64,000 bases of DNA from an uncultured Candidatus Saccharibacteria bacterium (GTDB lineage: Bacteria > Patescibacteriota > Minisyncoccia > Phycocordibacterales > CAIRYW01). A program made the translations under genes and the position numbers. The notes under the pieces were generated by a model. That model saw only the letters and a list, made by a program, of their open reading frames with translations, was not told the origin of the DNA and ran no database searches. Positions within the stretch are counted from its first letter, which is position 1. Each line of letters starts with the position of its first letter. Positions 1 to 64,000 of the stretch are shown here, one piece after another. Where the stretch lies: assembly GCA_964386665.1 (NCBI GenBank), contig CAYLQP010000001.1, forward strand, positions 48,111-112,110, written 5' to 3'.

Positions 1-85
1 TACACAATCGATCCTGAAACTAAAATGTTCTTTTTTTTCATTTGTATAATAGTAACATAATTTGTATAAAAAAACCGTCGGTGGA

Positions 86-496
86 TTACCGAGCGGCAGG
101 TTTATCAAGAGGAAAGAACATCATTGAAAAACTGGTTGTTGCCCCAAATGTGGAACATATCTTGAGAAGCTCCTTCCAACTAGACCAACTAGAGTTTTCT
201 GTAGACTGCTCTTCAATGATATTTTCCCAAAAAGTGAGAGAGCAGAACGCACATAGAACAGTCAGTACTAAAGTTAGTATATTCCACTGAATATACACTA
301 GTGCGATTTTCCACCACTGGTATTCATCTATTTGCCATCCGAGAAGGAGAGGAAAAGTGGCTAAAATCAGCACACCTCCTAAGTGGTAAAAATTACAGAA
401 CCACCTGAATGTTCTGATTGTCAGATTAACTCCTATTTCGCAAAGGAAATAAAGAATTAGGATGGGCCAAGTTACTGCGAATGTGCTCGGTGTCAT
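86..496 (-). CDS. hypothetical integral membrane protein (about 4 predicted TM segments)
   Basis: 136-aa ORF with strongly hydrophobic composition. The overlapping plus-strand ORF 42..290 looks less protein-like. No recognisable family. Confidence 0.35.
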   Translation of the reverse strand: MTPSTFAVTWPILILYFLCEIGVNLTIRTFRWFCNFYHLGGVLILATFPLLLGWQIDEYQWWKIALVYIQWNILTLVLTVLCAFCSLTFWENIIEEQSTENSSWSSWKELLKICSTFGATTSFSMMFFPLDKPAAR

Positions 497-544
497 TTGG
501 TTTCGGTTGGATTATTGTCCGTAGAGGATAATAGCATATTTTAC

Positions 545-585
545 AAAAAAACATATTCTCTCGGTGAGAATATGTCTTTTACTTT
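545..585. terminator. bidirectional intrinsic terminator (hairpin 551-575 acatattct/agaatatgt) after ahcY
   Basis: 9-bp perfect stem flanked by an A-run upstream and a T-run downstream. It sits 50 bp beyond the ahcY stop, between convergent genes. Confidence 0.5.
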
Positions 586-623
586 AATTACTGATTCTTG
601 AGGTTTAGGCTAACATCTAACAG

Positions 624-1892
<1,269 letters not shown>

Positions 1893-1938
1893 TTATTAGA
1901 GTAATGCTTTGAATCCTAACATATTTATCGATTAACCT

Positions 1939-2760
1939 CTACTTGAGATAGAGATTAATCTTACGTTTATGTTCTTCGTAGGTTTGTGAGCAGTAGATTT
2001 TTTTGTCTTTGTGGAAGTAGAAGAGACATTTGGTTTTAAGTGGGGTAAGCGCCGCTTCGATTGAAGCAAGACCTGGGTTAGCAATCGGGCTTGGTGGCAG
2101 TCCTACGTTTGTGTATGTGTTGTAAGGGGATTCGATTTGTTTATCGCTTGGAGTAACGTGCGGCCACCATTTGTTTTCTTCTGTTCCTTTTGCGTATTGT
2201 AGTGTTGCGTCCATTTGAAGCTTCATACCAAGATACAGTCGGTTCCAGATAACACCAGAAATGAGTCTCATATCGCTTTTGCCTCCTGTTTCTCTTTGGA
2301 TGATTGATGCAATAGTAAGTATTGATTCAAAATTCACATTTTTTTTGAGAGCTTCAGTCTTTAGATCTTCGAGTGTTGTATCAAATTTTTCTGCCATTTG
2401 GTTGCGCATGTCTGTTCCTGTGATTGTCTTGGACACAAGATAGACATCAGGGAAGTATTTACCTTCGTGTTTTCGATCTCGTAAGTAGTCGTATGCAAAG
2501 AAGTCTGATTTTTCTTTTTCATCCCACCCAAATCTTTTTTCAAAAATTGAGGCAATTTGTTCTTTACGATACCCTTCAGGAATCTTGACGTATGCAACTG
2601 TTGGGTTGGCAAGTGCTTCGTAGAATTCAAGATGTCGGAGATTATCGAATGCATCAAGAACGGTTGCTCCGATAGATTTGTTTTCTGCGTTTGAAATATA
2701 GAAACTATGAAAGACAATAACAGAGAAAATAATTAGCAAAAAAGTAAATATGCGTTTCAT
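1939..2760 (-). CDS. mltG: endolytic murein transglycosylase MltG (YceG-like)
   Basis: 273 aa. N-terminal signal/TM segment, YceG-like domain, and the conserved YNTY..GLPP.PI.NPG motif near the C-terminus. Confidence 0.85.
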   Translation of the reverse strand: MKRIFTFLLIIFSVIVFHSFYISNAENKSIGATVLDAFDNLRHLEFYEALANPTVAYVKIPEGYRKEQIASIFEKRFGWDEKEKSDFFAYDYLRDRKHEGKYFPDVYLVSKTITGTDMRNQMAEKFDTTLEDLKTEALKKNVNFESILTIASIIQRETGGKSDMRLISGVIWNRLYLGMKLQMDATLQYAKGTEENKWWPHVTPSDKQIESPYNTYTNVGLPPSPIANPGLASIEAALTPLKTKCLFYFHKDKKIYCSQTYEEHKRKINLYLK

Positions 2761-2890
2761 CTTTCTATTCTAACAAGTATTTCAAAAAAATACATACCTA
2801 TGATATATTGATGAGAAATTAGGGGTGAGGCTTTAGGGATGAACAAAAAAAGCTAATGCCTAATTAACTTATAATCAATAAATAATATAT

Positions 2891-3124
2891 ATGGGATTTG
2901 GAAATTTTGTAATGAAAAAAGTGCTTGCTTCGAAACTTAAAGATGTTCCTAAAGAACAACAAGAGATGATTTTTGCGATGATCGAAAAGAACCCGGAGTT
3001 GTTCCAAAAAATTGCACTTGAAGCACAAGAAAAAATAAAAGGAGGTATGGATCAAATGGCTGCAATGCAACAAGTGATGATGAAGTATCAAAACGAGCTT
3101 AAGGAAGCAATGGGGAAGAAGTAA
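2891..3124 (+). CDS. small helical hypothetical protein (Lys/Glu/Met-rich)
   Basis: 77-aa ORF (alternative start at 2912). A weak hairpin plus T-run lies downstream at 3145-3180. No family recognised. Confidence 0.3.
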   Translation: MGFGNFVMKKVLASKLKDVPKEQQEMIFAMIEKNPELFQKIALEAQEKIKGGMDQMAAMQQVMMKYQNELKEAMGKK

Positions 3125-3198
3125 TAAGAAAATATTTTTTATAAAAATACCCCTATCGTGAATAGAACACAGGGGCTTTTGGTTTCTAGGTGGTGGGT

Positions 3199-3456
3199 TT
3201 AGGATTCATCATCATCATCGTCACTTATCCCTCCCCATGCCATAAAGAGGGCGAACAGAACCACACTTCCAATCAAAGAAAATGCGCAGATGTGGGGAGA
3301 GTAGCTAGTAACTACTACTTCCTTCACGTGCTCTTGGTAGACTCTGACCCAACCAAGGATCACAAGAACACCAAGGATGATGATGGCTAGAAGAAGTTTC
3401 CAGAATGGTTTCATTTTTTTTGGCTTTGTGAAAAAGGGACTTTTTATAACTGACAA
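3199..3456 (-). CDS. small membrane protein with poly-Asp C-terminal tail
   Basis: Two hydrophobic helices followed by DDDDDES. The likely true start is the ATG at 3414 (MKPFWK...), giving 71 aa. Confidence 0.4.
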   Translation of the reverse strand: MSVIKSPFFTKPKKMKPFWKLLLAIIILGVLVILGWVRVYQEHVKEVVVTSYSPHICAFSLIGSVVLFALFMAWGGISDDDDDES

Positions 3457-3717
3457 TAAACATATAAGAATATTTACATACTGTCAAGATTGTGCTATAC
3501 TCGAAAGACGTGTAGAATCACGCGTACATAGGCCTTGATTGAGTTTCGGATGCAAGCTGAAAAAAGAGATCCTTCTTGTCTGTCGGAAGCAAGAAGATTA
3601 ATAACAAGCTTTATAAGAATCTTGCACATCTTACCCTAAAGCAAAAATATACGTCCCCTCATTTTATGTGGGCGCTTTTTTGTTTTTATGATGTTTGAGA
3701 GTTAATTTTAATACGTT

Positions 3718-6700
3718 ATGTCGAAAGTGAAACACCACACCCTCGCACATTCTTCAACACTTGGAGAATCTGCAAACACAAAGAATAAGAAGTATTTTGC
3801 GAAGTACAAAGAGCCTCTTGCACCACTTCCAAACTTAATTGAAGGTCAGTTGAATTCTTTTAAATGGCTTGTAAAAGCAGGTTTAAAAGAAGTGTTTGAT
3901 GAATATACTAAGATTGCGGACTATTCAGGAAAGAAATTTGAATTTTCTTTTGGGTCTTTTGAGCTTGGAACCCCTAAGTACGACGCTCGCTTTGCAATGG
4001 AAAACAAAATCAACTTTGAGGCTCCTCTTAAGGTGATGGTGAAGTTAAAGAACAAGATTCTTTCGACTGAAAAAGAACAAGAAGTGTTTCTTGCTGATTT
4101 CCCAGTTATGACTGAGAACGGAACATTTATCATCAATGGTATTGAGCGAGTAATTGTTCCACAGCTTGCGCGATCATTTGGAGTTTTCTTTACTTCAAGT
4201 GAATCAAAAGGAATAAACTTGTTTGGAGCAAAGGTGATTCCGGCACGAGGGGCATGGGTAGAGATTGAAACTGATTCCGATGGAGCGCTTTATGTTCGAA
4301 TCGATCGAAAGCGAAAATTCCCAGTTTCTCTTCTTCTTCGAGCGTTTGGGGCAAAAGATAACGAAGCGATGCTTAGTGCATTTAATGGAGAACCGCAAGC
4401 AAAGAAGTATATGGAAGCAACTCTTGCTAAAGATTCATTCAAAACAGCAGAAGAATCATTTATGGAAATCCATAAACGACTTCGAGATGGGGATCTTGCA
4501 AATGCAGACAATGCAAAAGAATTCGTAACAGGACTCTTTGATGGAGAGCGATACGACCTTTCTCCTGTTGGGCGACACCGATTCAATAAACGATTTAACA
4601 AAAGCATGGATCCAAAGGAGCTTGCACGTAAAACGCTTTCTTTGGACGATCTTAATACTATTATTATTCACTTGGCGCACCTTAACTCTGATGTTGATGC
4701 GATTCCAGATGATATTGACCACCTTGGAAGTAGACGAGTTCGATATGTTGGAGAACTTATCCAGCAAAAACTTCGTGTTGGTATGACACAAATCAAACGA
4801 AACATTCAAAACCGAATGTCGACTATTGATACTGATGCAACTCTTCCTGTGCAGTTTATTTCTCCACGACCGATGCAAGCTCGAATCAAAGAGTTCTTCA
4901 CAACCAACCAGCTTTCTCAGTTTATGCAACAAGAAAACGTGTTGACTGAGCTCGAGCATCTTCGAACAGTTTCAGCTCTTGGTCCTGGAGGACTTACTCG
5001 AGAACGAGCGGGACTTGAAGTGCGAGATGTGCACGCTTCTCACTACGGAAGAATTTGTCCAATCCATACTCCAGAAGGTCCAAACATTGGACTTGTGCTT
5101 CACCTTGCTTCATATGCAAAGATAAACGACTTTGGAATGATTGAAGCTCCATTTGCGAAAGTAAAGAATGGAAAAATCACAAAAGAGGTTGAATATATGA
5201 ACGCACTCGAAGAAGAAAACTATATTATCGCCCACGCGGGAACAAATTATGATAAATCTGGAAACATCGTTGGTGAAGTAGTAGAGGTTCGAGTGAAGGG
5301 TCGTCCGATGATGGTTGCCCGAGACCAAGTACAATATATCGACGTTGCAACTAACGAAGCATTCTCTATTGCAACTTCAATGATTCCATTCCTTAACCAC
5401 GATGAGGCAAACCGAGCATTGATGGCAAGTAATATGCAGAAACAAGCAACTCCTTGTGTGATTGCTGAGGCACCTCTTGTTGCAACTGGTGTTGAACGAC
5501 AAGCGGCAAACGATATTTGTCGAGTGATTCAAGCTACTGAAGATGGTGTGGTGACATATGTTGACGGAAAGAAAATCAAAGTTAAATACGGAAAAACAGA
5601 AACAGAATATTTGCTTTCTCAATTCTCTCGAACAAACCAATTTACTGCGTTCCATCAACGTCCACAAGTTCGTGTTGGAGATGAGGTGAAGGCGGGAACT
5701 GTACTTGCAGATGCATCAACAACTGTGAATGGTGAAATGGCGCTTGGGCAAAACTGTCTTGTTGCCTTTATGACATGGCAAGGTCAAAACTATGAAGATG
5801 CGATTGTGCTTTCTCAAAGACTTGTAAAAGATAGTAAATTTACTTCTATTCATATTGAAGAGTTTGTTGTAAACGTACGTGACACAAAACTAGGGCCTGA
5901 AATTACTACTCACGATATTCCAAACGTAGGAGAAAACAAACTCAAAAACCTTGATGAAGACGGAATCATCCGAATTGGTGCTGAAGTGCGTCCTGGAGAT
6001 ATCCTTGTTGGAAAAATTACTCCAAAAGGTGAAACTCAACTTACTCCAGAAGAAAGACTACTTCGATCTATCTTTGGTGAAAAATCTCGAGATGTAAAAG
6101 ATTCTTCAAAGAGAATGGAAAACGGAAAACGTGGACGAATTATTTCTGTAAAAGTATTTTCACGAGAAAAAGGAGATAAGCTCGAAAGTGGAATTATCAA
6201 GCGAATTCACATTGAAGTAGCGCAACTTCGAAACGTATCAGTGGGAGACAAACTTGCTGGACGACACGGAAACAAAGGAGTTATCTCTGTTGTACTTCCT
6301 GAAGAAGATATGCCATATATGCCAGATGGAACTCCAGTTGATGTAGTACTTACTCCGCTTGGTGTACCTTCACGTATGAACCTCGGACAGATTCTTGAAC
6401 TTCACCTCGGACTTGCAGCTCATTCACTTGATTATCAAGCGATTGTACCACCGTTTGCTGGAGCAACAGATGTTGAAATCAAGGATGAACTTAAGAAGGC
6501 TGGATTTAATGAAAACGGAAAGATGACGCTCTTTGATGGACGAACCGGAGAAGCGTTCGAGCAAGATATTTCTGTTGGATATATGTATATCTTGAAGCTT
6601 CATCACATGGTGGAAGACAAGATTCATATGCGATCAATTGGACCTTACTCTCTTATTACTCAACAACCACTTGGAGGAAAAGCTCAAGGTGGAGGACAGC

Positions 6701-6966
6701 GATTTGGAGAAATGGAAGTGTGGGCCCTGTTGGGACACGGTGTGGCATATATGCTTCGAGAAATGCTTACAGTAAAATCTGATGATATTGCGGGACGATC
6801 AGCAACGTTTGATTCTATTGTACGAGGAGAGCGAATCAAGGCACCAAACTCACCTGCATCATTTAATGTATTGCTTGCAAACATTAGAGGATTGGGACTT
6901 GATATTAGTTTAGATCGGTCGAATTCTATTAACGGAGAACAAGATGACGCACCTACAACTGTGTAG
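3718..6966 (+). CDS. rpoB: DNA-directed RNA polymerase subunit beta
   Basis: 1082 aa. Conserved RpoB blocks across the whole length. Shorter than E. coli RpoB (lineage-specific insertions absent). Confidence 0.97.
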   Translation: MSKVKHHTLAHSSTLGESANTKNKKYFAKYKEPLAPLPNLIEGQLNSFKWLVKAGLKEVFDEYTKIADYSGKKFEFSFGSFELGTPKYDARFAMENKINFEAPLKVMVKLKNKILSTEKEQEVFLADFPVMTENGTFIINGIERVIVPQLARSFGVFFTSSESKGINLFGAKVIPARGAWVEIETDSDGALYVRIDRKRKFPVSLLLRAFGAKDNEAMLSAFNGEPQAKKYMEATLAKDSFKTAEESFMEIHKRLRDGDLANADNAKEFVTGLFDGERYDLSPVGRHRFNKRFNKSMDPKELARKTLSLDDLNTIIIHLAHLNSDVDAIPDDIDHLGSRRVRYVGELIQQKLRVGMTQIKRNIQNRMSTIDTDATLPVQFISPRPMQARIKEFFTTNQLSQFMQQENVLTELEHLRTVSALGPGGLTRERAGLEVRDVHASHYGRICPIHTPEGPNIGLVLHLASYAKINDFGMIEAPFAKVKNGKITKEVEYMNALEEENYIIAHAGTNYDKSGNIVGEVVEVRVKGRPMMVARDQVQYIDVATNEAFSIATSMIPFLNHDEANRALMASNMQKQATPCVIAEAPLVATGVERQAANDICRVIQATEDGVVTYVDGKKIKVKYGKTETEYLLSQFSRTNQFTAFHQRPQVRVGDEVKAGTVLADASTTVNGEMALGQNCLVAFMTWQGQNYEDAIVLSQRLVKDSKFTSIHIEEFVVNVRDTKLGPEITTHDIPNVGENKLKNLDEDGIIRIGAEVRPGDILVGKITPKGETQLTPEERLLRSIFGEKSRDVKDSSKRMENGKRGRIISVKVFSREKGDKLESGIIKRIHIEVAQLRNVSVGDKLAGRHGNKGVISVVLPEEDMPYMPDGTPVDVVLTPLGVPSRMNLGQILELHLGLAAHSLDYQAIVPPFAGATDVEIKDELKKAGFNENGKMTLFDGRTGEAFEQDISVGYMYILKLHHMVEDKIHMRSIGPYSLITQQPLGGKAQGGGQRFGEMEVWALLGHGVAYMLREMLTVKSDDIAGRSATFDSIVRGERIKAPNSPASFNVLLANIRGLGLDISLDRSNSINGEQDDAPTTV

Positions 6967-7005
6967 TTTGTATCATCTATCTTTACATCTTTAATTTAAA
7001 ACACT

Positions 7006-10000
7006 ATGTATAAAAAAAGAGAAAGAAATCAATTTGATGAAATTTCAATCAAAGTTGCATCCCCTGATAGAATTCGAGAATGGTCATTTGGAGAAGTAAC
7101 AAAACCTGAGACGATGAACTATCGAACTCAGCGAAGTGAAAAGAACGGTCTGTTCGATGAAAAAATCTTTGGACCTGACAAAGACTTCGAATGTTACTGT
7201 GGAAAGTATAAAGGAATCCGATACAAAGGAATTATTTGTGAAAAATGTGGTGTTGAAATCACACGATCAGTTGTACGACGAGAAAGAATGGGGCATATTG
7301 AACTTGCAACTCCTGTTGCACATATATGGTTTCTTAGATCTATGCCTTCTCGAATCAGCCTTCTTCTTGGACTTCAATCAAGTGAAGTAGAAAAAGTAGT
7401 GTACTTTGCTGGGTATTTGATCACAAAGGTAAACGAAGGAGAACGAGAACGAGTGCTCAATGACTTGGATTCAGAATTTAAAGCAAAGATTAAAACAGTT
7501 ACTGATGACAAGACTAAAGATGCGATTCGAGATCTTCTTGTTACTACAAAAAATGAAATCGAAAGTATCAAAGCTGGAAAAGTACTTGATGAAGTAAAGT
7601 ATCACAAATTCTCAATTAAATACGGAACAATCTTTGAGGCGTCAATTGGAGCTGAGGCGATTTACAATATCTTCAAGACAATTGATCTCAAGAAGTTAAC
7701 AGAAACTCTTGAGGCAGACCTTGAAAAGGCAAGTTCACTTGATAAAGAAAAAATTAACAAACGACTTGGAATTGTAAAATCAATGCTTGAGTCTGGTATT
7801 CGACCTGAATGGATGTTTTTGACTGCGATTCCTGTGATTCCTGCAGCACTTCGTCCTATGGTTGCTCTTGATGGAGGACGTCACGCTACTTCAGATGTAA
7901 ACGATCTTTACCGACGAGTGATCAATCGAAACAACCGATTGAAGAAACTCAAAGAAATATTTGCACCAGATGTAATCCTTCGAAACGAAAAACGAATCTT
8001 GCAAGAAGCAGTTGATGCGCTTGTTGATAACTCTATTCGACACGGAAACGCTTCATTTGCAGGAGTAAATCAAGCACAACGACGACCGCTTAAATCGCTT
8101 GCTGATAACCTCAAAGGAAAACGAGGATTGTTTAGACAAAACCTTCTTGGAAAACGAGTAGACTACTCTGGACGATCGGTGATTGTAGTAGGTCCTGAAC
8201 TTGATCTTGCTGAATGTGGACTTCCAAAACATATGGCTCTTGAATTATTCAGACCGTTTGTAATTTCTCAAATTCTTGCAAAAGAGCTCGCGTATAACAT
8301 TCGAGGAGCATCAAAACTTATTGATGAAGGAATTCCTGAGGTATGGGCAATTCTTGAAAAAGTAATTCAAGGAAAATACGTTCTTCTTAACCGAGCACCA
8401 ACACTTCACCGACTAGGTATTCAAGCTTTCAAACCTATCCTTATTGAAGGAAATGCGATTCGAGTTCACCCACTTGTGTGTGCGGCGTTTAACGCGGACT
8501 TCGACGGAGACCAAATGGCGGTTCACGTACCTCTTTCTGAAGAAGCACAAACAGAAGCACGGGAGATTATGGCATCTGATAAAAACATCTTGAAACCAGG
8601 AAGTGGAAACCTTATTGCTTCAGTTGATCGACTCGATATGGTACTTGGATGTTTCTGGATGACATCAGTGATTGCAGGAGAAAAAGGAGAAGGAAAAATA
8701 TTTGGCTCTACTTCAGATGCGGTGCTTGCTCATTCATTTGGTGAACTTTCTTTCCGAGCAAAGATTACAGTTCTCCCTGGAGCGGAAGAGAAGTTTAAGG
8801 AATTTGAAGGAAAAGCGTTTGAAACTTCGCTTGGACGACTTCTCTTTAATGAACTCTTGCCAGAAGATTACACATTTATCAACAAAGAGGTGGATAAAAA
8901 AGTAATGGCAGGAATTATGTCTGAACTTACTTCTAAATACGGAATCGAAAAACTTCCAATCACTCTTGACCGAATCAAGAACTTTGGTTTCAAATACGCA
9001 ACAGTATCTGGAGTAACATGGGGAATTGATGATATTCAAGTGCCACAAGAAAAATACACAATCATTGACGGTGCAAAGAAAAAATCAGAAGAAGTAGTAA
9101 GTCAATATAACGATGGACTTCTTTCAGAAGATGAACGCAACCGAAAAAATATTGAAATCTGGCACGCAGTGAAAGCGCAAGTAGAAAAAACAGTTCTTGA
9201 AAGTCTTGATAAGCAAGGATCGGTGTATACAATGTGGAAATCTGGAGCTCGAGGATCTGCATCTCAAATTACGCAAATGGCAGGTATGAAAGGACTTATT
9301 CAAAACGCGACTGGAGAAACACTTGAACTTCCAATCCTTTCATCAACAAAAGAAGGATTTAACCCAATTGAATACTTCGTAAACACTCACGGTTCTCGAA
9401 AAGGTCTTACGGACACTGCCCTTAACACCGCAAAAGCTGGATACCTTACTCGACGACTCTTCGTATCTGCACAAGATGTGATTATCACAGAAATGGATTG
9501 TGGAACTAAAGAAGGTATTATGCTCCGAAAGGAAACTGCTTCTGGAATCGAAACTCCAATTTCAAAGATTGTGAAAGGGCGAGTATTGGCAACTGACGTA
9601 ACAACAAAAGATGGTTCTGTATTATTCAAGAAAAACCATATGCTTACAAACGAAGATGCACTTGCACTTGAAAAAGCTGGTGTAGAAGAAGCATTTGTTC
9701 GAAGTCCTTTGACTTGTAAAACACTTCGAGGAATGTGTGCACATTGTTACGGATTAGATCTTGGAAAAAACAAACTAATTGACTTGGGAGAAGCAGTGGG
9801 AACAGTTGCTGCTCAAGCGATTGGAGAACCTGGAACGCAGCTTACAATGAACACAAAGCACGCCGGAGGAGCATCGTCAGCTGGAGGAGACGTTACACAA
9901 GGACTTCCTCGAGTAGAAGAAGTATTTGAAAAACGAGCACCAAAAAATCCTGCTGCAGTTGCAACATATGATGGAGTTGTTACAGAAATTAAAGAAGAAG

Positions 10001-10680
10001 GAAAATACAAACTTATTGCGATTGCTCCAGATTCAGGAGAAAAATCAAAATCAAAAGCCAAGAAAGATGCGTACGTATATGAAGTGTATCGAGGACGTGT
10101 ACCTTTGGTGAAGGTGGGAGAATCAGTTACAAAAGGACAAGTTCTTACTGATGGATCAGTAAATATTGATGACCTATTCAAATATGCTGGTAAAGAGGTG
10201 ACTGGAGAATATATTATTTCTGAAATTAAGAAACTGTATGAACTTCAAGGAGAGCCGGTAAACCGAAAACACATTGAACTTATTGTTAAGCAAATGTTCT
10301 CTCGGGTGAAAATTAAGTCAGCAGGAGGAACTGTGTTTGCAGTAGGAGATGTGGTGGAATGGCAAGAATTCTTCGACCAAAACGAAAAAGCAAAGAAAGA
10401 AGGTCTTGAAGAATCGAAGTCAGAATCAATCGCACTTGGAATCACTGAAGTATCACTTTCACGAAAGAGTTTCCTTTCTGCGGCATCATTCCAACACACA
10501 ACTCGAGTACTTATTTCTTCAGCAGTGGAAGGATCAAAAGATACACTTACAGGACTTATGGAAAACGTTATCCTTGGACGACTTATTCCAGCAGGAAGTG
10601 GATTTAAAGGAAGTCAAAAAGCAGAAATCATCTCAAAGCTTCAAGAAACATTTGAAGATAACACAGAATCAAATTATTAA
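7006..10680 (+). CDS. rpoC: DNA-directed RNA polymerase subunit beta-prime
   Basis: 1224 aa. N-terminal zinc-binding Cys cluster (CYCGKYKG...CEKCGVE), the NADFDGD catalytic motif, the bridge helix and the trigger loop are all present. Confidence 0.97.
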
Positions 10681-10729
10681 TAACTATGGGAACAAGGAGA
10701 AGTATGTCACTTCTCCTTTACCATAATCT

Positions 10730-12421
10730 ATGTCATCTACAACAGAGAAAATAAAAGATCGGTTATCGATTGTCGACGTTCTCTCAAGTTACATTACGAT
10801 AGAAAAAGCTGGGGGAAGTCTCAAAGCACGGTGTCCTTTTCACAACGAAAAGACCCCTTCCTTTTTCATCTCGCCTGAGCGTAATACATACTATTGTTTT
10901 GGATGTGGAGTAAAAGGAGATATCTTTTCTTTTGTGCAAGAATTCGAACATTTGGATTTCTTGGGTGCATTGAAACTACTTGCAGAGCGTGCAGGAGTAG
11001 AAATAGAATCCTTCAAAGGAGGAGAGTTAGATACAAAAAAAAGAGTATTTGATTGTCTTGAAGAGGCAACAGTATTTTTTCAACAAAAACTTAAGGGTCA
11101 AACCGAAGCGCTCTTGTATCTAAAAAAACGAAGTCTTTCTATTGAAACTGTTCGCGATTGGCGTATAGGATTTGCTCCTGATGACTGGTATATACTTGGA
11201 GATCACTTAAAACAAAAAGGATTTACAGAAAAAGAAATCGAAAATGCCGGACTTATCAAACAAGGTGAAAAGGGGAGACCATACGCACGGTTTCGTGGAC
11301 GAATAATGTTTCCTATCTTTGATGGTTCGGGACGGGTGGTTGCATTTTCAGGAAGAATCTTGTCAAAGACGAGCGAAGAAGCAAAATATATTAACTCACC
11401 AGAAACACCTGTATTTGAAAAATCAAAAGTGTTGTTTGGATACCATAAGGCAAAAAAAGGAATACGTGAAAAAGGATTTGCTCTCTTGGTAGAAGGACAA
11501 ATGGATTTACTCTTAAGTCACGAAAAAGGGTTCGACAACACACTTGCTTCTTCAGGAACTGCGTTTACTTTCGAACAAGCTGAGATTATTAAGCGGCTCA
11601 CTGACGTGCTTTATATTGCGTACGATGCAGATAAAGCGGGACAAAATGCTGCCTTCCGGGCGTGGATCTTGGCACTTAAAGCAGGTCTTGAAGTGAAAGC
11701 AGTGTACTTGCCCGATGGACTTGATCCAGCTGATGCAATTGCCCGTGACCCACAGATTTGGGTTGATGCTGTCTCAAACGCAAAACATATTATTGAGTAT
11801 TATATCGAACTGCTTGATGGAGATGATAAAAAAAGAAATAACGAAATCTTGCGTGAAAAAATCTTCCCGCTTGTAAAGTCTCTTGCTAGTTCAATAGATG
11901 AAGCAAGATGGCTTCAGGTAGTTTCTGGGAAAACAGGTCTCCCTGAAAGTGCTCTTCGTCAGGAGTTAGCAAAGATAAAAGAAATGTCTTTCGATGGAGA
12001 GGAGCATATAGCCCATACACCACAAAAAACAACTATCGATATTCCTGCAAAAAAAGCATTGATGCTCTTGTGGATTTTGAAGGAAAAGCAAAGTGAAGCG
12101 TATGAAAGCTTCAAAGAAAAACTCAGTGATCTTTTACCTCATTTAGAGACGCTTGAGGCAGAGTTACAAAAAGAAAAAGAAGCACTTTTGTTTGAAGCTC
12201 AGATGCATTACGCAAATTCTCCCAATATGAATCAGTTACTCAAGGAGACTTTGTATCTACTTGAGGAAGATGGCTTAAAGCAAAAGTTTGCAGAATCAAT
12301 GGAAAAACTAAAGAGAGCCGAAAATGTTCAGGATACAGAATCTATCGAAAGAGAAACAAAACGATGTCACGATCTATCACTTCTTTTATCAACATTACGC
12401 CAAAAATATTTTAATAACTAA
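10730..12421 (+). CDS. dnaG: DNA primase
   Basis: 563 aa. Zinc-ribbon CPFHNEKTPSF...CFGCG followed by a TOPRIM core (EGQMD). Starts 49 bp after the rpoC stop. Confidence 0.9.
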   Translation: MSSTTEKIKDRLSIVDVLSSYITIEKAGGSLKARCPFHNEKTPSFFISPERNTYYCFGCGVKGDIFSFVQEFEHLDFLGALKLLAERAGVEIESFKGGELDTKKRVFDCLEEATVFFQQKLKGQTEALLYLKKRSLSIETVRDWRIGFAPDDWYILGDHLKQKGFTEKEIENAGLIKQGEKGRPYARFRGRIMFPIFDGSGRVVAFSGRILSKTSEEAKYINSPETPVFEKSKVLFGYHKAKKGIREKGFALLVEGQMDLLLSHEKGFDNTLASSGTAFTFEQAEIIKRLTDVLYIAYDADKAGQNAAFRAWILALKAGLEVKAVYLPDGLDPADAIARDPQIWVDAVSNAKHIIEYYIELLDGDDKKRNNEILREKIFPLVKSLASSIDEARWLQVVSGKTGLPESALRQELAKIKEMSFDGEEHIAHTPQKTTIDIPAKKALMLLWILKEKQSEAYESFKEKLSDLLPHLETLEAELQKEKEALLFEAQMHYANSPNMNQLLKETLYLLEEDGLKQKFAESMEKLKRAENVQDTESIERETKRCHDLSLLLSTLRQKYFNN

Positions 12422-12432
12422 TTTGAAACACC

Positions 12433-13725
12433 ATGAAAAACAAAAAAACTAAAGTTCAAAAGAAACCAAAAGCCAAAGTAACTTCAAAACCAAAAATCAA
12501 ACCAAAAAAAGTTGCGTCAAAACCAAAGAAAGTTGTTACGAAGGCAAAAAAAGTTGCGTCAAAACCAAAGAAGGTGGTCTCAAAACCAAAAAAAGAAGTA
12601 AAGTTAAAAACCAAAAAGACTGTCGTTTCATCTCCAAAAAATACAAAAAAATCTTCTGATCTCTTGGCGGGAGCAGAACGGATTTTGCTTAAAGGAAAAG
12701 ATAGGGGGTTTGTGACATATGACGAGATTCTTAAAGAATTCCCACATATCGAAGATGATGTGATGTTTCTGGATGAATTATACGAAAAACTCCAAAGTGC
12801 CGGAGTAGATATCCTTGAAGGAGGAGGACTTCTTGAAGTACATACAGATGAAGATGATTTTCTAAAAAAATATGGATACGGAGGAAAAAGTGAAAACTAC
12901 GACTCAATCCAAATGTATCTGAAAGAAATCGGTCAGTACCCACTCATTCATGCATCGGCTGAAAAGGACTTGGCACGTCGAATTGGTGCAGGAGACGAAG
13001 AAGCAAAAAACTTGCTTGCAAAAGCAAACCTTCGACTTGTGGTTTCGATTGCAAAGAAATATGTAGGACGATCTCCTGATCTCACACTTCTTGACCTTAT
13101 TCAAGAAGGAAACCTTGGGCTCTTTAAGGCGGTAGATAAATTTGACTGGTCAAAAGGATTTAAGTTTTCAACATATGCGACGTGGTGGATTAGACAATCA
13201 ATCACACGTGCACTTGCAGACCAATCACGAACAATTCGAGTTCCTGTGCATATGGTTGAAACAATTGCAAAATACAAACAAGTCGTACGACGACTCTCTC
13301 AAGATCTCGGACGTGATCCACTTCCAGATGAGATTGCGGTTGAAATGGGACTTGATGTTGATAAGGTGTACCAAATCGAAAAGATTGATCAAACTACCGT
13401 ATCTCTTGATACGCCTGTTGGAGATGAAGGAGACAAGGAATCAACATATGGAGACTTTATTGCAGATGATAAGATTCCATCTCCAGATCAAGATTCTGCA
13501 CATCGGATTTTGGGAGACCAAGTGCGTGAAATCCTTGATGATCTATCTGAGAAGGAGCGAAGAATCCTTGAAATGCGTCACGGACTTGTTGATGGGATCC
13601 AACATACACTTGAAGAAGTAGGAAAGATGTTTAATGTGACTCGAGAACGAATTCGACAAATCGAAGCAAAAGCACTTGAAAAGATTCGAACTCACGAAAA
13701 AGTAGGAAGATTAAAAAATTATTAA
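12433..13725 (+). CDS. rpoD: RNA polymerase sigma-70 (primary sigma factor) with a Lys-rich KPKK-repeat N-terminal extension
   Basis: Regions 1.2, 2, 3 and 4 are recognisable ([23 protein letters not shown], and the region-4 [23 protein letters not shown]). The first ~65 aa are [11 protein letters not shown] repeats. Starts 11 bp after dnaG. Confidence 0.9.
12460..12625 (+). repeat. tandem coding repeats encoding (V/A)SKPKK(V) units
   Basis: A near-identical ~27-nt unit (gttgcgtcaaaaccaaagaa...) is iterated about five times at the 5' end of rpoD. Confidence 0.6.
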
Positions 13726-13731
13726 AACAAA

Positions 13732-13764
13732 AGCCCGTTCGCCTCTGGTGGACGGGCTTTTGCA
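13732..13764 (+). terminator. intrinsic terminator after rpoD
   Basis: agcccgt...acgggct hairpin followed by TTTTGCAATT. Confidence 0.5.
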
Positions 13765-13794
13765 ATTAGCAAATTTTAGGTGTAAATTTAGTGT

Positions 13795-14739
13795 ATGAAA
13801 CACATAAAACTGTTTAAAGATTTGACCAAAAACGATGCTCATATTGCAGGTGGGAAAGGGGCTAGTCTTGGTGAGATGACAAATGCGGGTATCCCGGTCC
13901 CAGGAGGGTTTGTGATCACAAGTGAATCTTTTGAATTTTTCTTATCCCAAAATGATTTAACTCAAGAAATTGAAGCGATTCTAAAGAAAGTGAATCATAA
14001 AGAAATGGAATCAGTAGAAAGAGCAAGTGAGAATATAAAAGAACTTATTTTAAAAGCGACACTGCCAAAAGAAATGCAAAAAGAGATAAAAACAAACTTT
14101 GCAAAACTTAAGGCAAAATTTGTGGCAGTGAGAAGTTCTGCAACTGCTGAGGATGGGGTAGAGCATGCGTGGGCAGGACAACTCGATAGTTTTTTAAATA
14201 CTACTACGAAGAATTTGGAAGAAAATGTGAAGCGATGTTTTGCGTCACTCTTTACTCCGCGAGCAATCTTTTATCGATTTGAAAAAGGTCTAAATAAAAG
14301 TCATATATCAGTTGCGGTTGTTGTTCAAAAGATGATCCAAAGTGAAAAGTCTGGAATTGCTTTTTCGGTGCATCCTGTGACAGAAGATAGAAATCAAATG
14401 ATTATAGAAGGTTCGTGGGGACTTGGTGAGGCGATTGTTTCTGGGCAGATTACACCAGATTCGTATGTGATCGAGAAAGATACAAATACAATTATTGATA
14501 CAAATGTCGCCGAAAAGGCCAGAGGCCTTTTCGGCGACAACAAAGGCAAAAATGTGTGGAAAAACATTCCAAACAAAAAGGCAAACGAACAATGTCTCTC
14601 TGGAAAAGAAGTGATTGCTCTAGGAGAAATCATAAAACGAATAGAAAAGCATTACGGATTTCCTTGTGATATCGAATGGGCGTATGAAAAGAAAAAGTTT
14701 TTTATTGTACAAAGTAGACCTATTACTACGCTAAAATGA
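13795..14739 (+). CDS. PEP synthase / pyruvate-phosphate dikinase-family ATP-binding (PPDK_N, ATP-grasp-like) domain protein, stand-alone
   Basis: 314 aa. Matches PPDK_N blocks: GGKGASLGEM..GIPVPGGFVIT, AVRSSATAEDG..AGQLDSFLN, SGIAFSVHPVT, IEGSWGLGEAIVSGQITPD, and the IEWAY..FIVQSRPIT C-terminus. It ends right after this domain and carries no His-swivel or PEP-binding domain. Confidence 0.75.
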   Translation: MKHIKLFKDLTKNDAHIAGGKGASLGEMTNAGIPVPGGFVITSESFEFFLSQNDLTQEIEAILKKVNHKEMESVERASENIKELILKATLPKEMQKEIKTNFAKLKAKFVAVRSSATAEDGVEHAWAGQLDSFLNTTTKNLEENVKRCFASLFTPRAIFYRFEKGLNKSHISVAVVVQKMIQSEKSGIAFSVHPVTEDRNQMIIEGSWGLGEAIVSGQITPDSYVIEKDTNTIIDTNVAEKARGLFGDNKGKNVWKNIPNKKANEQCLSGKEVIALGEIIKRIEKHYGFPCDIEWAYEKKKFFIVQSRPITTLK

Positions 14740-14757
14740 ATATCAAATTAAAATTAT

Positions 14758-15537
14758 ATGCAAGAATTTAATTTTATAAGACATGCTGAAAAAATGAATG
14801 AAGGTGAGGAAAGGTGTGCACTGAATGAATCTGGATTAACTTTATCACAACAGGAAAAATGGACGAACGCTGTAGACAGATTGAATCTCGAAGATCCACA
14901 AATTAGATTCGAAGCTTTACCTAAGATTGAGGAATTGGCAAAGATTATATGTGAAAAATTACCAGACAGAGCTCTTCTTATTTTTAATTCAACAGACACA
15001 CCTCGCACTAAATTGACTGCTGATTTTTTATCTACTTCTGTTATTGAAGATGCAAAAAAACAAGGTAAAGATATAAGAGTTGCTTTTATATGGGAACCAA
15101 AAGATAAAGCTAAAGAAGACGGTTCTCTAATGAGGGTTTCAGAGAGTGTTGGAACACCAACGATGTTAAGACTTATGCAAGAGGTGGAAGAAAGTAATGA
15201 TGATAGTTTAGAAAGATATCTAACTTCAGGTAAAGGAGGATTTGCGCACCCAAAAGAGGATGAGTTGGTTATGAAAGCTGTTAACAGTGATCTTGCTAGA
15301 GGAGAGAATTCTCTTTTCAGAAAAAGGGCTCAAGTATTAAGAGTACAGGCGGATCGTATAAAAGAGAAATTTACTGAAAAAGATTTACCACTATATTTTT
15401 TTGGCATTGGTCATCATGGAAGTCTTGTAGCACTTGATGTTGCTTTTAATGAACGTACGCATTATGATTCAGTAGATCAAATACCACAGCCACTAAGTGT
15501 ATGGAGTGCTAATTTAAATACAGAAAATGAAAGCTAA
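14758..15537 (+). CDS. histidine-phosphatase-superfamily-like protein (noncanonical RHAEK signature)
   Basis: 259 aa. Has FNFIRHAEK near the N-terminus, an LT..Q.EKW element, and a C-terminal GIGHHGSLVALD block that resembles the second catalytic His region of PGM/SixA-type enzymes. The assignment is tentative. Confidence 0.4.
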   Translation: MQEFNFIRHAEKMNEGEERCALNESGLTLSQQEKWTNAVDRLNLEDPQIRFEALPKIEELAKIICEKLPDRALLIFNSTDTPRTKLTADFLSTSVIEDAKKQGKDIRVAFIWEPKDKAKEDGSLMRVSESVGTPTMLRLMQEVEESNDDSLERYLTSGKGGFAHPKEDELVMKAVNSDLARGENSLFRKRAQVLRVQADRIKEKFTEKDLPLYFFGIGHHGSLVALDVAFNERTHYDSVDQIPQPLSVWSANLNTENES

Positions 15538-16555
15538 ATTAATAAAAACTTTTACTCGAGAATTTCCTCTTATACATGTTCAAATATGGGGAAGGAGATA
15601 TGCAACAGAATTTCTTGGTGAAAAGTTACCTAATGTTCCGATCCATGTCTTTTTTTTGAAAGATGGGCTGGTTACCGGTTACAAAAACACTCCAAGTCAG
15701 TCTGAGGTTATTAACCCAATTATTCGAAGTAAATTGGATAATGATCCAGATTTTATTAAAAAATATGTAAGTAATAAATCTGATCTTCTAGAAAAACTAT
15801 TTAAAATAAACGAAAACAGTAACTTGTCGCTCGAAAATTTTAAAAAGTATCTTTTAGATCTTTTTGAATATTGGCATATTCATTACATTGCTCAATTTTT
15901 ACCTCTTGATGAAAATAGGTTTACAAAAGAAGAGCGTGACTATGCAATGGATCTAAGAAAAAAAATAGAAAAAGCAATTCATAATTCTTGGAATTCTTTA
16001 GTGCCTATTCTCAAAAAACTTTTTCCTGATTTAGGTGAACTAGTAACATACATTGAATTGGATGAGTTGCTGAAATCAAAAATACCAGATAAATCAGAAC
16101 TTGAAAAAAGAGCAAAAGACGGCGTGTTTGTTTATAATGGTGATGTTGTCAATAAAGAACAGTTAAGTGAATTAGAAGAAAAAAATAATTTTGAAGTTGA
16201 GTGGAATAATATGGTTGATGAAGCAAAAGAAATAACAGGACAGATTGTGTACCCTGGAAAAGTAACTGGCAACGTTAGAGTTATCTTAAAAAAAGATGAT
16301 GTGGTTAACTTTAAAGACGGAGAGGTCCTTGTTTCTTATATGACGATGCCTGCTTTTATCTTTGCTATACAAAAAGCTTCCGCTTTCGTGACCGACGAGG
16401 GAGGAATCACCTGTCACGCCGCCATCGTCGCCCGCGAACTCAAAAAACCCTGTATCATCGGCACCAAAATCGCAACAAAAGTGTTGAAGGATGGAGATTT
16501 GGTGGAGGTGGATGCGGAGAAGGGGGTAGTTAAGATACTTAAAAGAGTAAATTAA
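15527..16555 (+). CDS. PEP-utilizing-enzyme mobile (phosphohistidine swivel) domain protein with a ~250-aa N-terminal domain of unknown function
   Basis: The C-terminal 80 aa match the PEP-utilizers domain (GEVLVSYMTMPAFIFAIQKASAFVTDEGGITCHAAIVARELKKPCIIGTKIA...DGDLVEVDAEKGVV). Overlaps the previous gene by 11 nt, suggesting translational coupling. Confidence 0.7.
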   Translation: MKAKLIKTFTREFPLIHVQIWGRRYATEFLGEKLPNVPIHVFFLKDGLVTGYKNTPSQSEVINPIIRSKLDNDPDFIKKYVSNKSDLLEKLFKINENSNLSLENFKKYLLDLFEYWHIHYIAQFLPLDENRFTKEERDYAMDLRKKIEKAIHNSWNSLVPILKKLFPDLGELVTYIELDELLKSKIPDKSELEKRAKDGVFVYNGDVVNKEQLSELEEKNNFEVEWNNMVDEAKEITGQIVYPGKVTGNVRVILKKDDVVNFKDGEVLVSYMTMPAFIFAIQKASAFVTDEGGITCHAAIVARELKKPCIIGTKIATKVLKDGDLVEVDAEKGVVKILKRVN

Positions 16556-16572
16556 TATATAAAATCAAAACA

Positions 16573-17325
16573 ATGAATCCAGAAGCATTACCGAGTGAAG
16601 AAGAACAATTTAGAACCAGAGTAGTGTTAGATTTCTTTAGGCATGATGAAAAAGATTTAAACAACACAGAACCTAAAAAAACAGATGAGGAAGTGGAGCT
16701 GACTCCTAAAGGAAGACATGATGCAAGAGTGCATGGAAAACTAGCTGATATTAAGTTTGCCATAGCAACCGCAACAGATAGGGTTCGAGCACAACAGACG
16801 GCAGGATATCATATGGCGGGTATGGTTGATGGGGTAACAGGAGATGAAACATCAGAAGAATTAGAACAAAAAATAAATAAAGGGACTAAGTATGGCAGTA
16901 AAACAAGGATTGATGGTAGATTAAATACATATTCAAATCAAATATCAAATATTGCAACAATTGTTTTAAAGTATATAGAAGTTGCAAAAAACTTTGATAG
17001 ATTATATGAATCTACAGAGGTTTCTAAGAGAGAAACTAATGAACTACAGAGATTTTTTGGATCACACCAAGGGGTAACTGAGCCTTTTCTTGCCAAACTT
17101 ATAGAGATGAGGAGAGGTGTTGAAGAAAAAGATAAGTTTTTAAGTATGTTGAATAAGGGTGGTTTTGATTTTTCGGAAGGGTTTAAAATAATGATACTAA
17201 ACACAGACAATGAATCTGAACCAAAAATTCAGATAAGCTACAAAAAAGAAAAGAACGGAGAAGTTTTTGAATTTGACGAGGAAATAACAGTAGATGAAAT
17301 TAAGGAGTTGTCCTTGAAAGAGTAA
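16573..17325 (+). CDS. histidine-phosphatase-superfamily-like protein, paralogous in motif layout to 14758..15537
   Basis: 250 aa. Has VVLDFFRHDEKD, then LTPKGRHDARVHGK (the LT..G..QA-like block), then a late GSHQG motif. Tentative. Confidence 0.4.
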   Translation: MNPEALPSEEEQFRTRVVLDFFRHDEKDLNNTEPKKTDEEVELTPKGRHDARVHGKLADIKFAIATATDRVRAQQTAGYHMAGMVDGVTGDETSEELEQKINKGTKYGSKTRIDGRLNTYSNQISNIATIVLKYIEVAKNFDRLYESTEVSKRETNELQRFFGSHQGVTEPFLAKLIEMRRGVEEKDKFLSMLNKGGFDFSEGFKIMILNTDNESEPKIQISYKKEKNGEVFEFDEEITVDEIKELSLKE

Positions 17326-17542
17326 AATGGATCTAAGTATATTTTTCCGAATTTAAACAAGATGTTTTTGTAAAGAAATCATCTTGTTGTTTGTTGTAAG
17401 GTTGTATTTAGGTAGTTTGTTTTACTCGACTTTAGCTTTTTGATATATCCACAGGTCGTAAAAGACCTTCTATAAAGCCAGTTTTTTGCTCTTGACTTTG
17501 AAAAAATTTACAAAAAATAAGATTTGTTTTGAAGCACTAAAA

Positions 17543-17577
17543 AAGTGTGTAAAAGAGCTATACACTTGGTTTTTTTT
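17543..17577 (+). terminator. terminator-like or attenuator hairpin in the long leader upstream of nrdB
   Basis: aagtgtgta / tatacactt stem followed by GG and an 8-T run. It lies about 220 bp after the previous gene and about 55 bp before the nrdB start. Confidence 0.4.
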
Positions 17578-17632
17578 AAAGTAAAATTATAAGTCCAAGA
17601 CAAATTATTTATTAACATAATCAAAATTCCCT

Positions 17633-18901
17633 ATGGCAATTGAACTCATCATAAAAAGAAATGGATCCGTTGTTAATTTTGATCGGTCACACATTGAGAT
17701 TGCTCTTTCAAAAGCATTCAAGGCAACCGAAGTGGATGTTACTCCCGAAAAAATAGTTGAGATTACTGATCTCGTAATTGTGAAGCTTCGAGAACGATTT
17801 GGAAATAGTGTTCCAACAGTTGAAGGAGTTCAAGATTTCGTAGAAATTGCCCTGATGGAATCAGGTTTTCATACTACCGCAAAAGCGTATATCTTGTATC
17901 GACAGGAACACGCGGAACTTCGAAAGCGAGACATATTCAAAAAGCGTTTGGCACTCAAACCTTACGAATACCCAGAGCTTCTTGAATATGTTGATGGTAT
18001 CAGACATTCATATTGGCTTCACACTGAGTTTAACTTCACTTCAGATATTCACGACTATATGGTGAACACAACATCGCTTGAAAAAAATGCACTAAAAAAC
18101 GCTATGCTTGCGATTGCTCAAGTGGAAGTGTCGGTTAAAACATTTTGGGGAGATATTTACAAAAAGATTCCTAAACCAGAAGTTGGTGCGGTAGGGGCAA
18201 CCTTTTCAGAAAGTGAAGTGCGCCATCAAGATGCGTATGCACACCTTATCGAAATCCTCGGGCTCAATCACGAGTTTGAAAGGATTAAAGAAATTCCAGC
18301 AATCATAAGTCGGATTAACTACATCGACAAAGCAATTGCAAACGCTCACTCAGATCACCACAAGGAATACTCAAAAACACTTCTTTTGTTCTCTCTTTTT
18401 ATTGAACACGTTTCGCTCTTTTCTCAGTTTCTTATTATTATGTCTTTCAATAAACACAAGGGGCTCTTTCGAGGGGTATCAAACGTTATTGAGGCAACGT
18501 CAAAAGAAGAACAGATTCACGGACTTTTTGGAATCGATCTTCTTAGAATCATCAAATCAGAATACCCACAATGGTTTACGGAGGAGTATAATGAAACAGT
18601 GCTTGAACTTTGTCGTGAAGCATACGAAGCCGAAAAAGAGATTGTTGATTGGATATTTGAAAAAGGGGAGCTTGATTTCTTACCAAAACAAACTGTGCTC
18701 GAGTTTATAAAGAATCGTTTCAATAATTCTCTGCAATCACTTGATTTACCAAAAATCTTTGAAATAAACCAAGAAATACTTGAACAGACAGATTGGTTTG
18801 ATGACGAGATTATGACAACCAAACATCTTGATTTCTTTGTAAAGCGTTCTGTGAATTATAATAAAAGAGTAGAAAGTATCACAGGAGAAGATTTGTTTTA
18901 A
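17633..18901 (+). CDS. nrdB: class I ribonucleotide reductase small (radical-generating) subunit with an N-terminal ATP-cone
   Basis: 422 aa. Residues 1-95 match the ATP-cone (IIKRNGSVVNFDRSHIEIALSKAF...AYILYRQE). The rest is the ferritin-like R2 core (EVRHQDAY, FIEHVSLFSQF). Confidence 0.85.
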   Translation: MAIELIIKRNGSVVNFDRSHIEIALSKAFKATEVDVTPEKIVEITDLVIVKLRERFGNSVPTVEGVQDFVEIALMESGFHTTAKAYILYRQEHAELRKRDIFKKRLALKPYEYPELLEYVDGIRHSYWLHTEFNFTSDIHDYMVNTTSLEKNALKNAMLAIAQVEVSVKTFWGDIYKKIPKPEVGAVGATFSESEVRHQDAYAHLIEILGLNHEFERIKEIPAIISRINYIDKAIANAHSDHHKEYSKTLLLFSLFIEHVSLFSQFLIIMSFNKHKGLFRGVSNVIEATSKEEQIHGLFGIDLLRIIKSEYPQWFTEEYNETVLELCREAYEAEKEIVDWIFEKGELDFLPKQTVLEFIKNRFNNSLQSLDLPKIFEINQEILEQTDWFDDEIMTTKHLDFFVKRSVNYNKRVESITGEDLF

Positions 18902-18928
18902 TTATTAAAAGTTTTAATTACCCAAAAA

Positions 18929-20602
18929 ATGTATTGGCTCAACGAAAATAGTAGAAAGTTTCTTGCGAAAGATTATCTGATGAATGGTCAGGCGGCAGAG
19001 GATCGAATCCGTGATATTGCAAACACTGCAGAAAAGATCCTTGGGATTCCTGGATATGCTGATAAGTTTTATGGGTATATGGAAAAAGGGTATTACTCAC
19101 TTTCAACACCGGTCTGGGTAAACTTCGGAGTAGAAAAAGGACTTCCTATTAGTTGTTTTGGTTCATACATTGGAGATACGATGGGAGATATCCTTTATAG
19201 TAATGCTGAAGTAGGAATGATGAGTAAAAAAGGAGGAGGAACATCAGGGTATTTTGGAGACTTGCGAGCACGTGGTTCATCGATTACAAACAATGGTTCA
19301 TCATCAGGACCAGTTCACTTTATGGAGTTGTTTGATGTGATGGCAAATATTGTAAGCCAAGGTTCAACTCGAAGAGGACATTTTTCACCATATCTTCCAG
19401 TTGAGCATCCCGATATCGAAGAGTTTCTTGATATTGGAACAGAAGGGAACAAGATCCAAGGTCTTACTCACGCAGTGACTGTGACAAACAAATGGCTTGA
19501 AGAAATGGTTGCAGGAGACGAAAAGAAACGTGCAATCTGGGCCAAGATTCTTAAACGACGAACAGAAATGGGGTATCCGTATATTATGTTTGCTGACAAT
19601 ATGAATAATGGAACAGTAGATGTGTATAAGGATAAGGGACATAAGATTTTGGGAAGTAATCTTTGTAGTGAAATTGCCCTTCCTTCAAGTGTGGATTGGT
19701 CATTTGTATGTTGTCTTTCTTCAATCAACCTGATGCACTTCGATGCATGGAAAGATACTGATGCGGTTGAAACGCTCGTCTACTTCCTTGATGCAGTGAT
19801 GGAAGAGTTTATTCTCAAACTTGAAGGTTACCGAGATAGTGAAAACAGAGAACGAAGAAATGAATTTATTTTCTTGGAACGAGCATACAACTTTGCAAAA
19901 CAAAACCGAGCTCTTGGACTTGGAGCACTTGGACTCCACTCACTATTCCAAAGCAAGATGTATGCGTTTGAAAGTGCGGAAGCTCAGAAACTCAATGTGG
20001 AAATCTTCAAATTCATTCACGAACGAGCTTACAAAGCATCAAAGGAACTTGCAGAAAAATTCGGCGAACCAGAAGTTCTCAAGGGATACGGCAGACGAAA
20101 TACAACACTTATGGCAGTTGCTCCAAACACTTCTTCAGCATTTATCTTGGGACAAGTATCTCAAGGGATAGAACCAATCTGGTCAAACTGTTACGTAAAA
20201 GATATCGAAAAGATGAAAGTAACTATCAAGAACCCTTTCCTTGAAAAACTTCTTGAAGAAAAAGGTCAAAACACAAAAGAAGTGTGGCAAACTATTCGAG
20301 ACAGAGATGGTTCAGTTCAACACCTCGACTTCCTGTCAACAGAAGAAAGAATTATTTTCCAAACATTTGCTGAGATCGACCAATACGCGGTGATCGACCA
20401 AGCAGCGGCACGACAAAAGTATATTGACCAAAGTCAATCACTTAACCTTATGATTAATCCGAAAACTACTTCAGCAAAAGAAATCAATGCACTCTATATG
20501 GATGCGTGGAAACAAGGGGTAAAGACGCTCTACTATCAGCACAGTATGAATGCAGCCCAAGTACTCAACCGAAAGAAGGTGTGTATTGCGTGCGAAGCGT
20601 AA
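18929..20602 (+). CDS. nrdA: class I ribonucleotide reductase catalytic subunit, short form lacking an ATP-cone
   Basis: 557 aa. Active-site NLCSEI motif and a C-terminal CIAC redox pair. No N-terminal ATP-cone. Confidence 0.9.
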   Translation: MYWLNENSRKFLAKDYLMNGQAAEDRIRDIANTAEKILGIPGYADKFYGYMEKGYYSLSTPVWVNFGVEKGLPISCFGSYIGDTMGDILYSNAEVGMMSKKGGGTSGYFGDLRARGSSITNNGSSSGPVHFMELFDVMANIVSQGSTRRGHFSPYLPVEHPDIEEFLDIGTEGNKIQGLTHAVTVTNKWLEEMVAGDEKKRAIWAKILKRRTEMGYPYIMFADNMNNGTVDVYKDKGHKILGSNLCSEIALPSSVDWSFVCCLSSINLMHFDAWKDTDAVETLVYFLDAVMEEFILKLEGYRDSENRERRNEFIFLERAYNFAKQNRALGLGALGLHSLFQSKMYAFESAEAQKLNVEIFKFIHERAYKASKELAEKFGEPEVLKGYGRRNTTLMAVAPNTSSAFILGQVSQGIEPIWSNCYVKDIEKMKVTIKNPFLEKLLEEKGQNTKEVWQTIRDRDGSVQHLDFLSTEERIIFQTFAEIDQYAVIDQAAARQKYIDQSQSLNLMINPKTTSAKEINALYMDAWKQGVKTLYYQHSMNAAQVLNRKKVCIACEA

Positions 20603-20612
20603 GTAACAAAAA

Positions 20613-20646
20613 AGCCCCTCGCGTTTGACGCGAGGGGCTTTTTTGT
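20613..20646 (+). terminator. strong intrinsic terminator after nrdA
   Basis: agcccctcgcg-tttga-cgcgaggggct (11-bp GC-rich stem) followed by TTTTTTGTTT. Confidence 0.8.
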
Positions 20647-20921
20647 TTCATTATAATTTTGCACTTTTGTTTTATAAAAAGAGGAGTAGAATTAATTTTT
20701 GGAAGATTAAACCAACTTCCTGTCACCATGCAAAGCTCTGTTCCATGCAATTGTTCTGGTCCATGCGGGGGTCAAAATGATCATAAGTTGACAGTACAGT
20801 ATGGAGGATGGCAAGTAGTTCCTCAAAAAGCAAGGCTAAGAAAAAAGCCTCCAGTTTACTGCTTTATCAAGCAAAAAGTGTAAGCGAAGCCCTCTCAGGC
20901 GACGCTTTTTTTATCTCAAAA

Positions 20922-21467
20922 ATGTATACAAAAGAAATAATTCAACAAATCAAAAAAGGAGAAATCGCTGTTATACCGACTGACACAATTTTTGGTATTG
21001 TTTGTAGTGCATTACACAAGAAATCAGTCGAAAAAATCTACACACTAAAAAAAAGAAACGAAGGTAAACCCGTTATTATTTTGATCTCAAGTATCAATGA
21101 TATAAAGAAATTTAGTGTCACTCTATCTAAACAACAAATAACCAATCTAAAAAAACACTGGCCCGGCAAAGTAAGTATTATCCTTCCTTGCAAAGACAAG
21201 ACATTTGAGTATCTCCATCGAGGCACAAACACTCTTGCGTTTCGTTTGCCCAAGAAACAAGATCTTATAGATCTACTCAAAAAAACAGGTCCACTTATCG
21301 CGCCAAGTGCCAATCCAGAAGGGCTCTTACCCGCTACAAACATCACAGAAGCAAAAGAATACTTCGGTGACAGTGTTTCTATCTATCAATCAGGTAAGGT
21401 ATCAAAAAAAGCATCAAAGATAATCAAATATGAAGAAAATGGAGAAGTACAAATTATCCGAGCCTAA
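20922..21467 (+). CDS. tsaC: L-threonylcarbamoyladenylate synthase (YrdC/TsaC family, stand-alone YrdC domain)
   Basis: 181 aa from the in-frame ATG at 20922. YrdC-like blocks (VIPTDTIFGIVCSA, KPVIILISS, LIAPSANPEG). The upstream part of the track ORF (from 20808) is low-complexity and probably untranslated. Confidence 0.8.
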   Translation: MYTKEIIQQIKKGEIAVIPTDTIFGIVCSALHKKSVEKIYTLKKRNEGKPVIILISSINDIKKFSVTLSKQQITNLKKHWPGKVSIILPCKDKTFEYLHRGTNTLAFRLPKKQDLIDLLKKTGPLIAPSANPEGLLPATNITEAKEYFGDSVSIYQSGKVSKKASKIIKYEENGEVQIIRA

Positions 21468-21515
21468 TGCTCCTTTAGTTGAAAACAAAAAGACTTTTTG
21501 CTAGTATGGGTAAAT

Positions 21516-22223
21516 ATGAAAACAAAAAAACCAACAGGTAAGTCTGCTCCCATTGTTATTTCTGTTGGAGGGTCTCTTATTGTTCCAGACGCTATAAATA
21601 GCGTTTTTTTGCGGGACTTGAAGCACCTTTTGCTCGAAGGGATAAAAGAAGGTAAACGGTACATCATTATTTGTGGTGGAGGTAAGATTTGCCGACGATA
21701 TCAAGATGTAGCACAAGACATCACCAAGCTTCGTCACGAAGATGTTGATTGGCTCGGGATTCACGCAACCAGACTTAATGCGCAACTTGTTAAAACTATT
21801 CTTTTGCCACACGCTGAAGAAATAATTGTTCATGATCCATTCGACAAGAAAATACAGTTTGAAAAACCAATTCTCGTGGCAGCAGGATGGAAACCAGGAT
21901 GGAGTACTGACTTTGATGCGGTGTGTCTTGCGAAACGATACAAAGCAAAGAAACTCATTAATCTCTCAAACATTGACTATGTCTATACAGCAGATCCTCG
22001 CACAAATCCAGATGCTACAAAAATAGAAAAAATCTCTTGGAAAGCATTTCGAAGGCTCATTCCTAAAAAATGGGATCCAGGACTTTCGAGCCCTTTTGAT
22101 CCAATTGCAAGTAAAGAAGCTGAAAGCCTCGGACTTGAAGTAGCGATCATCAATGGAACACGACTTGACCAAATCAACTCATTTGTTTCTGGAGAACAAT
22201 TTGTCGGATCAAAGATTGGGTAG
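21516..22223 (+). CDS. pyrH: uridylate kinase (UMP kinase, amino-acid-kinase fold; archaeal-like short form)
   Basis: Has IVISVGGSLIV and IIICGGG motifs. The track ORF begins at a TTG (21498), and the first ATG is at 21516. Confidence 0.8.
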   Translation: MKTKKPTGKSAPIVISVGGSLIVPDAINSVFLRDLKHLLLEGIKEGKRYIIICGGGKICRRYQDVAQDITKLRHEDVDWLGIHATRLNAQLVKTILLPHAEEIIVHDPFDKKIQFEKPILVAAGWKPGWSTDFDAVCLAKRYKAKKLINLSNIDYVYTADPRTNPDATKIEKISWKAFRRLIPKKWDPGLSSPFDPIASKEAESLGLEVAIINGTRLDQINSFVSGEQFVGSKIG

Positions 22224-22279
22224 AATCCATCTCAAATATATTTATTGAGAATTTGTATCAGAGTGCTACAATAGAGTCT

Positions 22280-23707
22280 ATGCAAACAACGTATTATCCA
22301 ACTATAGGACTAGAAATTCACGCCGAACTTACTACCAAAAGTAAGATGTTTTGTGGATGCAAAAATGATCCCGATGAAACAACTCCAAACGCCAATGTTT
22401 GTCCTGTGTGTATGGGTCATCCTGGAACACTCCCGTATCCGAATTTCGAGGCGATAAAACACGTTCTTAAAGTAGGAATCGCGCTCGATGGAACCCTTGC
22501 GGACTTTACTGAATTCGATCGAAAAAATTATTTCTATCCTGATATTCCAAAAGGGTATCAGATTAGCCAAGCTAAGTATCCGTTTGTCACAGGGGGGAAT
22601 CTTGAGGGAGTTGCAATCACTCGTGTGCATCTCGAAGAAGATACAGCAAAAAGTGGTCACGAAACAGGGGATTATTCTCTTGTAGATTTTAATCGATCAA
22701 GCCTTCCTCTTATGGAGCTTGTGACAGAGCCTGTGATTCATGATGCAAAGACAGCAGGAAACTTCGCGCGAGAACTTCAGCTTCTGTTACGGTATCTTGG
22801 AGCAAGTGAAGCTAATATGGAAAAAGGTCAGATGCGAGTGGAAGCAAATATTTCTATTTCTCCCGAAGAAGGAAAGTTAGGAACAAAAGTAGAAGTAAAA
22901 AACCTGAACTCGTTTCGCTCAGTTGAACGGGCGATTGAATACGAAATTGAACGACACAAAGCACTTCTTGAAGCAGGAGAAGAAATCAAGCAAGAAACAC
23001 GTGGGTTTGATGAAACCACAGGTAAGACGTTCTCACAGCGAAGCAAAGAAGATGCGCACGATTATCGATATTTCCCAGAACCAGATATACCAAAGATGTA
23101 TATTTCAGAAATTCCCGAATTTGAACTTGAGACACTCAAAAAAGAAATGCCAGAACTACCCAAAGAAAAACGAGTTCGATATGCAAATGAGTACAAAATA
23201 AAGTCAGACGACATAGAAGTGTTTGTTCAAAACCCTACTCTTGCCACCTTCTTTGAGCGAGCGATTAGTAACTTCTGTGATGATACCTCTTGTATTCAAC
23301 TTGCTTCAAACTATATGATTTCGGATTTGATGGGATTGATGAAAGCAGAAGGAAGGGAAGATGTCGGGGCACTGTTTCCTAGTTCGTTTGGTGAGCTTAT
23401 GCTTCTGCTTAAGGAAGGCAAGATCTCAAGTCGTGGAGCCAAAGACCTACTTGCACTTATGTACAAAGAAGGAGGAGAAAACCCAGAGAAGATTGCAGAA
23501 GAGAAAGGTTGGATTCTCAAAGATGATCCAGAATTACTCAAAAGAATACTTGTAGACATAATGTCAAAAAACCAAAAGAGTGTTGAAGAATATCGAAGTG
23601 GAAAAGAAAACGCACTCAATGCGCTCATTGGCCAAGCTATGAAAGAAAGCAAAGGTGCCTTTAGTCCACAGACAATCAAAGAAGGATTGATCGAAATTTT
23701 GAAATAA
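22280..23707 (+). CDS. gatB: aspartyl/glutamyl-tRNA(Asn/Gln) amidotransferase subunit B
   Basis: YYPTIGLEIHAELTTKSKMFCGC...CPVCMGHPGTLP, plus a C-terminal GatB/YqeY domain. Confidence 0.92.
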   Translation: MQTTYYPTIGLEIHAELTTKSKMFCGCKNDPDETTPNANVCPVCMGHPGTLPYPNFEAIKHVLKVGIALDGTLADFTEFDRKNYFYPDIPKGYQISQAKYPFVTGGNLEGVAITRVHLEEDTAKSGHETGDYSLVDFNRSSLPLMELVTEPVIHDAKTAGNFARELQLLLRYLGASEANMEKGQMRVEANISISPEEGKLGTKVEVKNLNSFRSVERAIEYEIERHKALLEAGEEIKQETRGFDETTGKTFSQRSKEDAHDYRYFPEPDIPKMYISEIPEFELETLKKEMPELPKEKRVRYANEYKIKSDDIEVFVQNPTLATFFERAISNFCDDTSCIQLASNYMISDLMGLMKAEGREDVGALFPSSFGELMLLLKEGKISSRGAKDLLALMYKEGGENPEKIAEEKGWILKDDPELLKRILVDIMSKNQKSVEEYRSGKENALNALIGQAMKESKGAFSPQTIKEGLIEILK

Positions 23708-23708
23708 A

Positions 23709-23740
23709 AAAAACAACGAACAGGGGGGGTTCGTTGTGAG
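23709..23740. terminator. bidirectional terminator between gatB (+) and purH-N (-)
   Basis: caacgaac-aggggggg-ttcgttg hairpin with an A-run on one side. It sits between convergent genes. Confidence 0.45.
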
Positions 23741-23742
23741 TT

Positions 23743-24354
23743 CTAGTCTGCTTTAGGACTCTTTTTCCCATTCAGAAACTCAAAGATCGCGAGGTCGTAG
23801 CTGCTGGTACGCTCGAACACGTGGATTGCGAGGCGCTCGCGGGTTTCAAACTTCGTTGCGCCACCGTTCGACCGCATTTCTTCGAGTACCACGGCGTAGT
23901 CCGCAGGGTCCGTGACGATGGTCACGGACTGGTAGTTTTTTGACGCAGCACGTAGCATGGCCGGACCACCGACATCAATGTTCTCAATCGCATCCTCCAG
24001 TGTCACGCCATCCTTCGCCACGGTCTGCTCGAAGGGATAGAGGTTTACAATGAGCAGATCAATCGGCAGTACGTCGTGCTCCTTAGCCTGCTCCACGTGT
24101 TGGGCGTTTTCCCGCTGATAGAGTAAGCCGCCATGGACCTTCGGGTGCAGGGTCTTCACCCGACCGTCGAAACATTCTGGGTAGCCGGTGAAATCCGCTA
24201 CTTCGATCACTGGAATACCCAGCTTCCGTATAAATGCCGCGCTGCCGCCCGTGGAGATGATTTCTACTCCCATTGCGTGCAGTCCTTGTACCAAGGTTTC
24301 CAGCCCGTTCTTGTTTGATACCGATATGAGTGCTCGCGTGATTTTTGGGTCCAT
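23743..24354 (-). CDS. purH: stand-alone IMP cyclohydrolase (PurH N-terminal MGS-like domain only), GC-anomalous
   Basis: Strong match to the PurH N-domain (ALISVSNKNGL..STGGSAAFIRKLGIPVIEVADFTGYPECFDGRVKTLHPKVHGGLL..NLYPFEQTV..IENIDVGGPAMLRAASKNY). No AICAR transformylase domain follows. The coding body is about 58% GC against about 38% for its neighbours. The ATG at 24354 (MDPKIT) is preferred over the track start at 24441. Confidence 0.75.
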   Translation of the reverse strand: MDPKITRALISVSNKNGLETLVQGLHAMGVEIISTGGSAAFIRKLGIPVIEVADFTGYPECFDGRVKTLHPKVHGGLLYQRENAQHVEQAKEHDVLPIDLLIVNLYPFEQTVAKDGVTLEDAIENIDVGGPAMLRAASKNYQSVTIVTDPADYAVVLEEMRSNGGATKFETRERLAIHVFERTSSYDLAIFEFLNGKKSPKAD

Positions 24355-24435
24355 TTTCAGGATGTGTTTGATTTGAAGTTTCCCTAACAGATGTGAAAGG
24401 GCGACTATTCCACACATTAACAAATCAGATTTTTT

Positions 24436-24466
24436 TTGCAACTTTTTGAAAAAGGTATGATATAAT
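24436..24466 (+). promoter_or_regulatory. candidate sigma-70 promoter for gap (TTGCAA -35, extended TGaTATAAT -10)
   Basis: TATAAT at 24461-24466 with TG at 24458-24459. The ATG follows at 24475. Confidence 0.35.
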
Positions 24467-24474
24467 TATTCGAA

Positions 24475-25692
24475 ATGATGACACAAAAGAAAATTAAAGT
24501 TGCAATCAATGGAGCAGGACGAATTGGCCGAGCGTTTTATAAGATTGCAGCAAGTATTGATCAAATGGAAATCGTTGCAATCAATGATTTGGGAGACATC
24601 GAAAACATTGCATACTTAATGAAGTTTGATAGTGCATATGGCAAGAGCGGATTTTCGGTTGATGTATGTGATGACAAAAAGTCGTTGATGCTTGGAGGAA
24701 AAAAAGTTCACTTCTTTAGTGAAAAAGAACCAAAAAATCTTCCTTGGAAAGATCTCGGTATTGATGTAGTAGTAGAGTCAACTGGGTTTTTTACTTCATA
24801 CGAAAAATCAAAAGGACACCTCGAAGCCGGAGCAAAGCGAGTAGTGATTTCTGCTCCCGCCAAAGACGAAGTAGGAAGTGCTTTCCAAACTCCTACAATC
24901 CTTATTGGTATCAATGAAGGGGACTTTGTAAAGGCGCCTGTTACTTCAAATGCAAGTTGTACAACCAATGCTTCAAGTCCTGTAATGGCAATTCTTGATG
25001 AAGTAATAGGTATCGAAAAAGCGATTCTTTCAACTGTTCACGGATACACTGCAAGTCAGTCACTTGTAGACAGTCCAAGCAAAAAAGATTGGAAAGAAGG
25101 CCGAGCAGCTGGCCAAAACATTGTTCCTACATCAACTGGTGCGGCCCTTGCAGTAGCAAAAGCACTTCCACAACTAGAAGGTAAGTTTGATGGTATCTCA
25201 ATGCGAGTTCCTGTGATTGCTGGATCTATTGCTGATATCACATTTATTGCAAAACGACCAACAAGTGTTGAAGAGGTAAATCAGATTTTGCTCACTGCCT
25301 CACAAGATGATCGATGGCGAGATGTCTTTTCTTGCACAAATGATCCTTTGGTTTCTTCTGATATTGTTGGATCAATCTTTGCTTCTATTGCCGACCTTAA
25401 CCTGACTCGTGTTGTTGATCGAACTTTGGTGAAAGTTTGTGCTTGGTATGACAACGAGATCGGCTATACTCACGCACTTGTTATGCACGTACTTAAAGCG
25501 GCACAAGTAGTTATCGAGGAGCACTCTGAATTTAGTAAGAATCTTATTGAAGCTCATTCTGATGAGGAAACACAAACACAGTCTCCTGTAAGTGTTGCAC
25601 CAGAACCTCAAGTGGCTCCTATCGTAGTAGAAAAAGAAGAGAAAGAAGCTGATGAGGATATGGGACCTCCGCCAATTCCTCGATATGTATAA
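24475..25692 (+). CDS. gap: glyceraldehyde-3-phosphate dehydrogenase (type I) with a ~70-aa acidic/Pro-rich C-terminal extension
   Basis: NGAGRIGR Rossmann motif and catalytic SNASCTTN. After residue ~335 the sequence turns into an E/P/V-rich low-complexity tail. Confidence 0.9.
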   Translation: MMTQKKIKVAINGAGRIGRAFYKIAASIDQMEIVAINDLGDIENIAYLMKFDSAYGKSGFSVDVCDDKKSLMLGGKKVHFFSEKEPKNLPWKDLGIDVVVESTGFFTSYEKSKGHLEAGAKRVVISAPAKDEVGSAFQTPTILIGINEGDFVKAPVTSNASCTTNASSPVMAILDEVIGIEKAILSTVHGYTASQSLVDSPSKKDWKEGRAAGQNIVPTSTGAALAVAKALPQLEGKFDGISMRVPVIAGSIADITFIAKRPTSVEEVNQILLTASQDDRWRDVFSCTNDPLVSSDIVGSIFASIADLNLTRVVDRTLVKVCAWYDNEIGYTHALVMHVLKAAQVVIEEHSEFSKNLIEAHSDEETQTQSPVSVAPEPQVAPIVVEKEEKEADEDMGPPPIPRYV

Positions 25693-25695
25693 TGT

Positions 25696-26169
25696 ATGAA
25701 CCTGATTTATATTGCATCTGACCACGCAGGATTTGGGCTCAAAGAAGAGTTAAAAGTTTTTCTTGAGACACTTGGATATCAAGTAATTGATAAGGGTCCT
25801 TTTATGCTTAATCCAGAAGATGATTATCCAGAACTTGTATTACCTGTCGCACTTGAAGTTGCAAAAGATTCAAATGCGAAAGGGATTGTTATTGGTGGAA
25901 GTGGACAAGGGGAAGCTATGGTGTGTAACCGACTTAGGGGGGTGCGTGCAGTGGTGTTTAATGGACAATATGAACCAAAAGATGGACGGACTGTTCCAAA
26001 CGAGATTCGAGTTTCTCGGGAACACAATGATGCAAATATTCTTTCTCTTGGTGCTCGGTTTATAAATACACAAGAGGCAAAAATTGCAGTTAATGTGTGG
26101 CTTGGTACAAAGTTTTCGGGAGACGAAAGGCATGTGAGGAGAATTAAAAAGATAGATGAAATTTTATGA
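25696..26169 (+). CDS. rpiB: ribose-5-phosphate isomerase B (RpiB/LacAB family)
   Basis: IYIASDHAGFGLKEEL, GIVIGGSGQGEAMVCNR. Confidence 0.85.
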   Translation: MNLIYIASDHAGFGLKEELKVFLETLGYQVIDKGPFMLNPEDDYPELVLPVALEVAKDSNAKGIVIGGSGQGEAMVCNRLRGVRAVVFNGQYEPKDGRTVPNEIRVSREHNDANILSLGARFINTQEAKIAVNVWLGTKFSGDERHVRRIKKIDEIL

Positions 26170-26957
26170 TTGAGATAATTAATAAGAGTTATCAAAAATC
26201 AAAATTGATCTGGGAGTCCCGTATCCTGGTAATTTTATTCCTATGTTTAGTGACTTACAAGTATTCTTTTTTTATGTTTTGTGGTGTGGGTTATGAACCA
26301 TCTTTTATCCCATCAATTTGTTATATTTTTTATATCTTGTACATTCTTATTCCTTTGAATGTTATATTAATAATTATTAATATATTCAGCAAACGATTTG
26401 TAAAAATAAGTTTTTATTATGTAGGATTCTTTTTGTTTTTTATGTCTTTAATATTTCCTCTTGTTGGTAAATTTTGGGATCAGTATAAATATTATAAAGG
26501 TTATGATAGTGAACTTGAGCAAAGTATTGTCGAATATAAGAATTCAATTGATAATTATTTTATTTTAAATCAACGTGACGAATCTAAGGTCACTGAATGT
26601 ACAATTTATCATTTTTCCCAAATTAATAACTTTAAAGAATTGCATAAGGTATTAAATTTTGATATATGTGGCATCAAATATTTTTTTGATCCAAATCGTT
26701 CGGACCAAAGCATAACTTATGATCTTTTAAAAAAGGACAGACCTAAACTGAGGGGGTTTCCTCATAAAACTCAGGGTAGCTATATTTACGGGATAGACAT
26801 TTTCCGAACGAAATTTAAAGTCTATCTTTTTCCTAAAATTATTAACAGATCAGGAATGAATCTAATTTATCAACAGGGGATTATTGAAAGTATTTTTGTT
26901 GATGAAAAATGGGTTGATTTCAGATCTTATGCTTTAGAGAATTTAAAAGAAAAATAA
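26166..26957 (+). CDS. hypothetical membrane protein, strongly AT-rich orphan
   Basis: 263 aa. Three or four N-terminal TM helices and a soluble Tyr/Lys/Asn-rich C-terminal half. Codon usage is far more AT-biased than the flanking rpiB and rpe. Confidence 0.5.
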   Translation: MIEIINKSYQKSKLIWESRILVILFLCLVTYKYSFFMFCGVGYEPSFIPSICYIFYILYILIPLNVILIIINIFSKRFVKISFYYVGFFLFFMSLIFPLVGKFWDQYKYYKGYDSELEQSIVEYKNSIDNYFILNQRDESKVTECTIYHFSQINNFKELHKVLNFDICGIKYFFDPNRSDQSITYDLLKKDRPKLRGFPHKTQGSYIYGIDIFRTKFKVYLFPKIINRSGMNLIYQQGIIESIFVDEKWVDFRSYALENLKEK

Positions 26958-26962
26958 AATTT

Positions 26963-27646
26963 ATGGAAATTATACCTGCAATACTTGTTACAACGTTTAG
27001 AGAACTTGAAGAAAAGGTAGAGTCAATCAAAGGTCTTGCACCATTTTGTCAAATCGATGTGACTGATGGTAAGTTTGCTGGTCGTCCGTCTTGGCCTCTT
27101 GTAAAACCAGATAAAAACTTCGAGTCTATTTTGCTTCAAGAGAGAGGGATGCCGTTTTGGGAAGAGATTGATTTCGAGATTGATTTGATGGTAGAACATC
27201 CATTTGCACTTGCACGAGATTTTATTGCAGCGGGTGCATCACGACTCATTTTTCACGCTGATACTGTTCGTCTCGAAGAAGACAAAATGCTTTTGGATCA
27301 ACTCAAAAGTGAAGGGCTTGTGGAGATTGGGATTGCGGTCCGGTCTTCTACTTCTCCCGAACTGATTAAAGAGCTTTTAGAGTTCGCTGATTTTTTCCAA
27401 GTGATGACAATTGATCCAATTGGGGTTCAAGGTTCACCTTTTGATGAGAAGGCGATTGAAACAATAAGGCTTATACGAAGCTGGATTCCAAATGCAATTA
27501 TTGCCTGCGATGGAGCAATGCAACCAGAAACAATCGAGCTTTGTATGAACGCTGGAGCAACTCGGTTTTCGGTTGGATCGTATATTTTCAAATCTGAAAA
27601 TCCTCGTATGATGCTTGAGGATTTGAATAGTATTGTAGAAGAGTAG
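26963..27646 (+). CDS. rpe: ribulose-phosphate 3-epimerase-like TIM-barrel protein (divergent)
   Basis: QIDVTDGKFAG, DLMVEHP, MTIDPIGVQGSPF and ACDGAM...AGATRFSVGSYIF align with Rpe sequence blocks. Confidence 0.65.
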   Translation: MEIIPAILVTTFRELEEKVESIKGLAPFCQIDVTDGKFAGRPSWPLVKPDKNFESILLQERGMPFWEEIDFEIDLMVEHPFALARDFIAAGASRLIFHADTVRLEEDKMLLDQLKSEGLVEIGIAVRSSTSPELIKELLEFADFFQVMTIDPIGVQGSPFDEKAIETIRLIRSWIPNAIIACDGAMQPETIELCMNAGATRFSVGSYIFKSENPRMMLEDLNSIVEE

Positions 27647-27682
27647 AACATTTTTTATATTGTCTATGATATAATTTGTGTA

Positions 27683-28552
27683 ATGAATTCTTTAGACGAT
27701 AAAAAAATAAAATTCTTAGAAGAAAAAGCGAATGATATCCGTCAGTCGATTATTGAAATGCTTTTGGAAGCGGGTTCAGGACATACAGCAGGACCACTTG
27801 GTATGACGGATATATTTACGGCACTTTTTTTTCATACACTCAAACATACGCCATCAGATCCAACCTGGCAAGAAAGAGATAGAGTCGTACTTTCAAACGG
27901 CCATATTTGCCCAGTGTATTATGCAACACTTGCTCATGCGGGATATTTCGCCATAGAAGAACTTAAGACACTTCGCAAATTTGGAAGCAGACTTCAGGGT
28001 CATCCACACCGAGAATTTTTGCCGATAGTTGAAACTTCTTCGGGTCCTCTTGGAAGTGGACTTTCTCAAGCAGTCGGGATGGCACTTGCTGATCGAATCG
28101 ATAATGGACGCAGTTCCAGTAAGCAATTTTATTGTTTTCTTGGTGATGGGGAACTTGATGAAGGTCAAAATTGGGAAGCACTCCTTCTTGCAGGAAAAGA
28201 AAAACTTCAAAACCTCACACTTATTGTTGACCGTAATAATATCCAAATTGATGGATTTACAGAAGATGTGATGCCACTTAACCCACTGGATAAAAAGTTT
28301 GAAGCGTTTAATTTCCATGTGCAGGTGATTGATGGGCACAATTTTGAGCAGATTATCGGGGCGTTTGGGCAAGCACAATCAGTGTTTGATAAACCATCGG
28401 TGATTATTGCCAATACGATTCCTGGAAAAGGAGTAAAAGAGTTTGAAAGAAATTTCGAGTATCACGGGTTTATGAAAAACAAAGAAGAGGGTATAAAAGC
28501 ACTTGATGAACTACGAACACTCGGAGGAAAGATTGAAGGAGAACATAAATAA
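27683..28552 (+). CDS. tkt: transketolase, N-terminal (thiamine-diphosphate-binding) subunit of a split enzyme
   Basis: GSGHTAGPLGMTDIF, GHP, GPLGSGLSQAVGMALA, GDGELDEGQNWEA. Confidence 0.9.
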   Translation: MNSLDDKKIKFLEEKANDIRQSIIEMLLEAGSGHTAGPLGMTDIFTALFFHTLKHTPSDPTWQERDRVVLSNGHICPVYYATLAHAGYFAIEELKTLRKFGSRLQGHPHREFLPIVETSSGPLGSGLSQAVGMALADRIDNGRSSSKQFYCFLGDGELDEGQNWEALLLAGKEKLQNLTLIVDRNNIQIDGFTEDVMPLNPLDKKFEAFNFHVQVIDGHNFEQIIGAFGQAQSVFDKPSVIIANTIPGKGVKEFERNFEYHGFMKNKEEGIKALDELRTLGGKIEGEHK

Positions 28553-28585
28553 AAAAACTCTTCGAGTGGCTACGAAGAGGTGTTA
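28551..28585. terminator. bidirectional terminator between tktN (+) and the Cys-rich ORF (-)
   Basis: ctcttcg-agtggcta-cgaagag hairpin with an A-run 5' and T-rich sequence on the opposite strand. Confidence 0.5.
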
Positions 28586-28971
28586 GGGTTGTGCTTAGGG
28601 CAGAAGCATTGTCCAGACGGTGTGAACAAAATCCAACCTTTAGGATTTGGTTGGTCTGGTTTTCCAGTTAAGACTTGTTCTGCTGTGGTAGAACAATTAG
28701 GTGCATCGCATTGCCAGATTTTGACATCGAATACACCTCTATCAGGATTACTTATAGCCATTCTTTCCAAATCATCCCCGGTGGAAAAAATATCTTTGAC
28801 AGACCGGTGCGTAGGACACAGGGCAATTCTTCCTGACGTCTGTGTGCTACAGTTTGGCCTTGAGACTATGGAACAAGCCATCCATTCGGGACCAGCTGTG
28901 TGCGTACCAATTTGAATTATTGCTGGGCAATTAGGTACACTACAACACAGTTTTTTAATTTGTTGAATCAT
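28570..28971 (-). CDS. Cys-rich hypothetical protein with duplicated PNC...CP[TK]H motifs (putative zinc-binding)
   Basis: 133 aa with 12 Cys. Two half-repeats each carry PNC(P/S) and CP(T/K)H. Local GC is about 45%, above the host. The opposite-strand ORF 28580..28915 is less plausible. Confidence 0.4.
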   Translation of the reverse strand: MIQQIKKLCCSVPNCPAIIQIGTHTAGPEWMACSIVSRPNCSTQTSGRIALCPTHRSVKDIFSTGDDLERMAISNPDRGVFDVKIWQCDAPNCSTTAEQVLTGKPDQPNPKGWILFTPSGQCFCPKHNPNTSS

Positions 28972-29025
28972 GTTTTTTATCCCTTTCCATCACCAAATTT
29001 AACACAAATGCGCAAAAAAACAATC

Positions 29026-29053
29026 CTTGAATCACTTTGGAAATAGGCTATAA
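29026..29053 (+). promoter_or_regulatory. candidate promoter TTGAAT-N16-TATAAT giving a near-leaderless transcript for the MazG-like gene
   Basis: -35 at 29026-29031 and -10 at 29048-29053. The ATG at 29061 is 8 nt downstream of the -10. Confidence 0.4.
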
Positions 29054-29060
29054 TTTGAGT

Positions 29061-29438
29061 ATGAATCAATTGCAACAAAAAATATTAAAGTATATGAAAG
29101 CACGAAATTGGGACAAACTTCCTCCCGCTGACTTGGCAAAATCAATTTCAATTGAGGCAGCAGAACTTCTCGAACACTTCCAATGGCAAAACTTTTCGCC
29201 CGAAGAAATAAAAAAAGACAAAGAAAAGTATCAAGAAATCAAAGATGAAATGGGTGACATTATGATTTATTGTAGTGAGTTCGCTACCCGACTTGGTTTT
29301 GATCTTGAAACAGTTGCTAAAGCAAAATTAAAAAAAGCTGAAAAGAAATACCCTGCAAAGTTATTCAAGAACAGTAAAGACCCTCACGGAACAGGGGTAT
29401 ATCTTCAAATCAAAAAAGCCTATCGCGCAAAAAAATGA
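29061..29438 (+). CDS. MazG-like nucleotide pyrophosphohydrolase domain protein
   Basis: 125 aa from the ATG at 29061. Has the EAAELLEHFQW and EMGDIMIY helices typical of MazG/dCTPase-type all-alpha NTP pyrophosphatases. Confidence 0.65.
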   Translation: MNQLQQKILKYMKARNWDKLPPADLAKSISIEAAELLEHFQWQNFSPEEIKKDKEKYQEIKDEMGDIMIYCSEFATRLGFDLETVAKAKLKKAEKKYPAKLFKNSKDPHGTGVYLQIKKAYRAKK

Positions 29439-29767
29439 TTACGTACGAAGATTTTAGCAAAGTTGAAATCAAAGTAGGGCAGATAGTTGCTGTTGACGAT
29501 TTTCCTGAAGCTCGAAAACCTGCTTACAAACTGACTATCGATTTTGGAGAAGAGATAGGAATAAAGAAATCTTCTGCTCAAATCACTGATCATTACACAA
29601 AAGAAAGTTTGATGGGCAAACAAGTGCTTTGTGTGACAAACTTTCCTCCGAAACAAGTTGGACCATTTATTTCTGAAGTCTTAACACTTGGGCTCCCAGA
29701 CGCGGAAGGCAAAGTAGTACTCATTTCTCCTGACAAGGAAGTTCCGCTTGGAAAAAATATTTTTTAA
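29435..29767 (+). CDS. tRNA-binding domain protein (CsaA/Trbp111/EMAP-II-like OB fold)
   Basis: EDFSKVEIKVGQIVAV..FPEARKPAYKLTIDFG...QVLCVTNFPPKQVG. ATGA overlap with the upstream gene. Confidence 0.75.
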   Translation: MITYEDFSKVEIKVGQIVAVDDFPEARKPAYKLTIDFGEEIGIKKSSAQITDHYTKESLMGKQVLCVTNFPPKQVGPFISEVLTLGLPDAEGKVVLISPDKEVPLGKNIF

Positions 29768-29797
29768 TCTAGATTGGAAGTGATATAATCATAATGA

Positions 29798-30787
29798 ATG
29801 ATTGAGAAAACTTTAAATCCAAAAATATTTGATACAGATGTTGAACAAGTGCCTATTAGGCGCGGATTTGGCGAAGGTCTTGTTATAGCAGCCGAAAAAG
29901 ACGGTAACGTTGTGGCGCTTTGTGCTGACCTCACCGATTCAACTCAAATGAAAGTGTTTCGTGATATGTTTCCAGATCGATTTATTGAAATAGGGATTGC
30001 AGAACAGAACCTCGCATCAGTTGCAAGTGGAATGGCAGCAATGGGGAAGGTGCCTGTCATTTCTTCTTATGCAATGTTTTCTCCTGGGCGAAACTGGGAG
30101 CAGATTCGAACTACAATCTGTTACAACAACCAGAAGGTGATTATTGCAGGAAGTCACGCGGGTGTTTCGGTAGGCCCTGATGGAGGAACACATCAGGCTC
30201 TCGAAGATATTGCTCTTATGAATGTAATTCCAAATATGACGGTTGTAAGTCCTTGTGATACCATCGAGGCTAAGAAAGCTATCATTGCCTTGCTTGGAGA
30301 CGATGTCAAAACTCCTGCATACATCCGTCTTGCACGTGAAAAAACTCCTGTTATTACAACAGAAGGGTCTCCATTTAAACTTGGGAAAGCAAAACTTCTT
30401 TTCGACAATGGTCATGCAGAGGTAGTGGTGTTTGCGTGTGGGGCACTCGTGCATAAAGCACTTGTCGTTGCGAGTGAATTACAAAAAGAAGGACGATTAG
30501 TGAATGTAGTAAATGTACACACCATCAAACCTCTCGATGTGGATATGGTTGTTGATCAAGCTCGGATTTGTGGAGCAGTTGTTGTAGTAGAAGAACATCA
30601 AAAGTTCGGTGGACTTGGAAGTGTGATAGCAGAGTGTTTAAGTGAGAAATTTCCAGTGCCAATTGAATTTGTTGCGGTAAATGACAGGTTCGGACAATCG
30701 GGCACACCTGATGAACTTATCAAAGAATATAATCTTGATGAAGAAGATATCAAAAAAGCGATAGAAAAAGTGGTGGGAAGGAAGTAG
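29798..30787 (+). CDS. tkt: transketolase, C-terminal (pyrimidine-binding plus C-terminal domain) subunit
   Basis: IAEQNLASVASGMA, GSHAGVSVGPDGGTHQALEDIALM. An extended -10 (TGaTATAAT) lies at 29781-29789, 9 nt before the ATG. Confidence 0.9.
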   Translation: MIEKTLNPKIFDTDVEQVPIRRGFGEGLVIAAEKDGNVVALCADLTDSTQMKVFRDMFPDRFIEIGIAEQNLASVASGMAAMGKVPVISSYAMFSPGRNWEQIRTTICYNNQKVIIAGSHAGVSVGPDGGTHQALEDIALMNVIPNMTVVSPCDTIEAKKAIIALLGDDVKTPAYIRLAREKTPVITTEGSPFKLGKAKLLFDNGHAEVVVFACGALVHKALVVASELQKEGRLVNVVNVHTIKPLDVDMVVDQARICGAVVVVEEHQKFGGLGSVIAECLSEKFPVPIEFVAVNDRFGQSGTPDELIKEYNLDEEDIKKAIEKVVGRK

Positions 30788-30788
30788 T

Positions 30789-31169
30789 TTACTTACTAAA
30801 ATGCTCTTGTACAAGTCTATTGTATTCTTGCTCGAGTAAATCACGGACTGTTGAAGGAATTGAGTTAAACGTTGACTTTAGATCTTGCAATGTTCTACCA
30901 TCTTGTCTTAAACCTGTTAAATATTGTTCAGCTCCAACTCTTTCTTCATGTTCTTCATTGGCAAGACGTTCAAGCCATTTTTCGGCAGAGAGCTCAGCTA
31001 CCTTCTGAGCAAAATACTCTTTTGCAGCAGCAGCGTCTCCCCAATCCAGTGTCTGACTGGCACTTCTGTTGTCAATAAAGTCATTTAACGCTGTTGTGAC
31101 TGCTTGCGCAGCAAGTTGTTCAGGGCTAAGTACTCTTGATTTTTCAAAATTGTCTCCTGGTCCAATCAT
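30789..31169 (-). CDS. hypothetical alpha-helical protein
   Basis: 126-aa ORF immediately downstream of, and overlapping by 1 nt with, the sugar kinase gene on the same strand. Confidence 0.45.
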   Translation of the reverse strand: MIGPGDNFEKSRVLSPEQLAAQAVTTALNDFIDNRSASQTLDWGDAAAAKEYFAQKVAELSAEKWLERLANEEHEERVGAEQYLTGLRQDGRTLQDLKSTFNSIPSTVRDLLEQEYNRLVQEHFSK

Positions 31170-32176
31170 TATAGTGTCTTTACTTTATAATTTGCTGGTG
31201 CTTTTTCTAAGAATGCTTTTACTTCTTCTTGGGTGAGAAGTCCTTTTTGGGCCCCAAGTTGTTGAACAACATATGTGGAATTGATCCCTGCCCAGAGAAG
31301 CGCTTCTTCGAGTGGTTTTCCAAGTATAAGAGCAGTTGTTACTGTAGATGCAAATGCATCACCTGCTCCAGTTCGCTCAAAAGGTGGTTTTGGATCTGGG
31401 TAAGGAGGCACAAACATACTATGTGTTCCATCCCACGCATAAGCGCCGTTTGGACCATCTGTGAGGATGACGTGTTTTGGACCAAGTGCGGCGATTTTTT
31501 GCATAAGGAGGGCAATGTTCGTTTCTTTTGTATCAAGGATGGTTTGAGCTTCTTCTTTGTTGCAGAAGAACAGAAACGTGTTCGCATAGATATCTTTTAG
31601 TTTGTCTTTTCCAAAACGGATCTGATATGTTCCTGGTTGGAAGACGAGCTTTTTGTCTGGATGTTCTTTAAGGAAACTTCCAAGAGCTCCGTGGAATTCA
31701 AGCGAGTTTTCTCCAAGTGATGAAAGATAAATCCATGGGATGTTGCTGATGTCAGGAAGAAGATAATCATACACTTCGTGTTTGATAAGGATGGTTCGAT
31801 CAGCTCCATACCATAAAACGTAGTGGTAGTTTGTTTTCTTGTCTTTGTTTTTTGTGATGTATGTTGTTAAGACCTTCTCTGATTTGAAGTGGTTGAGACA
31901 ATCTGTGGCGTATGCGTCATCACCGAGGTTTGTATAAATCCCTGCCTTAACTCCAAGTCTACTCATTGAGACTGCGGCGTTCGCGCTATTACCAACTCCG
32001 TTAATTACTTCAACGGATTCAAAGGGGATCTTGTCACCGTATTTCATACAAATCTCGCAGGCAGTGTTGTCGAGCTTGCAAGTGATGTGAGCTTCTTTTA
32101 ATTTGATAAATGCATCAATAACTGTATCTCCAATAGTGATTACTTCGCACACTTCTTTTTTGAATATATTTAACAT
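31169..32176 (-). CDS. PfkB-family carbohydrate kinase (ribokinase/fructokinase-like)
   Basis: TGAGDAF anion-hole motif near the C-terminus and an ITIGD N-terminus. The ATG at 32176 is preceded by TATAAT. The track start at 32206 is a TTG that overlaps a terminator hairpin. Confidence 0.8.
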   Translation of the reverse strand: MLNIFKKEVCEVITIGDTVIDAFIKLKEAHITCKLDNTACEICMKYGDKIPFESVEVINGVGNSANAAVSMSRLGVKAGIYTNLGDDAYATDCLNHFKSEKVLTTYITKNKDKKTNYHYVLWYGADRTILIKHEVYDYLLPDISNIPWIYLSSLGENSLEFHGALGSFLKEHPDKKLVFQPGTYQIRFGKDKLKDIYANTFLFFCNKEEAQTILDTKETNIALLMQKIAALGPKHVILTDGPNGAYAWDGTHSMFVPPYPDPKPPFERTGAGDAFASTVTTALILGKPLEEALLWAGINSTYVVQQLGAQKGLLTQEEVKAFLEKAPANYKVKTL

Positions 32177-32193
32177 AGAAGTATTATATAAAA

Positions 32194-32222
32194 AAAGCCC
32201 CTTCAAGAGAAGGGGGGGGGTT
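32194..32222 (-). terminator. minus-strand intrinsic terminator immediately upstream of the pfkB promoter
   Basis: ccccccctt-ctcttg-aaggggc followed by TTTTTTT on the minus strand. No annotated minus-strand gene lies upstream of it. Confidence 0.4.
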
Positions 32223-32481
32223 ATCTCGCCAGTAACCGCACTACCACTGAGGTGAGTAATGGTAGTAGTATTGGTGAGGAAAACATCGCTGTGATGATAA
32301 TTTTCTCAAAGGTGTCTACTGACAACACCATTGGGATTATTTGCGTGATGGTTTTCATAGCTAATAAAAATATACCACATCTCGTTTATCTGTCCATAAT
32401 TTACACAGTGCATAATTATCGGATGTTTTTATTGTGTGATGAAGGTTTTTGATTTTTTGTTTAAGTGGTAGAATAATCTGT

Positions 32482-33330
32482 ATGAAATCATTAAAACAAT
32501 ACATTATTGAAGCAAAAGAAAAAGGAGTGGCTGTTGGACACTTCAATATTTCCAATATGGAGGGTTTCCACGCGGTAACTGAAGTGGCCAAGGAAATGAA
32601 TCTGCCTGTGATCATTGGACTTTCTGAAGGAGAAAGAGATTTCTTTGGTGTTAAGGAAGCATCCGTACTCGTGAAAGAAAAGCGAGATGAAGGGTTACCA
32701 GTTTTTCTTAATGCTGATCATACATATAGTTTTGAAAGAGTGAAAGAAGCAATAGATGCAGGATTCGATGCAGTGATATTTGATGGGGCAAAACTTTCGC
32801 TTGAAGAAAATATCGCAGAGACTCGTAAGTGTGTTGAGTATGCAAAAAACTGCGGAAGAGAAGTATTGGTAGAAGCGGAGCTTGGATACATTGGTCAGTC
32901 GTCAAAGATTCTTGATGGAGTTCCTGAAGGAGTGGAGGTAACAACAGTTGAAGATGCAAAAAGATTTGTACAAGAAACCGGAGTTGATTTGTTTGCACCC
33001 GCGGTAGGGAATATTCACGGAATGCTCAAAGATGTTCCTGATCCAGAACTCAACATCGAAAGAATCAAGGAGATCAGTGATGTGACGGGCCTTCCTCTTG
33101 TACTTCACGGAGCCAGTGGAAACAGCAAAGAAGATGTTCAAAACGCAATCAAAAATGGTGTGGCGATAGTACACATCAATACAGAAGTGCGGGTTGCCTT
33201 CAAAGAAGGTCTTACTGATGCACTAGCAGACAATCCAAATGAAGTGGCGCCGTATAAGTACCTCAAAGAAGGTGTTGAAGCAATGAAAGAGGTTGTAAGA
33301 GAAAAACTCATTATTTTTAATATGAAATAA
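32482..33330 (+). CDS. fba: class II fructose-bisphosphate aldolase
   Basis: GVAVGHFNISNMEG, NADHTYSFE, GYIGQ, VLHGASG. Confidence 0.85.
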   Translation: MKSLKQYIIEAKEKGVAVGHFNISNMEGFHAVTEVAKEMNLPVIIGLSEGERDFFGVKEASVLVKEKRDEGLPVFLNADHTYSFERVKEAIDAGFDAVIFDGAKLSLEENIAETRKCVEYAKNCGREVLVEAELGYIGQSSKILDGVPEGVEVTTVEDAKRFVQETGVDLFAPAVGNIHGMLKDVPDPELNIERIKEISDVTGLPLVLHGASGNSKEDVQNAIKNGVAIVHINTEVRVAFKEGLTDALADNPNEVAPYKYLKEGVEAMKEVVREKLIIFNMK

Positions 33331-33418
33331 TTTTTGTATTAAAGAAAAAAAGGTTATAATGTAGTCAAATTAGTAGCGGTCTCCAAAGGCTGATAAGTAT
33401 TGTAATTGATTTTTAAAT

Positions 33419-36400
33419 ATGAAACAAAAAATTATTAAATTTGGTTTATTTTTTTCGGTATCCGCCTGTCTTTTGTTGTTACTGTTTGTTTTTTCAAAAA
33501 AAGAACCTGTGTATGCGACTTGTTCACCTACATCTTTAACAGGAAGTCCTCAAGCCGCATCGTATGCAAATGGTAAGGTTTTTATCACTAGAGGAGTTAC
33601 AAAGCTCGTTACAAGTTTTGATGTTACTACTGATACCGCATCAACTACAAATGCCGTGCTTGCTCCACATAGTATGTTTTCACTCACACAAAACAATTTA
33701 GTCAAAGATGACAATATGTTCTTGTGGATGGATGATGGTAGTGGTGAAGGATATGCTGTTGTAAATACAATTACGGGTCAGATTGTTGCAACGTCTACAA
33801 ATACAAATTTCAACAACAGTAAAGATGGTATTGTGGTGGGAGATAAGTACTATCAGGTAGCCCGAAATAATACAAATAACCTTGGTGTTGTAAGTGCTGT
33901 GACAACAAATACATTATATTTCAGAACTGTTAGTGCAAACCCAGAAAAAATACTTTCAAATGCTGCTGGTACAAAACTGTACGTAATCTCATCAAGCTTA
34001 ACATCAGGAAAGGTTACTGTGGTTGATGCAACAACTGATACGGTAGGAGCTACTATTCCTGTAGGAGGAATTTTAACAAATACTTCACAGGGTGCCATAC
34101 TTGGTAATTATCTTTATGTGCCAAACTCAAACTCAAACACAGTTTCTATTATTGATCTTACGACTGAGGCCGTTGTAGCAACTACTACAGTTGGAGCAAC
34201 TCCAAAATACATATCAACTTCAGGAACAAAAGTATATATTGCAAGTACTGGAAACAATACTGTTTCTGTAATTGATCAGTCTATCTCTGTTTCAGCAGTA
34301 CAGACAAGTATTTCACTTACAAATACTCCTATTTTTATGATGTCGGTGGCTTCAAATTCAAAGATATATGTTTCGACTGGTTCGTTTGGTATTAAGGTGA
34401 TTAGTCCTTCAACAGATACTGTTACTAAAACAATTACTGGGGGTATTGGAGCGGTTAATTCTGCAACAGAAGCACCCAACGGAAAACTGTACACAGTGGC
34501 ATCTGCTTCCGGAATTATTTCTGTAATTGATACTGTGCTTGATACAAATTTATCAAATTGTGGAGATACTGCGGGAGCTGATATTGTTCCACCACAACTT
34601 GTTTCTTTTACTTCAACTACTGCAAACGCTGTATATGCAAATGGCTCAACAATAAATATTACCGCGACTTTCAACGAAGCTCTTGCGGTTGCTTCGACTA
34701 TGACTGTTTCACTTAATACTGGCGCAACAGTCGTATTAAACAGTGTGAGTGGTATGAGTTTATCAGGTACTTATACTGTAACTCCAGGACAAAACACATC
34801 TGACCTTACTGTCTCATCTATAGTTTCGCATCTTGTTAAGGATGCAGATGACAATACGACTGCAACGTATCTAGTACCTGCATCACCTAATAATATTGCG
34901 GACACTTCGAATATTATTGTTGATACAACACCACCTTCTAATTACAGTATATCGATCGATCCAACATCTCTTACTCCCACTGATTTTACTGACCCTGTTT
35001 TCACGTTTTCGGCAATTGACTCTTCGGGTGGGATTACATACGCTCTTTCATTAAATGGAGGTGGGTTCTCAACAACCACAAGTCCTTTTAGTGCCACTGG
35101 GATTGATTCTACCGTCGTAAACACACTCATTATACAAGCTTGTGATGTTGCTGCTAACTGTTCTACATACACTTCATATTTTTATCCAGCAATTATCATA
35201 CATCCATCTGCTGTCACTTCTAGTTCAACAATTTCTGTTACGTTTGATATTATTGAACCTAGTACAAGTGCGTTTAATTTACAAATTGCAGATGCCTATC
35301 TCGATGGTATTCTCACATCAATTACGTGCGAACCTGTTATAAATGGTACTTCAAAAACATCAACCTGTACGTTAGTGGGTGGTATCCCAGCTCCATCAGA
35401 TCATTCAAATGATGGAACCCATACACTTGTTGTTTCTGCAACAAGTACAGCGTCAGTTTTAGGAAGAGCTTCACAAGGTTTTACTATTGATACTATTTCT
35501 CCTTCAATTACTTCAGTAACTACATCAGTTGCAAACGGTTCGTATATACTTGGCAATAGTATACCAATTACAATTGCACTTGATGAACCTGTTGTAAATG
35601 GATCACAAGTAACTCTTACATTTGATACGGGAAAAACTCTTACTTTTACGTGTGCAACTTCAACCTGTACTTCATTGACTGCTACTTATGTGGTTGGCGC
35701 AAATGAAGATACAGATGATCTTACGGTAAGTTCTCTTTCGGGAGCGACTTTGGCAGATGTGGTTGGAAATGCAAGTAGCAGTCCTATGATTCCTGACGGA
35801 TCTAATCTTGGTGATTTGTCTACAATTTCTATTGATACTCTACCTTCTTCAACTCTCGGTATGCCTGATCTTACTACTGCAACAGATAGTGGAATTTCTA
35901 CCACTGATAATTTTACAGGGGTGGATAATGTTGAACTCACAGGTGTTTGTATTGATGGTGATACTGTTGAGTTATTTAAAGATGGGGTTTTGGATCAGAC
36001 AGTTGTATGTACAAGTTCAGCTTATTCTTTTTTCTCACTTCTTCCAACAGAGGGCTCTTATGACTTTAAAGTACGTGCGATTGATCCACAAAATAACACA
36101 TCAAGTTTTTCTGCGTCCTTGGTTGTCACTTATGACATAAGTGCCCCAACTCTTTCATCATTAACTTCTACTACTGCAGATGGAAGATATAGTTCTGGTT
36201 CGAATATTAATATTACTGCTACTTTCAGTGAACAGATTAGTACAGGTTCAACAATGTCGGTTACTTTAGATACAGGAGATGTTATTGTTCTTTCAAATAT
36301 TTCTGGAAATACCCTTACAGGAACATACAGTGTAAGTGAAGAAGATTCATCTCTTGATCTTACTGTCATTTCAATTGTTTCAGTGAACGTAACTAATCTT

Positions 36401-37189
36401 GCACTAAACACTGCCACAACCTATGCGCTTCCTGTTGCACCAAACAATATTGCAGATTCATCTCAGATTGTTATCTTTATAAATACATCTTCAAGAAGCG
36501 GGGGAAGTAGACCAAAAAATAATAATCCTGTTCCAGCTACACTACCAGTAAACTTTGTAAGTTCATCTACTAATCCTATGCCACAGAATCCAAATAATTT
36601 TGGATTAAATCCAGTTGCTTGTGAAAACTACATTAAGTCATATATACGACTTGGTGCAAATAATGATGTAGAAGACGTAAAAAAACTTGAGACATTTCTA
36701 AATACATATGAAGGAATGAAATTGCCTGTAGATGGAGTATTTAGTAAAGCAGATGAAGATGCGGTAAGAATTTTTCAAGAGCGTTATACTGAAGTGCTTA
36801 GTTTTTGGAACCTCTTAAAACCAACCGGGTATGTATATATTAGTACTCAAAAAGCGATCAACAGGATTTACTGTGAGAAGACTCATAATATGACTTGTCC
36901 TTACTTTTTTGATTTTGCAAAGCAGGGAGATCAGGGTGTTGGAGTTACAAAAATAAAAGCGTTCTTGAATAATACTCAAAACGAGAAATTATCTTTGACA
37001 GATAAATTTGATACTGAGACAACCCAGGCTGTGATTCGATTCCAATCAAAATTCAAAGATAGGGTGCTCACTCCTTGGAAACTTGCTCAACCTACTGGAC
37101 TCTGGTATCAATCAACACGGAAAAAGGCGAATGATGTTATTGGGTGCTTTGCACCACAGAGATTAGATAATGGTGTAATTTTGGATTAA
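33419..37189 (+). CDS. large cell-surface protein: signal/TM segment, YVTN-type beta-propeller repeats, three Ig-like repeat modules, two C-terminal peptidoglycan-binding (PG_binding_1-like) domains
   Basis: 1256 aa, T/S/N-rich. Has repeated ..KLYV/..VSVIDL beta-propeller blades. There are three ~100-aa modules (ANAVYANGSTINITATFNEA... / ANGSYILGNSIPITIALDEP... / ADGRYSSGSNINITATFSEQ...). The C-terminus has two ..LQ..L....DG.F...T..AV..FQ repeats. Confidence 0.8.
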   Translation: MKQKIIKFGLFFSVSACLLLLLFVFSKKEPVYATCSPTSLTGSPQAASYANGKVFITRGVTKLVTSFDVTTDTASTTNAVLAPHSMFSLTQNNLVKDDNMFLWMDDGSGEGYAVVNTITGQIVATSTNTNFNNSKDGIVVGDKYYQVARNNTNNLGVVSAVTTNTLYFRTVSANPEKILSNAAGTKLYVISSSLTSGKVTVVDATTDTVGATIPVGGILTNTSQGAILGNYLYVPNSNSNTVSIIDLTTEAVVATTTVGATPKYISTSGTKVYIASTGNNTVSVIDQSISVSAVQTSISLTNTPIFMMSVASNSKIYVSTGSFGIKVISPSTDTVTKTITGGIGAVNSATEAPNGKLYTVASASGIISVIDTVLDTNLSNCGDTAGADIVPPQLVSFTSTTANAVYANGSTINITATFNEALAVASTMTVSLNTGATVVLNSVSGMSLSGTYTVTPGQNTSDLTVSSIVSHLVKDADDNTTATYLVPASPNNIADTSNIIVDTTPPSNYSISIDPTSLTPTDFTDPVFTFSAIDSSGGITYALSLNGGGFSTTTSPFSATGIDSTVVNTLIIQACDVAANCSTYTSYFYPAIIIHPSAVTSSSTISVTFDIIEPSTSAFNLQIADAYLDGILTSITCEPVINGTSKTSTCTLVGGIPAPSDHSNDGTHTLVVSATSTASVLGRASQGFTIDTISPSITSVTTSVANGSYILGNSIPITIALDEPVVNGSQVTLTFDTGKTLTFTCATSTCTSLTATYVVGANEDTDDLTVSSLSGATLADVVGNASSSPMIPDGSNLGDLSTISIDTLPSSTLGMPDLTTATDSGISTTDNFTGVDNVELTGVCIDGDTVELFKDGVLDQTVVCTSSAYSFFSLLPTEGSYDFKVRAIDPQNNTSSFSASLVVTYDISAPTLSSLTSTTADGRYSSGSNINITATFSEQISTGSTMSVTLDTGDVIVLSNISGNTLTGTYSVSEEDSSLDLTVISIVSVNVTNLALNTATTYALPVAPNNIADSSQIVIFINTSSRSGGSRPKNNNPVPATLPVNFVSSSTNPMPQNPNNFGLNPVACENYIKSYIRLGANNDVEDVKKLETFLNTYEGMKLPVDGVFSKADEDAVRIFQERYTEVLSFWNLLKPTGYVYISTQKAINRIYCEKTHNMTCPYFFDFAKQGDQGVGVTKIKAFLNNTQNEKLSLTDKFDTETTQAVIRFQSKFKDRVLTPWKLAQPTGLWYQSTRKKANDVIGCFAPQRLDNGVILD

Positions 37190-37208
37190 TTTGAGTAATG
37201 TTAACAAA

Positions 37209-37250
37209 ACCATCCCTTTTAAAGATAAAGAGGGATGGTTTTTGTTTTTT
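37209..37250 (+). terminator. intrinsic terminator after the surface-protein gene
   Basis: accatccct...agggatggt hairpin followed by TTTTTGTTTTTTT. Confidence 0.7.
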
Positions 37251-37251
37251 T

Positions 37252-37277
37252 ATAAAAAAACAGGTCATTGACCTGTT
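37252..37277 (-). terminator. minus-strand terminator overlapping the stop of ORF 37265..37600
   Basis: aacaggtca-ttg-acctgtt hairpin followed on the minus strand by a T-run. Confidence 0.5.
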
Positions 37278-37600
37278 AGTAAAGATGCTTCTGTGACGAG
37301 TATCCTGTGGATTTGATGGGCAAGGTCTCTTGTGGAGGCGATAGAATTGTCATCAAATTCGATCATCCATCGAAACCATTTTCTTCTTAGCTTAACTACT
37401 CCGACACCGGTCTCAAAGTGTTGAAGAGGTGCAGTGACGACTAAAGTGAGCACCTTTCTGTCTTCAAGTTCTCGGGTTATCATTTCAATCCAAAGTTTTT
37501 TCCCATCATTGATTTGTTCGAGAAGCCGAGGGAACCTCTTTCGAAGCCTTATCCTCACAAATGCTAGACAAAAGACTGTCTGTTTAAATGGTTCGAACAT
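37265..37600 (-). CDS. hypothetical protein
   Basis: 111-aa ORF bracketed by its own terminator. No family recognised. Confidence 0.4.
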   Translation of the reverse strand: MFEPFKQTVFCLAFVRIRLRKRFPRLLEQINDGKKLWIEMITRELEDRKVLTLVVTAPLQHFETGVGVVKLRRKWFRWMIEFDDNSIASTRDLAHQIHRILVTEASLLTGQ

Positions 37601-37671
37601 AACTAATGATAAAGACTACTCTTTAGGGGTGTTTTGTCAATGTGATTAAAGCATTGTATACTGGTAAGATT

Positions 37672-40284
37672 ATGGAAAAAAAGACCAATAAACATATCTG
37701 TAAACTCCCTAAGGATATGGAGAAAATCGTCGTAAAAGGGGCCAGGACGCATAATCTGAAGGATATTACTGTTGAGATGCCTCGAGGCAAAATGATCGCT
37801 GTAACAGGTCTTTCTGGCTCAGGAAAGAGCTCTTTTGCCTTTGATACGGTGTTTGCTGAAGGACAACGACGTTATGTAGAGTCACTCTCAAGTTATGCAA
37901 GGCAGTTTCTTCGCCAGATGCAAAAACCAGATGTAGACGAGATTACTGGTCTTTCGCCGGCTATTTCTATCGACCAAAAATCACGGTCAAATAATCCGCG
38001 TTCAACTGTTGCAACGATTACCGAGATTTATGATTATCTTCGAATTTTGTTTGCACGAATCGGTAAACCACATTGTCTTACCTGTGGACGAGAAATAAAA
38101 AAGCTCTCAAAAGAAGAAATCATTGAAACGATTTTGCATACTGTTTCTTCAATCAAAACAGAAGGGAAATCAAAAAAAGTAATGGGGGTAGAAGTTGATG
38201 ATTTGAAATTCCAGATTTTCTCACCCATCGTAATGGGGCGAAAAGGTGAATACTATCAGATGCTCTATGATCTTTTGGGTAAGGGGTTCGAGCGAGTGCT
38301 TGTTGATGGGGTAGAACACTCTCTTCGAGAAAGAATTGAGATTTCCAAAACTCACAAACACGATATTGATGTGCTTGTTGATGAGTTTTATTTTTCTGAA
38401 CTTAAAGATCAGACAGCTGGGTTCAAAGAACGTCTCAGTGAATCAATCGAAAAGGCACTTGAACAATCTGATGGGTTGTTACGGATCAAAACTCCTGAAC
38501 ATAATCATTTGATTTCATCAAAGTTTATGTGTCCGTATGACGGGTTTTCGTTTCCAGAGGTGGAACCAAGACTCTTTTCGTTTAACTCACCTTATGGTGC
38601 TTGTGGCGAATGTAATGGACTTGGAACACGAGAGTTTTTCGTCAACGAAGCGTGCAAAGTGTGTCTTGGTAAACGGCTTCGACCTGAAGCGCTTAGTGTA
38701 TTTCTTGAAGGGAAGAAAAATATTCTTGATGTAAGTAGTCTTTCAATTACGGAAGCAGAAAAGTTTTTCTCTGGGCTTTCACTTTCAGAAAAGGAACAAG
38801 AAATTTCAAAGGTGGTGATCAAAGAAATTCTTGCACGACTTAAGTTTATGATTGATGTCGGGATTGATTATCTCACCCTTGATCGTCGGGCAAATACGCT
38901 TTCGGGTGGAGAAGCACAACGAATTCGTCTTGCATCGCAACTCGGAAGTGGGCTTGTGGGAGCGCTCTATGTGCTTGATGAGCCAACAATCGGGCTCCAT
39001 CAAAAGGACAATGATAGACTGATTAAAACACTTCTTAATCTCCGAGATCTTGGTAACACAATTCTTGTGGTTGAACACGATGAAGATACGATGTATGCGT
39101 CTGACTTTTTGATTGAGATTGGTCCGCGTGCAGGGGTGCACGGAGGGGAAGTGATTGTGTCGGGTTTTATGGAGGATTTACTCACCGCCAAAAAAAATGA
39201 ATCAGGATCACTCACACTTGCATATTTGCGTGAAGAAGAAAAAATTGACGTACCAGAAAAACGTCGTACACAAGACAAAGGTAAAATAAAGATTGCTGGA
39301 GGAAGTGTGTTTAATATCAAAAACTTAAATGTTGAGATTCCTCTTGGGCGACTCGTGACAGTCACTGGAGTGTCTGGAAGTGGAAAGAGTTCGTTTGTAT
39401 ATGAAATATTGCACAAGAACCTTGAGGCGCGTCTTGAACGAACTAAACGAACAGCACAAATATACAACGCGACGCGGTTTGAGGGGACAGAATATCTTGG
39501 TCGTTCAATCTTGATTGATCAGTCACCAATTGGACGAACTCCACGAAGTAACCCTGCAACCTATACAGGTGCGTGGACACATATTCGAGATATGTTTGCT
39601 GCAACTGCTGAAGCAAGAGTGCGTGGATGGGGTGCTGGACGATTTAGTTTTAACCGCAAAGGTGGGCGATGTGAGACGTGTGAAGGAAATGGTGTGATTG
39701 AGGTGGAAATGCATTTCTTGCCAACTGTGTATGTGACGTGTGATGTGTGTGGAGGGAAGCGATTTATGAAAGAAACTCTGGAGATCAAATACAAAAAGAA
39801 AAGTATTTATGATATTTTGAAAATGACAGTTGAGGAAGCGTTACGCTTCTTTGAAGATATCCCCTCTATTTATGACCGACTTAAAACACTTGATGAAGTA
39901 GGGCTTGGATATTTGGAGCTTGGTCAAAGTGCAACGACCCTTTCAGGAGGAGAGGCACAACGAGTGAAGATCTCAAGTGAGTTATATCGAACCCATACTC
40001 AAAAGACTATATATCTTCTTGATGAGCCAACGGTGGGGCTTCATTATGAAGATGTGAAGAGACTTATCGAAATCCTTCAGAGACTGGTAAACAAGGGTAA
40101 TACAGTAATAGTAATCGAACATAATCTTGATTTGATTAAATGTTCAGATTATATTATTGATATAGGACCATTTGGTGGAGAAAAAGGTGGTCAAATAGTT
40201 GCCAAAGGAACCCCAGAAGAAGTGGCGAATAACAAGAATTCTTTTACGGGGGAGTATTTGAGGAAGGTGTTGAGGAGAAAATAG
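37672..40284 (+). CDS. uvrA: excinuclease ABC subunit A
   Basis: Two ABC ATPase modules (GLSGSGKSS, GVSGSGKSS), zinc-finger Cys clusters and the signature LSGGEAQR repeated twice. 871 aa from the ATG at 37672. Confidence 0.92.
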   Translation: MEKKTNKHICKLPKDMEKIVVKGARTHNLKDITVEMPRGKMIAVTGLSGSGKSSFAFDTVFAEGQRRYVESLSSYARQFLRQMQKPDVDEITGLSPAISIDQKSRSNNPRSTVATITEIYDYLRILFARIGKPHCLTCGREIKKLSKEEIIETILHTVSSIKTEGKSKKVMGVEVDDLKFQIFSPIVMGRKGEYYQMLYDLLGKGFERVLVDGVEHSLRERIEISKTHKHDIDVLVDEFYFSELKDQTAGFKERLSESIEKALEQSDGLLRIKTPEHNHLISSKFMCPYDGFSFPEVEPRLFSFNSPYGACGECNGLGTREFFVNEACKVCLGKRLRPEALSVFLEGKKNILDVSSLSITEAEKFFSGLSLSEKEQEISKVVIKEILARLKFMIDVGIDYLTLDRRANTLSGGEAQRIRLASQLGSGLVGALYVLDEPTIGLHQKDNDRLIKTLLNLRDLGNTILVVEHDEDTMYASDFLIEIGPRAGVHGGEVIVSGFMEDLLTAKKNESGSLTLAYLREEEKIDVPEKRRTQDKGKIKIAGGSVFNIKNLNVEIPLGRLVTVTGVSGSGKSSFVYEILHKNLEARLERTKRTAQIYNATRFEGTEYLGRSILIDQSPIGRTPRSNPATYTGAWTHIRDMFAATAEARVRGWGAGRFSFNRKGGRCETCEGNGVIEVEMHFLPTVYVTCDVCGGKRFMKETLEIKYKKKSIYDILKMTVEEALRFFEDIPSIYDRLKTLDEVGLGYLELGQSATTLSGGEAQRVKISSELYRTHTQKTIYLLDEPTVGLHYEDVKRLIEILQRLVNKGNTVIVIEHNLDLIKCSDYIIDIGPFGGEKGGQIVAKGTPEEVANNKNSFTGEYLRKVLRRK

Positions 40285-40485
40285 TAATAAAAAATAGATC
40301 CTTTTTAAAAGAGTGGGCATCTTCATTCTTTTCAAGAAATTTTTAGATAAAAAAAAGAAGTTTGATTTACAAACTTCATTCTAAAAAGAACACCTTTGGT
40401 GCAGCGGCGATCGTGTAGACGACGATAAGCACCCATACGGAGATAAAAAAAGGATCATGCATAGAAAGAAAATACCACAAAACTC

Positions 40486-41721
40486 ATGAATTTGCAAAGC
40501 TTTCAAAAGACCAAATTACCTGATGCACCTGGAGTGTATTTCTTTTTAAATGCGCAAAAAAAACCTCTCTACATTGGTAAAGCAACCAGTCTCAAAGATC
40601 GGGTGAAAAGTTATTTTGCAAAAGACATTGAAATGGTTCGTAGTCCCTTGATCGCAAAGATGGTTCTCGAAGCAAAAAATATAGAAGTGAAAGAAACAAA
40701 ATCCGTTCTTGAGGCGCTTCTTCTTGAAGCTGATTTAATAAAGAAATTCAAACCAAAATATAATACAAAAGAAAAAGATGACAAAAGTTTTAATTGCATT
40801 GTCATAACAGAAGAAGCGTTTCCACAACTGCTCATTATTCGTAAAAAAGACATTGACTTCAAAACACTAAAAGCTAATAGCCAAAAGCTAAAGGCTATCT
40901 ATGGTCCATTTACAAACGGGGGTCAACTGCGAGTTGCTTTGCGTTTGATACAAAAGATCTTTCCATTTCGAGATGAGAAGTGTCATCTCGATTCAAAGCG
41001 TCCTTGTTTTAACTTCACACTCGGGCTTTGTCCTGGTACATGTGTTGGCAAAGTAACAAAACAAGAATATGCACAGACCATCAAACAAATAACAAAGTTA
41101 CTTTCAGGAAATATTTCTGGTGTAGCAGCTGATATGACCAAAGAGATGAATACAAAAGCAAAAGAACAGAAGTTTGAAGAAGCCAAGAAACTCCGAGATA
41201 AGATATATGCCCTTGAACATATCAACGATATTTCACTCATTAAAGAAGAGGTAAAAGAGGATGTGTCAAAGAAAAAATTCCGGATTGAAAGTTTTGATAT
41301 TGCTCATATGATGGGTAAGGATATGGTTGGGGCGATGGTGGTAATGGAAGATGGGGAACTTTATAAAAAAGAATACAAAAAGTTTATTATAAAAACCTGT
41401 GATAATGCTAATGATCCAAAAGCACTCCGTGAAGTGCTTACAAGGCGGTTTAACCATCCAGAATGGACATTTCCAGATATGCTTGTGGTGGATGGTGGAA
41501 CAGCTCAAGTAAATGTTGCGTATGAAATAGTTCACACTCTCGGTCTGACGATTCCTGTTGTTGCGGTGGTAAAAGATAATCATCATAAGGCAAAAGGGAT
41601 TCTAGGAAGAGAGGATTTGGTCAAAAAATACAAAAAAGAAATCATACGTATTAATGCAGAGGTGCATCGTGTTGCGATTGGTTTTCATAAGCAAAGACGA
41701 AAAAAGAGTTTTCTTCCTTAG
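40486..41721 (+). CDS. uvrC: excinuclease ABC subunit C, lacking the C-terminal HhH domain
   Basis: GIY-YIG domain (GVYFFLN..KPLYIGKAT), UVR domain and the RNase-H-like endonuclease domain (FDIAHMMG). It ends at 411 aa, where the (HhH)2 domain would begin. Confidence 0.88.
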   Translation: MNLQSFQKTKLPDAPGVYFFLNAQKKPLYIGKATSLKDRVKSYFAKDIEMVRSPLIAKMVLEAKNIEVKETKSVLEALLLEADLIKKFKPKYNTKEKDDKSFNCIVITEEAFPQLLIIRKKDIDFKTLKANSQKLKAIYGPFTNGGQLRVALRLIQKIFPFRDEKCHLDSKRPCFNFTLGLCPGTCVGKVTKQEYAQTIKQITKLLSGNISGVAADMTKEMNTKAKEQKFEEAKKLRDKIYALEHINDISLIKEEVKEDVSKKKFRIESFDIAHMMGKDMVGAMVVMEDGELYKKEYKKFIIKTCDNANDPKALREVLTRRFNHPEWTFPDMLVVDGGTAQVNVAYEIVHTLGLTIPVVAVVKDNHHKAKGILGREDLVKKYKKEIIRINAEVHRVAIGFHKQRRKKSFLP

Positions 41722-41738
41722 TGTGTTATTATATAAAA

Positions 41739-42740
41739 ATGAATCTCAAACAAATAAGACGGTATTTTAAGAATAAAAAAACTTCATTATTACTATTGTT
41801 GTTGCTTGTTATTGTCCTATTGTTACAAATATTTTTACAACAAAAAGATGACTATAAAGGCGAATTTAGTCTCGTGGATCACACAAAACGGTTTTCAGTT
41901 GTGGTTCTTCCTGATACACAGAAGTATGCAAAAGATTTCCCTGATATTTTTTGTAAACAAACACAGTGGATTGTTGAAAACAAAGAAAAACTTAATATTG
42001 TACTTGTAAGTCAGCTTGGAGATATAGTAGATAGTGGGGCAAAATCAAAAAAAGAATGGGAAGTAGCAGTTAATTGTATGAGTAAGCTTCAAGGAGTGGT
42101 TCCGTGGGCAGTGCTTCCTGGAAATCATGATACAAATGTGGTAAGTAATAACCAGTCTGGATTTGGCTTTTATGATACATATTTCCCTAAGAGCTTATTT
42201 GGTAATATGAGTTGGTACAAAGAAGGATTTAGAAATAATCAAAATAGTTTTGTAAGTGTCGATGTGCTTGGAGTAAAACTAGGACTCGTAAGTCTCTCTA
42301 TTGAACCTGATGATGAGGTGCTGAAGTGGGCAAGTGGAGTGGTGGAGAAAAACAAAGATCATCTCTTTATTCTTTCTACTCATAAATATCTTGTTGATGA
42401 AGAAGGTCAAAGAGACGAAGGGCTTGATTTTAGTAACAACGGCAATGATGGTGAAGCGATTTGGCAAAAGCTCGTAAAGAAAAATTGCGAAGTAAGATTG
42501 GTTCTTTCTGGACATTTTCACAAAACAGATGGAGAAGATGTTCGAATAGATAAAAACGATTGTGGAGAAGATGTTACGCAAACAATTCAAGATTATCAAG
42601 CTCGTGAACTTGGTGGTAACGGAAGACTTCGTGTGTATATATTTACACCAAAAGCAAAGAGTGTAGAAGTAAAGACGTATTCACCATATACCGATACCTT
42701 TGAAATCGATGCTGATAGTGAGTTTGAGTTTATTTATTGA
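41739..42740 (+). CDS. calcineurin-like metallophosphoesterase with N-terminal TM anchor
   Basis: GDIVD, LPGNHD and GHFH metallophosphatase motifs. N-terminal poly-Leu hydrophobic segment. Confidence 0.7.
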   Translation: MNLKQIRRYFKNKKTSLLLLLLLVIVLLLQIFLQQKDDYKGEFSLVDHTKRFSVVVLPDTQKYAKDFPDIFCKQTQWIVENKEKLNIVLVSQLGDIVDSGAKSKKEWEVAVNCMSKLQGVVPWAVLPGNHDTNVVSNNQSGFGFYDTYFPKSLFGNMSWYKEGFRNNQNSFVSVDVLGVKLGLVSLSIEPDDEVLKWASGVVEKNKDHLFILSTHKYLVDEEGQRDEGLDFSNNGNDGEAIWQKLVKKNCEVRLVLSGHFHKTDGEDVRIDKNDCGEDVTQTIQDYQARELGGNGRLRVYIFTPKAKSVEVKTYSPYTDTFEIDADSEFEFIY

Positions 42741-42800
42741 CTTTTATAATTTTTTCTGTTTAAATTTAATCGGGTCTAAACCAAACCCGATCTTTGATTT

Positions 42801-43169
42801 ATGAGAAAAATAACGTTTCTTCTTGGTGCTATCTTTGGGATGGCCCTTATTTTGATTTGTGTTTGGGTAGGACAAAGGCTGCAGGTTCCTGACTCGGCAA
42901 ATCATGCAGGGGTAGTGTTTCGGACACATTATGCCCAGTATGTTCCTGACGGAAAAGGGGGTGAGGAAATGTTGGTGATAGCGATTGATGAGAGAAAGAT
43001 CGCTGACCTGCCTTTCAGTAAGGTAGAACCGTATCTAGTTTTTCGGGTAAGCCACCCCGAAGGAACTGACCACGGATACCCGCCGTTGCGATTCACTTTC
43101 AGTGATAAGGGAGAGTTGATTACTCACAAGTACGCCAGTACTTGGGGAGAACAATCTCTGTACCCTTGA
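42801..43169 (+). CDS. hypothetical secreted/membrane-anchored protein
   Basis: 122 aa. N-terminal hydrophobic helix. GC is elevated relative to neighbours. A weak hairpin plus T-run follows at 43185-43215. Confidence 0.45.
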   Translation: MRKITFLLGAIFGMALILICVWVGQRLQVPDSANHAGVVFRTHYAQYVPDGKGGEEMLVIAIDERKIADLPFSKVEPYLVFRVSHPEGTDHGYPPLRFTFSDKGELITHKYASTWGEQSLYP

Positions 43170-43291
43170 CAGTTTGTTTCTTTTTTATGCCTGTGTTCTC
43201 GAGAGAGTACAGGTATTTTTATATATTAGATTCGATATAATACTTGTTCTTCATACCCACAAACCAGGTGTTGGTAGACCAGGTATATCAT

Positions 43292-43513
43292 TTAATTCGC
43301 AAGCACTACTACCTTTTCTCCATCGATTTCGGCAACTCCACCTTCGATTTCGATCGATTCACTTAGAGTTTTTATAAGGCCTTTTTGGAGGATGGTGATA
43401 ACGGGAATGTGATGTGGAAGAATAGTGATTTCTCCATCTTTTGCAGGCAAAGAGACTTGAGAGACTTCTCCTTCAAATTTTGTACCATCAAGTGTGTAAA
43501 TTTTTAATTGCAT
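43292..43513 (-). CDS. atpC: F1 ATP synthase epsilon subunit, N-terminal beta-sandwich only (C-terminal helices absent)
   Basis: 73 aa. Matches the epsilon N-domain (LKIYTLDG...GEITILP.H.P). Last gene of the atp operon. Confidence 0.75.
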   Translation of the reverse strand: MQLKIYTLDGTKFEGEVSQVSLPAKDGEITILPHHIPVITILQKGLIKTLSESIEIEGGVAEIDGEKVVVLAN

Positions 43514-43516
43514 AGA

Positions 43517-44914
<1,398 letters not shown>

Positions 44915-44929
44915 TTATTTAATAATTTT

Positions 44930-45859
44930 TTATTCTTGTGCTGCTAATGCTTCCTTTCCACTTACGATTTCAATCAACTCTTTGGTAATTTGTGCCTGAC
45001 GTTCTTTGTTGTACTTGATAGTAAGCTTTCCGATCATTTCTTTGGCGTTGGTTGAAGCGTTTTTCATCGCTACCATTCGAGCGGCGTGCTCCGACGCATT
45101 CGCTTCAAGGATGGAATGGAACATTTCGAGTGTTACTAGAGAAGGAACAAGCTCTTCTATTATTGCTTCTGGCGTAGGCTCAAATTTGTATTCACTTTTT
45201 CCTTGGAGATGAATGTGTTTGAACTCAGAAAAGCGTCCTGTTTCAGGAATAATGTTTTCGATTACTTGAATAAGTGTTTTTTCGTTGAGCGGGAGGAGGG
45301 GACGGTGAACAACTTCTTGTTTGAGAGCAGAGATGAAGTTTGTGTAGATCACATCTATCTTATCGAATTGTTTGCTTACAAATAAGTCGATTATAAAATC
45401 AGTAATAGGGGAAGCTTTTGAGAGAGATGCGAGATCTCCTGCACCTTCAAAGCTTTTTACTATATTGAATCCTCGTCGTTCAAAAAACTCTTTTGCTTTT
45501 TTTCCAATAGCAACTACTGAAACAGTATCTTTGTGTGCTTCTGCAAACTGCCCAGCTTTCTTGAGAACATTTGAGTTAAATGATCCAGCGAGTCCTTTAT
45601 CTGAAGAAATCACCACAAGAAGTTGTTTCTTTATGTCTCGCATTTCAAAAAGTGGGGAAGCGAGTTTTACTTTTTTTCCGATTGATTTCTCGATTTTCTT
45701 CAAGATATGAAGAGCGTAGAGTGCATACAGTCGTCCTTTGATAGCAGCGGCTTCACTCTTTCGCATCTTCACAGCAGAAACCGCCTCCATCGCTTTTGTG
45801 ATTTGCTGGATGTTTTTGGTTGTCTTTATTCGTGCTTTTATTGCTCTTCCGCCGGCCAT
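44930..45859 (-). CDS. atpG: F1 ATP synthase gamma subunit
   Basis: 309 aa. Conserved gamma N-terminal (IKTTKNIQQITKAMEAVSA) and C-terminal helices. Confidence 0.9.
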   Translation of the reverse strand: MAGGRAIKARIKTTKNIQQITKAMEAVSAVKMRKSEAAAIKGRLYALYALHILKKIEKSIGKKVKLASPLFEMRDIKKQLLVVISSDKGLAGSFNSNVLKKAGQFAEAHKDTVSVVAIGKKAKEFFERRGFNIVKSFEGAGDLASLSKASPITDFIIDLFVSKQFDKIDVIYTNFISALKQEVVHRPLLPLNEKTLIQVIENIIPETGRFSEFKHIHLQGKSEYKFEPTPEAIIEELVPSLVTLEMFHSILEANASEHAARMVAMKNASTNAKEMIGKLTIKYNKERQAQITKELIEIVSGKEALAAQE

Positions 45860-45888
45860 TTTTTATAAGAATTAGGGAATAATGAATA

Positions 45889-47412
45889 TTATTTTTTAAA
45901 ATAATTATCCCGGAAATCTACAATCGCAAGTTTGAGTGCTTCTTCGGTTTCCGCCGAAAATTCTTTTGAATCTCGAACAGTTTCGAGAAGTTTTGCATGT
46001 CGGTCGTTGAGGAAGGCAATAAACTCATTTTGGAATTTGCTGATATCGGTAACTGAAACTGTATCAAGGTAACCGTTTCCTGTTGCGTAGATAACAATAG
46101 CAATTTCGTAGAATGTTTTTGTTGCAAATTGTGGTTGCTTCAAAAGTTCAGTCATTCGTCGTCCTCGATCGAGTTGTTTTCGTGTTGTTTCGTCGAGATC
46201 TGAACCAAATTGTGCAAACGCTTCAAGTGAACGGAATTGTGCAAGGTCGAGTCGCATTTTTCCTGCTACTTTTTTCATTGCTTTTGTTTGGGCACTTGAA
46301 CCTACTCGAGAAACCGAAAGTCCGGCATTGATCGCAGGTCGAAGTCCTTTGTAGAAGAGGTCTGTTTCGAGGAAGATTTGTCCGTCAGTGATTGAGATAA
46401 CGTTTGTTGGAATATAGGCAGAGATGTCTCCGAGTTGAGTTTCGATGATTGGAAGAGCTGTGATTGATCCTCCACCGAACTCACTGTTAAGGCGACCCGC
46501 TCGTTCGAGAAGTCGTGAGTGGAGATAGAATACGTCTCCTGGGTAGGCTTCTCGTCCTGGTGGACGCTTGAGGAGAAGTGAGATTTGTCGGTATGCCCAC
46601 GCATGCTTTGAAAGATCATCGTATACTACGAGTACGTCTTTTCCTTGGTCCATAAAAAATTCTGCAATCGAACATCCTGTAAACGGTGCAAGGTATTGAA
46701 GAGATGCACTGTCAGAGGCTCCAGCAGATACGACGATAGTGTAATCCATCGCGCCTTCTTTCTTGAGTCGTTCTACAATTTGAGCTACTTTTGATTCTTT
46801 TTGTCCGATTGCGACATATACACAAATAGGAGGATTTTTTTCTTTCTTTTGGTGAATGATAGTGTCGATTGCAATTGCTGTTTTTCCAGTTTGTCGGTCT
46901 CCAATGATAAGTTGTCGTTGTCCTCGTCCAATAGGGATCATCGCATCAACTGCTGTGATACCAGTGTGAAGTGGTTGGTTTACTGACTCTCGAGTGATTA
47001 CTCCAGGAGCAATTTTTTCGAGAGGGTAAATCTTGCCGTTTGTGATTGGCTTGCCACCATCTTTTGGAATTCCAAGACCATCAACAACTCTTCCAAGAAG
47101 ATCATCTGAAGCAGTGATTGAAAGAATCTTTCCTGTGTTGGTTACTTTTGACCCTTCAACGATGTTCATTGGATCTCCAAGAACAATCGCTCCTACAAGG
47201 TCTTCTTCAAGGTTAAGTGCCACTCCCATTATTTTTTCACCTTTGCGATCTTCGAACTCAAGCATTTCAGAGTATCGAACTTGAGCAAGTCCAGAAACTC
47301 CCGCAACACCATCGGCGATCTTTGCCACACTTCCACTGTGACTTACTTTTGGATCTGTTTTGAGCAGACTGATTTCTTTTTTTAGTTCTTCGATGATGTT
47401 GTCTTTGTTCAT
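45889..47412 (-). CDS. atpA: F1 ATP synthase alpha subunit
   Basis: Walker A GDRQTGKT. 507 aa. Confidence 0.97.
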   Translation of the reverse strand: MNKDNIIEELKKEISLLKTDPKVSHSGSVAKIADGVAGVSGLAQVRYSEMLEFEDRKGEKIMGVALNLEEDLVGAIVLGDPMNIVEGSKVTNTGKILSITASDDLLGRVVDGLGIPKDGGKPITNGKIYPLEKIAPGVITRESVNQPLHTGITAVDAMIPIGRGQRQLIIGDRQTGKTAIAIDTIIHQKKEKNPPICVYVAIGQKESKVAQIVERLKKEGAMDYTIVVSAGASDSASLQYLAPFTGCSIAEFFMDQGKDVLVVYDDLSKHAWAYRQISLLLKRPPGREAYPGDVFYLHSRLLERAGRLNSEFGGGSITALPIIETQLGDISAYIPTNVISITDGQIFLETDLFYKGLRPAINAGLSVSRVGSSAQTKAMKKVAGKMRLDLAQFRSLEAFAQFGSDLDETTRKQLDRGRRMTELLKQPQFATKTFYEIAIVIYATGNGYLDTVSVTDISKFQNEFIAFLNDRHAKLLETVRDSKEFSAETEEALKLAIVDFRDNYFKK

Positions 47413-47431
47413 AATGTTGCAATTAGTGATA

Positions 47432-47806
47432 TTAATAATGTGATTTGAGTGACCTTACTTTTGTGACAAGCGAATTGTCGATGAATAATCCTTCTGTTTC
47501 TATGGTGATTCCTCCAATTAGATGAGGAGCTTTTTTTACCTTAAGGTTTACTTTTTTACCTTGAAGTGTTTTTGGAAAGTTGACTTCTTCACCTGAAGCG
47601 GTAGAGAGCACCACATCCATTTCGTTGTGTTTGGTGTTCCATTTTTTACTAAACGTTTTGATGATTTGTCCAAGTTTTGAAACTTTGTTTCCTTTTGTAA
47701 TAAGTGTTGCAAAAGCAGAAATAATGCTTTCTTGTTCTTCTTTTGAAGTTGCGTTTGAAAGCTTGTTTACGAGAAGTTCACTTATTTTTTTTGCGGAAAT
47801 GCTCAT
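47432..47806 (-). CDS. atpH: F1 ATP synthase delta (OSCP) subunit, short form
   Basis: 124 aa. The C-terminal region resembles the OSCP C-domain (GGI.IE.G...D.S). Its position between atpF and atpA supports the call. Confidence 0.7.
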   Translation of the reverse strand: MSISAKKISELLVNKLSNATSKEEQESIISAFATLITKGNKVSKLGQIIKTFSKKWNTKHNEMDVVLSTASGEEVNFPKTLQGKKVNLKVKKAPHLIGGITIETEGLFIDNSLVTKVRSLKSHY

Positions 47807-47810
47807 AAGG

Positions 47811-48320
47811 TTAGTTTTGTGATTTAGATATCTCTGCGAGTGCTTCAGTAGCTATCTTTGCTTCAACTTCTGGTGTTACGTATTTACCAATAGTTTTTTC
47901 AATTCCAACAGACACGAGAGTAGAAATCTCTTTTTTGATATCTTTGTAGAGGATTTCTCGTTCCTCTTCGAGTTTCTTTTTGGTTTCTGTGATCAGTTTT
48001 TCAGCCTCAAAGCTTGCTTGTGCGTGAAGTTTATCAGATGACTCTTTAGCAGCCTTTTGAGATGCTTCGAGCATTTTTTGACCTTCTTCTCGTGCTTCTT
48101 TGAGAATCTGTTCTTTGCTTGCTTCGATTTCTGCGAGTCTTTTGCTTATGTTTGCTCCTGCGGTGTCTGATTCTTCTTGTTTTTTTACTCGTGCATCAAG
48201 AGAGATAATTGCTGGTTTAATAGCAAATTTATACAACACAAAAGCGACGATAGAAAAGTTAACTACCTGCGCTAAAAGTGAGTGCCAGTGAACACCAAGT
48301 GAAGAGAGGATCTCTGACAT
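47811..48320 (-). CDS. atpF: Fo ATP synthase b subunit
   Basis: One N-terminal TM helix followed by a long charged coiled coil. Confidence 0.8.
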   Translation of the reverse strand: MSEILSSLGVHWHSLLAQVVNFSIVAFVLYKFAIKPAIISLDARVKKQEESDTAGANISKRLAEIEASKEQILKEAREEGQKMLEASQKAAKESSDKLHAQASFEAEKLITETKKKLEEEREILYKDIKKEISTLVSVGIEKTIGKYVTPEVEAKIATEALAEISKSQN

Positions 48321-48326
48321 TTGGGT

Positions 48327-48554
48327 TTAGATAAAGAGAATAATGAGGGCAACAACAAGTGCGTATACTGCGATCGCTTCCGTAAAGGCAATAGCAAGAA
48401 TCATTGATGATTGAACTTTTGAAGCTCCTTCTGGATTTCGTCCAATTGCTTCCATTGCTTTACTTGCAAGGTATCCAATACTGATTGCTGGACCAAACGC
48501 TCCAAGACCGATTGCTAATGCTGCTGCGAATACTTTCAAACTTTCTAGTTCCAT
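48327..48554 (-). CDS. atpE: Fo ATP synthase c subunit
   Basis: 75-aa hairpin proteolipid with a conserved carboxylate in helix 2 (AFTEAIAVY). Confidence 0.9.
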   Translation of the reverse strand: MELESLKVFAAALAIGLGAFGPAISIGYLASKAMEAIGRNPEGASKVQSSMILAIAFTEAIAVYALVVALIILFI

Positions 48555-48701
48555 TTTTTTGAAAAATTAATAATAATACGCCTATAAAAAGGCTTTTGGC
48601 AATTCTACCAAAATATCAATTTATTACAAGTTATAAGCCTATTGACTTATTTTATTAGTATGCTACTATCTTGTTAGTTTTTTGCAATTTGCTTGCTGGT
48701 A

Positions 48702-48815
48702 GGGGTGCGCAGAGATAGTCTGTGCAAAGTCAGTCAGTTGGGGGTTTCTGGCCAACCTTCACAGTCGCTCTGCGCACCCCTCACCCAAAATCAAAACTCG
48801 GACACATGCGTGTGC
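48702..48815 (-). promoter_or_regulatory. structured intergenic RNA element between atpB and atpE: 14-bp closing stem enclosing ~50 nt, plus an adjacent terminator-like hairpin
   Basis: aggggtgcgcagag...ctctgcgcacccct (48702-48778) and ctcggacacatgcgtgtgccgag (48791-48813) with T-runs on both strands. Local GC is well above the surroundings. Confidence 0.45.
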
Positions 48816-48860
48816 CGAGTTTTCTGCTTTTTATACCTAAACTTAATATACCGTCCGAAA

Positions 48861-49748
48861 CTAGTGTTCTTCGTGTTTGTGCGTTGCGCTGGCAAAAAAC
48901 ATAGTTGCGAGCACTGAGATAACAAGCGCTTGAATAAATCCAACAAAGAGTTCAAGACCAAGGAATGGAATAGGAATGATAAATGGTGCCAAGAATGAAA
49001 CAATAAGCATTAATACGCTTCCAGCAAATATGTTCCCAAATAATCGGAAAGTAAGTGAAATAACTCGAGAGATTTCTCCAATAAGCTCAAGAATACCTAC
49101 AAATGAACCCATAGGATTCTTGAAAGGGTTTACAAGGAATTTACCGAGATGGTGTTTTGGACCAATTGTTTTGAATCCGACAATATGTGACCCAAGGACA
49201 ATAATGATTGCAAAGACAAGGGTCATATTGATGTCAGAGTTTACAGTTCTAAAGAGGGGTAAAAACCTTCCGTGAGCTTCTTCTGCGTGTGCCTCCGCTT
49301 CAGTAGATACTTCTTCTGTATGACCTTCGGTTTCTGTGTGTGCTACTGGTTCTGCTTCGAGAGGAGCAGTTTCTTCTGTTTGTGTTGTATGACTTTCTTC
49401 TACAAGATGAGATTTTTCGTTTGAATATACACCGATTGTCTCAACTCCTGGAAGTGTTCCTGCCCAGTTTGAAGTCAAAACATAAAAGAAGATAGTGATA
49501 ACGATAGGAAGGAATTTCCGCACGGTTTCTTTGTTTCCGGCAAATGCAGACATAAAGTCAATAAAGCCAGTCAAAATCCCCTCAAGAGCAAAAGCAAGCT
49601 TACCGTTAGGGTATTTTTTCATATGTCTTCCAACAAACAGTGATGCGCACACAATAAACAAAACGACAAACCAAGAAGTAAAAATGGTGTTTGTGATATG
49701 AAATCCAAAGATATCAAAAAGATGTTCTGCGCCGATTGAAATATGCAT
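48861..49748 (-). CDS. atpB: Fo ATP synthase a subunit with a His/Glu/Thr-rich insertion in a loop
   Basis: Conserved C-terminal helices with the R (LTFRLFGNIFAG). A ~55-aa insertion (SHLVEESHTTQTEETAPLEAEPVAHTETEGHTEEVSTEAEAHAEEAHG) follows the first helical hairpin. Confidence 0.85.
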   Translation of the reverse strand: MHISIGAEHLFDIFGFHITNTIFTSWFVVLFIVCASLFVGRHMKKYPNGKLAFALEGILTGFIDFMSAFAGNKETVRKFLPIVITIFFYVLTSNWAGTLPGVETIGVYSNEKSHLVEESHTTQTEETAPLEAEPVAHTETEGHTEEVSTEAEAHAEEAHGRFLPLFRTVNSDINMTLVFAIIIVLGSHIVGFKTIGPKHHLGKFLVNPFKNPMGSFVGILELIGEISRVISLTFRLFGNIFAGSVLMLIVSFLAPFIIPIPFLGLELFVGFIQALVISVLATMFFASATHKHEEH

Positions 49749-49791
49749 AATGTAAAGTCAAAAGTTAAAAATCAAAATTCAAAGCTAATAA

Positions 49792-49992
49792 TTATGGGTT
49801 AAATTCCTTTATTTTCTTTTTAATTGCGAAGATGGTTGAAATGAGTGAGAGTAAGAGACCTCCGATGATACCAAAGGGTTTTGTATCAAACTTGTGATCA
49901 ACCCAGATGCCTGCAAGTAAACAGATGACAAGAGGGATAACAATAAAAGTTCCCAGTTCATAAGCAAACGATATAAGTTCAGATTTGAACAT
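49792..49992 (-). CDS. atpZ: AtpZ/AtpI-like small membrane protein preceding the atp operon
   Basis: 66 aa from the ATG at 49992 (MFKSE...). Two TM helices with a G.W.D..F.T.P motif typical of ATPase_gene1 family proteins. The track ORF extends to 50079. Confidence 0.5.
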   Translation of the reverse strand: MFKSELISFAYELGTFIVIPLVICLLAGIWVDHKFDTKPFGIIGGLLLSLISTIFAIKKKIKEFNP

Positions 49993-50140
49993 GGTTGATT
50001 GTTTACTGTCTTGTATTTGTGGGTTTTTGTCTTCTTCTGTCACAGGCCACAGTATAGTCAAAAAATGGTATTTTCGCAAATTTAAAGCAAATCAAAGACA
50101 GGGTAGAATGTCCTATTATTGAACCAGGGGTCCAACCCCT

Positions 50141-50164
50141 GGTTGGGGTTTTTGGTAAACGAAC
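50141..50164. repeat. direct repeat copy 1 (GTCCAACCCCTGGTTGGGGTTTTT), left boundary of a GC-rich island
   Basis: Near-identical to 51403-51425. Contains a small ccaacc/ggttgg hairpin. Confidence 0.6.
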
Positions 50165-50234
50165 CTAAATGTAATATTAAAAAAATCCCGCATTCATTAC
50201 TAAAAAACGGGAATTGGAGTTATCACTTTTCTCA

Positions 50235-50420
50235 TCAAGAACTGAAGCGTGGTTTGGACAAAAACCCAGGGTCTTCAGTAGCTAATTGTGCCGCGATGTC
50301 AATCAGTTCCTCAAGGTATTCCTCCAGTGTCATTGGAGGACTCGATTTTGCCGCTTTTTCAGTCAGTACCTCTTTCAGTTCCGGATCGAGTTCCAGAGTA
50401 ATTGTTCTGTTTTTAGACAT
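50235..50420 (-). CDS. ribbon-helix-helix (CopG/Arc/MetJ-like) DNA-binding protein, antitoxin-like
   Basis: 61 aa from the ATG at 50420. MSKNRTITLELDPELKEVLTEKAAK...LEEYLEELIDIAA fits the RHH beta-strand plus two-helix pattern. GC is about 50%. Confidence 0.55.
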   Translation of the reverse strand: MSKNRTITLELDPELKEVLTEKAAKSSPPMTLEEYLEELIDIAAQLATEDPGFLSKPRFSS

Positions 50421-50514
50421 GTTGAGATTTAGTTTGAAACAAAAAAAAGAAGTTGATAAGGCTTTTAGTAACATATTACATAAAATAAAAAAGTCAATAG
50501 TAAATTAGTATTGA

Positions 50515-50543
50515 TTGACGATATATATTGCATATGTTATAAT
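50515..50543 (+). promoter_or_regulatory. near-consensus sigma-70 promoter TTGACG-N17-TATAAT inside the island
   Basis: -35 at 50515-50520 and -10 at 50538-50543, upstream of the 50593 ORF. Confidence 0.5.
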
Positions 50544-50592
50544 GTTTTCTAGATAGATTGTGATGTATGTCATCACCCAATCTGTTTCGTAA

Positions 50593-50943
50593 GTGCTCAA
50601 TGAAGCGCTGGCAGACGGGGTGTCACATACACCACTCCATATGGTCTTTACAGATCCAACAGGTGTCGAACTACCTAAACTGTTCGAGCTTGGCACGGTC
50701 AGGGTTCTCTCAGGGGTCTCTGAAACATTGTCGCAAGAAGAAGTAAAAGAGGTTCTTGCCCAACATCAGTCGGGCGACTGGGGATACCTTTGCCCGGAAG
50801 ATAAGGTGGCAAATGATCTCGCTCTCCAAGAAGAAGGGCAATTGCGCTCGATCTACTACGGGAACGGAGGCACTACCAGGCTCCAAATCATCACCGAGGC
50901 GGATCGATCGGTAACGACCGTTCTTCTCCCGGAGGAATACTGA
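50593..50943 (+). CDS. hypothetical protein (GC-rich island)
   Basis: 116-aa ORF at about 52% GC. It has a conserved-looking C-terminus (ITEADRSVTTVLLPEEY), but I cannot place it in a named family. Confidence 0.5.
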   Translation: MLNEALADGVSHTPLHMVFTDPTGVELPKLFELGTVRVLSGVSETLSQEEVKEVLAQHQSGDWGYLCPEDKVANDLALQEEGQLRSIYYGNGGTTRLQIITEADRSVTTVLLPEEY

Positions 50944-50947
50944 TGCC

Positions 50948-51328
50948 ATGAAGAACCTCGATATCAGCCAGTTGGTGTTGATCGGAAGCGTTGTCTTACT
51001 CTTCCTCGTGATGCTCATCAGGACGAGCATTGAGGCATGGAGAAACAGGAAGACTCCCGCACACAAAGCAGCTCTGCGCAGGCAGAGACAAATCAGACGG
51101 GAGATGCTCGCCAAGCAAGAAGAGCAAATCGCTCAGGAAATGGAAGAGCGGCTCAAAAAGAGCCGCCGGCAAGAGCAGGTAGCACCTCCTCCTGTCACAC
51201 GACCTCCTGATTCTCACGAACTCCTCAGAGAGATTCATCGTCAGGTCCTGGAAGCAGGAATTCGACGGATGTCTCAAAGAAGATCTACCGAGGAAGTTGG
51301 TCGTCGGTTCAAACCGGGTAACTCATAG
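50948..51328 (+). CDS. hypothetical membrane-anchored protein with Arg/Gln/Glu-rich charged region (GC-rich island)
   Basis: 126 aa. One N-terminal TM helix followed by a highly charged helix and a Pro-rich stretch. A hairpin plus T-run terminator follows at ~51340-51375. Confidence 0.45.
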   Translation: MKNLDISQLVLIGSVVLLFLVMLIRTSIEAWRNRKTPAHKAALRRQRQIRREMLAKQEEQIAQEMEERLKKSRRQEQVAPPPVTRPPDSHELLREIHRQVLEAGIRRMSQRRSTEEVGRRFKPGNS

Positions 51329-51402
51329 AGCGATCTGAATAACTACAGCCGTTTCTCCATTCGTGGGGGAACGGTTTTTTAATTTAAAATTTTAAGAAAG
51401 GA

Positions 51403-51425
51403 GTCCAACCCTTGGTTGGGGTTTT
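51403..51425. repeat. direct repeat copy 2 (GTCCAACCCTTGGTTGGGGTTTT), right boundary of the GC-rich island
   Basis: 22/23 identity with 50141-50164. Confidence 0.6.
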
Positions 51426-51473
51426 AAAAAACTGAATTTGTTTTTTCTCTTAAAAATCTGTAATATGTTGCCT

Positions 51474-52166
51474 ATGTTTGCAGTTATATTAGCAGCAGGG
51501 AAAGGAACACGAATGGGGGAACTCTCAAAGGAGACTCCGAAGCCAATGCTTCCGGTGCTTGGGAAGACGCTTTTGGAGCACAAGCTCGATATGTTACCAG
51601 AACAAATTACTGATGTGATTATTGTGGTTGGATACTTAAAAGACAAAATCGTGGAAGTGTTGGGAGACAACTATGGAGGAAGAAAGATTTCTTATGTGAT
51701 CCAAGAAGAACTGAGAGGAACAGCAGATGCGTTGTTTAAATGCAAAGACATACTCAAAGATGAGAAAAAGTTTCTTGTAATGATGGGAGATGATATTTAT
51801 TGCAAAGAAGATATGGAAGAATGTTTGCAATATGATTATTCTATCTTGATCCGTGAGACAGCGAGTCTGAAAGGTAAGGCAAAGGTAATGTTTGATGAGA
51901 GTGGGCATATAAAAGATATTTTAGAAAAGTATCCTACAGAGGAAGCGGGTTTTATTTGTACAGGATTATATACTATTTCTTCAAAAATTTTTGAATATCA
52001 AATGGTGGGTATTCCAGGGGGAGAAGTTGGGTTGCCACAAACGCTTCTTTCAATGAAAAAGGACTTCAATATAAAAGCTGTTCAATCGAGGTTTTGGCTC
52101 CAAATCACTGCTCCAGAAGATTTGGTGATGGCGGAGACGTTTTTGAAGATTGATAAAACAGAGTAG
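51474..52166 (+). CDS. sugar-phosphate nucleotidyltransferase (NTP_transferase family, G1P thymidylyl/uridylyltransferase-like)
   Basis: MFAVILAAGKGTRM N-terminus and DDIY/GTADAL blocks. The track ORF starts at a TTG (51438). The ATGs at 51465 and 51474 are both preceded by a TAATAT -10-like element. Confidence 0.75.
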   Translation: MFAVILAAGKGTRMGELSKETPKPMLPVLGKTLLEHKLDMLPEQITDVIIVVGYLKDKIVEVLGDNYGGRKISYVIQEELRGTADALFKCKDILKDEKKFLVMMGDDIYCKEDMEECLQYDYSILIRETASLKGKAKVMFDESGHIKDILEKYPTEEAGFICTGLYTISSKIFEYQMVGIPGGEVGLPQTLLSMKKDFNIKAVQSRFWLQITAPEDLVMAETFLKIDKTE

Positions 52167-52444
52167 GGAGTAAAGATAAAAGACTAAAAACCAAAGAGGA
52201 GAAGGGGAAAGCGCGCAGGACCAAAGGCCCTGCGCGCTTGAAAATGGTCTGAGAGAGAGGGTGCTGAACAGAGTTATGTGGTTCAAGCACTGGATCACGC
52301 GACTGCGGAGTTGTTATGACCCCTCTCGTCTCTCAGCCATCTGCCGACAACACCTGGCTTCTTCACGGTGCTGAGTATTGAGGGCAGAAAAGAAAAATCT
52401 AAAATAATTTTATTGTTTTTGTATTAAAAGTCAAATCTGTACAA

Positions 52445-52680
52445 AACTGAAAGGTCCCCGCAAGCTGCGCTTGCGGGGACCTTGAAATATTCACCTGAGA
52501 GAGCTGTGCTAGGAGCAAGTTCGCACAGCCTTCAACTTTATCCTGTGTGTCTGGGTCCGCCAGACTTACGGATAAGGGTTTAGGCACTCTCTCAGGCTTA
52601 TTTTGGCCACTACGGAGAAGGTCCAGGAATCCTTCGGGTTCATCCTGGGCATTGTGTGGCGCAAATCAAAGAAATTGACT
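52445..52680 (-). ncRNA. candidate structured ncRNA, paralog 1 (own promoter TTGACT-N16-TAATAT at 52687-52714; terminator hairpin 52453-52479)
   Basis: GC-rich (~55%) and ORF-free. A 10-bp closing helix (cctgagagag/ctctctcagg) encloses internal hairpins. The 5' leader and 3' terminator are conserved with paralog 2, while the core differs. Confidence 0.5.
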
Positions 52681-52725
52681 GACCCTCATATTACTCACAA
52701 TCCTCTTGAAGTCAAATCTGTACAA

Positions 52726-52989
52726 AACTGAAAAGTCCCCCGCAAGCGCAGCTTGCGGGGGACTTTGAAATACCGACCTGGAGGGGTAGCAAGGTGTAGG
52801 GGCACCGAGTAAGGTTCTACACCTCCTCTGACCAACTGTGTGCTCCAGTTGTCCGCGGGACCACAGGTGGTCGTTAAGGGATGCTTCCCTCCAGGTAGTT
52901 TTGCTCACATGTGGCGCAGTTCCAAGTCCGAAGTAGTGTGTGTAACAGCCTTGGAGAACATACGTGAGACAAATCAAAGAAATTGACTG
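52726..52989 (-). ncRNA. candidate structured ncRNA, paralog 2 (promoter TTGACT-N16-TAATAT at 52996-53023 overlapping the cysS stop; terminator hairpin 52734-52762)
   Basis: Same architecture as paralog 1. Its closing helix is acctggaggg/ccctccaggt, which covaries with paralog 1's helix at the equivalent position. Confidence 0.5.
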
Positions 52990-53019
52990 ACTCCCATATT
53001 ACTTATAATCCTCTTGAAG

Positions 53020-54402
53020 TCAAATCTTCGTCACTACTTGTTCATCTCCTTGGTCTTTGACTTCAAAACCTTGCTCACGAATAAGAGTTCGTAGATGGTC
53101 TGATGTGTGGAAGTCTTTTTTATCTCGAGCTTCTTTTCTTTGGTGAAGGAGCATTGTCACTTCTGCTGGGACATTTACTTTTTCTACAACCACTTGTTCA
53201 AGTCCAAATCCAAAGACACTATCCATTCGAAGAAGTGTCGCTTTTTTGTCTTCATTGGTTATGTTGGTGTCTTTGATAAGTTCCCAAAGGAGCACAAGTG
53301 CCTTTGGAGTGTCTAAGTCGTCATTTACCGCTTGATCAAACTTTTCGATATAGTCGAAATGGATACTTCCAGAAGTTGTAGTGAGAAGTAGGAAATGATC
53401 TCGCAGTTTGCGCCACGCTGTTTCACTCGCTTGAAGTGCAATAAGTGAATAATCCACTCGAGTTGAATATCTGCTTTGTAAATACCACATTCGTACTCCC
53501 ATCGGACTGATTCCTTGTGTGTATATATAATCAAGAGACAAGAAGTTTTCGCCGGACTTTGCCATCTTTTCGCCTGTGATAGTGATATGGTTATTATGAA
53601 CCCAGTATCGTGCAAGTATCTTGTCTGTTGCTGCCTTACTCTGAGCTATTTCGTTGTTGTGGTGAACTGGAATATGGTCAATACCACCTGTGTGGATATC
53701 AAACTCACTTCCAAGATACTTCATACTCATAGCTGAGCATTCGATATGCCATCCTGGAAATCCGCATCCAAATGGTGCATCAAATCCAAGACCTTCTTTA
53801 TCTGCAAATTTCCAAAGCGCGAAATCTTCAGGGTTGTGTTTTTCGGGATTGATACCGATTCGTGAATGATCGGTATTTGCAGTCATTCCTCCAAGGATGC
53901 CGTATTCAGGATCTTTTGAAGTATCGAAGTAGAGCCCATCACCTGTTTTGTACACAAACCCTTTTTGATCGAGAGTTTTTATCAGTTCTATCTGGTCAGC
54001 TATGTGTTCACTTGCAAAGGTAAACTTGGTAGGCAACACACAGTTAAGTAAAAGAAAATCTTTTTTAAATGCTTCAAAATATGTCTTTGAAACTTCTTTA
54101 AGAGACTCAAGTGACATTTCTTTGCCTTCACGTTTGATTGCTTTGACCATCTTGTCTTCACCGTCATCTGCATCACTTGTGAGATGTCCAATATCGGTCA
54201 CATTGATAATATGTGTGACATCGAACCCATTGTAGAGAAGTACACGTTTGAGTGTATCAGCGAAAAAGTACGCACGAAGGTTTCCGATATGGGCAAAATT
54301 GTAGACCGTTGGTCCACAGGTATACATTGTCACTTTGTGTGCAACAAGAGGGGTAAATATTTCTTTTGTTTTGTGTAAGGTGTTAAAAAGTTTTATGTCC
54401 AT
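53020..54402 (-). CDS. cysS: cysteine--tRNA ligase
   Basis: HIGH-type motif (CGPTVYNFAHIGN), KMAKSG (the KMSKS equivalent), and Zn-binding Cys residues. Confidence 0.93.
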   Translation of the reverse strand: MDIKLFNTLHKTKEIFTPLVAHKVTMYTCGPTVYNFAHIGNLRAYFFADTLKRVLLYNGFDVTHIINVTDIGHLTSDADDGEDKMVKAIKREGKEMSLESLKEVSKTYFEAFKKDFLLLNCVLPTKFTFASEHIADQIELIKTLDQKGFVYKTGDGLYFDTSKDPEYGILGGMTANTDHSRIGINPEKHNPEDFALWKFADKEGLGFDAPFGCGFPGWHIECSAMSMKYLGSEFDIHTGGIDHIPVHHNNEIAQSKAATDKILARYWVHNNHITITGEKMAKSGENFLSLDYIYTQGISPMGVRMWYLQSRYSTRVDYSLIALQASETAWRKLRDHFLLLTTTSGSIHFDYIEKFDQAVNDDLDTPKALVLLWELIKDTNITNEDKKATLLRMDSVFGFGLEQVVVEKVNVPAEVTMLLHQRKEARDKKDFHTSDHLRTLIREQGFEVKDQGDEQVVTKI

Positions 54403-54454
54403 ATGTATTATAGATATAGTATATAGCGGATTATGATTTTCGTATAGATTAAGG

Positions 54455-54460
54455 TATAAT
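54455..54460 (+). promoter_or_regulatory. TATAAT -10 element 7 nt upstream of the MFP gene ATG (leaderless-type arrangement)
   Basis: aaggTATAATagcgcctATG. Confidence 0.3.
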
Positions 54461-54467
54461 AGCGCCT

Positions 54468-55931
54468 ATGAAATCTCACATTACATCGATAATTGCATTT
54501 TTAAAAAGAAAAAAGTTTTGGGTTCTTGGAGTACTTGTTATTGTTCTATTTTTTGTTTTTGGGGGAGATTCAAAGGAATCTGACCAAACACACACAGTTG
54601 CGCGAGGTGAATTCATAAAATCTGTTTCAGTCTCTGGAAAGGTGGTGGCAACAGAGCGGGTTGATATGTCATTTGATGCATCAGGAACGGTTGGTTTCGT
54701 GTATAAAAAGGTAGGGGATATGGTCAAAAAAGGCGAAACAATCGTTGCTCTTGATTCAAGTGAACTTGGAGCGCAAAGACAAAAGGCGGTTGCAGAATTG
54801 ATGTCGAAGGAAGCTGAACTTGCAAAATTCAAATCAGGAACAAGTGAAAATACAGCAATTCAAACCAATAAAAGACAAGTGGTAAACAGTATTTTTGATG
54901 CGTATACAAACGCTGATGATGCGGTACGAAACAAAGTTGATCAGTTTTATGATAATGGGCGAGAAAGTAATCCTGAAATCAAATATACATTTACAAATTA
55001 TTTCGACACTAAGACAAAGCTGAATAATGAACGAGAGGTTGTAGAAAACGTGTTGCGTGTATGGCAGACAGACATTTCAAATTTAACTATAGAAAATTAT
55101 ACCGAGAATATACTTGATAAAGCATATTCAAACTTACTGACAGTAAAACGTTTCCTTGATAACGTTTCATTCGCAGTAAACTCATTTGAAGAAAGTAATG
55201 TGCTCACGCGTACAATGATTGAAAAGTATCGTAGCGACATAGCAACAGGACGAAGTAATGTAAACAGTTCAATGTCGAGTTTGGCAAGTATTTCTGATGA
55301 TTTACGAGATTCAATATCAGACATCCCTGTGTATGAAGCAAATGTGAGGTCAGCTCGAGCAGAAGTAGCACGAGTTGATGCGGAAATAGCAAAAACACGA
55401 ATTGTTGCTCCATTTGACGGAATAGTAGCCCTTCAAGATGGTAAAAAGGGTGAAGCAATAGGGCAGAATACTGAAATCGTCTCAGTAATTAGCCCTGATT
55501 TCGAGATAGAAGTATTTGTTCCTGAGGTAAGTGTTGCAGGGGTTTTGCTTGGCAACAAAGCTGAGGTACGTCTCGATGCTTTTGAGGGTAAGAATAATTT
55601 TGTTGGAGAAGTGATTCATATTGATCCAGCTGAAACGGAAAAAGATGGTGTCTCAAATTATAAGGTTAAAATAAAACTACTTGAAGTTAATACACACGTA
55701 CTTCCAGGTATGACAACAGATGTGATTATTGAGAAAGAACGTCGAGAAGGAGTACTTGCTATTCCTTTGAAGTTTATAATTCCTGGTACAAAAAAAGTTC
55801 TTATACAGAAAAACAAAAAAGAACAAGAAGAGCGAGCAATTGTGTTGGGCGAAAATGATGGACGCGGTAATGTAGAGGTGCTTGAAGGGTTATCTGAAGG
55901 TGAAGTACTTACACTTCCTGCCCTAAAATAA
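54468..55931 (+). CDS. HlyD/MacA-family periplasmic adaptor (membrane fusion protein)
   Basis: N-terminal TM anchor, a biotinyl/lipoyl-like hairpin, a coiled coil, and C-terminal beta-barrel blocks typical of MFPs. Confidence 0.8.
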   Translation: MKSHITSIIAFLKRKKFWVLGVLVIVLFFVFGGDSKESDQTHTVARGEFIKSVSVSGKVVATERVDMSFDASGTVGFVYKKVGDMVKKGETIVALDSSELGAQRQKAVAELMSKEAELAKFKSGTSENTAIQTNKRQVVNSIFDAYTNADDAVRNKVDQFYDNGRESNPEIKYTFTNYFDTKTKLNNEREVVENVLRVWQTDISNLTIENYTENILDKAYSNLLTVKRFLDNVSFAVNSFEESNVLTRTMIEKYRSDIATGRSNVNSSMSSLASISDDLRDSISDIPVYEANVRSARAEVARVDAEIAKTRIVAPFDGIVALQDGKKGEAIGQNTEIVSVISPDFEIEVFVPEVSVAGVLLGNKAEVRLDAFEGKNNFVGEVIHIDPAETEKDGVSNYKVKIKLLEVNTHVLPGMTTDVIIEKERREGVLAIPLKFIIPGTKKVLIQKNKKEQEERAIVLGENDGRGNVEVLEGLSEGEVLTLPALK

Positions 55932-55940
55932 ATTTGCTCG

Positions 55941-57215
55941 ATGAAACAAATTCAAACCAGAATAAAAAAAATGCTTGAACGAGTACGAATTGGTTGGTTT
56001 TTGGCCTTTCGACAAATAAAACGTGCTAACAAGTGGACAACGATTTTGATTGTTGCAGTTATGGTACTCACGTTTTTGAATTTGGTTGTTGTTTCTGGGA
56101 TTTTGGTTGGACTGATTGAAGGGGCTGTGCAAGCGAACAAAGAATATTATACAAGCGATATTCTTATCTCTAAGCTTCCTAAAAAAGAATACATAGAACA
56201 AAGTAGTCAGATAATTGATATTGTGAACGCTCAAGAGGAAATCGAAAAGATTTCTGCAAGGTATCTTGAATCAGGGACTGTTGAGGCAAACTATCAAATT
56301 GCTGCAAAAGAAGAAGAGATTGATACTGCGTCAGGTCCTTTTGCGGGGATTGATCCATCATCTGAAGAATCTCTCACCAATATCTCAAAATTTATTATTG
56401 AAGGAGAATATTTAGATGAAAATGATTTTGATCAAGTTCTTATAGGAGCGTATATGCTCAAAAAATATTTTCCTGTAGAGTCTCCTGGGTTTTCTACTCT
56501 TGATAATGTTGAGGTGGGAGATAAGGTGCGAATTACTGTTGCAGGTATTACTCGAGAAGTAAAAATAAAAGGCATCGTAAAATCAAAAGTAGATGAGCTT
56601 TCTTATAGACTCTTTTTTCCTGAAAAACAATTCCGTAGTCTTATAGGACGAACAGATTATAATGTCGATGAAATTTCAATCAAACTCAAAAAAGGGATTG
56701 ATCCAGTTGTAGTAAAAGAAGCACTTCTTCGAAGTGGAGTGGGGACATATGCTCGTGTACAAACATTTGAGGAAGCTCAGCCAAAATTCCTCAAAGATAT
56801 CAAAGCAACTTTTGCACTCCTTGGTAATGCAATCGGGTCTATTGGACTTGCGGTTGCATCGATTACCATCTTCATCGTTATCTTCATTAATGCAATTACG
56901 CGTCGAAAATATATTGGAATTATGAAAGGGATTGGGATTAATGGAAAAGTCATTGAAACGTCTTATATGTTTCAATCTATCTTTTATGCTTTGTGCGGTT
57001 CTGTAATAGGGGTTGTGATTGTGTACGCTTTTCTTGTACCTGTGTTTGAAGCTCATCCAATTAACTTTCCGTTTTCGGATGGAATTCTTGTAGCAACAGT
57101 TGCAGGTACAACCACAAAAGTCGTTATTTTGATGATTACGACAATTATTGCTGGGTATATTCCAGCGCGAATGATTGTTCGTAAGAATACATTAGATGCA
57201 ATTTTAGGACGATAA
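55941..57215 (+). CDS. ABC transporter permease, FtsX/MacB-like
   Basis: One N-terminal TM, a large extracytoplasmic domain, and three C-terminal TM helices (FtsX topology). Confidence 0.8.
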   Translation: MKQIQTRIKKMLERVRIGWFLAFRQIKRANKWTTILIVAVMVLTFLNLVVVSGILVGLIEGAVQANKEYYTSDILISKLPKKEYIEQSSQIIDIVNAQEEIEKISARYLESGTVEANYQIAAKEEEIDTASGPFAGIDPSSEESLTNISKFIIEGEYLDENDFDQVLIGAYMLKKYFPVESPGFSTLDNVEVGDKVRITVAGITREVKIKGIVKSKVDELSYRLFFPEKQFRSLIGRTDYNVDEISIKLKKGIDPVVVKEALLRSGVGTYARVQTFEEAQPKFLKDIKATFALLGNAIGSIGLAVASITIFIVIFINAITRRKYIGIMKGIGINGKVIETSYMFQSIFYALCGSVIGVVIVYAFLVPVFEAHPINFPFSDGILVATVAGTTTKVVILMITTIIAGYIPARMIVRKNTLDAILGR

Positions 57216-57225
57216 TAAAAAAAAG

Positions 57226-57888
57226 ATGATTGAAGTAAAAAATCTAGTAAAAACATTCGTAGATGGAGACAAAGAAACTCACGTACTGAAAGGAGTTAAT
57301 TTTGTCGCGAAACAAGGGGAATTCCTTGCAATTATGGGAAGAAGTGGTGCAGGGAAATCTACCTTTATGTATCAGTTGTCTCTGCTCGACACGCCAACAA
57401 GTGGGGAAATTTTTATTGAAGGAGTAGATACTCACAATATGGATGAAGACAAAAAAACAGAGTTTCGGTTGAACAATTTAGGGTATGTATTTCAAGATTA
57501 TGCACTCCTTCCAGATCTCACTGCTATTGAAAACGTGGCTCTCCCAATGCTTATGCAGGGCAAAGATAAGGCTCACGCATACAAAGAGGCCGAAATTTCG
57601 CTTACAAAAGTAGGGCTTGGACACCGGCTTGAAAACCTTCCTTCGAAACTTTCGGGAGGAGAACAACAACGTGTTTCGATTGCTCGAGCAATCGCTCACA
57701 AACCAAAAATCCTTTTTGCAGATGAACCAACCGCAAACCTTGACCGAGCATCTTCAGAAACAGTGTTAAATATTTTTAAAGAATTACACAAAGAAGGTCA
57801 AACAATTATTATGGTGACTCACGAAGAAGAATATGGTCGTGTTGCAGATAGGATTGTAAAGTTGGATGATGGGAGAATAGTAAATTAG
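57226..57888 (+). CDS. ABC transporter ATP-binding protein (MacB/LolD-like)
   Basis: Walker A GRSGAGKST, signature LSGGEQQR, Walker B ILFADEPT. Confidence 0.9.
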   Translation: MIEVKNLVKTFVDGDKETHVLKGVNFVAKQGEFLAIMGRSGAGKSTFMYQLSLLDTPTSGEIFIEGVDTHNMDEDKKTEFRLNNLGYVFQDYALLPDLTAIENVALPMLMQGKDKAHAYKEAEISLTKVGLGHRLENLPSKLSGGEQQRVSIARAIAHKPKILFADEPTANLDRASSETVLNIFKELHKEGQTIIMVTHEEEYGRVADRIVKLDDGRIVN

Positions 57889-58016
57889 CTTCTAGCTTCT
57901 AGCTTTTAGTTGTTAGGTTTTAGTGATTAAAATTAATACTAGTGTATAAAAAAACTCCAACCACTGATTGAACATGGTGGGAGTATTGACTTAGAGAACT
58001 TGCCAAAAACCGGAGG

Positions 58017-58301
58017 TTATCCTTTAATGGGAAATCTTTCGAGGATAAGCCTGTTAAGTACCTCGATGCATTCAGCATTGTTTGGCAACTCAATAGCAAA
58101 AACTGTTTCTTGCTCTTCACCCCATACGGGATTAGATGTCGTTTGAAATGACTCATGAAACAGTTTTTTCAAACCATCCCACCCACCCATCGCCGCGACA
58201 TGCTCCTTGGGAACATACATAATGATTCTCCCAAGGTTTCTGGCCACGTTAAATGTCAGTGGCCCCGTATTTTCAGGATCAAATCTTCTTATTGGGTTCA
58301 T
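58017..58301 (-). CDS. hypothetical protein
   Basis: 94-aa ORF with a good upstream promoter (TTGACA-N17-TAAAAT at 58325-58353 on the minus strand). Confidence 0.45.
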   Translation of the reverse strand: MNPIRRFDPENTGPLTFNVARNLGRIIMYVPKEHVAAMGGWDGLKKLFHESFQTTSNPVWGEEQETVFAIELPNNAECIEVLNRLILERFPIKG

Positions 58302-58324
58302 TTGTGTTGGTTGTATCTTTTAAT

Positions 58325-58353
58325 ATTTTAACAATAATATATATATTTGTCAA
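58325..58353 (-). promoter_or_regulatory. candidate sigma-70 promoter TTGACA-N17-TAAAAT
   Basis: Exact -35 consensus. Located 24 nt upstream of the 58301 ATG. Confidence 0.45.
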
Positions 58354-58447
58354 TAATATGTAGTTCTCTTTATACTCCATAATTAAGCTCCGCTAGGCAA
58401 GACCTAGCGGAGGTATTGTTTTTAGAGATATTTTAATAAGAAACAAA

Positions 58448-58488
58448 AAACCACCACCGAAAATTCTCGGTGGTGGTTTTATGAAAGA
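58448..58488. terminator. bidirectional terminator after mscL
   Basis: ccaccaccga-aaattc-tcggtggtgg (10-bp stem) with an A-run on one side and a T-run on the other. Confidence 0.75.
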
Positions 58489-58492
58489 CTAC

Positions 58493-58801
58493 TTATGCTT
58501 GTGGAGCAGGAGCCGGCTTCTTGAGTAGTTTGTTAAGTGCCTTGATTGCAACAAATACTGAAAGCGCGATGATAACAAAGTTTACGAGTGAGTTAATGAA
58601 GCTTCCGATCTTGATTGCTCCAACTGTGATGGTACCGAAATCTGGTTGACCAAATACCATTGCAATTGCTTGCATAATCACATCATTTACAAGCGAGTTT
58701 ACGATATTGTTAAATGCAGTACCGATGACGATACCAACGGCAAGCTCGATAGCATTTCCTTTCACCGCAAATGCTTTAAATTCTTCAATGAAGTTTTTCA
58801 T
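58493..58801 (-). CDS. mscL: large-conductance mechanosensitive channel
   Basis: EFKAFAVKGNAIELAVGIVIG N-terminal consensus. 102 aa. Confidence 0.9.
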   Translation of the reverse strand: MKNFIEEFKAFAVKGNAIELAVGIVIGTAFNNIVNSLVNDVIMQAIAMVFGQPDFGTITVGAIKIGSFINSLVNFVIIALSVFVAIKALNKLLKKPAPAPQA

Positions 58802-59394
58802 TTTTGTTTCTTGTTATTAATAATTTCTTTTAATGCTGGAAGTATTGAGATAACAATAATCGCAATAATCACAGGGAGGAGATATCTGTCTGGATCTGGA
58901 ATAATGTTCCCGAACGCAAAGCCTCCAAGAATGAGTCCACATACCCATACAAATCCACCGATAACATTGTATCTCAAAAATGTTTTATATTCCATAGAGC
59001 CCACTCCTGCAATAATTGGGGTGAATGTTCGAACTATTGGCATAAAACGAGCGATGATAATTGCTTTTTTCCCATGCATTTCAAAAAACCTATGAGATTT
59101 CTCGACATGTTTTTTGTTCCAAAAGAAAGAATCTTCCTTCGTAAAGAGTTTTGGTCCCACTTTCTTACCAAACCAATACCCAACTGAGTCTCCAAGTACT
59201 GCTCCTAAGAAACAGAGAATAAGAAGTGGGATGAGTGGTATAAGTTCTTGAGAAGCAAGGAGTCCTGCGGTAAACAAAAGTGAATCTCCTGGAAGGAAAA
59301 AACCAAAGAAAAGTCCTGATTCTGCAAATATAATCAAAGGGGTTCCGATAAGACCAAGTGTTTCAACTAAAAATTTTGGATCGAGGTAGGACAT
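58798..59394 (-). CDS. DedA/VTT-domain membrane protein
   Basis: FLPGDSLL motif, the G..G...RF re-entrant loop region, and several TM helices. Confidence 0.85.
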   Translation of the reverse strand: MSYLDPKFLVETLGLIGTPLIIFAESGLFFGFFLPGDSLLFTAGLLASQELIPLIPLLILCFLGAVLGDSVGYWFGKKVGPKLFTKEDSFFWNKKHVEKSHRFFEMHGKKAIIIARFMPIVRTFTPIIAGVGSMEYKTFLRYNVIGGFVWVCGLILGGFAFGNIIPDPDRYLLPVIIAIIVISILPALKEIINNKKQK

Positions 59395-59406
59395 AAAAAG
59401 TTCTAA

Positions 59407-60378
59407 TTAATTTAGATGTTTAATGATCAAGTTAACTGTTTCATTTGGAGTTAGGTTCGAGTTGTTAATAACAAGATTATTTTTTAATGGAGCGGATGTT
59501 CGAAAATCATGTTTCTTTAAGTATTCTTTCATAATGGTTTGGTCGGTGAGTTTTTTATATTTTTTTCTTGAGTTGTCTGTAACACGTTTGAGGACTTTTT
59601 GGCTGTCTGCCTGAAGATGAATAAACAAGGCATTTTTTTTGTTTTTTAAAAATATTTTTTCTAATTTTTGCATGTATGCTGGATCACTTAAACCGGTAGG
59701 AGATATGTAATCATGAGAATAGCAATGGGTAATAATTATGTTTTGGTTGTTTCGTGAACAGAAATCATAAAATTCAAAGCGAATTTTTTCTATCATTTGA
59801 TTTGTTTCTATGGCACCGTGTTCAAATACACTTGTAACTAAATCATTGATAAGGTGATTGTGGGTCAACTTAAATCCTAGTTTTTTTGCAAGTAAAGTTC
59901 CTGTGGTTAGTTTTCCGACAGCCATTGTGCCATATAAGACAATAATATCGGTTTTCTTTTTTGATGTTTCTTTATTTATAATACTCGAATGAAATTTTTT
60001 TGGCATATAGCTTTTGATTCGTTTTATTTTAAATTCATATGTCTTGGCAAGTGGTTTGAGTGATACATAGAGTGCTTTTTGGTCATATCCAAGTGCTACA
60101 ATATCGGGTTTTAGCTTATTAAGTACGTTCCAACTCTCGATTTTTCTCTCTCCAATGAAGACTTTTGTTGCTATGCGAAGCTTTTCTACTTCTTTCTTTC
60201 GGATTTTTTCGGAATGTACTGGTTTCTGTCCTTTTAGGTAGATGACATTTTTGTTTGAAGATATTGAAACAAAGATATTGCCTAGCTTTTTTGCTTCGTT
60301 AAGGAAGTGAAGGTGTCCAGGATGGATTCCATCGAAGGTTCCGAAGAGTAATATTTTTTTTGTTGGTTGTTTTGTCAT
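59407..60378 (-). CDS. bifunctional nucleotidyltransferase (HxGH) / P-loop kinase, NadR-like (putative NMN adenylyltransferase plus ribosylnicotinamide kinase)
   Basis: N-terminal LLFGTFDGIHPGHLHFL (cytidylyltransferase-like HIGH motif). C-terminal IIVLYGTMAVGKLTTG P-loop. This domain order matches the catalytic part of NadR. Specificity is not established. Confidence 0.5.
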   Translation of the reverse strand: MTKQPTKKILLFGTFDGIHPGHLHFLNEAKKLGNIFVSISSNKNVIYLKGQKPVHSEKIRKKEVEKLRIATKVFIGERKIESWNVLNKLKPDIVALGYDQKALYVSLKPLAKTYEFKIKRIKSYMPKKFHSSIINKETSKKKTDIIVLYGTMAVGKLTTGTLLAKKLGFKLTHNHLINDLVTSVFEHGAIETNQMIEKIRFEFYDFCSRNNQNIIITHCYSHDYISPTGLSDPAYMQKLEKIFLKNKKNALFIHLQADSQKVLKRVTDNSRKKYKKLTDQTIMKEYLKKHDFRTSAPLKNNLVINNSNLTPNETVNLIIKHLN

Positions 60379-60546
60379 CGATAAGTTGCATTATACATCG
60401 ATATACTGTTGATATCCACTTTGCAATATCCTGCTTACTGATATAATAGATATATGAATGATTTAAGAAACAGCAAAAATGTTCGTCTTATTGTAATTAT
60501 TATTTTATTAGTAGTTGCATTTTATTTATATTTTAATTAAAAACTC

Positions 60547-60930
60547 ATGGATTTGAATAATCTGAAAGATACGGTGACCGAAAAAGTAAAAAGCAATTAC
60601 AAGCCAAACACCGCAAAGAAAAAAGTTCTTCTCGGAGTAATCGTAGTCTTGCTTGGAGCACTTGGTCTTGAAATGACAAACAATGACTTCGATGTAAACA
60701 AACTTATTGAGACGGGGTCATTATCAGAGTCGAGAGTGATGCGAGATAAGGCTGGAAACGTGGTTACCGAAGGAGGGAAGTTCGAAGATGAATATAACTG
60801 TGCGGATTTTGAAACACAAAGTGAAGCTCAAAATTTCTTTGAAAAGGCTGGGGGAGTTACAAAAGATTTCAACCGACTTGATGGAAACAAAGATGGGCAA
60901 GCTTGTGAGAGTTTGAAAAAAGGGAATTAG
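60547..60930 (+). CDS. membrane-anchored Excalibur (calcium-binding) domain protein
   Basis: N-terminal TM helix. C-terminal CADFETQSEAQNFFEKAGG...LDGNKDGQACE matches the Excalibur C.DF.....AQ...DRD.DG.ACE signature. Confidence 0.65.
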   Translation: MDLNNLKDTVTEKVKSNYKPNTAKKKVLLGVIVVLLGALGLEMTNNDFDVNKLIETGSLSESRVMRDKAGNVVTEGGKFEDEYNCADFETQSEAQNFFEKAGGVTKDFNRLDGNKDGQACESLKKGN

Positions 60931-61108
60931 ATAATAGATAGATTATAATTAATAACTAATACAAATATTATGGCAAAAAGATTAAGTACAGATATTAGAA
61001 ACAAAACATCACGATCTCGAAAGACAAAAAAACGACTTGCAGTTAAGCGAGAAAAGATCGCATCACGAAAAAAGAAATAAAACATTTTTTCGTTTTTTAT
61101 TCATATAG

Positions 61109-61723
61109 ATGATTTTCTTTCCTTCACAATATTCTTTTACACTTACATCAAAAAAATCGTTACATAAACGAGATGCGTCTTTGGTTGTTGCAAATAGTAT
61201 TGGGGAAGATACTCAAGGTGTTGATAACAATCGTCGAATGTTCTTCAAAGCTGCTTCTGTGGCAGGGCTTGGGCTTGTTGCGACCGCAGTCCTTCCGAAA
61301 TCTGCTAGTGCCTATATTGCCGGAGGAGCACCAACTTCAAATGTGGTAGGAGTAAAGGATGATGCGAACAATCGAATCAATCCTGCAACAGAGGAAACAG
61401 TCGCAGCGCTTCTTACTGGACAGGGTGTTACAAAACTTTCAATTAGTTTATCTTCTTCTGGGATCGTTCGTACTCCTGCTTCAGGAAAAAAGATTAGAGT
61501 ATATGCATCTCGATTTTCTCTCACTGCAGATGCGACATCTGTTTCGTTTCGTTTTACTGCTGGTGGAACTGATCACGAGAAATACGTATCACCTAAGACA
61601 GGTGGGCTTTATGGTGCAAACAATCATCCCAACTTCATTGAAGGAGGGGTTGATGAAGTGTTATACTGTGTGATAGCTGGAACAACGACCGTTCAAATTA
61701 ATATTGATTATTTAGAAGTTTAA
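61109..61723 (+). CDS. hypothetical secreted protein with twin-arginine-like signal (NRRMFFKAASVAGLGLVATAVLPKSASA)
   Basis: 204 aa. The RR motif is followed by a hydrophobic h-region and an ASA cleavage site. The mature part is T/S/G/A-rich. Confidence 0.5.
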   Translation: MIFFPSQYSFTLTSKKSLHKRDASLVVANSIGEDTQGVDNNRRMFFKAASVAGLGLVATAVLPKSASAYIAGGAPTSNVVGVKDDANNRINPATEETVAALLTGQGVTKLSISLSSSGIVRTPASGKKIRVYASRFSLTADATSVSFRFTAGGTDHEKYVSPKTGGLYGANNHPNFIEGGVDEVLYCVIAGTTTVQINIDYLEV

Positions 61724-61734
61724 TTTAAAGGATT

Positions 61735-64000
61735 ATGGCAAAACGAGTTACAGAGCATTTGTTCACAGGAGGAACAAGACACTATACAATCTATGATTCA
61801 ACAAAGACTACTTTGGGTTCTTTGATAAATCAATATACTGGAGCAGCTGCAACAGACAAATTTGCCGGTCCAATAAAAATTGGTGTTGCAAGACCAAACG
61901 AAACTTCAACAGCTATTCCGAGTACTTACCCCCACGCTTTTCGTTGGGCTGATAAAAAAGGTTTTTATTCAACAGGAACAGTTTCTGTTGCAGAAACTGT
62001 TGTAACTGGGTCTGGGACAGGTTGGCTTACTGATGGGGTGCCAATTGATGCTCGAATCGGATTCGGGACAACAGATCCTGAAGCAGTGACTACCTGGTAT
62101 TCTATCTCTGCAATTGCTTCTAATACATCTATTACACTTCAAACTTCTGCAGGAACAATCGCGGGAGGTACATCCTTTGTTATCAACAAAGAACGTCGGA
62201 TTGACTGGGTGTTCCTTGCTGATATAGCAACCGCAGCAACGACACGACGTACAAGCTTTTTTGAATTTGATCGAGATACGTCTGTCTTTACCTGGAAAGG
62301 ATTTATTACAACTACATTTCCATCTGCAACTAACCACACTATCGTTGGGATGCGGGCCGTGTATCAAACATATACAACAGGAACAGTTGGTGTTTCGACA
62401 GCGACTGTAACTGGTTCAGGAACCACGTGGTCTGCAAGTCGGATATTTATAGGTTCTCGAATTGGATTTGGTTCAACTGATCCTACCCAAATCTCTCAGT
62501 GGTATTATGTAAACGCTGTTGGATCAGATACCTCAATTACGATTCAAGTAAACCCAACAGCTTCAGGAACAGGAGGAACAGCAGCCAGTATAACAGTTAC
62601 AGCTGGTACGGCTTATGTGATTGAAGATTTGCGAATTTTACACGCAACCACAAACGCGACTGCTACAAACGGAGGGTTGTTTATGACTGGTGCGGTTTCT
62701 TATGCTGATTTTACAACTACAGGAACAACAATCGCTGCTGCAGCAACAACTGACAAAGTAAAAGCGTGTTACTGGCTTGCAGATGCGTCAACTGTTACTA
62801 ACGATGTGGCATCTGGTCTTGCTGTTGATGATCGTGATAGTTGGACACAACAGTATTGTTATATTATTGAGCGTCAGGCTGCAACTACTCCTGCTGTATA
62901 TAAATATAATTTTAGAGCGGCACTTACTTTGACAGCAGGAAAGGCAACAAACGCTTTTGTACTTGCAACAGGGATCCAAACAGTGACTGGTAACGTCTCT
63001 CAAACAAATAATGGCCGAATCGGAATCCTTGCTCACGGTCCAGGTTCTGGTATCAAATCTCTCTATTTTGCAACAACTACTCGTGTATATAGAGCGGCTC
63101 TTACTAACATTACAAGTGGTAATACCTCTTGGGTATCTGATGCAATGGTTGAAGTTCCTGCAGGAGGCACTGCAACTTATGGTGCTTCATCTGTGCTTAC
63201 ATCTGTAGAAGTTGCTGATCAGGTTGATCGTCTTATTATTACAACAACTGGTGCTGCAACTGCGCCAGGATCAAACAGAGCTCATATTACTCAATACAAC
63301 ACCACATCAAATCCGTTTGATCATCCATTTCTTGTTGATTCTCGACAAATTGATCAAAGTACTGCTGATTCAAGTTCGGTGCCTCATCCACAAACACAAG
63401 GAGGTATTATAAACGTCTGGTCAGAAGATGGACTTGCGTATCTTGCTCGTACAGGTACGTTATCTACAACAAACATTCTTTATGCAGTGCCTCTTGGAGC
63501 TGATTGGAATTATGCTGATGGAACTGTGAAGCAAAGATTATATACACCAGCATTAAGTACTCCAGATGCAACCAAGTTTTCTCGTGTGTATGTGAGCAAC
63601 CAATCATATCTTGGAGAAGATAATCTCACATTTCCAACAGAACCTTATCGGATTTATTATCGAACAGCAGGAATATCAGATGACTCAGGTAGTTGGACGC
63701 TTATCGATGCAACAGGAGATCTTTCAAGTGCTGTTGCAGCCACAGAAATTCAGTTTGCAATTGAGTTTCGAACGGCAGGAACATTTTGTTTGCCAAGTCG
63801 TATTTATAATATCGGATGTATTTATGAAGACGATACAACTGATAGTCACTATCAACCATCGGTTGCTCAATCAAATATTACAAGTAAATATTTTGCGTGG
63901 AGGTTCTCAACTGCCTTTGGAGGAACAGTGCCAACACTACGAATACGACTGTATAACGCAGTGAGTGGAGGACTCCTTCTTGATGATACAACAACAGCTT
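61735..64000 (+). CDS. large T/G/A-rich repeat protein, 5' partial (continues past the window end); absent from the supplied ORF track
   Basis: Frame 1 is open from the ATG at 61735 (preceded by an AAGGA RBS) to the end of the window, at least 755 aa. Internal ~70-aa repeats are present (GTVSVAETVVTGSGTGWL...RIGFGTTDPEAVTTWY / GTVGVSTATVTGSGTTWS...RIGFGSTDPTQISQWY). Confidence 0.6.
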   Translation, partial: MAKRVTEHLFTGGTRHYTIYDSTKTTLGSLINQYTGAAATDKFAGPIKIGVARPNETSTAIPSTYPHAFRWADKKGFYSTGTVSVAETVVTGSGTGWLTDGVPIDARIGFGTTDPEAVTTWYSISAIASNTSITLQTSAGTIAGGTSFVINKERRIDWVFLADIATAATTRRTSFFEFDRDTSVFTWKGFITTTFPSATNHTIVGMRAVYQTYTTGTVGVSTATVTGSGTTWSASRIFIGSRIGFGSTDPTQISQWYYVNAVGSDTSITIQVNPTASGTGGTAASITVTAGTAYVIEDLRILHATTNATATNGGLFMTGAVSYADFTTTGTTIAAAATTDKVKACYWLADASTVTNDVASGLAVDDRDSWTQQYCYIIERQAATTPAVYKYNFRAALTLTAGKATNAFVLATGIQTVTGNVSQTNNGRIGILAHGPGSGIKSLYFATTTRVYRAALTNITSGNTSWVSDAMVEVPAGGTATYGASSVLTSVEVADQVDRLIITTTGAATAPGSNRAHITQYNTTSNPFDHPFLVDSRQIDQSTADSSSVPHPQTQGGIINVWSEDGLAYLARTGTLSTTNILYAVPLGADWNYADGTVKQRLYTPALSTPDATKFSRVYVSNQSYLGEDNLTFPTEPYRIYYRTAGISDDSGSWTLIDATGDLSSAVAATEIQFAIEFRTAGTFCLPSRIYNIGCIYEDDTTDSHYQPSVAQSNITSKYFAWRFSTAFGGTVPTLRIRLYNAVSGGLLLDDTTTA

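What the first reader, a model, noticed from the sequence alone, without database searches (positions are those of the whole stretch)
52427..53027. Two tandem, paralogous, highly structured GC-rich ncRNA genes downstream of cysS, with covarying helices
This ~600-bp ORF-free, GC-rich (~55%) segment holds two ~290-bp units on the minus strand. Each has a near-consensus promoter (TTGACT-N16-TAATAT), a conserved ~25-nt 5' leader (GGGUCAGUCAAUUUCUUUGAUUUG...), a unit-specific ~170-195-nt core, and an identical GC hairpin plus U-run terminator (gtcccc(c)gcaagc...gcttgcgggg(g)ac). The cores differ in sequence, but both are closed by a 10-bp helix at the same position. That helix covaries between units (acctgAGAGAG/CTCTCTcagg versus acctgGAGGGG/CCCTCCaggt), and both cores contain internal hairpins. 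I could not match them to RNase P, tmRNA, SRP, 6S or retron msr/msd. The architecture (conserved ends, variable structured core, independent promoter and terminator) resembles duplicated regulatory or guide-like RNAs. It may be an undescribed RNA family.
Basis: seen in the sequence. Interest (0 to 1): 0.8.

Follow-up and report, generated by a model that had tools for sequence, protein, structure and literature searches.

The report
Three tandem structured small-RNA genes
Just downstream of the cysteinyl-tRNA synthetase gene of an uncultured Paceibacteria (candidate phyla radiation) bacterium lie three, not two, tandem genes for highly folded ~200-270-nt non-coding RNAs that match no described RNA family, recur in only a few related genomes, and have no known function.

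Summary
On the minus strand between cysS (53020-54402) and a convergent NTP-transferase gene (51438-52166) there are three promoter-to-terminator units, not two: A (~52990-52728), B (~52682-52447) and C (~52400-52200). A and B share a 22-nt leader found nowhere else in the window. All three fold far better than shuffles. Nothing matches Rfam 15. The window is chromosomal DNA of a Paceibacterota bacterium.

Relatives with 65-70% identical CysS carry one RNA at the same site. It has the same 15-nt motif AAUUUC(U/A)UUGAUUUG, then a hairpin P1, a helix-closed multi-branch domain P2 and a terminator. Their cores are unalignable. Other relatives have unrelated structured RNAs there, or none; the closest one (88% CysS) has none.

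A and B are diverged paralogs. Flanks are 85-93% identical and cores 57%. All 39 core pairs are kept, 11 by compensatory double changes.

I read this as a new, lineage-specific, copy-number-variable family of independently transcribed structured sRNAs. The mechanism is inferred only. The conserved single-stranded U-rich 5' motif is the likely functional handle (seed or protein site), and the GC-rich body a structure-constrained scaffold. No target, partner or expression data were obtainable.

The parts
53020..54402 (-). cysS (cysteinyl-tRNA synthetase, 460 aa). Its TGA stop codon lies inside the -35 hexamer of unit A, and no terminator separates it from unit A, so unit A is probably also the cysS 3' UTR.
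   Evidence: Pfam tRNA-synt_1e on the identical protein. Homologues are named cysteine--tRNA ligase of Paceibacterota. Sequence. No terminator-like site lies between 53020 and 52770.
52996..53023 (-). Promoter-like site of unit A: TTGACT-N16-TAATAT.
   Evidence: The same placement, with TTGAC(A/T) at or overlapping the cysS stop, is seen in L263 and L265, and directly after the stop in L011 and L012.
52728..52990 (-). Unit A RNA, ~260 nt. The start is estimated from the -10 hexamer and the end from the U-run. Layout: leader, P1 hairpin (52972..52901), P2 multi-branch domain (about 52899..52772), terminator.
   Evidence: Fold -112.2 kcal/mol, z -6.80. Core without terminator z -2.9.
52970..52991 (-). 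Leader of unit A, GUCAGUCAAUUUCUUUGAUUUG. The 15 nt at 52984..52970 form the motif conserved in other genomes. Its last UUUG pairs with CAAA to extend P1.
52887..52896 (-). 5' arm of the P2 closing helix of unit A (ACCUGGAGGG).
   Evidence: Sequence; fold; covariation with unit B and relatives.
52776..52785 (-). 3' arm of the P2 closing helix of unit A (CCCUCCAGGU).
   Evidence: Sequence; fold.
52732..52766 (-). Intrinsic terminator of unit A: 16-bp stem, 10 GC pairs, loop UGC, U-run.
   Evidence: I3.
52688..52715 (-). Promoter-like site of unit B: TTGACT-N16-TAATAT.
52447..52682 (-). Unit B RNA, ~235 nt. Layout: leader (52683..52662), P1 (52660..52606), P2 domain closed by CCUGAGAGAG (52596..52587) pairing with CUCUCUCAGG (52503..52494), terminator.
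   Evidence: Fold -99.5 kcal/mol, z -6.58. I25. Core z -3.3.
52451..52483 (-). Intrinsic terminator of unit B: 15-bp stem, loop GCA.
   Evidence: I5.
52407..52434 (-). Promoter-like site of unit C: TTGACT-N16-TAAAAT. It shares the AGATTTGACTT junction with units A and B.
   Evidence: D2; sequence.
52200..52400 (-). Layout: degenerate U-rich leader (AUUUUUCUUUUCUG), P1 (52388..52340), P2 domain (52339..52245) closed by GGCUGAGAGA.../...UCUCUCAGACC, and a terminator (52239..52209) of the GCGCGC type also found in L011 and L014. That terminator is probably bidirectional with the convergent gene.
   Evidence: Fold -83.7 kcal/mol, z -5.81. Core z -3.6. Aligns with the family and scores 125.9 bits in the model it helped to build. 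I10.
51438..52166 (+). Convergent NTP-transferase (sugar-phosphate nucleotidyltransferase) gene. It is the other conserved flank of the RNA locus.
   Evidence: Pfam NTP_transferase 2.3e-24. The synteny cysS -> <- NTP-transferase holds in all relatives examined.

Best explanation
The locus holds three tandem, independently transcribed genes for structured small non-coding RNAs. They belong to a previously undescribed family specific to one lineage of Paceibacteria.

Each RNA starts a few bases downstream of a sigma-70-type promoter placed at the end of cysS. Its parts, in order, are:
- a short single-stranded U-rich 5' motif (AAUUUC(U/A)UUGAUUUG, degenerate in unit C);
- a long hairpin, P1;
- a Y-shaped, GC-rich domain, P2, closed by a purine/pyrimidine helix (GAGAG/CUCUC type);
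- an intrinsic terminator.

The array arose by tandem duplication. The bodies then diverged quickly under selection for structure only, while the flanks stayed nearly identical, through constraint or gene conversion.

Most likely mode of action (inferred, not shown): a trans-acting riboregulator. The conserved unpaired 5' motif would be the specificity element, either a base-pairing seed or the binding site of a protein partner. The very stable body and terminator would give the RNA a long life and possibly a platform for a protein. Because cysS has no terminator of its own, unit A would also serve as the cysS 3' UTR and terminator.
For: Shown:
- Promoter, leader and terminator are repeated three times.
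- Folding is strongly non-random for all units and for relatives' RNAs. Whole units have z -5.2 to -8.2. Cores without terminators have z -2.9 to -6.6, and the promoter-defined strand folds better than the opposite strand in 7 of 8.
- There is no Rfam match, no conserved ORF and no tRNA or tmRNA.
- L011 and L014 carry the same 15-nt motif (15/15 and 14/15) at the same distance from a TTGAC(A/T)-N17-TAGTAT promoter, and the same P1/P2/terminator layout. Their CysS proteins are only 65-70% identical and their cores align no better than shuffles.
- On a structure-blind MAFFT alignment of five RNAs, P1 and P2 are 81.9% paired versus 71.0% in shuffles (0/500). Ten pairs carry double changes versus 5.0 in shuffles. 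Slid controls are 40-60% paired.
- A versus B: 39 core pairs are 100% kept, with 11 compensatory double changes. Slid controls give 1-2 double changes and 32-48% paired.
- The motif UUUC[A/U]UU lies 10-12 nt after the -10 in 6 of the 9 RNAs at this locus. Among the other 10 strong promoter-like sites scanned it occurs once.

Inferred from established knowledge: in tandem sRNA paralogs such as OmrA/OmrB, the conserved 5' end is the seed and the middle diverges.
Against: - Transcription is not demonstrated.
- No target was found. The best leader-to-translation-start duplex among 59 window genes (-14.1 kcal/mol) is no better than for shuffled leaders (-14.7 +/- 2.0).
- The last four bases of the motif are probably paired in P1.
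- A 200-270-nt, heavily structured, covarying body is more than a seed sRNA needs. That hints at a protein or other partner.
- Distribution is patchy. The closest relative with this region assembled (L136, CysS 88%) has no RNA at all, so the function is dispensable.
- Only five full-length family members could be collected, so the covariation statistics are weak. They also lean towards the structure, because it was derived from the same alignments.
Confidence: 0.4

Rival explanations
1. Protein-binding or protein-sequestering RNAs, in the manner of 6S, CsrB/Rsm or Y RNA. The folded body would be the functional part. The U-rich 5' motif next to a hairpin would be a protein site (Sm/Hfq-like) or an RNase entry or processing site.
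For: - The body is under structural selection: compensatory changes between A and B and the same layout in relatives despite random-level sequence identity.
- Architecture conserved without sequence conservation is typical of 6S-like RNAs (own knowledge).
- The motif resembles AU-rich Sm/Hfq sites such as AAUUUUUG next to a stem (own knowledge).
- Multiple tandem copies suit a dosage or sponge role.
Against: - There is no rod with a central bubble. The folds show two separate domains.
- No Rfam 6S, Ms1, CsrB or Y RNA hit appears even at E<=10.
- The cores share no loop or junction motif above chance.
- No candidate partner gene is adjacent. The neighbours are cysS, an NTP-transferase and unannotatable ORFs.
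Confidence: 0.2
2. The conserved leader is a boxA-like Nus-factor loading site, as upstream of rRNA operons and CRISPR arrays. It would protect the untranslated structured transcripts from Rho, or chaperone their folding, and might allow read-through along the array.
For: - The core UUCUUUGA equals the middle of the Gram-positive type boxA UGUUCUUUGAAAA. This is recalled from the literature and was not checked here.
- BoxA elements are known upstream of untranslated RNAs other than rRNA, and their consensus drifts between phyla (PMC7665894, read).
- The motif is promoter-proximal, single-stranded and followed by a hairpin, like a nut site.
Against: - L014 has a U-to-A change in the CUUU core. 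Unit C and L265 have only a loose U-rich version.
- Each unit ends in a very strong intrinsic terminator, which Nus/boxA complexes do not override efficiently (own knowledge).
- A 250-nt folded RNA offers Rho little to load on.
- The rRNA leader of this lineage could not be obtained for comparison.
Confidence: 0.1
3. No dedicated RNA function. The segment would be fast-turnover intergenic material, either palindromic or MITE-like insertions or recombination debris, at a hotspot between two convergent genes. It would supply terminators and happen to carry promoter-like sequences.
For: - Presence, absence and copy number vary (0, 1, 2 or 3) among relatives.
- Unrelated structured sequences occupy the same gap in L012 and L263.
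- Three relatives' contigs break exactly at this point.
- The closing helices look like terminal inverted repeats.
- A second GC-rich insertion lies next door.
Against: - There are no target-site duplications around P2 (sequence).
- No other copy of any core or of the leader occurs in 64 kb or in relatives' loci.
- Near-consensus promoters stand at a conserved position in six genomes.
- A 15-nt motif and a 37-nt terminator are conserved far above the flanking genes.
- Compensatory evolution is seen in A versus B.
Confidence: 0.12
4. A cassette-type locus. A conserved expression frame (promoter, U-rich leader, terminator) would carry interchangeable or hypervariable structured RNA bodies. These bodies would diversify under conflict, for example as decoys or specificity RNAs aimed at phages or at the host of this episymbiont.
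For: - The mosaic pattern is seen twice. A versus B: flanks 85-93% identical, core 57%. L011 versus L014: leader 14/15 and terminator 36/37 identical, cores at random level, although CysS is 65% identical.
- Different bodies sit at the same promoter position in L012 and L263.
- Distribution is patchy.
Against: - The A and B cores are still weakly homologous and structurally collinear, so ordinary divergence plus constraint or gene conversion on the flanks is enough.
- At 65% CysS identity, unconstrained sequence is expected to be randomised anyway.
- No recombinase, reverse transcriptase or nuclease lies nearby.
- The cores match nothing in the window, phage or plasmid collections.
Confidence: 0.1

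Closest known systems
OmrA/OmrB-type tandem sRNA paralogs (Enterobacteria)
   Same: Adjacent, same-strand duplicates, each with its own promoter and intrinsic terminator. The 5' end and terminator region are nearly identical and the middle has diverged. In OmrA/B the conserved 5' end is the base-pairing seed (own knowledge).
   Different: OmrA/B are ~80-90 nt with a loosely structured middle, are Hfq-dependent and have known targets. Here the RNAs are 200-270 nt with a GC-rich, covarying two-domain body. The conserved motif starts a few bases in and is partly paired. No target or chaperone is known, and there is no sequence relation.
3'-UTR-derived sRNAs with their own promoter at the end of the upstream gene (for example MicL, DapZ)
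   Same: The promoter overlaps the last codons and stop of the upstream CDS (the cysS TGA lies inside TTGACT). The sRNA and the mRNA would share the terminator.
   Different: Those sRNAs are short and single. Here there is a tandem array. The upstream gene's relatives often lack any such 3' region, with a 7-nt gap or overlapping genes in L136 and L137.
6S RNA / Ms1 class (RNA-polymerase-binding RNAs)
   Same: About 200-300 nt, own promoter, abundant secondary structure, architecture conserved while sequence is not, and sometimes two paralogs per genome.
   Different: The defining rod with a large central bubble is not predicted. No Rfam 6S or Ms1 hit was found. The RNA is dispensable and patchily distributed, unlike 6S.
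boxA/nut leaders of rRNA operons and CRISPR arrays
   Same: A short conserved U-rich motif near the 5' end of an untranslated transcript, followed by a hairpin (PMC7665894).
   Different: The motif deviates from known boxA sequences and varies at a core position in L014. The transcripts are short and end at strong intrinsic terminators. No link to Nus factors could be tested.
Candidate structured RNA motifs from comparative genomics (Rfam 'Gene; sRNA' families of unknown function)
   Same: Intergenic, with promoter and terminator, conserved helices with compensatory changes, function unknown.
   Different: None of the 4227 Rfam 15 models matches. The family here is known from only five full-length sequences in three genomes plus a partial.

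Membership tests
Any described RNA family (Rfam 15: RNase P, tmRNA, SRP, 6S, Ms1, Y RNA, riboswitches, ribozymes, OLE/GOLLD/ROOL/HEARO/raiA and others) | Covariance-model score at or above the family's gathering threshold. | tested here: not met
   There were 0 matches in the whole window. At E<=10 over 51300-53400 only terminator-driven sub-threshold hits appeared, such as His_leader at 26 bits versus 49. There was nothing on the relatives' RNAs. ARAGORN found no tRNA or tmRNA.
6S RNA | The 5' and 3' ends pair into a long rod interrupted by a large central bubble. | tested here: not met
   MFE and centroid folds of A, B, C, L011 and L014 give a single-stranded 5' motif plus two independent domains, P1 and P2.
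Tandem seed-type sRNA paralogs (OmrA/B-like) | Adjacent paralogs with conserved 5' and 3' ends and a divergent middle. | tested here: met
   The 5' block is 54/58 identical, the 3' block 85% and the core 57%.
Tandem seed-type sRNA paralogs (OmrA/B-like) | The conserved 5' segment base-pairs with conserved mRNA targets. | tested here: inconclusive
   Only 59 translation-start regions of the window could be scanned. The best duplex, -14.1 kcal/mol, is no better than for shuffled leaders. The rest of the genome was not available.
Tandem seed-type sRNA paralogs (OmrA/B-like) | Dependence on an RNA chaperone (Hfq or ProQ). | not testable with these tools
   The complete genome is not available. No such gene was seen among the window proteins scanned.
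boxA / Nus-factor antitermination leader | The motif matches the boxA found upstream of the rRNA genes of the same organism. | not testable with these tools
   There is no rRNA in the window, and the public-collection scans were exhausted. Resemblance to the Gram-positive boxA rests on memory. L014 varies in the core.
MITE / palindromic repeat element | Terminal inverted repeats with target-site duplication, and multiple similar copies in the genome. | tested here: not met
   The closing helices could be inverted repeats, but no duplication flanks them. No second copy of any core occurs in 64 kb or in relatives. The whole genome was not available.
Type I toxin-antitoxin mRNA | A small, conserved, usually hydrophobic ORF with a ribosome-binding site inside a structured ~200-300-nt RNA. 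| tested here: not met
   No ORF is conserved in position or sequence among A, B, C, L011 and L014, on either strand.
Retron msr/msd, DGR template, CRISPR/TIGR or transposon guide RNAs | An adjacent reverse transcriptase, Cas/Tas, TnpB, IscB or IS110 gene; short repeat-spacer units or a variable guide next to a conserved scaffold. | tested here: not met
   The neighbours are cysS, an NTP-transferase, the ATP synthase operon and an ABC exporter. Here the conserved part is the 5' motif and the variable part is the folded scaffold, which is the opposite of guide RNAs. The cores are not complementary to anything in the window.
rRNA-derived fragment or pseudogene | Significant local similarity to 16S, 23S or 5S rRNA. 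| tested here: not met
   Smith-Waterman scores against the E. coli rrnH operon fall within the shuffle distribution for all units but one. L011 versus 23S scored 29 against a shuffle maximum of 28, one of 16 comparisons, which is the level expected by chance. The leader has no special complementarity to rRNA.

The most novel reading that the evidence does not exclude
The cysS/NTP-transferase gap of this Paceibacteria clade may be a cassette-like hotspot. A conserved expression frame (promoter at the cysS stop, U-rich leader, terminator) would carry structured RNA bodies that are exchanged or diversify unusually fast. That would make it an RNA-level variable locus, for example decoy or specificity RNAs used in conflict with phages or in the interaction with the host cell of this episymbiont.
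Probability: 0.1. Interest if true: 0.8.

Novelty: new member of a known kind. Interest (0 to 1): 0.45.

Why it matters
Patescibacteria (CPR) make up a large share of bacterial diversity. They have tiny genomes, and my literature searches found no described regulatory RNAs for them.

A genome this small nevertheless devotes ~800 bp to three strongly promoted, structure-constrained RNAs. That suggests an RNA function that matters to the organism, even though close relatives do without it.

If the family is real and expressed, it gives a first handle on riboregulation, or RNA-protein biology, in this phylum. The unusual split between an invariant 15-nt motif and a free-running structured body would be a useful case for how sRNA families evolve. 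As it stands it is a well-supported candidate family with unknown function, not a mechanistic discovery.

Tried and rejected
- **Known RNA families.** Rfam at gathering and at permissive thresholds on the window and on relatives found nothing. ARAGORN found nothing.
- **rRNA fragments or mimics.** By eye, unit B seemed to share short strings with 16S rRNA. Local alignment against the E. coli rrn operon versus shuffles showed chance level. Leader-to-rRNA duplexes were also at chance.
- **Hidden protein-coding or type I toxin genes.** No conserved small ORF was found.
- **Guide-like or antisense cores.** blastn-short of all RNAs against the masked window and relatives gave only chance-level matches of 13 nt or less.
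- **Seed targets.** Leader versus 59 translation-start regions was not better than shuffled leaders.
- **Shared motifs in the cores.** A k-mer search across five RNAs gave chance level.
- **Mobile-element or phage origin.** There was no similarity in the phage or plasmid collections; a single 27-nt chance hit was found. The neighbouring GC-rich ORFs have no PADLOC, PHROG or NCBIfam hits.
- **Public-collection scans with the leader.** The genome-contig scan (20-mer) returned 7 unrelated chance hits. One viral scan gave only coding hits.
- **Own covariance model (R1).** It found only its training sequences in the window and 15 related loci. L012, L263 and L265 were not detected.
- **Other GC-rich islands as possible RNAs.** 23743-24441 is a protein gene with MGS/AICARFT domains. 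50593-51328 holds two ORFs.
Full report
**What is in the sequence.** Reading the minus strand from the end of the 460-aa ORF at 53020-54402 shows three consecutive units with the same layout.
- Unit A has the promoter-like site TTGACT-N16-TAATAT at 53023..52996. Unit B has the same site at 52715..52688.
- A and B share an identical 22-nt leader, GTCAGTCAATTTCTTTGATTTG. It occurs only twice in the 64-kb window, against 0.00 matches expected by chance. No further copy with up to 3 mismatches lies in a non-coding context.
- Each unit ends in a long GC hairpin with a U-run: 52766..52732, 52483..52451 and 52239..52209.
- The repeat analysis gives start-to-start spacings of 308 and 281 nt. It finds a 58-nt promoter-plus-leader block at 93% identity and a 32-nt post-terminator block at 97%.
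- The junction AGATTTGACTT is present three times, so unit C begins with the same -35 context as A and B.
- GC of the reported segment is 49%, against 38.8% for the window and not ~55%.
- The cysS stop codon TGA lies inside the -35 hexamer of unit A. No terminator separates cysS from unit A.

**Is it structured RNA rather than chance or coding?**
- Whole units fold with z = -6.80 (A), -6.58 (B) and -5.81 (C) against dinucleotide shuffles.
- With the terminators removed, the cores still give z = -2.9, -3.3 and -3.6.
- Over the eight RNAs found at this locus in all genomes, the promoter-defined strand folds better than its complement in seven.
- No small ORF is conserved in position or sequence among the units or their relatives.
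- No Rfam 15 family reaches its threshold anywhere in the window. At E<=10 only terminator-driven sub-threshold hits appear. ARAGORN finds no tRNA or tmRNA.

**Where the window comes from.** The ORF is CysS, and its best database relatives are annotated as Candidatus Paceibacterota, Patescibacteria or Taylorbacteria. The window carries rpoB/rpoC, dnaG, rpoD, ribonucleotide reductase, gatB, uvrA/uvrC and the ATP synthase operon. It is therefore ordinary chromosome of a CPR bacterium. Two Logan contigs with an identical CysS are sequence-identical across the array and add no variation.

**Relatives.** The arrangement cysS -> <- NTP-transferase is conserved. What lies between the two genes differs.
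- **L011 and L014.** CysS is 67-68% identical to the window and 65% to each other. Each has one RNA behind a TTGAC(A/T)-N17-TAGTAT promoter. Each carries AATTTCTTTGATTTG or AATTTCATTGATTTG at the same distance from the -10. Then come a long hairpin, a multi-branch domain closed by a GAGAG/CUCUC-type helix, and a GCGCGC-type terminator like that of unit C (z -6.7 and -8.2).
- **L265.** This contig ends early. It shows a looser version of the motif, GUUUUUUCAUUUUGAGUG, behind a promoter whose -35 again contains the cysS stop codon.
- **L012 and L263.** These carry one and two promoter-driven structured RNAs at the same place (z -4.5 to -6.0 for the cores). They lack the motif, have no detectable similarity to the family and get no hit with my covariance model.
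- **No RNA at all.** L010 has an 84-nt gap, L136 a 7-nt gap, and in L137-L140 the genes overlap. L136 is the closest relative, with CysS 88% identical. The distribution is therefore patchy and the RNA is dispensable.
- **Contig breaks.** Three relatives' contigs (L135, L141, L262) break right after the NTP-transferase gene. For L135 the break falls exactly where the unit C terminator hairpin would begin, consistent with a hard-to-assemble hairpin or a repeat.

**Conservation pattern.** Across genomes only the 15-nt motif and the terminator are conserved. L011 and L014 share 14/15 of the motif and 36/37 of the terminator. Their cores align at 49%, equal to shuffles (49.5 +/- 1.6). No k-mer motif is shared by the five cores above chance.

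Within the window, A and B are diverged paralogs. The 5' block is 54/58 identical and the 3' block 85%. The cores are 57% identical against 50.1 +/- 1.8 for shuffles, so they are weakly but detectably homologous and collinear.

**Structure conservation.**
- A structure-blind MAFFT alignment of A, B, C, L011 and L014 lets RNAalifold recover three helices: the P1 stem, which includes UUUG of the motif paired to CAAA; the P2 closing helix; and the terminator.
- For P1 and P2, 81.9% of cells are paired against 71.0 +/- 3.1% in column shuffles (0/500). Ten pairs carry changes on both sides against 5.0 +/- 1.4. Sliding the partner by 1-3 columns gives 40-60% paired.
- For A versus B, 39 core pairs in seven helices are paired in both sequences. 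Eleven carry compensatory double substitutions. Slid controls give 1-2 such pairs and 32-48% pairing.
- These structures were derived from the same alignments and the samples are tiny. I take this as good support for selection on structure, not as proof.

**What it is.** This is a new, narrow family of independently transcribed, structure-constrained small RNAs, present here as a three-gene tandem array produced by duplication. The statement that it is a set of ncRNA genes rests on the following:
- repeated promoter and terminator signals;
- the promoter's conserved position in six genomes;
- non-random folding on the correct strand;
- absence of coding potential;
- compensatory evolution.

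**How it may work (inference).** The only sequence held constant across genomes is the unpaired U-rich 5' motif. It sits at a fixed 10-12 nt after the -10 in six of the nine RNAs at this locus, and only once among the other ten strong promoter-like sites scanned. The simplest model is a trans-acting riboregulator. The motif would be its specificity element, either a seed or a protein site. The GC-rich body would need only to be a stable two-domain fold.

I could not find a target. Leader duplexes with the 59 translation-start regions of the window are no better than those of shuffled leaders. The cores are not complementary to anything in the window.

Rivals:
- a protein-sequestering RNA;
- a boxA-like Nus-factor site. 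BoxA elements do occur upstream of untranslated RNAs, and their consensus drifts (PMC7665894). The motif varies at a core position in L014, and the rRNA leader of this lineage was out of reach;
- functionless hotspot or MITE-like DNA. No target-site duplication and no other copies were found;
- a cassette-like variable RNA locus.

**Ideas tested and dropped.** These were rRNA-derived fragments, type I toxins, retron, DGR, CRISPR or transposon guide RNAs (no associated genes), and phage or plasmid origin. The single genome-collection scan, the single metagenome scan and one viral scan with leader patterns returned only chance or coding matches and exhausted the caps for the two large collections. 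The homologue set is therefore limited to what synteny look-ups could supply.

**Verdict.** Its interpretation as an undescribed family of paralogous structured RNAs is supported. The function is unknown and the proposed mechanism is a best guess. This is a solid candidate for a new sRNA family in a phylum where my literature searches found none described. It is of moderate interest until expression and a wider alignment are available.

Noticed in passing
window 50515-51376 (+ strand): A GC-rich (52-57%) two-ORF cassette (50593-50943, 116 aa; 50948-51328, 126 aa, with a transmembrane N-terminus). It has its own near-consensus promoter (TTGACG-N17-TATAAT with TG, 50515-50543) and terminator (51347-51376). 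In the close relative L135 the ATP synthase gene1 sits directly next to the NTP-transferase gene, so this looks like a ~1.3-kb insertion adjacent to the RNA array. Pfam, NCBIfam, PADLOC and PHROGs gave no meaningful hits.
   Followed up: partly
window 23743-24441 (- strand): The most GC-rich stretch of the window (54-59% versus 38.8%) is a 232-aa ORF with an MGS-like domain and the N-terminal part of the AICARFT/IMPCHase (PurH) domain. This is probably a horizontally acquired or truncated purH-like gene, not an RNA.
   Followed up: partly
window 1-64000: There is no tRNA, tmRNA or any Rfam family at gathering score in 64 kb of chromosome.
   Followed up: yes
window 53018-53023; L263 1303-1308; L265 1514-1519: In three genomes the cysS stop codon TGA is embedded in the -35 hexamer TTGAC(A/T) of the downstream RNA promoter (...AAG ATT TGA C...). 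In L136, which lacks the RNA, the stop is TAA.
   Followed up: partly
window 52732-52766 versus 52451-52483: The terminator hairpins of units A and B are inverted copies of each other in the loop (UGC versus GCA; arms 88% complementary between units). This suggests the palindrome was flipped, or copied from the opposite strand, during duplication.
   Followed up: no
L011 6622-6656 versus L014 3889-3924: A 36/37-nt identical GC hairpin terminator (AAAGCGCGCAAACC(C)TCCGGTTTGCGCGCTTTCAAC) is shared by two genomes whose flanking CysS proteins are only 65% identical. Unit C has the same stem base. This conservation is far above that of the surrounding DNA and is unexplained.
   Followed up: partly
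L135 2293-2304: The JGI contig ends in CTCTTCCGATCT, an Illumina adapter remnant, exactly where the unit C-type terminator hairpin would begin. L141 and L262 also break shortly after the NTP-transferase gene.
   Followed up: no
window 48642-48669 (+ strand); L135 59-86: A strong promoter-like site (TTGACT-N16-TACTAT) lies on the strand opposite to the ATP synthase operon, in the atpB-atpF gap. A weaker counterpart (same -35, non-consensus -10) sits at the matching place in the relative L135. It may drive an antisense or small transcript.
   Followed up: no
L012 3988-4262 (+); L263 1278-1130 and 1068-880 (-): Unrelated, strongly structured, promoter-driven RNAs occupy the same cysS/NTP-transferase gap in other relatives (core z -4.5 to -6.0). 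Each is closed by a long terminal helix (GACGACUUUGG/CCAAAGUCGUC; GUGUGGGCAG/CUGCCCACAC; GUGUGUGUGGUGG/CCACCACACAC). They have no Rfam match and no similarity to the family described here.
   Followed up: partly

Follow-up and report, generated by a model that had tools for sequence, protein, structure and literature searches.

At the 3' end of the window (the whole stretch of 64,000 nucleotides that was analysed) lies a long gene, for which an earlier note, made from the letters alone, had proposed a surface or fibre-like product, either an S-layer protein or adhesin or a prophage tail-fibre-like protein. The locus thus raises the question what kind of protein is encoded here, and how it could come to act outside the cell. 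We refer to this gene as B and to its small neighbours as A, C and D. The features are collected in Table 1.

Table 1. Position of gene B, its parts and its neighbours (window coordinates, except for the last row).
Feature	Position	Strand	Description
Gene A	61109..61723	+	204 aa; long Tat-type signal peptide and a 136-aa (14 kDa) beta-rich, highly conserved domain; opens the cassette
Predicted Tat signal peptide of A	61109..61312	+	Residues 1-68; read from sequence
AAGGA ribosome-binding motif of B	61728..61732	+	Only 2 nt ahead of the ATG
Gene B (main finding)	61735..64000	+	First 755 of 806 codons; 85.8 kDa, pI 5.6, predicted all-beta, without signal peptide
B N-terminal region	61735..61959	+	Residues approx. 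1-75; conserved in Patescibacteria and phage-type relatives
B repeat module 1	61963..62190	+	Residues approx. 77-152; YSTGTVSV...VTGSGTGW...RIGFGTTDP...WY...SITLQ
B repeat module 2	62368..62625	+	Residues approx. 212-297; G-x-R-I-G-F-G and W-Y motifs
B core and C-terminal beta region	62632..64000	+	Residues approx. 300-755, protein end at 806; boundaries approximate
C (224 aa), D (63 aa), tatC, tatA, tatA	L001 11741-13707		Past the window end

Reading frame, repeats and conservation of gene B

Re-translation of frame 1 gave 755 sense codons and zero stops from the ATG at 61735 to position 64000, so the open frame read earlier stands and no in-frame stop had been mis-read. The remaining two forward frames contain 22 and 52 stops across 61735-64000. 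The ORF does run off the window end, and extension of the contig, which the earlier note had proposed, gave a full ORF of 806 aa: P0001 is a full-length version 100% identical to B, and on contig L001 the stop lies 51 codons past the window end. Because L001 places the stop there and P0001 is intact, B is neither frameshifted nor a pseudogene. The product was rightly described as rich in Thr, Gly, Ala and Ser, which make up 45% of its residues (T 16.4%, A 11.4%, G 8.7%, S 8.6%), but the statement that it contains no Cys was wrong, as four are found among the 755 residues in the window (345, 375, 685 and 695). The ribosome-binding motif is present as noted, but with a short spacer. A ends in a stop codon (61721-61723) that lies 11 nt ahead of the start of B, which suggests tight coupling of the two genes. 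The N-terminus of B is hydrophilic (MAKRVTEHLFTGG), with a beta strand from residue 2, and does not form a signal peptide.

At least two copies of a ~70-aa repeat module had been noted in B, and two were confirmed with a module size of ~80 aa. Residues ~77-160 aligned to residues ~212-300 with a BLOSUM62 local score of 188 (39 identities in 88 columns), compared to 39 +/- 6.7 in 500 shuffles (z = 22). Module 1 is an extra copy that is missing from the ~700-aa phage-type relatives, and residues 76-150 correspond to 99% gaps across 112 distant relatives. Judged by sequence comparison, module 2 is the ancestral copy. Its G-x-R-I-G-F-G and W-Y motifs form the best-conserved stretch family-wide, with R242, I243, G244, F245, G246, W256 and Y257 conserved at >=93% in 229 B-family sequences. 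Relatives of 886 aa have a third module copy inserted. The N-terminal region shows 27-35% identity between the query and the ~700-aa group, with few gaps.

Among the same 229 sequences 47 positions are conserved at >=93%. Gly, Trp, Tyr, Phe and Pro account for most of them, and D340 and D498 are the only acidic residues; the conserved residues appear mainly structural and include no recognisable catalytic set. Conservation is even and strong over the whole length of B. There is no variable tip, unlike in typical receptor-binding proteins that track diverse hosts, and this observation speaks against a binding role. Sequence comparison indicates that B is under purifying selection (dN about 0.2, dS saturated); owing to the saturation of dS, dN/dS could be estimated for one pair only, with a value of 0.15. 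No match to B was obtained in Pfam and PHROG at E <= 1, or in NCBIfam.

A chromosomal operon with tatC and tatA

In Patescibacteria, probably of the Parcubacteria/Paceibacteria lineage to judge by the record names, B is the second gene of a chromosomal operon that is conserved and closely packed; the order is A, B, C, D, tatC, tatA. Of 76 such loci, 60 contain the full set of A, C, D, TatC and TatA within the fetched flanks of B, and most of the others are cut by contig ends. A stands immediately 5' of B in essentially every complete cassette, the intergenic gaps are 0-21 nt, and 65 of 72 loci have tatC downstream of B in the same orientation. In C a conserved head of ~100 aa is followed by a tail rich in Ser, Thr, Pro and Glu; the product of D is acidic and has ~60 aa, and tatA is present in one or two copies. 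Signal peptides are absent from C and D, as from B. TatC was identified by PF00902 and TIGR00945 (E 3e-31) and TatA by PF02416 and TIGR01411 (E 3e-14); the two TIGR matches are slightly under their equivalog cut-offs, as is expected for divergent Patescibacteria. B itself is present as two or three tandem paralogs in some genomes. In a promoter and terminator scan of the cassette, promoter-like sites were fewer than in shuffles.

The surroundings of the cassette are those of a core chromosome, with rpoBC, dnaG and ATP synthase genes in the window. Upstream of the cassette are genes for CysRS, an ABC exporter, MscL, DedA and a nucleotidyltransferase-family protein. Elsewhere it is flanked by RuvABC, TyrRS and PBP (L002), by rpoC, dnaG and sigma-70 (L004), or by IF3, L35 and L20 (L005), and in total the 5-kb cassette occupies differing chromosomal sites in dozens of Patescibacteria species. 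No phage genes were found beside B at the window locus. The search for neighbouring phage structural or secretion genes, which had been suggested earlier, therefore succeeded for secretion, with tatC and tatA downstream, but not for phage genes. A prophage location of B was rejected because the flanks are housekeeping genes that differ between genomes.

Upstream of B the earlier note had seen a Tat-signal protein, and we found this signal in the ORF of A (NRRMFFK…ASA). The n-region of ~40 aa bears a conserved YSF motif. At the n/h boundary follows a motif of the (S/T)-R-R-x-F-L-K type, N-R-R-M-F-F-K (residues 41-47, 61229-61249), and then the h-region AASVAGLGLVATAVL and A66-S-A68, the predicted signal-peptidase I site, as is usual for a Tat signal. 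A is the sole ORF of the window with a strict RRxF[LFIVM]K motif. We found 594 homologs of A, none of them named. The more general motif [KR]R-x-F-[LIMF]-K is present in 119 of 120 homologs, 99 with KR and 20 with RR, and AxA follows within 35 residues in 114 of these 119. P63, A66 and A68 are invariant in 31 sequences, and the mature domain (14.2 kDa) is nearly invariant among the homologs. The structure prediction of A gave an unusable model (pLDDT 48). The TIGR01409 TAT_signal_seq model scored 13.3 bits on A (E 0.085), under its cut-off of 16.7. This sub-threshold score, the prevalence of KR over RR and the unusual length of the signal (68 aa) are observations that speak against the Tat export proposed below.

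Phage relatives and predicted structure

Homology searches gave >1,668 homologs of B at 55-90% identity, none of them named. The family comprises 411 clusters at 50% identity, mostly of 700-720 aa. Relatives of ~700 aa with 40-53% identity are located in prophages and in IMG/VR viral contigs, of which 164 stretches carry a relative. These ordinary members belong to prophages and uncultivated phages of many phyla and lie inside structural modules. In a Roseomonas prophage the relative follows the baseplate J/I, tail-fibre and tail-fibre-assembly genes, in Lysinibacter it lies amid phage-like structural genes, and in Polaromonas (L068) and a viral contig (L105) it is found between the portal and the protease-capsid genes. 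In L107 it lies a few genes past a weak holin-like match and ahead of an endolysin gene, in L091 it comes after a collagen-like tail fibre, and in an Armatimonadota genome a family member is a prophage gene. A phage structural module thus surrounds distant relatives of B, but not the window copy. Since the cultured-phage genomes hold no relative (tblastn of B and a Roseomonas relative against 50,697 records), no member of the family has been studied experimentally.

Parts of the cassette are also found beside the phage relatives. In 80 viral loci TatC/TatA was found next to B in none, the C head in 28, D in 14 and the A domain in 4; in some of these phages, small C- and D-related genes lie beside B. 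All four A-like genes are directly upstream of B; those of L107, L111 and L112 are signal-less, with that of L107 being 126 aa long. A cannot be a partner that all members of the B family share, since no more than 4 of the 80 viral loci have an A-like gene. In a neighbour-joining tree of B the Tat-linked sequences form the derived bulk, and the viral sequences are basal and interleaved. Sequence comparison showed as features derived in Patescibacteria the extra module copy or copies of B, the Tat signal on A, the low-complexity tail of C and the linkage to tatC-tatA. The Roseomonas and Lysinibacter relatives match the first ~75-85 positions of PHROG 1591 and 1980 (E 1.8e-6 and 2.4e-8). By coordinates, not by alignment, the weak match to PHROG 1591 ('tail fiber protein') would fall at about the position of module 2.

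The predicted structure of B was an all-beta monomer (pLDDT 82, pTM 0.79). Its top PDB matches were the endosialidase tailspikes of phages K1F and phi92 (probability 1.00), with Foldseek E about 5e-6 against 1v0e, 3ju4 and 4hiz, and its top BFVD matches were uncharacterised tailed-phage proteins and the K1E tailspike. The TM-scores of these matches are 0.2-0.3 at ~10% identity, and as far as the model goes they reflect a common beta-propeller-type architecture, not a common function. The core and C-terminal beta region is likely responsible for them in the model. Profile searches of the PDB sequences with B, A, C and D gave noise only. Going by the model, B would be a compact beta protein of several domains and not a long fibre; a long trimeric fibre in particular was judged unlikely, given how compact and confident the monomer model is. 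Taken together, a relationship of B to phage virion proteins of the tail-fibre or spike region is supported. The prophage tail-fibre reading of the earlier note therefore holds for the kinship, through the relatives in tail or head modules and the tailspike fold matches, but not for the location, as the gene sits in a chromosomal tat cassette.

We infer a surface location for B, which is plausible, and to this extent the earlier surface or S-layer/adhesin proposal stands; a known S-layer or anchoring domain (SLH, CWB2 and similar) was not found in B, in which no Pfam domain matched at E <= 1. After cleavage of A there would be no evident cell-surface anchoring device, an observation that speaks against a surface role.

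Proposed export, possible roles and known systems

Our preferred reading, which we give an even chance of being right as a whole and which is drawn from the sequence comparisons, is that a captured phage module is exported with B piggy-back on A and acts at the surface. A phage virion module would have been captured and turned into a cellular export system, with A gaining its Tat signal after the capture. B would fold in the cytoplasm, possibly aided by C and/or D as fibre-assembly-type partners, and bind A to give a complex of ~100 kDa (85.8 + 14.2 kDa), a size inside the range of known Tat cargo complexes. This complex may cross the membrane folded, via the TatAC translocase of the operon itself, after which signal peptidase would cut A behind AxA. 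Outside the cell the compact, spike-like B would then act at the surface. It would most likely bind a glycan or envelope component that is conserved, either in a partner cell or in the envelope of the cell itself; alternatives are a role as a depolymerase or in a lattice. As expected of a hitchhiking cargo, B has no signal of its own and a conserved adjacent partner that bears one. A putative Tat dependence of A is read from genomic linkage, namely the position of tatC on the same strand downstream in 65 of 72 loci. Hitchhiker export via Tat is an established mechanism (PMC10924467).

It is also possible that A alone is the Tat substrate and the main client of the tat genes in the operon. B, C and D would then remain in the cell, or get out through lysis or in some other way, and form an intracellular module of phage origin, e.g. 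a decoy against phages or an assembly whose role is unknown. The missing signal peptides of B, C and D and the many phage relatives of B without an A partner are consistent with this. However, A directly precedes B in essentially all complete cassettes and in 4/4 A-bearing viral loci, and the order A-B-C-D-tatC-tatA with its gaps of 0-21 nt is fixed. Moreover, an acidic, Thr/Ser/Gly-rich, all-beta protein with a tailspike-like fold is typical of the extracellular space, and a cytoplasmic job for a homolog of a virion spike is hard to motivate, so that we consider this explanation unlikely. If B is exported, it could instead be a lattice-forming envelope protein of the S-layer type and not a binding protein. 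Its uniform, strong conservation without a variable tip, its acidic pI, few Cys and Thr/Ser-richness, and the wide distribution of the cassette in one lineage would fit such a role. S-layer proteins are normally Sec substrates bearing their own signal, whereas B has no signal peptide; it also has no S-layer or anchoring domain, its relatives are virion proteins of phages from unrelated hosts, and some genomes encode tandem paralogs. We therefore regard a lattice as improbable, even though S-layers have been reported to be common in Patescibacteria (bioRxiv 10.1101/2024.05.28.596244).

Endosialidase tailspikes being the best matches among solved structures, B might also be a secreted glycan-cleaving enzyme, a tailspike-type depolymerase that opens the envelope of a host or prey cell, and Asp-box-like hairpins (SDDSGSW, STNDGGAW) can be read in its sequence. 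The low TM-scores and identity of these matches argue against it, no glycosidase or GH58 family model matched B, and the conserved positions include few acidic residues. An enzyme role is left as a minor and quite improbable rival because B has no conserved catalytic constellation. It is highly improbable that B is nothing more than the tail-fibre gene of a prophage, be it resident or decayed. Family members are indeed prophage genes in Roseomonas, Polaromonas, Lysinibacter and an Armatimonadota genome, but here this reading is already contradicted by the CysRS, ABC exporter, MscL, DedA and nucleotidyltransferase-family neighbours in place of phage genes, by the recurrence of the cassette at different chromosomal places in dozens of species, and by the purifying selection on B.

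Extending our preferred reading of co-export with A, one may tentatively suppose that an ultra-small, probably host-dependent lineage captured a spike module, added a twin-arginine signal to its small partner and wired it to a dedicated TatAC, so that folded B hitchhikes to the cell's own surface for contact with a partner cell. We hold this scenario to be doubtful. If it is true, no earlier Tat hitchhiker system would have had a cargo that is non-redox and derived from a virus, and phage genes would have been domesticated in a new way; hitchhiking, if confirmed, would widen Tat co-export beyond cofactor enzymes to include a structural protein of viral origin. Parcubacteria/Paceibacteria are among the most abundant uncultivated groundwater bacteria, and little is understood of how they build their surface and contact other cells. 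A Tat system has been noted in them before (PMC9166423); a client assigned to it was not found in the literature searched, nor was an earlier description of the cassette or the B family, with incomplete coverage. The cassette offers a concrete candidate Tat client together with a large conserved protein proposed to depend on it. The cassette also brings to light a protein family without a name or a Pfam, PHROG or NCBIfam model, one that occurs commonly in uncultivated phages.

Among known systems, the endosialidase tailspikes of coliphages K1F, K1E and phi92, which are built around a beta-propeller core, resemble B as large, all-beta, multi-domain proteins and are its best structural matches. 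They differ from it in that identity is about 10% with TM-scores of 0.2-0.3, no PDB chain matches B in sequence, B has no conserved catalytic set, and the window copy is chromosomal and Tat-linked. The tail fibres of PHROG 1591 and 1980 have one small module, by coordinates the repeat module, in common with the Roseomonas and Lysinibacter relatives, whereas the window B itself has no PHROG match at E <= 1. The Tat hitchhikers of E. coli include the small and large hydrogenase subunits HybO/HybC and the DMSO reductase subunits DmsA/DmsB. Like such pairs, A and B are encoded by adjacent genes, the larger product lacking the twin-arginine-type signal of the other; their combined size of ~100 kDa is in the known cargo range, and small accessory genes are present in the operon. 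In contrast, the known hitchhikers are cofactor-containing redox enzymes, whereas the cargo here would be a phage-derived beta protein in which no cofactor motif was detected; here the translocase genes are inside the operon, and export of A and B is predicted only.

The cassette also resembles tailocins/R-pyocins, extracellular contractile injection systems and gene transfer agents, in which phage virion genes are chromosomally fixed and selected for a cellular function. Those systems still encode a sheath, tube, baseplate or capsid and leave the cell by lysis. The cassette, in contrast, has kept no more than a spike-type protein and two or three small partners, and it is linked to a membrane translocase.

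Gene B and its predicted fold

The frame read in the earlier note as a long repeat-protein gene, here called B, was found by in-frame translation to hold 755 stop-free codons, with 22 and 52 stops in the remaining two forward frames across 61735-64000. The gene is intact. On L001, a 14-kb contig that carries this locus, the stop comes 51 codons beyond the window end, and the full-length protein of 806 aa (P0001) is 100% identical. The product has a mass of 85.8 kDa and no signal of its own. It is rich in Thr (16.4%), Ala (11.4%), Gly (8.7%) and Ser (8.6%) as described, but it contains four Cys where none had been reported. Both recognized copies of the repeat module were recovered, at residues ~77-160 and ~212-300 (local score 188 against 39 +/- 6.7 in shuffles, z = 22), and a third is present in 886-aa relatives. 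The AAGGA ribosome-binding motif, called good in the earlier note, is present but only 2 nt from the ATG.

Structure prediction, which had been suggested for the repeat module, was run on B with AlphaFold2 and 36 homologs. It gave a confident all-beta model (pLDDT 82, pTM 0.79), which speaks for a compact, multi-domain protein and not an extended trimeric fibre. The top PDB matches of the model were the K1F and phi92 endosialidase tailspikes, followed by integrin-type beta-propellers; the top BFVD matches were uncharacterised tailed-phage proteins and the K1E tailspike. With TM-scores of 0.2-0.3 and identity of ~10%, the likeness to these tailspikes is architectural only.

Features located in the window and in fetched loci
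Feature	Location	Strand	Length	Remark
ORF with PG_binding_1 match	window, 33419-37189	+	1,256 aa	
Excalibur-domain gene	window, 60547-60930	+	127 aa	directly 5' of cassette
A	window, 61109-61723			N-R-R-M-F-F-K, hydrophobic stretch, A-S-A
B	window, 61735-64000	+	806 aa	runs off window end
C	L001, beyond window	same as B	224 aa	
D	L001, beyond window	same as B	63 aa	acidic
tatC	L001, beyond window	same as B		
tatA (two)	L001, beyond window	same as B		
Region with B relative, Polaromonas	L068, 3421-11843			head module
Region with B relative, viral	L105, 3832-12432			head module
Phage protein	L105, 6223-7935		570 aa	just upstream of B relative
Region with three B paralogs	L069, 3894-13987		877, 807, 944 aa	between single A and C-D-tatC
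Tat-motif protein	L045, 8327-9163	-	~280 aa	after B and D
Tat-motif protein	L048, 8318-9178	-	~280 aa	after B and D

Phage relatives of B and its partners

Pfam, PHROG and NCBIfam scans of B gave no match, and no sequence relatives were found in the PDB or in cultured-phage genomes. More than 1,668 homologs, none of them named, were detected at 55-90% identity in Parcubacteria/Paceibacteria-type assemblies. An exhaustive HMMER search yielded 411 clusters at 50% identity, the majority 700-720 aa long and missing the first module. Relatives of ~700 aa (40-51% identity) also occur without A, C or tat genes at eight genomic loci of other phyla, in Roseomonas, Polaromonas, Lysinibacter, Armatimonadota, Planctomycetaceae and Dependentiae, and a further 164 were found in IMG/VR viral contigs (40-53% identity). 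In Polaromonas and in viral locus L105 the relative lies between a portal gene and a fused protease-major-capsid gene, in the head module, whereas other phages have it in the tail-fibre or lysis region. It comes after a collagen-like tail fibre in L091, and in L107 a few genes past a weak holin-like match and ahead of an endolysin gene. The Roseomonas relative comes after genes for baseplate wedge, tail-fibre and tail-fibre assembly proteins, the Lysinibacter one has phage-like structural genes around it, and the Armatimonadota one adjoins HNH endonucleases and a minor tail protein. The phage relationship of B is near-certain. The 570-aa protein in L105 matched DUF6385 (E 0.007) and a phage scaffold family weakly, below the threshold.

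All ORFs of 80 viral loci were tested by profile searches. An ORF like the conserved N-terminal head of C adjoined B in 28 loci, a D-like ORF lay just 3' of B in 14, and an A-domain ORF lay directly 5' in four; TatC and TatA were found in none. The phage A in L107 has 126 aa and no signal peptide. D-like ORFs follow B also in the Armatimonadota and Planctomycetaceae loci, and a C-head-like segment precedes the Roseomonas relative. Judged by these profiles, the partners of B are phage-type too, and Tat is not. In a rough neighbour-joining tree the Tat-linked sequences made up the derived bulk and the Tat-less viral and prophage sequences sat interleaved at the base, from which we infer transfer from phage to Patescibacteria. 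A phage-type A-B-(C)-D module has become fixed in Patescibacteria chromosomes, where it is joined to tatC-tatA and where A has acquired a Tat-type signal.

A conserved chromosomal cassette with its own Tat genes

Secretion components, which the earlier note had proposed to look for past the window end, were found on L001, where the cassette genes share one strand and are 0-21 nt apart. The order A-B-C-D-tatC-tatA recurs in other genomes amid quite different housekeeping genes. A, C, D, TatC and TatA were all present in 60 of 76 Patescibacteria loci from species-representative genomes, most of the incomplete ones ending at contig edges, and tatC was downstream on the same strand in 65/72. Purifying selection acts on the cassette (dN ~0.2, dS saturated; single dN/dS estimate 0.15). 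The window itself is ordinary chromosome with rpoB, rpoC, dnaG, ribonucleotide reductase, gatB, uvrA-like and ATP synthase genes, and the nearest genes on the upstream side encode CysRS, an HlyD/FtsX/ABC exporter, MscL, DedA and a nucleotidyltransferase-family protein. As the cassette recurs between varied housekeeping flanks, B belongs, with near-certainty, to a conserved operon of the cell and is no prophage gene. Of the suggested prophage tail-fibre-like origin the phage kinship holds, but this copy is not in a prophage; an ordinary prophage fibre gene is contradicted by the flanking genes and very improbable.

In some genomes two or three tandem B paralogs stand behind one A (L069, L005, L065-L070, L076-L078), which shows local family expansion. 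L045 and L048 are a variant arrangement with another Tat-motif partner, a protein on the strand opposite to B and D with several hydrophobic segments, an internal RR/KR-x-F-F-K-L-L-A-G-A-G and a different C-terminal domain; here tatC and tatA are upstream on the opposite strand. The Excalibur-domain gene (calcium-binding, E 2e-5), with an N-terminal hydrophobic segment, does not belong to the cassette in the other genomes examined. The same cassette was filed as 'uncultured Gammaproteobacteria' or 'Candidatus Saccharibacteria' and also as Parcubacteria, Paceibacterota, Nomurabacteria or Adlerbacteria (L011, L015, L021, L032, L045, L048, L076, L083 and many 'Saccharibacteria' records). The organism names given automatically to these assemblies look unreliable.

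Proposed export and surface role

The Tat-signal-type protein reported ahead of B corresponds to A, the only ORF in the window with a strict Tat motif. [KR]R-x-F-[LIMF]-K was present in 119 of 120 A homologs (P0270-P0389), in the KR form in 99 and in the RR form in 20, including the window's A. An AxA followed at most 35 residues from the motif in 114 of the 119, and P63, A66 and A68 were invariant in 31 sequences. The curated Tat-signal model scored slightly under its cut-off (13.3 against 16.7 bits). Natural Tat signals include Lys-Arg variants; given this, the motif and the operon's own tatC and tatA, a Tat signal on A is likely. In Patescibacteria a 68-aa signal precedes the A domain (mature A, 14.2 kDa). 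The n-region ahead of the motif (~40 aa) carries a conserved YSF, which could be a candidate chaperone docking site.

We propose that the signal-less B would fold in the cytoplasm and bind A, and that the folded complex would cross the membrane via TatAC as a hitchhiker; C and D, which are found beside B in phages, would serve its assembly or belong to the complex. Outside the cell B would bind a conserved envelope component, with cleavage less likely. Hitchhiker co-export is established for some Tat substrates (PMC10924467). We rate this chain as a whole, from captured phage module to surface action, at about an even chance; export of B may equally hold or fail, and its specific surface role is more tentative. 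That only A is exported and B-D remain intracellular, as the signal-less state of B might suggest, is unlikely beside the conserved linkage of B to A and tatC-tatA. A lattice or S-layer-type protein is less probable still. A secreted depolymerase is slightly more doubtful again: the architecture recalls endosialidases, and no catalytic set was evident among the 47 positions kept in at least 93% of 229 sequences, chiefly Gly and aromatics. Neither the Patescibacteria set nor the distant one had a variable tip, and in both the conservation was uniform over the length of the protein.

Neither the family nor the cassette was described in the papers covered by full-text literature searches. TatA and TatC have been noted in Paceibacteria, with clients not named (PMC9166423). 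Phage spike-like proteins and Tat co-export are each of a known kind; their combination, plus cellular capture, appears new. The 1,256-aa ORF, whose sole family match is a C-terminal PG_binding_1 (residues 1173-1212), is another candidate large surface protein. Extracellular proteins with peptidoglycan-binding domains have been reported at high expression in archaea-parasitising Paceibacteria (PMC10936435).
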